Shown one piece after another: positions 1 to 13,960 of a stretch of 13,960 nt of DNA. Numbering within the stretch: position 1 is the first letter of the stretch; every line of letters starts with the position of its first letter. The notes beneath the pieces are model-generated. The model had not been told where the DNA came from, ran no database searches, and worked only from the letters and a program-made list of their open reading frames with translations. The translations under genes were made by a program, and so were the position numbers. Location: positions 1 through 13,960 of the forward strand of contig NZ_JAEDAM010000022.1 in the NCBI RefSeq assembly GCF_018420025.1. Reading direction: 5' to 3'. This DNA is from Candidatus Vampirococcus lugosii (lineage in GTDB: Bacteria > Patescibacteriota > Gracilibacteria > Absconditabacterales > Absconditicoccaceae).

Positions 1-1
1 T

Positions 2-1990
2 AGAGAGGTAAATATTGAATTATCAAAAATAATAAAATCACATAGAATAAGTTCAATAACTCAAACTTGAGCTAATTTGATATATTCTTTTAGATCAGAT
101 GTTAATACAGGAAGTTTTGATTTATTTGCTGATTCATATTTTGAAAATTTAACTTGAAATATTCAAAATTTTGATATAAATAATTGAACTTGAAGTGCTA
201 ATATTACTGGTTTGCTTGGTAAGACAAGATATTATTATAAATTAGTATTAGATGATGATTATTTGACAGGAACTTTTAGAACTGCTAATCTTGTTTCTCC
301 TGGTGATACAGAATCGACTTGAGTTACTTTATTGACTTGATCTAAAGTTGGAAGTGGTTCAAAACTAAAATTATCTAATAATATTGTAATTAAATCTGAT
401 TTAGATGATTCTAATGTTTTTTCTTGAAGTTTATCTTTATCTTGAGATATTGAAGTTGAATGATGAGATTGGGATTGATCTATAATACCTCCTAGTAAGA
501 TAGATGAAAGTGAAATTGATTGAGCTTGATTAACTTGAAATAATGTATTTATGAAATTATGAGCTGAAAATTGAATTACTCTTAAATCTGATGAAAATAA
601 TCCTTTTAAAGTGTCTGTTGAATTAGAAGATTGAGAAGTATGAAAAGAATATGATATATATAGATCAAAAGATTGAATGGGATGGTGAGAACTTATTGCT
701 TCTTGTGTATTAAATAATAACAAAGTATGTAATTTTGAAACAGAAACCTTTTCATATTTTGTATTTAATTCTCAAGAAGATGAAGAAGTAGATTTAGAAA
801 AATATGAAGTAGAATTTAATCTAGATCCTACAGATTTAGATTTAGAAGTTAAAAATTTAAGTTGAGATATACAAGTTGGAAGTTGAAATATTTATAATTT
901 AGAAAATTGAAGTTATACATATATAGCAAGTGCAATATGATATGAAAGTGAAGAATGATGATTTGTTATAAATGGAACATGAAAAATTATTAATATTGAG
1001 TTAGATATTACTATTCGTAGATGATGATGAGGTTGAACAAATATATATTGGAAACCTTATGAAAATGATGAATCTGAAGAAGATGATAACGAAGATAATT
1101 CTGAAGAAGATGATAACGAAGATGAATCTGAAGAAAATGATAACGAAGATGATTCTGAAGAAAATGATGAATTTGAAGAATCTAAAGATGATGAAAACAT
1201 TATTGAAGATGAAAATATTGTTGAAGATGAAAACAATATTTATAATGATATAGAATATACTATTGAAAGTATAATAATACATAATTCAAAAACATTAATA
1301 AATATACCAGTTTTTGATTCTGTTGATGTTCAAAATAGAGTTAATTTATTAAATAAATTAATTGTAAATCAAATAAAAGATAAAAGAATATCAGGTCGTG
1401 ATTTATCCAAGTTTATAAATTCTTATAATGATTTATTAATAATAATTAAAATTATTAATGATTTATCTGAGCATGTTAATGATACTAAAAAGCTTAAAGA
1501 TATTTGAAGAATAAAAATTGAAGATATATTATCAATTTTAAATGATTATGATAAAATTATTTCTTCAGATAATTTGGTAGATGATGAATTTGAATTAGCT
1601 TTATCTTTTATGAATAGATATGGTTTGACAAATTATACTAGTGTTGATGATTTTAGACCAGATGATGAATTAACATTACAAGAATTTATTAAATTCTTTG
1701 TATTATTTGGAACTAATGTGGTGTGATTGGAACAAGTATGACTTGATATGGAAAATGCTAATTCTTCAAAATTAGTTAATAGATCAGATGTATTTGTTGT
1801 TTTAGTTAAAGTTATTTTGTGAAGAAAATTGGATGAATCAGTTTATCCAAATTGGTATAATTATTTTGAGTTTGTTAGATATCTATGACTTACTAAAGAA
1901 GAAGATGTTTGGGCTCAAGATAGACCTATTACAAGATATGAATTAGCATTAATTCTTTATAGATCTTGGTTGTCAAATTGATTATTTTAA
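2..1990 (+). CDS. C-terminal ~662 aa of a large secreted/cell-surface protein (5' end lies outside the window). It is Gly/Asp/Glu-rich, has an acidic tandem-repeat linker, and ends in two SLH-like (S-layer-homology-like) repeats.
   Basis: The frame starting at position 2 stays open to TAA 1988-1990 only if TGA is sense; there are dozens of in-frame TGA and no TAA/TAG. The tail segments 'ALSFMNRYGLTNYTSVDDFRPDDELTLQEFIKFF' and 'DRPITRYELALILYRSW' resemble SLH repeats. The opposite-strand track ORFs 259..723 and 1001..1282 are antisense artefacts. Confidence 0.7.
1067..1174 (+). repeat. In-frame 27-bp tandem repeat, about 4 units, encoding an acidic D/E/N/S block (DESEEDDNE-like). Degenerate 18-bp EDEN-type repeats continue to about 1240.
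   Basis: Read directly: gatgaatctgaagaagatgataacgaa (1067-1093), gataattctgaagaagatgataacgaa (1094-1120), gatgaatctgaagaaaatgataacgaa (1121-1147), gatgattctgaagaaaatgatgaattt (1148-1174). Confidence 0.9.
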
Positions 1991-2010
1991 AATTATTATA
2001 TATTATTCTT

Positions 2011-2048
2011 AATCTCTGGATTTGTATTATTACTTTTCCAGAGATTTT
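2011..2048 (+). terminator. Candidate intrinsic terminator hairpin downstream of the surface-protein gene.
   Basis: A 10-bp perfect stem pairs aatctctgga (2011-2020) with tccagagatt (2037-2046) around a 16-nt loop, followed by a short T run. It sits 21 nt after the TAA stop. Confidence 0.4.
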
Positions 2049-2061
2049 GGTAGTCCAAAAA

Positions 2062-2089
2062 TTGACAAATTGTATGTTTTGTATATAAT
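2062..2089 (+). promoter_or_regulatory. Sigma70-type promoter with a consensus -35 and -10.
   Basis: TTGACA (2062-2067), a 16-nt spacer, then TATAAT (2084-2089). It lies about 77 nt upstream of the ATG at 2166, in an intergenic region directly after the hairpin. Confidence 0.5.
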
Positions 2090-2165
2090 TTTGATTACCT
2101 GGTGAAGGTGCTATGATATTTAGTTTATATATTAAACTATATTTATATTTTAATTGATAAAAAAT

Positions 2166-3026
2166 ATGTCTGATACACTTGAAAAAAAAGAAGAAATTGT
2201 TGCCCCCGAATATAATATAAATGATTTTTTGGATAGGAATAAAGATATAATATATTCTGATTTTTGAATAGAAGCAGAAAATTTAGAAGCAAAAAAAATA
2301 ACAGAAGATGAATATATTATTTATAATAATATTAACGAAAGCCCTATATTAATATTAAATCCTGATTTAAAAGAAATGTTATTTGTAAATATTTGAAGTG
2401 ATATAGACAAAAGACGATATAAATATTCAGCATTGATATTATGATATGATATTGAATATAATAATGATTGAAGTTTTTCATTATACAATAATGAATTTAA
2501 AGAAAAAGAATGAGAAAATAATACTATTAAGTCAAAAAAAACTTGAGAAATAGATGTTTTTTCAGAAGAATTTATTAAAGCTTGGGATAAAATGTATTTT
2601 GTTAAAATTAGATGACATGTAGATTCTGAAGTAGATTTTAGTTATGATGATTTTGATGTATTTAATAATATTTGAATGCTTAGGCCAAGAGATGTAATAA
2701 GATATAAAGATATAATTCCTGAAGATGAATACAAAAATCAAATGAAATTAGCAGTAGATAATTTGATTGATAATATAACTGATATTAGATATTCATATTT
2801 GGAAGATGAAGTTACAATTGAGGAATTAGATGTATATCTTAATTGATGAACTTTAGTTTATCCAGAATGGTCATCATGATGATATGAAGTTGAAATTCCG
2901 AAATGAATTATATCACAAGAATTATATGATTTGTGAGTTGATATTATAAAAGAGTTAGAAAAAATGAACGAAGAAAAAAATGAAATAAAAGAAGATATAC
3001 AGGCAAGGTTGGATGATTTAATTTAA
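2166..3026 (+). CDS. Hypothetical cytoplasmic protein of 286 aa with an acidic, coiled-coil-like C-terminus. No family recognised.
   Basis: The frame from ATG 2166 to TAA 3024-3026 is open with about 14 in-frame TGA and no TAA/TAG. I saw no signal peptide or TM segment. Composition and codon use match the neighbouring genes. Confidence 0.7.
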
Positions 3027-3437
3027 GAATGTTATACTAAAAATATTTTTAAATATAAACAAAATAGTTATAGAAAAAATATATCATTATTATGATAACT
3101 TTAATTTTAATTCTATTTTTGAACCTGACTTAAACAAAATTATTATATAATATAATTTAGATTATAAATTAATTTTAGTGTAATTATTTATGTAAAAAAA
3201 TAAGATTAAGAGATTTAGTATATTAATTTACTTTTCTCTTGTTTTTTAATAAAAAAATAATTGTTTTATAGTTATATATTGAAACAAATAATTTTTTTGT
3301 TAAAAACTAATATAAAATTTATTACATTTATAATGTATATAATTAATTATATTAAATAAAATATACATTTTTGGTTGAAAAAAATAAAAAAATAATTAAT
3401 AATGTATTTATTTAATAATTAAATTAAAATTAATATT

Positions 3438-3656
3438 ATGAGATGATTGATGATAGCTTTTATGTTGATTTCATGAGTTGTTTGTATATTTTCAATATTA
3501 CTTATGTCACCTAAAGGTTGACTTTGAAGTTGAATATCTTGAGCAGGTTGAGAAGATTTTGGTAGCAAAAAAAGTATAGAATGATGACTTAAAAAATCTG
3601 TTATTATTAGTTCTATAATATTTTTTTCTATTGCTCTATTTTTGCCATATATTTAA
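3438..3656 (+). CDS. secG: Preprotein translocase subunit SecG (72 aa).
   Basis: The translation is MRGLMIAFMLISGVVCIFSILLMSPKGGLGSGISGAGGEDFGSKKSIEGGLKKSVIISSIIFFSIALFLPYI. It has two TM helices flanking a Gly-rich loop, the classic SecG layout. Nine of its 12 Gly codons are TGA. Confidence 0.7.
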
Positions 3657-3680
3657 ATCTATATAGATAAACTAGATTTT

Positions 3681-4937
3681 ATGAAAATAACACATTGGAA
3701 GTTCTTTAAGTATTTTTATTCATGAATACTTGTTCTTTGGATATTAATAACTGTGCATGTTGTATATGCATTTGTTTATGATATTTCTGAACAAGTGCCT
3801 GTTAAATGATGAACATTTGTACATTGAGTATTTTCTCAAGCTACATATTTGCCATATTTAAGTAATACTTGAGAAGATAAATTTTTTCAGTCTCTTTTGT
3901 TTAATTGATGTTTATCGCCATATGTTGATAATACAAATATAGAATTTGAAGAAGATTTATGTAATATTAAAACTTCAAATTTTAGAGTTTTTGAAATTAG
4001 TGTTAAAGAATGAAAAAAATGGAATGATTGAACTCCAATTACAAATGATGATATATTTTTTACTTATAATGAACTTATAAAAAATAATATACGAAATATA
4101 TCTAGTTTAAATAGTTTTTCAAATTTGGAAATACAAGATCAATGAGATTTTATAAAAATTATATTTCCAAATTGAAGTAAAGATAATGAAATATTTCTTT
4201 CTAATTTTATACTTCCAAGACATTTACTTAAATGAAAAGATGTAACTTATTATGTAGAGAATTATTCAAATAATCCGATTTGAAGTAATTGTGCAACATT
4301 TAGACAATCTACTAGTGATAAAGATAGTATTATTTTTGATATGAATAATTGTGATGAAAGTTTTGTTATGAATTATCAAGTAAAAAATTTTGATAGTTTT
4401 GAGGATTTTCAAAAGTACCAAAAAAATTCTGATTTGATAGATCTTTATATTTGAAATGATTTGTTAAACTGATTTAGAAATAATAAAGTAATACTTAATA
4501 ATTTTGTATCAATATTTTTTAATGTTGAAGCAGATAATGTATCATCTAATATTAGAAGAACTATTTCACAAATAATTTATAATAATATATATAAATGAGA
4601 TTATAAAAAATATTTTATTAAAGATAAGTTTTTGTTTGATACAGATATACAATGATGAGCACCGAGAACAGTTTTTGAAGAATTAGAAAAAGAAATAACA
4701 AGCCCAAAAGAAGTAGAAGTTGAATTAGAAAATATGCCAAATGAATTAAATTTGGAAAATCTTACTTGAACTTTTTATTTGGATAGTATAGATGATTTGT
4801 TTAATATATCTTTTGATTTATGACAAAATTTTGATTCAGTATCAGTCCAACATAATGATTGACAAGCTTATGTATTGCAATGATATGATCAGTCAAGTAT
4901 TGCAAGGTATAATATATCTGAAAGATTTCAAATATAA
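3681..4937 (+). CDS. ABC-transporter substrate-binding protein, family 5 (Opp/Dpp-like), N-terminal portion (418 aa) with an N-terminal TM/signal anchor.
   Basis: The segment 'KGGTFVHGVFSQATYLPYLSNTGEDKFFQSLLFNGCLSPY...FRVFEISVKEGKKWNDGTPITNDDIFFTYNELI' matches the N-terminal SBP_bac_5 pattern (GGT..., 'W.DG.p.T..Dv.fT'). There are about 21 in-frame TGA. The frame ends at TAA 4935-4937. Confidence 0.7.
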
Positions 4938-4960
4938 AAATTTGAAAAAATGATTATATA

Positions 4961-5623
4961 TTGAGATGAAAAATTAATTGAGAAGAAAAAGAATTGTATA
5001 ATATTTCCTTATACTATAAAGAAAAACCACTTGAACAAATACCTGCAACAAGTAATTCTTTAAATTATAATGTATTATATTTTAAAAATGAATTAAATGA
5101 ATATGTAGTTTCCAAAATGAAAGAAATATTTGAATCTGAATGAATATTAGAATTTTTTACATTCAAATGAATTGATTCATCTGAAGAATTTCAATGACAA
5201 GTACAATCTCAAAATTATGATATTGTAATAAGATGAATTAATATGTGATTAAAAAAAGATATATCAAATATATTTATGACAAGTGACCCTCAAATAAATC
5301 CATCATGATATATAAATAATGATATGGCTTCAAATATAAATCAATATTTTATAAATGATTGAAAAACAAAAAATGATTTATTAAGTTCTATTCATTCAAA
5401 ATATTCTAATGAAGTTCCTTTTATAATACTTGGTAAAGTTTATGGAAATTTGAATATTAAGAAGAGTTCATGAATTTCTTTTCCTGAAAGACTTTATGAT
5501 TATAGATTTATTATAGATTATATTGACAATATAATAGTTTCCAAAAGACCTAAAATTGATTGAAAAAAGATATTAGATAATAAAAAATTTATTAATTTTA
5601 TAAGAAAAAATATATCAGAATAA
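4961..5623 (+). CDS. C-terminal portion of the same family-5 substrate-binding protein, in the -1 frame relative to 3681..4937. This looks like a split gene or frameshift pseudogene.
   Basis: The frame is open from 4913 to TAA 5621-5623. It has no in-frame ATG before 5117, so TTG 4961 is the first canonical start. 'YDIVIRGINMGLKKDISNIFMTSDPQINPSGYINNDM' resembles the C-terminal lobe of SBP_bac_5. It overlaps the upstream frame by 25 nt (4913-4937). Confidence 0.55.
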
Positions 5624-5657
5624 GTGTTTTTATTAAATAAAAATTTAAAAAATATAT

Positions 5658-6731
5658 ATGTGGGATAAAATTAAAAATATAGAAAATAGATATGATAATA
5701 TAAAAGAACAACTCTGTCAAAGTGATATTTTTTCTGATAATGAAAAAGCTATAAAATTAAATAGAGAACTTTCCAAATTGCAGTGAACATATGATTTGTA
5801 TCAAGAATATAAAAAAATATATAAATCATTAAATGAATCTAAACAATTACTTGAAATAGAAACCGATGAAGATATGTTACAGATGATAAAAGAAGAAATA
5901 AATACTTGTAAAGAAAGTATTTTAGATTTGGAAGAAAAGTTAAAAATAGAAATGTTACCTAAAGATCCCAATGATGATAAAAATGTATTTATGGAAATAA
6001 GACCAGCAGCTGGTTGAGATGAATCATGACTTTTTGCTATGGAACTTATGAGAATGTATTTGAGATATTGTGAAATTATTTGATGGAAAAGTGAAATAAT
6101 TGAAGAGCAAGTTAGTGATATAGGTTGACTTAAATGATGTATATTAAAAATTAAATGAGATAGTGTTTTTTCAAAGTTAAAATTTGAAAGTTGAGTTCAT
6201 AGAGTACAAAGAATTCCAAATACTGAAAGTAATTGAAGAGTTCATACTAGTACCGTGACGGTTAGTATAATGCCTGAAGTAGATGATTTGCAAGTAAATT
6301 TTAATAAAAAAGATGTTGATATTACAACATATGCAGCTAGTTCTGCCTGATGACAAAATGCTAATAAAAATCAAACATGAGTAAGAGTTATACATAGACC
6401 AACTTGATTAATTGTAACTATTTGAGAAGGTAAATCACAATTACAAAATAAAGAAAGAGCTTTTGATGTTTTGAAATCTAGACTTTTTGAAATACAACAA
6501 AAAGAACATAATGAAAAATTGCAAGAAGAAAAGTCTAATCAAATATGAACTTGAGATAGATCAGAAAAAATAAGAACTTATAATTTTCCACAAGATAGAC
6601 TTACTGATCATCGTATAAAAAAATCTTGGTCAAATATAACATGAATTTTATCATGAGAAATAGAAGATATTGTTCAAGATTTGATTTTGGAAAATCAATC
6701 AAAATTATTAAGTAAACAAAGTGAATCTTAA
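5658..6731 (+). CDS. prfA: Peptide chain release factor 1 (357 aa).
   Basis: The frame is open with about 19 in-frame TGA. Hallmark motifs present: 'EIRPAAGGDESGLFA', '[26 protein letters not shown]' (PxT-type tripeptide P-N-T), '[23 protein letters not shown]' (GGQ), and '[24 protein letters not shown]'. Track ORF 5796..6017 is just an internal fragment. Confidence 0.95.
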
Positions 6732-6773
6732 AAACTAAATTATATTTTAAATATATTAAAAAATAAAAAATAA

Positions 6774-7142
6774 ATGGAGAATAATTTTAATAAGAAAAAT
6801 TGATTAAATAAAAGTGATTTATCATATTCTAATACTTTAGATTCTCAAATTATTGAAATATTGGATTCTTATAATGATTTGATGTCAAAAATAAATAATT
6901 CTAATATATTTAAGCTTTTTAAAAAATCTACTTTATATGATCCAGATCTTTATGAAGAAACTATTTTACATGTTTTGAATTGATGAAAAGTATTTGTAAT
7001 GATAGTTAGTGAAATATGATGAAATTTTGAATCTTATAATATAGAATGATTGACAGTTTTTGATTTATTGGAAAATTGAGATGAATATTTACAAGATAAT
7101 GATAGTAATAATTCTGTAAGTGTTTTTATCTCAAAAGCTTAA
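6774..7142 (+). CDS. Hypothetical small protein (122 aa), paralogous to the next gene.
   Basis: The frame from ATG 6774 to TAA 7140-7142 is open with 7 in-frame TGA. 'EETILHVLNGGKVFVMIVSE' aligns by eye with 'EEILLGLLQGEKIYIYVYVL' of 7170..7565. Confidence 0.6.
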
Positions 7143-7169
7143 TTTATTTAAAAATAAATTTAAATTTTT

Positions 7170-7565
7170 ATGAATGAAAAAAATAATTATATATATGATC
7201 TAATATGAATAAATTACAAAAATACAGTTTCAAGTGCATCTTTTTCAAAACAAATAAATGATTTAATATTATATACAGAAAATTTTTTTGATAAGTTTTT
7301 CTATTCTTATTTTTTGACAAATATGTATTATTCTTTTAATGATGTTGAAAGAATAGAAGAAATACTTCTTTGACTTCTTCAATGAGAAAAAATTTATATA
7401 TATGTTTATGTTTTGGGAGATAATGATTGTGTAATAGATAAATCTTTTATACCAGTAAATTCGGTTGATACTTTATTTGAGATAGCAAATGAATTTGATT
7501 CTGTTTATCAAGATATTAATTGTTCTTGTGATTTAAGAATTAAAGCATTTTTACCAAAACTTTAA
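7170..7565 (+). CDS. Hypothetical small protein (131 aa), paralogous to the previous gene.
   Basis: The frame from ATG 7170 to TAA 7563-7565 is open with 3 in-frame TGA. It shares a central motif and a similar C-terminal layout with 6774..7142. Confidence 0.6.
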
Positions 7566-7680
7566 TAAAGAGTATATTAAAGTATATTTTATTTAAAATA
7601 AATTTTGTTCTTGATTTTTATATGTTAATATATATATAAAATATATTTAACTCGTTTTTAATAAAAATTTTAATAAATAA

Positions 7681-9810
7681 ATGGAGATATATAAAATACA
7701 AAAAAGAAATTGAGAAATAGTTGATTTTGATAAAATTAAAATTAATCAAGCTATAATAAAAGCTATTAAATCAGTTTGATGAACTGATTTTTCAAAAGTA
7801 GATTTTTATACTCAAGAAGTAATTAATCTAATATTAGAAAATAATTTAGATGGTATTGTTGGTGTGGAGCAAATACAAGATTGTGTTGAAGAAATATTAA
7901 TTAAAAATTGACATAATGAAACAGCAAAAAGTTATATTTTGTATCGTAATCAAAGAAATGAAAGTAGAATTGATAAAAATGTAGTAGTACAAGTAGAAAA
8001 AACTATGAAAGAATATTTAGATAGATCTGACTGGAGAGTAAATGCAAATGCAAATTCTTGATATAGTTTATGATGATTAATATTAAATATTTCTGGTAAA
8101 GTTGTTGCAAATTATTGGCTTTCTCATATATATCCAAAATATATTTGAAACTTACATAGAAACGGTGATATACATATACATGATTTAGATATGTTTGGTT
8201 GATATTGTGCTTGATGGAGTTTAAGACAACTTTTGGAAGAAGGATTTAATTGACTTTCTGATAGAGTGCAATCCGAACCTCCGAAAAATTTGCAATCTAC
8301 AGTAAATCAAATGATAAATTTTTTGTGAACTTTACAAAATGAACGAGCTTGAGCACAAGCATTTTCAAGTTTTGATACTTATTTGGCTCCTTTTGTTCAT
8401 AAATATAAAGAAGAATTAAAAGAAAACTTGATTGAATTATGAGTTAAATTTGAAACAAAAGAAAAAGAAAAAAATTATTTATATAATATGACTTATAAAT
8501 ATGTTTATCAACAATTTCAAAATTTTATTTTTTGATTAAATGTTCCCTCTAGATGGTGAACACAAACACCGTTTACAAATATAACATTAGATTGGAAATG
8601 TCCTGATGATTTAAAAGATAAAGCTCTTTATTTATGATGAATACAAAATTGAGAATATAAGAAAAAATATTGAGAATTAGAAGAAGAAATGAGACTTATA
8701 AATAGGGCATTAATTGAAGTTTATACGAAATGAGATGCGAATTGAAATGTATTTACTTTCCCTATTCCTACATATAATTTGACTGAAGATTTTCCACGAA
8801 ATGATCCGTTAGTTGAAGATTTGTTTGAAATGACAGCTAAATATTGAATTCCATATTTCCAAAATTTTATTGGTTCTCAATACAAAATAATAAAAGATGA
8901 AAATTGAAAAAATAAAAAAGTAAAAAATGAGGATGCATATTCCCCATGAGCTGTAAGAAGTATGTGCTGTAGACTTCAATTAGATTTGAAACAATTAGAA
9001 AAAAGATGAAATTGACTTTTTGGTTCTGCTGAAATGACTTGAAGTATTTGAGTAATTACAATTAATATGGCTAGAATATGATATAATTATAAATGAGATA
9101 TTGATTGATTTAAGAATAGAATTAAATTTTTGATGGATTGAGCTAAATCATCATTAGAAATTAAAAGAAAAGAATTATCTAAATGGTTAGATAAATGATT
9201 ATATCCATATACAAAAAGATATTTACATTCTTTTAGAAATCATTTTTCTACGATATGAATTAATTGAATTAATGAAGCTATATTAAATTTTACAGATTGA
9301 AAAGAAGATATTACAAGCAATTTTTGAATAAAGTTCGCTGTTGAAATTATGGATTTTATGAGAGATATTTTGAAAGAATATCAAGAAGAGACTTGAAATT
9401 TATATAATTTAGAGGCGACACCTGCAGAATGAACTACATACAGATTTGCAAAAGAAGATAAAAAGCAAATATCAGATATTATTCAAGCTGGAACACAAGA
9501 TGCACCTTATTATACTAATTCAAGTCAAATACCTGTTGCTTATACAGATGACCCATTTGAAGCATTAGATTTACAAAATGAATTGCAATGTAAATATACT
9601 TGATGAACAGTATTGCATATGTATATGTGAGAAAGAATTTCAAGTGCTCAAGCTTGTAAAAGTTTTGTTAAAACAATAGTAAGTAATTATCAATTACCAT
9701 ATATAACAATTAGTCCAACTTTTTCAATATGTCCTATACATTGATACATTGCTGGAGAACACGAATACTGCCCAAAGTGTGATGAAGAAAAATGATATAA
9801 GAATGTATAA
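7681..9810 (+). CDS. nrdD: Anaerobic (class III) ribonucleoside-triphosphate reductase NrdD (709 aa). It has an ATP-cone N-terminus and appears truncated before the glycyl-radical motif.
   Basis: Motifs present: 'MEIYKIQKRNGEIVDFDKIKINQAI' (ATP-cone-like), 'GDIHIHDLDMFGGYCAGWSL', 'NERAGAQAFSSFDTYLAPFV', 'RSMCCRLQLD', 'GSIGVITINMARIG', 'NLEATPAEGTTYRFAKED', 'APYYTNSSQIP', 'GGTVLHMYMGE', and the Zn-ribbon 'SICPIHGYIAGEHEYCPKC'. There are about 45 in-frame TGA. The protein ends 'DEEKGYKNV' followed by TAA TAG (9808-9813). Confidence 0.9.
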
Positions 9811-9898
9811 TAGCAATTTTAAAATATTATTAAATAACTTTAAATAATGTTGACTTTTTTAAAAAAATCTTTAAAACAAAAATCCTACCTTCTAAAAA

Positions 9899-9904
9899 AA
9901 GGAG
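9899..9904 (+). promoter_or_regulatory. Canonical Shine-Dalgarno (AAGGAG) for the lipoprotein gene.
   Basis: aaggag lies 9 nt upstream of ATG 9914. I found no comparable SD in front of the TGA-rich genes in this window. Confidence 0.7.
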
Positions 9905-9913
9905 ACTATTAAT

Positions 9914-10354
9914 ATGAGAATTTTAACCGTATTTTTGTTTGTTTTTTTTCTTACGGCATGTCAAACTACATCCGTTAGAAATCAAACTTCTGGTGCATTA
10001 CTTGGTGGTGTGCTTGGTGGTATGCTTGGTGCACAAGCTAAAAGCTATCAAACTGCTGCTGTGATTGGTGGTACTTTAATAGGTGCTAGTGTCGGAAGTA
10101 ATATAGGTGCTAGGATGGATTCTGTTGACAAAATGATGACAAAAAAAGCATTGGAAGTCAATAGAACTGGACAAAGCACAGAATGGAAAAATCCTGACAC
10201 TAATAATCAATATAGAGTAACACCAACTCGCACTTTTTCTTCAAGTACTTCTGTTTGTAGAGAATATGCGACGGAAGTCTTTATTAGAGGAAGACAAGAA
10301 ATGCTTTACGGAAAAGCTTGTCGAGAACCTGATGGAACTTGGCAAGTACAATAA
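9914..10354 (+). CDS. Lipoprotein of the glycine-zipper / 17-kDa-surface-antigen type (146 aa).
   Basis: It is intact in both the standard code and code 25. The signal peptide carries a lipobox (MRILTVFLFVFFL-TAC). A Gly-zipper follows: 'GALLGGVLGGMLGA...IGGTLIGASVGSNIGA'. The C-terminus 'STEWKNPDTNNQYRVTPTRTF...CREYATEV...YGKACREPDGTWQV' resembles proteobacterial surface-antigen lipoproteins. All 15 Gly codons are GGN, and GC is visibly higher than in the flanks. Confidence 0.85.
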   Translation: MRILTVFLFVFFLTACQTTSVRNQTSGALLGGVLGGMLGAQAKSYQTAAVIGGTLIGASVGSNIGARMDSVDKMMTKKALEVNRTGQSTEWKNPDTNNQYRVTPTRTFSSSTSVCREYATEVFIRGRQEMLYGKACREPDGTWQVQ

Positions 10355-10376
10355 TAATTAAATATTTGATTTTTTT

Positions 10377-10412
10377 AGGAGTAGTATTTCTACTCCTTTT
10401 TTTGTTTTTTTA
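10377..10412 (+). terminator. Rho-independent terminator of the lipoprotein gene.
   Basis: The stem pairs aggagtag (10377-10384) with ctactcct (10390-10397) around the loop tattt. A T7-G-T8 run follows. It sits 23 nt after the stop. Confidence 0.85.
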
Positions 10413-10437
10413 ACAAATTGAGTGGATAAAGTTTAAA

Positions 10438-10462
10438 ACAAGGATTTGCGAGAAAATAAAAA
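10438..10462. repeat. Copy 1 of a perfect 25-bp direct repeat, acaaggatttgcgagaaaataaaaa.
   Basis: An identical 25-mer recurs at 13912-13936. The flanks diverge immediately, apart from a loosely similar 'ttta(a/g)a' just upstream. Confidence 0.9.
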
Positions 10463-10920
10463 AATCTAAATTGTAAGAAAAAGTATCGTTGTTAAAAATA
10501 TCAATAATAGAACTTTTCAATAACCTTATAAGGAGTTCTATTTTCTAGTTATTGTTATGTCAATTTACAAATTTTTTTCTAAAAAACAAACTCTTGTTTT
10601 TTTGCTCTTTTGATTATATTCTATATCGTAGGCATTATACATTGAATTATAGTTTGTTATTAAATAAATTACATTAATTTATAGAAATTATTTTTAATAA
10701 CCATATACAATACAATCTTACATATACTTCATTTGATGTATCATAAAATTTTTATTTACTTGAATTATAATAAACATTATATATGTAATATAAAAAGACT
10801 TTACAAAAGAATTTTCTTAAAAAAATAAGAAATAGTTTTTTTAGATTTTTAAATAAAGTTAAATTTTTATAAAAAATACCATATAATTTTTCATAGGTCT
10901 CTAAAGAAAAAAGAAATGGA

Positions 10921-12099
10921 CTAATTCTTATATTCAAGATTTATTAATTCCAGAAAACTAAAAATTACAGATAATTCTAATAAAAATTTTTCTAAACTAA
11001 CTTCAGGTTCTTCTTTCAAAGATATTTCAAGATTATCATTACTATTTTTTAAATAAAGATAAATTTCATCTCAAATAAAAGCAATGTTTACATTGCTTGT
11101 GCTAGTTTTTTGTTCTAATTCCAGTAATTGACTTTGCATTTTAGGAGTTAAAATACTTCAAACTTCAATTTCATCTTCACAAAATACATCATATGTCTTA
11201 TTAAATATTTTATCATTTAATTGTATTTTTTTTTCTTTAGGTAAATTTTTTCTTCTATAAAATAACTCATATAAAAAAATTCAGACTAAATATAAAATTA
11301 TTAAAATTAACATAAATCCTCAAAATCATATTTGTGATATAATTGGAAAAATTACACCCATAATTCATTGAAAAATTTTTATAATTAGAATTATTATAAA
11401 TAATACAATTGCAAATCAATTAAAATATAGTCTAGCTTTATTTGCAATAGCTTTAAAAGGAGATATAGATTTAAGAATCCTTACTCTCTTTTTTATTTTT
11501 CTTTCAATATTTTTTATTCTACTATACATCAAAATTCCATAATCTGTAATATATTCACTTCTTGTTTCTCTACCTTCGCTATCAGTTGACTCTGTAACTC
11601 TAGATAAACAAAAATCTACTCACATCACAGATAAATCATTTTTCTTATAAAAAAAAGAATCTTCACTTCTTCTTACTGTATTATAGCTTGGATCTAATAA
11701 ACCAGACTTGTTTGAATATTCATAAAAGCATATTTTAAATAAATCATCTTTTATAGAGTATTGAAATCAATAAAAAGCTTTTTCTAAAACTTTTCAGTAG
11801 ACCCCTTCTTTTATCTTTTTAGAAAAATTCTTTTTTATAGCTGACCCTATAATTAACCATATTATCAAAGAACAAAGTCATAAAAAGACAACTATATGAA
11901 TTATTTCAATTAGTTCTTGATCATAGTTTTTTAAAAATACTTGATAAAATAAAAAGATTAATAGAATTATAAAAATAACATTGTTTATCATTAAGTAATT
12001 ATTATACTTCTTTTGAAGATTTATTACTTCTCTGTAATCTTTAGATACTTTGAATTCATTTATAACTTTATTTATTTCTGATTGTGTAAAAATATTCAT
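10921..12099 (-). CDS. DUF3137-like membrane protein (392 aa) with N-terminal and central TM helices.
   Basis: On the minus strand the frame is open from ATG (12099) to TAG (10923-10921) with 11 in-frame TGA. Track ORF 11878..12099 is only its first 73 codons. 'SEDSFFYKKNDLSVMGVDFCLSRVTESTDSEGRETRSEYITDYGILMYS' and the C-terminal 'CEDEIEVGSILTPKMQSQLLELEQ...VNIAFIGDEIYLYL' resemble my recollection of DUF3137 proteins. Confidence 0.65.
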
Positions 12100-12146
12100 T
12101 GCAAGTATTAATTATAAAATATAATTATTGATATTTATTTTTTTCA

Positions 12147-12595
12147 CTAGCTTGTTTTTAACTTAAAATATTTCATATTTGGCATAAATTCTATTACATT
12201 TCTTAAGAATTTTTGTGCTGTAATTGCCTTTTTATCTTTATGTATTTCAATATAAATAATTCTGGCCTTTCTCTCAATAGTTACATATATTATATATTTT
12301 TTTTCAGTTTCTAGGTATTTTGATTTGATATAGATTCATCAATTCTTCAATACAATCATCTAATGGCATATAGACAATAAAGTTTTTTAAATCAATGTTT
12401 TCTATATAGGAATAGATTGGGGAGCTTGATTTTGAAGCAATGTTGCTTGAATTTGCTCGTCTACTAATAGTAGCTGTGCTTAGTATTTATACTTCATTAC
12501 ATATTTCTCTATATGTTTTTCCCTTTATTATGTCTTTCTATAATTTTACATCTCAAATGCCCTTGAGTATAATCTTTTTTTCTGTATATATTCAT
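12147..12595 (-). pseudogene. Degenerate, 3'-truncated DDE (rve-type) transposase remnant, IS481-like (IS30-like not excluded).
   Basis: Minus-strand fragments appear in three frames. They include 'MNIYRKKDYTQGHLRCKIIERHNKGK', 'GKTYREICNEV(stop)ILSTATISRR' (HTH-like), 'IENIDLKNF' (compare HIDIKKL), and 'YVTIERKARIIYIEIHKDKKAITAQKFLRNVIEFMP' (compare 'vaIDr.sR..y.E...dk.a.ta..FL'). There are internal TAA/TAG stops and frameshifts. The remnant ends before the DNG.EF part of the catalytic core. Confidence 0.55.
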
Positions 12596-12632
12596 TATTT
12601 AATTTGCTTATTTATTTAAAGATTACTATCTT

Positions 12633-12662
12633 TATACTGAATTTAATTATACTGAATTTAAT
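12633..12662. repeat. Perfect 15-bp tandem duplication (tatactgaatttaat x2) in the divergent intergenic region.
   Basis: Read directly: 12633-12647 equals 12648-12662. Confidence 0.9.
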
Positions 12663-12719
12663 TTTGTTTACAATGTTTTTAGACTAAACATTTACTTTTT
12701 AATTTTTAATATAAATAAT

Positions 12720-13025
12720 ATGGCAATAATATTAGCTTACATTTTAATGGTTTTAATTGGAGGAATTGTATTGTGGATTATTGCAAAACTATTTTCAGGC
12801 TATCCTCCAAATATTATTCAATGTTTTGTTGGTGCTGGTATAGCTGAGTTTGTTAGTTTATTTGACATACCATTTATTCCTTTTATAGTATTATTTATTG
12901 TTCTTATCAAAATTGGCAGATTTGAAGCTGTGCCAGCTTTTGTTGCAACAATGCTATTGAATAATGAAGTTGTTCTTATTTGGAATAGTTGTAGTAACAC
13001 TTACTGATATATTCGGCTAAGTTAA
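12720..13025 (+). CDS. Small hydrophobic membrane protein. It is 95 aa in the standard code and 101 aa if the TGA at 13005 is read as Gly.
   Basis: The sequence is MAIILAYILMVLIGGIVLWIIAKLF...IPFIPFIVLFIVLIKIG..., with 2-3 TM helices. It has no internal TGA and all 6 Gly are GGN. An alternative frame near 12975-13020 encodes another helix-like segment (LFLFGIVVVTLTDIFG), so a frameshift is possible. No family recognised. Confidence 0.45.
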
Positions 13026-13138
13026 AAATTACATCACATAACACGGTGTATATGGTTCGATTATTTTTGTTTAATTAGATTTCATAAGGACTGCAAAAAT
13101 CAACTCTACCAAATTTTGGATTTAACATTTATTAATTA

Positions 13139-13933
13139 ATAAAAATATTTATATTCAGTAAATATTACCCAAATTGTTATGTTGAAAGTGTTTTTTTACT
13201 AGATTATCAAAAAATTTACAATCAAGGTTTTCGTATGATAATCTTTGATATTGATAATACTTTAGCCCATCATGGAGAAAATCCAAGTGAAGAAATAGAA
13301 AACCTTTTTCAAGAAATATATAAAATCGGCTTAAAAACTCTACTTTTTTCTGATAACAGTACTGAAAGAATTAATCAATTTTGTAAAAATATTGATTCTT
13401 CATTTGTCGCTGAAGCAAATAAACCTAATATATATAAATTAATTAATGCACTTGAAAATTTTAAATTACTCAAAGAGCAAAGTATTTATATTAGTGATCA
13501 AATATTTAGAGATATTTGTATGACGAATCAAGCATGAATTAAAAGTATCTTGGTTAAATATTTACGCAAACCAAATCAAAAAAAAAGGTATTCATCGTCG
13601 TTTGGAAAATTTTATTTTATGGTTTTATTCAAAAAGTAAGAAGTACCAAAGCTTGAAAAAGATTTTGAAAGATGATCAAAATAATATTAGAAAAAGAAAA
13701 CTTTTTTGTGAAATTCATCCTATTTTTTAAAAATTTCTGTAATAAAAGAACAATTGAAATATAATTTAAAAGATCTTTATAAAAGAAATAAATTTGCAAA
13801 AAATATATCCAATGTAAAACTTGATAATTTGATTTCACAATACTCTATAAAAATAATCAAGAAAGACAAAGCTCATCTTTGTAGAACAAAATTTCTAAAT
13901 CCTTGATTTAGACAAGGATTTGCGAGAAAATAA
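13139..13933 (+). pseudogene. YqeG-type HAD-IIIA phosphatase fused or adjacent to the N-terminus of a VanW-like protein. It is frameshifted and truncated.
   Basis: Frame A reads 'YYPNCYVESVFLLDYQKIYNQGFRMIIFDIDNTLAHHGENPSEE...FSDNSTERINQF...ANKPN...ISDQIFRDICMTNQAGIKSILVK', the YqeG pattern, and it has no ATG at the true N-terminus. A +1 shift at the A9 run (13578-13586) gives 'GIHRRLENFILWFY...RKRKLFCEIHPIF'. A second shift at the T6 run (13723-13728) gives 'YFLKISVIKEQLKYNLKDLYKRNKFAKNISNVKLDNLISQYS', resembling the clostridial VanW-family N-terminus. Homology ends near 13900. Confidence 0.6.
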
Positions 13934-13936
13934 AAA
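13912..13936. repeat. Copy 2 of the perfect 25-bp direct repeat. Its first 9 nt form the 3' arm of a local hairpin.
   Basis: acaaggatttgcgagaaaataaaaa is identical to 10438-10462. aaatccttg (13897-13905) is the exact reverse complement of caaggattt (13913-13921), with a 7-nt loop between them. Confidence 0.9.
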
Positions 13937-13937
13937 T

Positions 13938-13960
13938 AGATTTGTGTACTACACAAATTT
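13938..13960. repeat. Near-perfect palindrome at the window edge.
   Basis: atttgtgta (13940-13948), c, tacacaaat (13950-13958) are exact reverse complements. The pairing extends by a G:T and an A:T pair to 13938/13960. Confidence 0.75.

Follow-up and report, generated by a model that had tools for sequence, protein, structure and literature searches.

The genetic code of Candidate Division SR1 and Gracilibacteria, NCBI translation table 25, was reportedly described by Campbell and colleagues and by Rinke and colleagues in 2013. [quoted passage not shown] Table 4, as used in Mycoplasmatales, Entomoplasmatales and several insect endosymbionts, also reads UGA as sense, but as tryptophan. [quoted passage not shown] Candidatus Vampirococcus lugosii is a predatory, epibiotic CPR bacterium with 38 reported tRNA genes, for which UGA was stated to be glycine and genes were called by Prodigal with table 25 (Moreira et al. 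2021, PMC8080830). The glycine meaning of UGA in V. lugosii is thus already known, being both published and used in the GenBank annotation. The new part is that CGA appears, from codon alignments, to encode Trp rather than Arg in this organism, which PMC8629427 does not mention (0 occurrences).

The window, that is, the whole stretch of DNA analysed here, is a complete GenBank contig of V. lugosii (Absconditabacteria/SR1), the 13,960-bp, chromosomal 'contig 40'. In our main reading, to which we assign a probability of roughly 0.88, it is written in the Absconditabacteria code, with UGA as glycine, UAA and UAG as stops and CGA most likely as tryptophan, and it carries an imported gene at 9914-10354. 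With table 25 it shares UGA-encoded glycine, UAA and UAG as the sole stops, RF1, low GC content and CPR origin, and GenBank annotates the same contig with that table; it differs in that its two informative CGA codons fall on invariant Trp columns, and in that TGA is the dominant glycine codon (79% of the total). It resembles the code of Shulgina and Eddy 2021 in having CGA on Trp columns with arginine kept on AGA and CGT, in the rarity of CGN codons at low GC, and in the interchange of TGG, CGA and CGG among NrdD relatives. Its CGG, in contrast, is a single, uninformative codon, and its GC content (0.225) is below that of the reassigned clades in PMC8629427 (0.26-0.38).

Under table 11, no ORF of the window exceeds 154 aa counted from a start codon, and the 12 that reach 60 aa or more account for 20% of the whole contig and 12% of positions 1-9810. 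With TGA read as sense, the coding density of 1-9810 is 91.5%, in a dense plus-strand block whose longest ORF has 709 codons (Table 1), and ORFs of at least 100 codons amount to 4796 codons, compared with a mean of 107 and a maximum of 352 in 100 shuffles. Freeing TAG in place of TGA gave no comparable ORF gain in the window. All 180 in-frame TGA codons are compatible with glycine and in-frame TAA or TAG codons number 0; the 13 genes terminate in TAA (12) or TAG (1), never in TGA. ORFs stopped at TGA under table 11 run on to TAA and at that length are identical to GenBank proteins, and ten of the translations with TGA as glycine are exactly identical to V. lugosii proteins (range MBS8121912-MBS8121923). 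These results bear out a first-pass annotation that had seen only fragments under the standard code, had found a dense gene block free of in-frame TAA and TAG once TGA was sense, and had placed the DNA in a Gracilibacteria/Absconditabacteria-type CPR lineage. The nearest NrdD relatives, wherever their source is named, are likewise Absconditabacteria or Gracilibacteria. The table 11 track is fragmentary because TGA became the main glycine codon, and without the UGA-glycine call the contig appears nearly gene-free. Recoding had been placed at 1-9810, which holds for that stretch but not as a limit. The DUF3137 gene has 11 in-frame TGA codons and the genes at 12720-13025 and 13235-13639 one each, so recoding extends over the whole contig.

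Table 1. Genes of the V. lugosii contig with TGA read as glycine.
Feature	Coordinates	Strand	Details
Large surface-type protein, 3' part, truncated by contig start	2..1990	+	37 in-frame TGA, 14 GGN
Hypothetical protein, 286 aa	2166..3026	+	TGA 14/14 Gly codons; exact match MBS8121916.1
secG, 72 aa	3438..3656	+	Pfam SecG E=1.5e-9; exact match MBS8121917.1
Oligopeptide-type solute-binding protein, two frames (3681-4937, 4913-5623)	3681..5623	+	weak SBP_bac_5; 34 TGA vs 2 GGN
prfA (RF1), 357 aa	5658..6731	+	Pfam PCRF 1.1e-69, RF-1 1.9e-32; exact match MBS8121920.1
Two small hypothetical genes	6774-7142, 7170-7565	+	10 TGA vs 1 GGN; exact matches MBS8121921.1, MBS8121922.1
nrdD large subunit, ATP-cone + class III RNR barrel, 709 aa	7681..9810	+	Pfam NRDD 3.6e-168; 100% identical to MBS8121923.1; 45 TGA vs 10 GGN
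17-kDa-antigen / glycine-zipper lipoprotein	9914..10354	+	0 TGA/15 Gly codons; GC 0.376
DUF3137 membrane protein, 392 aa	10921..12099	-	11 in-frame TGA; TAG stop; exact match MBS8121912.1
Small membrane protein, 101 aa	12720..13025	+	1 TGA; exact match MBS8121914.1
HAD phosphatase, family IIIA, 134 aa	13235..13639	+	1 TGA (NQA-g-IKS); exact match MBS8121915.1

The amino acid encoded by TGA was read from alignment columns, chiefly those of RF1 and NrdD. A Pfam search confirmed SecG, PCRF with RF-1 and ATP-cone with NRDD, and against the PDB the prfA product matched RF1 at 8.7e-91 and its best RF2 at 1e-47, consistent with an intact RF1. In PDB alignments with X placed at every TGA, 11-13 of the 18 TGA columns of RF1 fell on glycine in three standard-code RF1s, against a glycine background of 6-7%, and none fell on tryptophan. 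Across 33 NrdD orthologues without in-frame TGA, 82% of the cells in the 45 NrdD TGA columns were GGN and none was TGG, with glycine in the majority in 38 of the 45. Among 42 database homologues of NrdD translated with TGA as W, these columns read G (that is, GGN) in 67.5% of cells and W (their own TGA) in 26%, whereas true TGG columns read W in 86% and never G. For SecG, comparison with the Thermus thermophilus protein placed 4 of 9 TGA codons on glycine and the others in the Gly-rich loop or TM1. TGA also stood at each of the glycines named in the earlier motif list, in RF1 (PAAG-g-DE, FES-g-VHRVQR, SA-gg-Q, RPT-g-L and g-T-g-DRS), in NrdD (YCA-g-W, ERA-g-AQAFS, T-g-SI-g-V and T-gg-TVLH) and in the solute-binding protein (VK-gg-T). 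TGA in the window is glycine, neither tryptophan nor stop, as had been proposed.

TGA usage is also heavy within single genes: it accounts for 9 of 12 glycine codons in secG, as counted before, and for 18 of 21 in prfA, where the earlier count of 19 of 22 was slightly off. Over 40 loci, TGA share tracked GC content closely (Spearman rho -0.905); in that comparison the window lies at a share of 0.82 and a GC of 0.225, with relatives reaching 0.77. The window's share is the extreme end of this trend and no outlier. The predominance of TGA among glycine codons is most likely due to AT pressure in a genome of ~22% GC. Literature on the clade, rather than the window itself, points to a tRNA-Gly with anticodon UCA as the probable decoder and suggests that RF2 was lost and RF1, encoded here by prfA, was kept. 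No tRNA genes were found in the window.

The evidence on CGA comes from two informative codons in one gene, nrdD. Codon 222 (8344..8346, plus strand) occupies a TGG-Trp column in 33 of 33 orthologues without in-frame TGA, and codon 373 (8797..8799, plus strand) a column that is Trp in 33 of 33 standard-code orthologues; both thus sit on invariant Trp columns, of which there are eight. The same two columns interchange TGG, CGA and CGG in 15 recoded relatives, Absconditicoccus praedator included, and orthologues without TGA show no such interchange at Trp columns (0/264). NrdD has 17 conserved Arg columns, at which the window carries AGA (14), CGT (1), AAT (1) or a gap (1), and window-wide there are 98 AGA codons versus 5 CGA and 1 CGG. 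The remaining native CGA codons (one at 4092, the other, the single CGA of the 286-aa hypothetical gene, at 2415-2417) and the sole CGG (13014-13016) are at unalignable or variable positions. This CGG lies in the unalignable C-terminal tail of the 101-aa membrane protein, where the sole TGA of the gene also occurs, 6 codons ahead of the TAA stop; relatives place CGG on Trp columns. Taken at the level of codon columns, CGA, probably together with CGG, most likely specifies Trp rather than Arg in the native genes of the window, and would be read by a Trp-type tRNA with anticodon UCG, as published clade work suggests. 'Genetic code 25' is therefore right for UGA and apparently wrong as a full code. 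The companion claim that TGG continues to encode Trp holds only in part, because CGA appears to be reassigned to Trp as well.

Three other accounts of the contig were weighed against this reading. A code 4 genome, in which UGA would be Trp, has in its favour a GC content of 22% and the behaviour of automated callers, which choose table 4 for the same DNA; Logan's automated translations (P0035, P0157) accordingly give TGA as W, turning each TGA-encoded glycine into tryptophan. However, the NrdD and RF1 column tests refute it. The universal RF1 GGQ, written TGA-TGA-CAA with TGA for both glycines, would turn into WWQ, and the proteins would then contain 5.6% Trp and 1.4% Gly, compared with 6.3% Gly and 0.64% Trp with TGA as glycine, so the probability of code 4 is negligible. 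Equally negligible is a standard-code origin in which the TGA codons mark a run of pseudogenes, sequencing or assembly errors, or a whole-genome-amplification chimera. The genome does come from MDA/MALBAC-amplified micromanipulated consortia (PMC8080830), the solute-binding protein gene carries a frameshift, and a Logan contig (L001) leaves the window path at 10461. But the in-frame TGA codons are all Gly-compatible, no TAA or TAG interrupts genes of up to 709 codons, and orthologues from dozens of independent assemblies have the same in-frame pattern. Logan contigs from two sequencing runs also reproduce 7578-10467, including the nrdD-lipoprotein junction, at 99.8-100% identity. As regards recoding this account is refuted, and the join at 10461 is the one remaining assembly question.

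Plain table 25, with UGA alone reassigned and the nrdD CGA codons being real Trp-to-Arg substitutions, is a more serious competitor, although we consider it improbable. GenBank and the source paper chose this translation and treat CGA as Arg, the informative CGA codons number two, and a CGA in the lipoprotein gene falls on a conserved Arg column. Against this, the chance of both nrdD codons landing on Trp columns conserved in 33 of 33 orthologues is ~1e-4, CGA occurs at 0 of the 17 Arg columns, the relatives exchange codons at exactly these two columns, the reassignment has been reported for Absconditabacteria (PMC8629427), and separate lines of evidence mark the lipoprotein gene as foreign. 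Judged from these alignments, table 25 is probably incomplete for V. lugosii, its standard meaning for all other codons failing at CGA. What the analysis adds is small and corrective; table 25 is probably still wrong at V. lugosii CGA codons. If CGA is indeed Trp, the CGA-containing genes of V. lugosii have all been deposited with Arg at positions that are Trp in the cell.

The lipoprotein gene at 9914-10354 stands apart from its neighbours. It is in the standard code, with no TGA among its glycine codons, and has a Shine-Dalgarno sequence (AAAGGAG) directly upstream, a terminator directly downstream (10377-10397) and homologues of proteobacterial type. It corresponds to the HGT gene VAMP_40_134, 'surface antigen', in Supplementary Data 1 of PMC8080830, and is horizontally acquired. 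The HAD phosphatase gene likewise appears in the supplementary list of that paper as an HGT gene (VAMP_40_177). The lipoprotein gene was probably imported recently from a standard-code donor, whose codon semantics and expression signals it would have retained. Its CGA (10322-10324) on an Arg column fits this foreign origin, and also fits residual or ambiguous decoding as Arg. If CGA is Trp, the imported lipoprotein would be made with Trp at Arg137, and the contig would capture a code incompatibility directly. The combination of no TGA, CGA on an Arg column and a Shine-Dalgarno sequence may serve as a marker for recent acquisitions in recoded genomes.

At the position of the lipoprotein gene, related loci carry the rest of a class III ribonucleotide reductase that is split between ORFs. 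NrdD here terminates 8 residues past the CPKC zinc motif, with the NRDD profile matched to position 531 of 562, and lacks a glycyl-radical motif (RVxGY). In 79 of 83 related loci this motif is in a separate ORF just downstream of nrdD, followed by nrdG in the two annotated loci. A tblastn search of the window with code 25 and queries from two relatives matched neither the small glycyl-radical ORF nor NrdG. Thus, in contrast to a complete class III enzyme, in which the glycyl-radical motif and NrdG are encoded with nrdD, the V. lugosii window has neither, and the lipoprotein gene occupies their place. If this holds, an orphan NrdD large subunit may remain in a predator believed to subsist on the DNA of its hosts, an observation that bears on the capacity of V. 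lugosii to make deoxyribonucleotides. We give even odds to the broadest statement, namely that V. lugosii is doubly recoded (UGA as Gly and CGA as Trp) in a way that is unrecorded in its paper and GenBank entry, that its import is code-incompatible and that its NrdD may be an orphan.

Two of the tabulated genes have further features. The large surface-type protein was without a match in the Pfam search; it contains an acidic SEEDDNED-type repeat (1040-1219), and its C-terminal third resembles a protein at an A. praedator locus (L003) that bears faint SLH matches. The solute-binding protein is split between frames by an A run at 4930-4932 that lacks one base present in another assembly, and the Logan-assembled protein (P0157) is unbroken at 647 aa, reading ...ERFQNIKI...

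Under the standard code (table 11), only 12 ORFs reached 60 aa, the longest running 154 aa from a start codon; their coverage was 20% across the window and 12% within positions 1–9810. With TAA and TAG as the only stops, it resolved into a head-to-tail block on the plus strand, with ORFs of up to 709 codons and a coding density of 91.5% across 1–9810, as expected from the first-pass annotation, which had described fragments under table 11 and a dense gene block with TGA as sense. Codons in ORFs of at least 100 codons numbered 4796; 100 shuffles averaged 107 and never exceeded 352. With TAG rather than TGA freed there was no comparable gain in ORFs, and freeing TAA was uninformative because shuffles of such AT-rich sequence also yield long ORFs. 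All 13 genes ended in TAA or TAG, and Pfam recognised SecG, PCRF and RF-1, and ATP-cone and NRDD, together with a weak match to SBP_bac_5. An open frame of 310 codons antisense to prfA, which appears when TGA is sense, is without homologues and represents a shadow ORF, not a gene.

Coordinates of sequence features in the window and in related loci
Feature	Sequence	Position	Strand	Detail
nrdD CGA codons	window	8344–8346, 8797–8799		both on columns that are TGG-Trp in 33/33 orthologues without in-frame TGA
Regions downstream of nrdD, compared	window	9770–10920		
	L003 (Absconditicoccus praedator)	8213–9218		
	L004 (related nrdD locus)	8243–10006		
Small glycyl-radical ORF	L003	8213–8455		
Open frame antisense to prfA	window	5645–6577	−	
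Frame change in solute-binding protein	window	4929–4937		A run 4930–4932
Lipoprotein cassette	window	9811–10400		
Lipoprotein gene	window	9914–10354		
Single CGA of lipoprotein gene	window	10322–10324		
Terminator of lipoprotein gene	window	10377–10397		intrinsic
DUF3137 gene	window	10921–12099	−	11 in-frame TGA
Small membrane protein gene	window	12720–13025		one in-frame TGA
Further recoded gene	window	13235–13639		one in-frame TGA
Direct repeat ACAAGGATTTGCGAGAAAATAAAAA	window	10433–10462, 13907–13936		25 nt exact (30 nt, 93%)
Repeat in Logan contig	L001	1803–1829		
Intergenic gap upstream of secG	window	3027–3437		411 nt, GC 10%
Tandem repeats	window	1040–1219		27-nt period

The residue encoded by TGA was assessed with three tests, none reliant on table-25 translations. 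An X was placed at each TGA of RF1 and the product aligned to the RF1 structures of S. mutans, T. thermophilus and E. coli; 11–13 of the 18 TGA columns fell on Gly, against a background of 6–7%, and none on Trp. Both universal glycines of the GGQ motif were among them. For NrdD, homologues translated with table 25 would have been circular, so we used TGA-free orthologues and homologues translated with TGA as Trp. The orthologue set comprised 80 loci from GTDB representative genomes and two more relatives, and 33 of its members lacked in-frame TGA. Across these 33, the window's 45 NrdD TGA columns were occupied by GGN-encoded Gly in 82% of cells (background 7.1%) and by TGG in 0%, with Gly the majority residue at 38 of the 45. 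The 42 database homologues already translated with TGA as Trp, in which any Gly must come from GGN, had Gly in 67.5% and Trp (their own TGA) in 26% of cells at the window's TGA columns; at true TGG columns they had Trp in 86% and never Gly. Distant NrdD structures in the PDB gave a weak signal (9/37 and 4/29 TGA columns on Gly) and were replaced by closer standard-code CPR orthologues.

Composition pointed the same way: with TGA as Gly the products contain 6.3% Gly and 0.64% Trp, and with TGA as Trp they contain 5.6% Trp and 1.4% Gly. Code 4, in which UGA is Trp, is rejected, as is a pseudogene or sequence-error reading of the region. TGA encodes glycine in the window genes, as first proposed. 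The motifs quoted for this reading were all present as described, and the TGA share of secG Gly codons was exactly 9/12; the prfA count, given as 19/22, was 18/21 on recounting. Two automated Logan proteins from this DNA, P0035 (NrdD, 7681–9810) and P0157 (solute-binding protein, 3681–5623), do read TGA as Trp and contain 7% Trp. Because of that translation, P0035 appears as a 94% identical homologue; it is the same DNA (99.8%) and not a second lineage.

GC is ~22% along the whole window. NrdD (7681–9810, TGA as Gly) was 100% identical to a 709-aa database entry, ribonucleoside triphosphate reductase of Candidatus Vampirococcus lugosii, and all ten TGA=Gly translations looked up by exact sequence were GenBank/RefSeq V. 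lugosii proteins (MBS8121912, -14, -15, -16, -17, -18, -20, -21, -22 and -23). Moreira et al. 2021 (PMC8080830) report that V. lugosii reads UGA as Gly and called its genes using Prodigal with table 25, and the gene names in that paper, Vamp_40_40 (oligopeptide transporter), VAMP_40_134 (surface antigen) and VAMP_40_177 (HAD phosphatase), place the window on its 'contig 40'. UGA=Gly is therefore correct for V. lugosii but not novel, being in print and already applied in GenBank. Of use beyond the known code are a probable CGA=Trp correction for this organism, the standard-code signature of an imported gene and a possibly orphaned NrdD.

Table 25 is probably incomplete for V. lugosii. GenBank has Arg at both CGA positions of NrdD (MBS8121923.1), yet both codons fall among the 8 invariant Trp columns of the 709 in the protein, a placement with a chance probability of ~1e-4. 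At the 17 conserved Arg columns of NrdD, the window uses AGA 14 times, CGT once and CGA never. Moreover, TGG, CGA and CGG are swapped at the same eight columns in fifteen recoded relatives, A. praedator among them, and in 0 of 264 cells of the orthologues without TGA. The CGA codons of the solute-binding protein and of the 2166–3026 gene lie at variable or family-less positions and were left out of the test. The pattern agrees with the CGA/CGG-to-Trp reassignment inferred for Absconditabacteria by Shulgina and Eddy 2021 (PMC8629427), a study that does not mention Vampirococcus; our literature search found no report tying Vampirococcus, CGA and tryptophan together. As the window holds only two informative codons, both in nrdD, we place the probability that CGA is read as Trp in V. 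lugosii at 0.85–0.9. The first-pass note was right that TGG continues to encode Trp, but this is probably only part of the picture.

One gene does not share the recoding. The product of the ORF that directly follows nrdD is a lipoprotein in which a glycine zipper and a 17-kDa-antigen domain were recognised, and its homologues (≤51% identity) belong, where named, to Gammaproteobacteria, Alphaproteobacteria or Rickettsiales. The gene's Gly codons are 15 GGN and no TGA (probability ~9e-11 at the window's TGA share), its GC is 0.376 compared with 0.19–0.29 in the other window genes, and it has the window's only Shine-Dalgarno sequence, AAAGGAG, as well as its own terminator. At the column of its single CGA, 30 of 33 homologues have Arg. 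On these grounds it is a foreign gene in the standard code; should V. lugosii read CGA as Trp, its version of the protein would carry R137W. The nrdD–lipoprotein junction was considered as a possible chimera of amplification or assembly. This is rejected because Logan contigs of two runs, SRR13241708 and SRR13241709, share the junction and match the window at 8660–10461 (100% identity) and 7578–10467 (99.8%). The gene, VAMP_40_134, was already listed as horizontally acquired (PMC8080830), and the evidence from codon semantics is a new addition to that listing.

In the window NrdD, the match to the Pfam NRDD profile stops at position 531 of 562, and the RVxGY glycyl-radical motif is absent. Standard-code relatives are likewise ~705 aa long, so decay cannot be read from the short tail by itself. 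A separate ORF of 80–86 aa carrying CEVYTRVMGYYRP begins 34–40 nt after nrdD in A. praedator and SR1 RAAC1, and nrdG comes next. Across 83 loci, the motif (TRVMGY) was found in a separate ORF of 50–97 aa within 1.5 kb downstream of nrdD in 79, with nrdG next in the two loci that have gene annotation, and was fused to nrdD in one. It was not found at L060, which reaches the contig end, at L021, which has a poorly aligned ORF, or in the 4.1 kb downstream of nrdD in the window. Judged by sequence, the NrdD family of the window's relatives is a predicted split class III reductase, and the missing fused domain is a family trait rather than a truncation. The ribonucleotide reductase literature we searched described no split class III reductase and mentioned only the split class II NrdJa/NrdJb. 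In the small ORF of A. praedator, the radical glycine (RVM-g-YY) is itself a TGA codon.

A tblastn search of the whole window with code 25 found no trace of the small glycyl-radical ORF or nrdG. No V. lugosii protein appeared among the top 120 matches listed for an A. praedator NrdG query, which hints that NrdG may be lacking; the V. lugosii NrdD is possibly orphaned. Synteny around nrdD was not conserved with relatives; the exception was prfA, close to nrdD at two loci.

Two frames encode the solute-binding protein, because the A run at the frame change lacks one base relative to the Logan read assembly, in which the protein (P0157) is intact at 647 aa. The missing base reflects either polymorphism among strains or an assembly error. 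A direct repeat brackets the last 3.5 kb, its second copy lying 24 nt from the contig end and adjoining two hairpins. Past the first copy, the Logan contig L001 departs from the window path at 10461, which leaves the join there not fully secure. No Rfam family passed its gathering threshold in the window and ARAGORN detected no tRNA, and the AT-rich gap upstream of secG has neither ORF nor Rfam match. Within the partial surface protein, tandem repeats encode an acidic SEEDDNED-type tract.

With the foreign gene left out, TGA accounts for 180 of 229 Gly codons (79%), and several window genes have no GGN at all. Among 39 recoded NrdD orthologues this share ranges from 7% to 77% and, with the window included, falls as locus GC rises (Spearman rho −0.905). 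At 0.82 and a GC of 0.225, the window's nrdD is the end of a continuum and not an outlier; such a share would be expected where AT mutation pressure acts on a set of synonymous codons with TGA among them. Recoding had been assigned to 1–9810. It is present there, and it continues beyond 9810 in three genes that must be read through TGA for their products to match GenBank proteins, with the lipoprotein gene standard. The sole TGA of the small membrane protein lies six codons before its TAA stop, in an extension that also contains the window's only CGG; this TGA may once have terminated a gene imported in the standard code and would now be translated as Gly.

What the first reader, a model, noticed from the sequence alone, without database searches (positions are those of the whole stretch)
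9790..13960. Mosaic accessory island of decayed, standard-code-like genes abuts the broken nrdD
Downstream of the nrdD break, gene order, strand and codon style all change. The region holds the foreign lipoprotein, about 500 bp of non-coding DNA, a native-style DUF3137-like gene (11 TGA versus about 7 GGN Gly codons), an IS481-like transposase remnant, a TGA-free membrane ORF, and a Firmicutes-like HAD/VanW remnant. This is the signature of a recombination or insertion hotspot. It doubles as a natural experiment on the fate of genes imported across a genetic-code boundary: intact when TGA-free and TAA-terminated, otherwise decaying. If anything undescribed is encoded here, the intact genes are the candidates (lipoprotein, DUF3137-like protein, small TM protein). 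I cannot show that they act together.
Basis: inference. Interest (0 to 1): 0.7.

Follow-up and report, generated by a model that had tools for sequence, protein, structure and literature searches.

The report
Foreign-gene patch replacing RNR operon end
In the published genome of the predatory bacterium Vampirococcus lugosii, the far end of its anaerobic ribonucleotide reductase operon has been replaced by a patch of imported genes, one intact and most damaged; this is a real but fairly ordinary scar of gene transfer.

Summary
The window is the whole 13,960-bp contig VAMP_40 of the published Ca. Vampirococcus lugosii genome (Absconditabacteria, TGA=Gly).

**Observation largely holds.**
- nrdD (7681-9810) stops matching 80 relatives at about 9800, roughly 25 codons before their stop.
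- The partners that relatives keep downstream are absent: a separate ~65-aa glycyl-radical ORF (79/80) and nrdG (74/80).
- In their place are:
  - an intact proteobacterial-type 17-kDa-antigen lipoprotein, with 0/15 Gly codons as TGA against 84% in native genes;
  - 566 bp of non-coding DNA;
  - an orphan DUF3137 gene;
  - a weak IS481-like fragment;
  - a ~100-aa membrane gene;
  - a YqeG-type HAD phosphatase.

**Corrections.**
- The membrane ORF is not intact. A 2-nt deletion puts its third helix in another frame.
- The HAD gene is nearly full length, with one extra A in an A9 run.
- Both carry TGA at a conserved glycine, which indicates recoding after import.
- The 'VanW remnant' has no support.

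**Status.** The nrdD-lipoprotein junction appears in two separate sequencing runs, so it is not a chimera. Moreira et al. 2021 already list the lipoprotein and the HAD gene as transfers. 'Hotspot' is untested.

**By-product.** This class III RNR clade encodes its glycyl-radical domain on a separate ORF in 79/79 relatives. My literature searches found no description of this.

The parts
7681..9810 (+). nrdD large ORF (709 aa: ATP-cone plus class III RNR barrel plus C-x2-H...C-x2-C zinc site). It is cut about 25 codons short of the conserved tail seen in relatives.
   Evidence: Pfam NRDD E=3.6e-168, profile positions 2-531/562; ATP-cone E=2e-20. PDB alignments end at the CPKC motif with about 39 residues of target left. 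Tail comparison with 80 relatives. 211/212 invariant columns kept.
9799..9810 (+). Breakpoint. The last codon shared with relatives is K (9799-9801), followed by N-V-stop, which has no counterpart in relatives.
   Evidence: tblastn with relatives' tails stops at 9799.
9811..9913 (+). AT-rich leader of the lipoprotein gene (GC 16.5%) with an AGGAG ribosome-binding site. Three of the five differences between the two runs cluster at 9814-9840.
9914..10354 (+). Intact imported lipoprotein of the 17-kDa surface antigen / RT0821-Lpp0805 type: signal peptide, lipobox LTAC, glycine zipper and a C-terminal helix-plus-sheet domain.
   Evidence: Pfam 17kDa_Anti_2 35.7 bits, above the 26.6 cutoff. 0/15 Gly codons are TGA; GC 37.6%. 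Best non-self homologs are at most 51% identical, on 58-62% GC contigs with LpxC, a lipid A acyltransferase or flagellar genes. All 18 family-invariant residues are kept. NCBI name.
10377..10407 (+). Terminator-like hairpin and T-run after the lipoprotein gene.
10438..10462 (+). Copy 1 of the exact 25-nt direct repeat ACAAGGATTTGCGAGAAAATAAAAA.
   Evidence: 0 of 200 shuffles give 2 matches. The Logan contigs end or begin around this repeat (L001 27 nt past it, L082 5 nt past it, L089 inside it).
10355..10920 (.). 566-bp non-coding stretch, GC 18%. No Rfam match and no remnant of the glycyl-radical ORF, nrdG, nrdR or nrdB.
10921..12099 (-). Intact DUF3137-domain membrane protein (392 aa), an orphan apart from its Pfam domain. 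It has 11 TGA and 7 GGN Gly codons.
   Evidence: Pfam DUF3137 E=6.8e-18. The only hit in 5.8 billion proteins is itself. Codon counts.
12147..12590 (-). Fragmented IS481-like transposase remnant: helix-turn-helix-like piece and the front of the catalytic domain, in two frames with stops.
   Evidence: NCBIfam NF033577 E=2e-4, profile positions 135-185/284. Frames shown. No Pfam or plasmid support.
12720..13020 (+). Gene for a ~100-aa three-helix membrane protein, disrupted by a 2-nt deletion at 12955/6. The conserved Gly of the 'YG' motif is TGA at 12958-12960.
   Evidence: 9 homologs in 1.84 billion representatives, best 72-74% identity. Two-frame tblastn alignment. That Gly is GGA in the standard-code homolog L094.
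13136..13730 (+). YqeG-type HAD-IIIA phosphatase gene with one extra A in the A9 run at 13578-13586. No canonical start codon precedes the internal ATG at 13235. TGA sits at the conserved Gly (13534-13536) of 'NQAGIKSILV'.
   Evidence: TIGR01668 rises from 74.7 to 78.5 bits and reaches profile position 163/170 after frame repair; TIGR01662 is above its cutoff. Frames. Sequence is identical in Logan contig L089.
13731..13911 (.).
   Evidence: No Pfam or NCBIfam hit at E<=1.
13912..13936 (+). Copy 2 of the 25-nt direct repeat. It lies inside a strongly folding stretch that runs to the contig end.
   Evidence: Fold z-score -4.9 for 13865-13960.

Best explanation
**What it is.** The region 9800-13960 of Ca. 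Vampirococcus lugosii contig VAMP_40 is a scar of deletion and foreign-DNA acquisition.

**Ancestral state.** In the ancestral operon, nrdD-large was followed by a small glycyl-radical ORF and then nrdG (in the relatives inspected, then nrdR and an RNR small-subunit gene). This order is inferred from 74-79 of 80 relatives. Everything from the last ~25 codons of nrdD onward was lost here.

**What replaced it.**
- A cassette carrying a proteobacterial-type outer-membrane lipoprotein gene with its own ribosome-binding site and terminator.
- A 3.45-kb block bracketed by an exact 25-nt direct repeat. It holds an orphan DUF3137 gene, an IS481-like fragment, a small three-helix membrane gene and a YqeG-type HAD phosphatase gene.

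**Shown.**
- The breakpoint, and the absence of the operon partners from the contig.
- The foreign codon style of these genes.
- The standard-code or diderm affinities of the closest homologs of the lipoprotein and the membrane gene.
- The two frameshifts.
- TGA at conserved glycine positions in the two frameshifted genes. One of these is GGA in the closest standard-code homolog.

**Inferred.**
- The DNA entered through the competence machinery that the genome paper describes for this host-DNA-scavenging predator.
- It integrated by illegitimate or IS-assisted recombination.
- Imports were then ameliorated toward AT and toward TGA=Gly.
- Most imports are now decaying through ordinary indels. 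The lipoprotein is kept by selection.
- The nrdD truncation is either very recent, or the large subunit still works with partners encoded elsewhere.
For: - Identity of the contig and organism. Gene IDs in the paper scale with window coordinates.
- Code 25.
- Breakpoint and missing partners.
- Junction seen in two runs (the paper describes three independently amplified consortia).
- Codon statistics.
- Lipoprotein homolog contexts (LpxC, lipid A acyltransferase, flagella; 58-62% GC).
- All 18 invariant family residues retained in the lipoprotein.
- Membrane-gene frameshift and the GGA-to-TGA change.
- HAD frameshift in the A9 run and TGA at a conserved Gly.
- 25-nt direct repeat. Block recovered as its own Logan contig.
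- Published HGT list.
- Competence genes and host-DNA uptake.
Against: - No close relative is available, so the empty or ancestral state of this exact locus is not observed. Flanks share no synteny with any of the 80 relatives.
- The DUF3137 gene is 61% TGA at Gly codons and has no homologs, so it may be native.
- NrdD-large shows no relaxed constraint. That fits poorly with a long-dead enzyme.
- No integrase is present and there is only a weak transposase signal, so the integration mechanism is unknown.
- A third sequence context follows the 25-nt repeat in one library and is unexplained.
- The lipoprotein is only about 50% identical to its nearest homologs and has GC3 of 18%. The transfer is therefore old, or the donor is unsampled.
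Confidence: 0.7

Rival explanations
1. A discrete integrative element. The 3.45-kb block (10463-13911) would be a decayed mobile island that inserted by site-specific recombination, with the 25-nt direct repeats as attL and attR cores. The lipoprotein cassette would be a separate, earlier event.
For: An exact 25-nt direct repeat brackets the block. Assembly graphs break at both copies, and the block is its own contig in two runs. A transposase-like fragment lies inside.
Against: There is no integrase or recombinase. The alternative junction in L001 matches neither an attB nor an attP product. The repeat was not found anywhere else in the metagenome or viral collections.
Confidence: 0.2
2. A lineage-specific native region, not an island. 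V. lugosii would simply have rearranged its RNR genes, with the glycyl-radical ORF and nrdG moved elsewhere. DUF3137, the membrane gene and the HAD gene would be old residents with noisy codon usage.
For: NrdD-large is as conserved as in relatives. nrdG is not adjacent to nrdD in some lineages (L095; 6 of 80 loci). DUF3137 uses TGA for 11 of 18 Gly codons. The HAD and membrane genes use TGA at a conserved Gly.
Against: Lipoprotein Gly-codon usage gives P=1e-12 against native usage, and its homologs sit in diderm contexts. The membrane gene is 74% identical to a standard-code bacterium's protein. Published phylogenies call the lipoprotein and the HAD gene HGT. nrdD has lost its own conserved tail, not just its neighbours. 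No V. lugosii-labelled NrdG appears among the best 120 homologs.
Confidence: 0.15
3. An assembly or whole-genome-amplification chimera that joins unrelated fragments.
For: The genome comes from MDA and MALBAC products. Short-read graphs branch at the 25-nt repeat, and one library shows an alternative continuation.
Against: The nrdD-lipoprotein junction is identical in assemblies of two separate runs that differ by 5 SNPs. L082 and L089 overlap by 25 nt, including bases unique to copy 1. Genes on both sides of each junction use TGA as Gly.
Confidence: 0.05

Closest known systems
HGT-derived accessory regions in CPR genomes, specifically the 126 HGT genes reported for V. lugosii (Moreira et al. 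2021, PMC8080830)
   Same: Same genome. The lipoprotein (VAMP_40_134 'surface antigen') and the HAD gene (VAMP_40_177) are already on the published HGT list. The paper also discusses UGA=Gly as a barrier to expressing foreign DNA.
   Different: My term searches of the paper ('ribonucleo', 'pseudogene', 'transposase', 'repeats') found no mention of the nrdD truncation, the loss of the glycyl-radical ORF and nrdG, the frameshifts, the membrane gene or the 25-nt repeats.
Rickettsia 17-kDa antigen / RT0821-Lpp0805 family glycine-zipper lipoproteins of Pseudomonadota
   Same: Lipobox, glycine zipper, a 17kDa_Anti_2 domain above the Pfam threshold, and all 18 invariant residues.
   Different: It is encoded in a CPR bacterium with TGA=Gly. 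Identity to any homolog is at most 51%. Composition is heavily AT-ameliorated but with no TGA codons. The function of the family is unknown, and the fold search found no solved relative.
GrcA/YfiD 'spare part' glycyl-radical protein of pyruvate formate-lyase
   Same: Relatives of the window's NrdD carry the glycyl-radical loop on a free-standing ~65-aa protein, separate from the catalytic barrel.
   Different: GrcA replaces a damaged domain of a full-length enzyme. Here the barrel ORF never contains the domain. No biochemical evidence exists. The window itself lacks the small ORF.
Split nrdD genes of phages (introns, homing endonucleases; PMC3653736)
   Same: nrdD is encoded in more than one piece.
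   Different: Phage splits are sporadic and caused by mobile elements. This split sits at a fixed position, lacks an intervening element (median gap 46 nt) and is conserved across lineages using both genetic codes.
Poly(A)-tract frameshifts in reduced AT-rich genomes, partly rescued by transcriptional slippage (Tamas et al. 2008, recalled from memory)
   Same: The HAD gene is disrupted by a single extra A in an A9 run.
   Different: No expression data exist. Rescue is only a possibility.

Membership tests
Horizontally acquired genomic island | Composition or codon usage atypical for the host genome | tested here: met
   TGA share of Gly codons: 0/15, 1/8, 1/6 and 11/18, against 158/188 in native genes. 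Lipoprotein GC is 37.6% against 19-25%.
Horizontally acquired genomic island | Absent from related genomes at the same locus | tested here: inconclusive
   None of 80 relatives has any of these genes near nrdD, and 74-79 have the glycyl-radical ORF and nrdG instead. However, the relatives are at most 74% identical in NrdD and share no flank synteny.
Horizontally acquired genomic island | Mobility genes (integrase or transposase) and flanking direct repeats | tested here: inconclusive
   Only a weak IS481-like fragment (E=2e-4). The 25-nt direct repeat brackets 10463-13911. No integrase.
Horizontally acquired genomic island | Insertion next to a tRNA or tmRNA gene | tested here: not met
   ARAGORN finds no tRNA or tmRNA gene in the window.
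17-kDa surface antigen / RT0821-Lpp0805 lipoprotein | Signal peptide with lipobox cysteine | tested here: met
   MRILTVFLFVFFLTAC. C16 is invariant in the 32-sequence alignment.
17-kDa surface antigen / RT0821-Lpp0805 lipoprotein | 17kDa_Anti_2 domain above the Pfam gathering score | tested here: met
   35.7 bits against 26.6. The glycine-zipper models are sub-threshold (20.6 against 24.2).
Class III ribonucleotide reductase (NrdD/NrdG) | NRDD catalytic barrel with the Cys-Cys loop | tested here: met
   Pfam NRDD 561 bits; 'SMCCRL' present.
Class III ribonucleotide reductase (NrdD/NrdG) | Glycyl-radical loop (RVxGY), in the same chain or on a partner ORF | tested here: not met
   No TRVMGY-type motif in any of the six frames of the window. 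No tblastn remnant.
Class III ribonucleotide reductase (NrdD/NrdG) | Radical-SAM activase NrdG | tested here: not met
   Absent from the window. No V. lugosii-labelled protein among the best 120 NrdG homologs. The whole genome could not be searched.
DUF3137 | Pfam PF11335 above the gathering score | tested here: met
   65.3 bits against 26.1, residues 283-387.
IS481 family transposase | NCBIfam NF033577 at the curated cutoff, with a complete DDE domain | tested here: not met
   20.9 bits against 224. Only profile positions 135-185 of 284 are matched. The region is split over two frames with stops.
YqeG-type HAD-IIIA phosphatase | HAD-IIIA subfamily model and the DxDxT motif | tested here: met
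   TIGR01662 at 44.9 bits against 44.6. 'FDIDNTL' is present. The YqeG model TIGR01668 reaches 78.5 bits, below its cutoff of 89.1.
YqeG-type HAD-IIIA phosphatase | Uninterrupted reading frame | tested here: not met
   The frame changes inside the A9 run at 13578-13586. There is no ATG, GTG or TTG at the family's N-terminus.
VanW | Any profile match to VanW | tested here: not met
   No Pfam or NCBIfam hit at E<=1 for the frames of 13640-13960.

The most novel reading that the evidence does not exclude
The 'broken' nrdD may point to something larger. This clade of bacteria, labelled mostly CPR (Gracili-, Abscondita-, Peregrini-, Magasanik-, Uhr-, Nomura-, Moranbacteria), encodes class III ribonucleotide reductase as two polypeptides. 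One is a catalytic barrel that ends just after the zinc site. The other is a free-standing ~65-aa protein that carries the glycyl radical. This is a GrcA-like arrangement that I could not find described for any RNR. V. lugosii would then be a natural case in which the large subunit stays fully conserved after the adjacent small subunit and activase were replaced by foreign DNA. Either the partners act in trans from elsewhere in the genome, or the loss is extremely recent.
Probability: 0.35. Interest if true: 0.7.

Novelty: new member of a known kind. Interest (0 to 1): 0.35.

Why it matters
- The region is a small, well-documented example of what happens to genes that cross from the standard code into a TGA=Gly genome.
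  - One import is kept intact with no TGA at all.
  - Two others acquired TGA at conserved glycines. One of these is GGA in the closest standard-code homolog.
  - Those two genes were then disabled by ordinary indels, not by the code difference.
- The region also shows that an obligate predator that scavenges host DNA has lost, at this locus, the parts of anaerobic RNR needed to generate the radical.
- The wider value lies in the comparative by-product: a conserved two-ORF class III RNR in this mostly CPR-labelled clade. If it is confirmed and truly undescribed, it bears on how glycyl-radical enzymes are assembled and repaired.
- As an 'island' in its own right, the region is ordinary and partly published.

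Tried and rejected
- **Rfam:** scan of 9700-13960 at E<=1 found nothing.
- **Lipoprotein structure:** AlphaFold model (pLDDT about 90 for residues 70-146) and Foldseek against PDB gave no match better than E=0.16, so no functional lead.
- **Repeat searches:** exact-pattern scans of the metagenome and viral collections for the 25-nt repeat core and for the adjacent hairpin gave 0 hits.
- **Cas12a idea:** the hairpin AATTTCTAAATCCTTGATTTAGA next to repeat copy 2 might be a Cas12a-type CRISPR repeat. I rejected this for lack of a second copy, lack of an Rfam CRISPR-DR hit, and because the conserved part is the 'spacer-like' 25-mer.
- **dif/IMEX idea for the repeats:** the 25-mer has no palindromic arms, and the skew switch simply follows the coding strand.
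- **Short repeats flanking the lipoprotein cassette:** the 10-11-nt direct repeats (9860-9879 against 10432-10467) are at the number expected by chance in this AT-rich DNA (plus my estimate).
- **IS fragment:** tblastn against plasmids found nothing. Pfam on the stitched fragment gave no rve domain.
- **V. lugosii nrdG:** I searched for it through the best 120 homologs and 4 contig look-ups. None came from the V. lugosii runs.
- **Synteny:** tblastn of all window proteins against 80 relatives' loci showed that only nrdD is shared, plus prfA in 2 loci.

Full report
**Identity of the window.** With TGA as a stop codon the window has almost no long ORFs. With TGA read through, ORFs of at least 100 aa sum to 14.4 kb over both strands. 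TGA falls at glycines, including the GGQ motif of RF1 and an RGGGGG run, so the code is table 25. The DUF3137 protein is 100% identical to MBS8121912.1 of Candidatus Vampirococcus lugosii, on a contig of exactly 13,960 bp. The window is therefore a complete contig of the genome published by Moreira et al. 2021 (PMC8080830). The paper's gene IDs scale with window coordinate divided by 74: Vamp_40_40 is the oligopeptide ABC transporter, VAMP_40_134 the 'surface antigen', VAMP_40_177 the 'HAD phosphatase IIIA'. This identifies the contig as VAMP_40.

**The nrdD break is real.** The ORF at 7681-9810 matches Pfam NRDD positions 2-531 of 562 and ends just after the zinc site, at '...CPKCDEEKGYKNV*'. 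Solved NrdD structures continue for about 39 more residues, which hold the glycyl radical. I fetched 80 relatives from species-representative genomes, 62-74% identical. In them the ORF continues past 'GY' with a conserved tail (LGY.G.KFD...R..YT) for 15-35 more codons. The window diverges after codon K at 9799-9801.

**What relatives have downstream.**
- None of the relatives carries the glycyl-radical loop in the nrdD ORF.
- In 79 of 79 informative loci the loop lies on a separate ORF. The motif is RT.CE[IV][YW]TRVMGY.RPV..FN.GKK.E.YSR.
- That ORF has a median length of 65 aa and a median gap of 46 nt from nrdD.
- It occurs in all three frames relative to nrdD, and in 40 TGA-sense and 40 standard-code genomes.
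- nrdG follows on the same strand within 5 kb in 74 of 80 loci, and within 1.5 kb in 66.
- nrdR and an RNR small-subunit gene come next in the loci I inspected.

**What the window lacks.** It has neither the small ORF nor nrdG, nor any remnant of either. Yet NrdD-large keeps 211 of the 212 columns that are invariant among the relatives, which is no worse than the relatives themselves. The truncation is therefore either very recent, or the large subunit still functions with partners encoded elsewhere. No V. lugosii-labelled NrdG appeared among the best 120 homologs, and four candidate contigs came from other samples. I could not search the whole genome.

**Not a misassembly.** The genome derives from three independently amplified consortia. 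Logan assemblies of two runs contain the nrdD-lipoprotein junction. L001 (SRR13241708) is 100% identical to window 8660-10461. L082 (SRR13241709) is 99.83% identical to 7578-10467, with 5 differences. The block 10443-13901 is a single Logan contig, recorded for two samples, and is identical to the window.

**The lipoprotein (9914-10354).**
- It is intact, with an AGGAG ribosome-binding site, a lipobox, a TAA stop and a terminator hairpin.
- It passes the Pfam threshold for 17kDa_Anti_2. NCBI names it an RT0821/Lpp0805 family surface protein.
- Native genes use TGA for 158 of 188 Gly codons. This gene uses it for 0 of 15 (P=1e-12). Its GC is 37.6% and its GC3 is 18%.
- The nearest non-self homologs are at most 51% identical. 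They lie on 58-62% GC contigs next to LpxC, a lipid A acyltransferase or flagellar genes. Named hits are Gamma- and Alphaproteobacteria and Rickettsiales.
- It retains all 18 residues that are invariant in a 32-sequence alignment, which argues for continued function.
- A good model of the C-terminal domain found no solved relative.

**The right-hand block.**
It has no homolog at E<=1e-3 other than itself. Its origin is undecided.
- *IS481-like remnant.* The call rests on a single sub-threshold NCBIfam match of about 50 residues, spread over two frames. Pfam and a plasmid search add nothing.
- *Membrane ORF.* It belongs to a real family of ~100-aa three-helix proteins but is not intact.
  - The best homolog (74% identical, from a standard-code contig of 25.7% GC) aligns residues 5-80 in one frame and 81-101 in another.
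  - The two alignments overlap by 2 nt at 12955/6, which implies a 2-nt deletion in a TATAT run.
  - The conserved Gly of the 'YG' motif is GGA in that homolog and TGA in the window.
- *HAD gene.* It matches the YqeG family over profile positions 4-163 of 170 once one A is removed from the A9 run at 13578-13586. Its only TGA falls on the conserved Gly before 'ILV'.
- *'VanW remnant'.* Nothing supports it.
- *Overall.* The damaged imports are broken by ordinary indels. Their TGA codons look like post-transfer recoding, not lethal stops.

**Boundaries and mechanism.** An exact 25-nt direct repeat (10438-10462 and 13912-13936) brackets the block. None of 200 shuffles gave two matches to its 23-nt core. 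The Logan contigs end or begin within about 30 nt of its copies. In one library the repeat is followed by a third, unplaced context. Copy 2 lies in a strongly folding stretch that reaches the contig end. There is no integrase and no tRNA gene. The right border of the region lies beyond the contig. The integration mechanism is therefore inferred, not shown.

**Comparison with what is known.** Foreign patches with IS debris next to truncated genes are commonplace. The paper already lists the lipoprotein and the HAD gene among 126 HGT genes, and it discusses UGA=Gly as a barrier to expressing foreign genes. This analysis adds the nrdD truncation and loss of its partners, the two frameshifts, the recoding evidence and the repeat structure. 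'Hotspot' remains untested, because no close relative exists in the collections searched.

**The more interesting by-product.** The two-ORF class III RNR is conserved across this mostly CPR-labelled clade. Full-text searches found phage nrdD genes split by mobile elements and the GrcA/YfiD spare part of PFL. They found no description of a free-standing glycyl-radical protein for an RNR.

**Verdict.** The feature is real, ordinary in kind and partly published. Interest is 0.35.

Noticed in passing
Loci L002-L081 (about 10 to 1300 nt downstream of each nrdD match; e.g. L030 5517-5780, L054 12209-12517): In 79/79 informative relatives, the glycyl-radical loop of class III RNR is on a separate ~65-aa ORF after an nrdD ORF that stops soon after a C-x2-H...C-x2-C zinc site. 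This holds in both TGA-sense and standard-code genomes (most with CPR labels) and in all three relative frames. My literature searches found no description of it.
   Followed up: partly
window 10438-10462 and 13912-13936; L001 1803-1829: An exact 25-nt direct repeat brackets a 3.45-kb block. In run SRR13241708 the repeat is also followed by a third context (ctcatctttgtaaataaaaaatagcaa). The first 12 nt of that context equal window 13872-13883, after which it diverges.
   Followed up: partly
window 13865-13960: The last 96 nt of the contig fold unusually well (z=-4.9). One hairpin, AAATCCTTG-7nt-CAAGGATTT, overlaps repeat copy 2, and a 10-bp hairpin sits at the very end. This may explain why the assembly stops here.
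   Followed up: partly
window 9814-9840: Three of the five differences between the two runs cluster in 27 nt just after the nrdD stop, at the junction. The other two are a synonymous change in nrdD and F9S in the lipoprotein signal peptide.
   Followed up: no
window 3657-4937 and 4913-5623: Two overlapping same-strand ORFs, of which the first has a weak SBP_bac_5 match. Together they are probably the paper's oligopeptide ABC component Vamp_40_40. This may be another frameshifted gene.
   Followed up: no
window 1040-1219: An imperfect 27-nt tandem repeat encodes an acidic D/E/N/S-rich stretch inside the large N-terminally cut surface-type protein (2-1990).
   Followed up: no
L095 1429-2136, L096: In some code-25 relatives nrdG is not next to nrdD; a tRNA methyltransferase gene lies upstream on the opposite strand. 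RNR partner genes can therefore be dispersed in this group.
   Followed up: no
L094 6001-6306: The closest homolog of the window's small membrane gene sits directly after a GldG-like ABC-2 transporter cluster (ABC_tran, ABC2_membrane, ABC_transp_aux, DUF4340) in a 25.7% GC standard-code genome. This hints at a functional link for this unnamed ~100-aa family.
   Followed up: no
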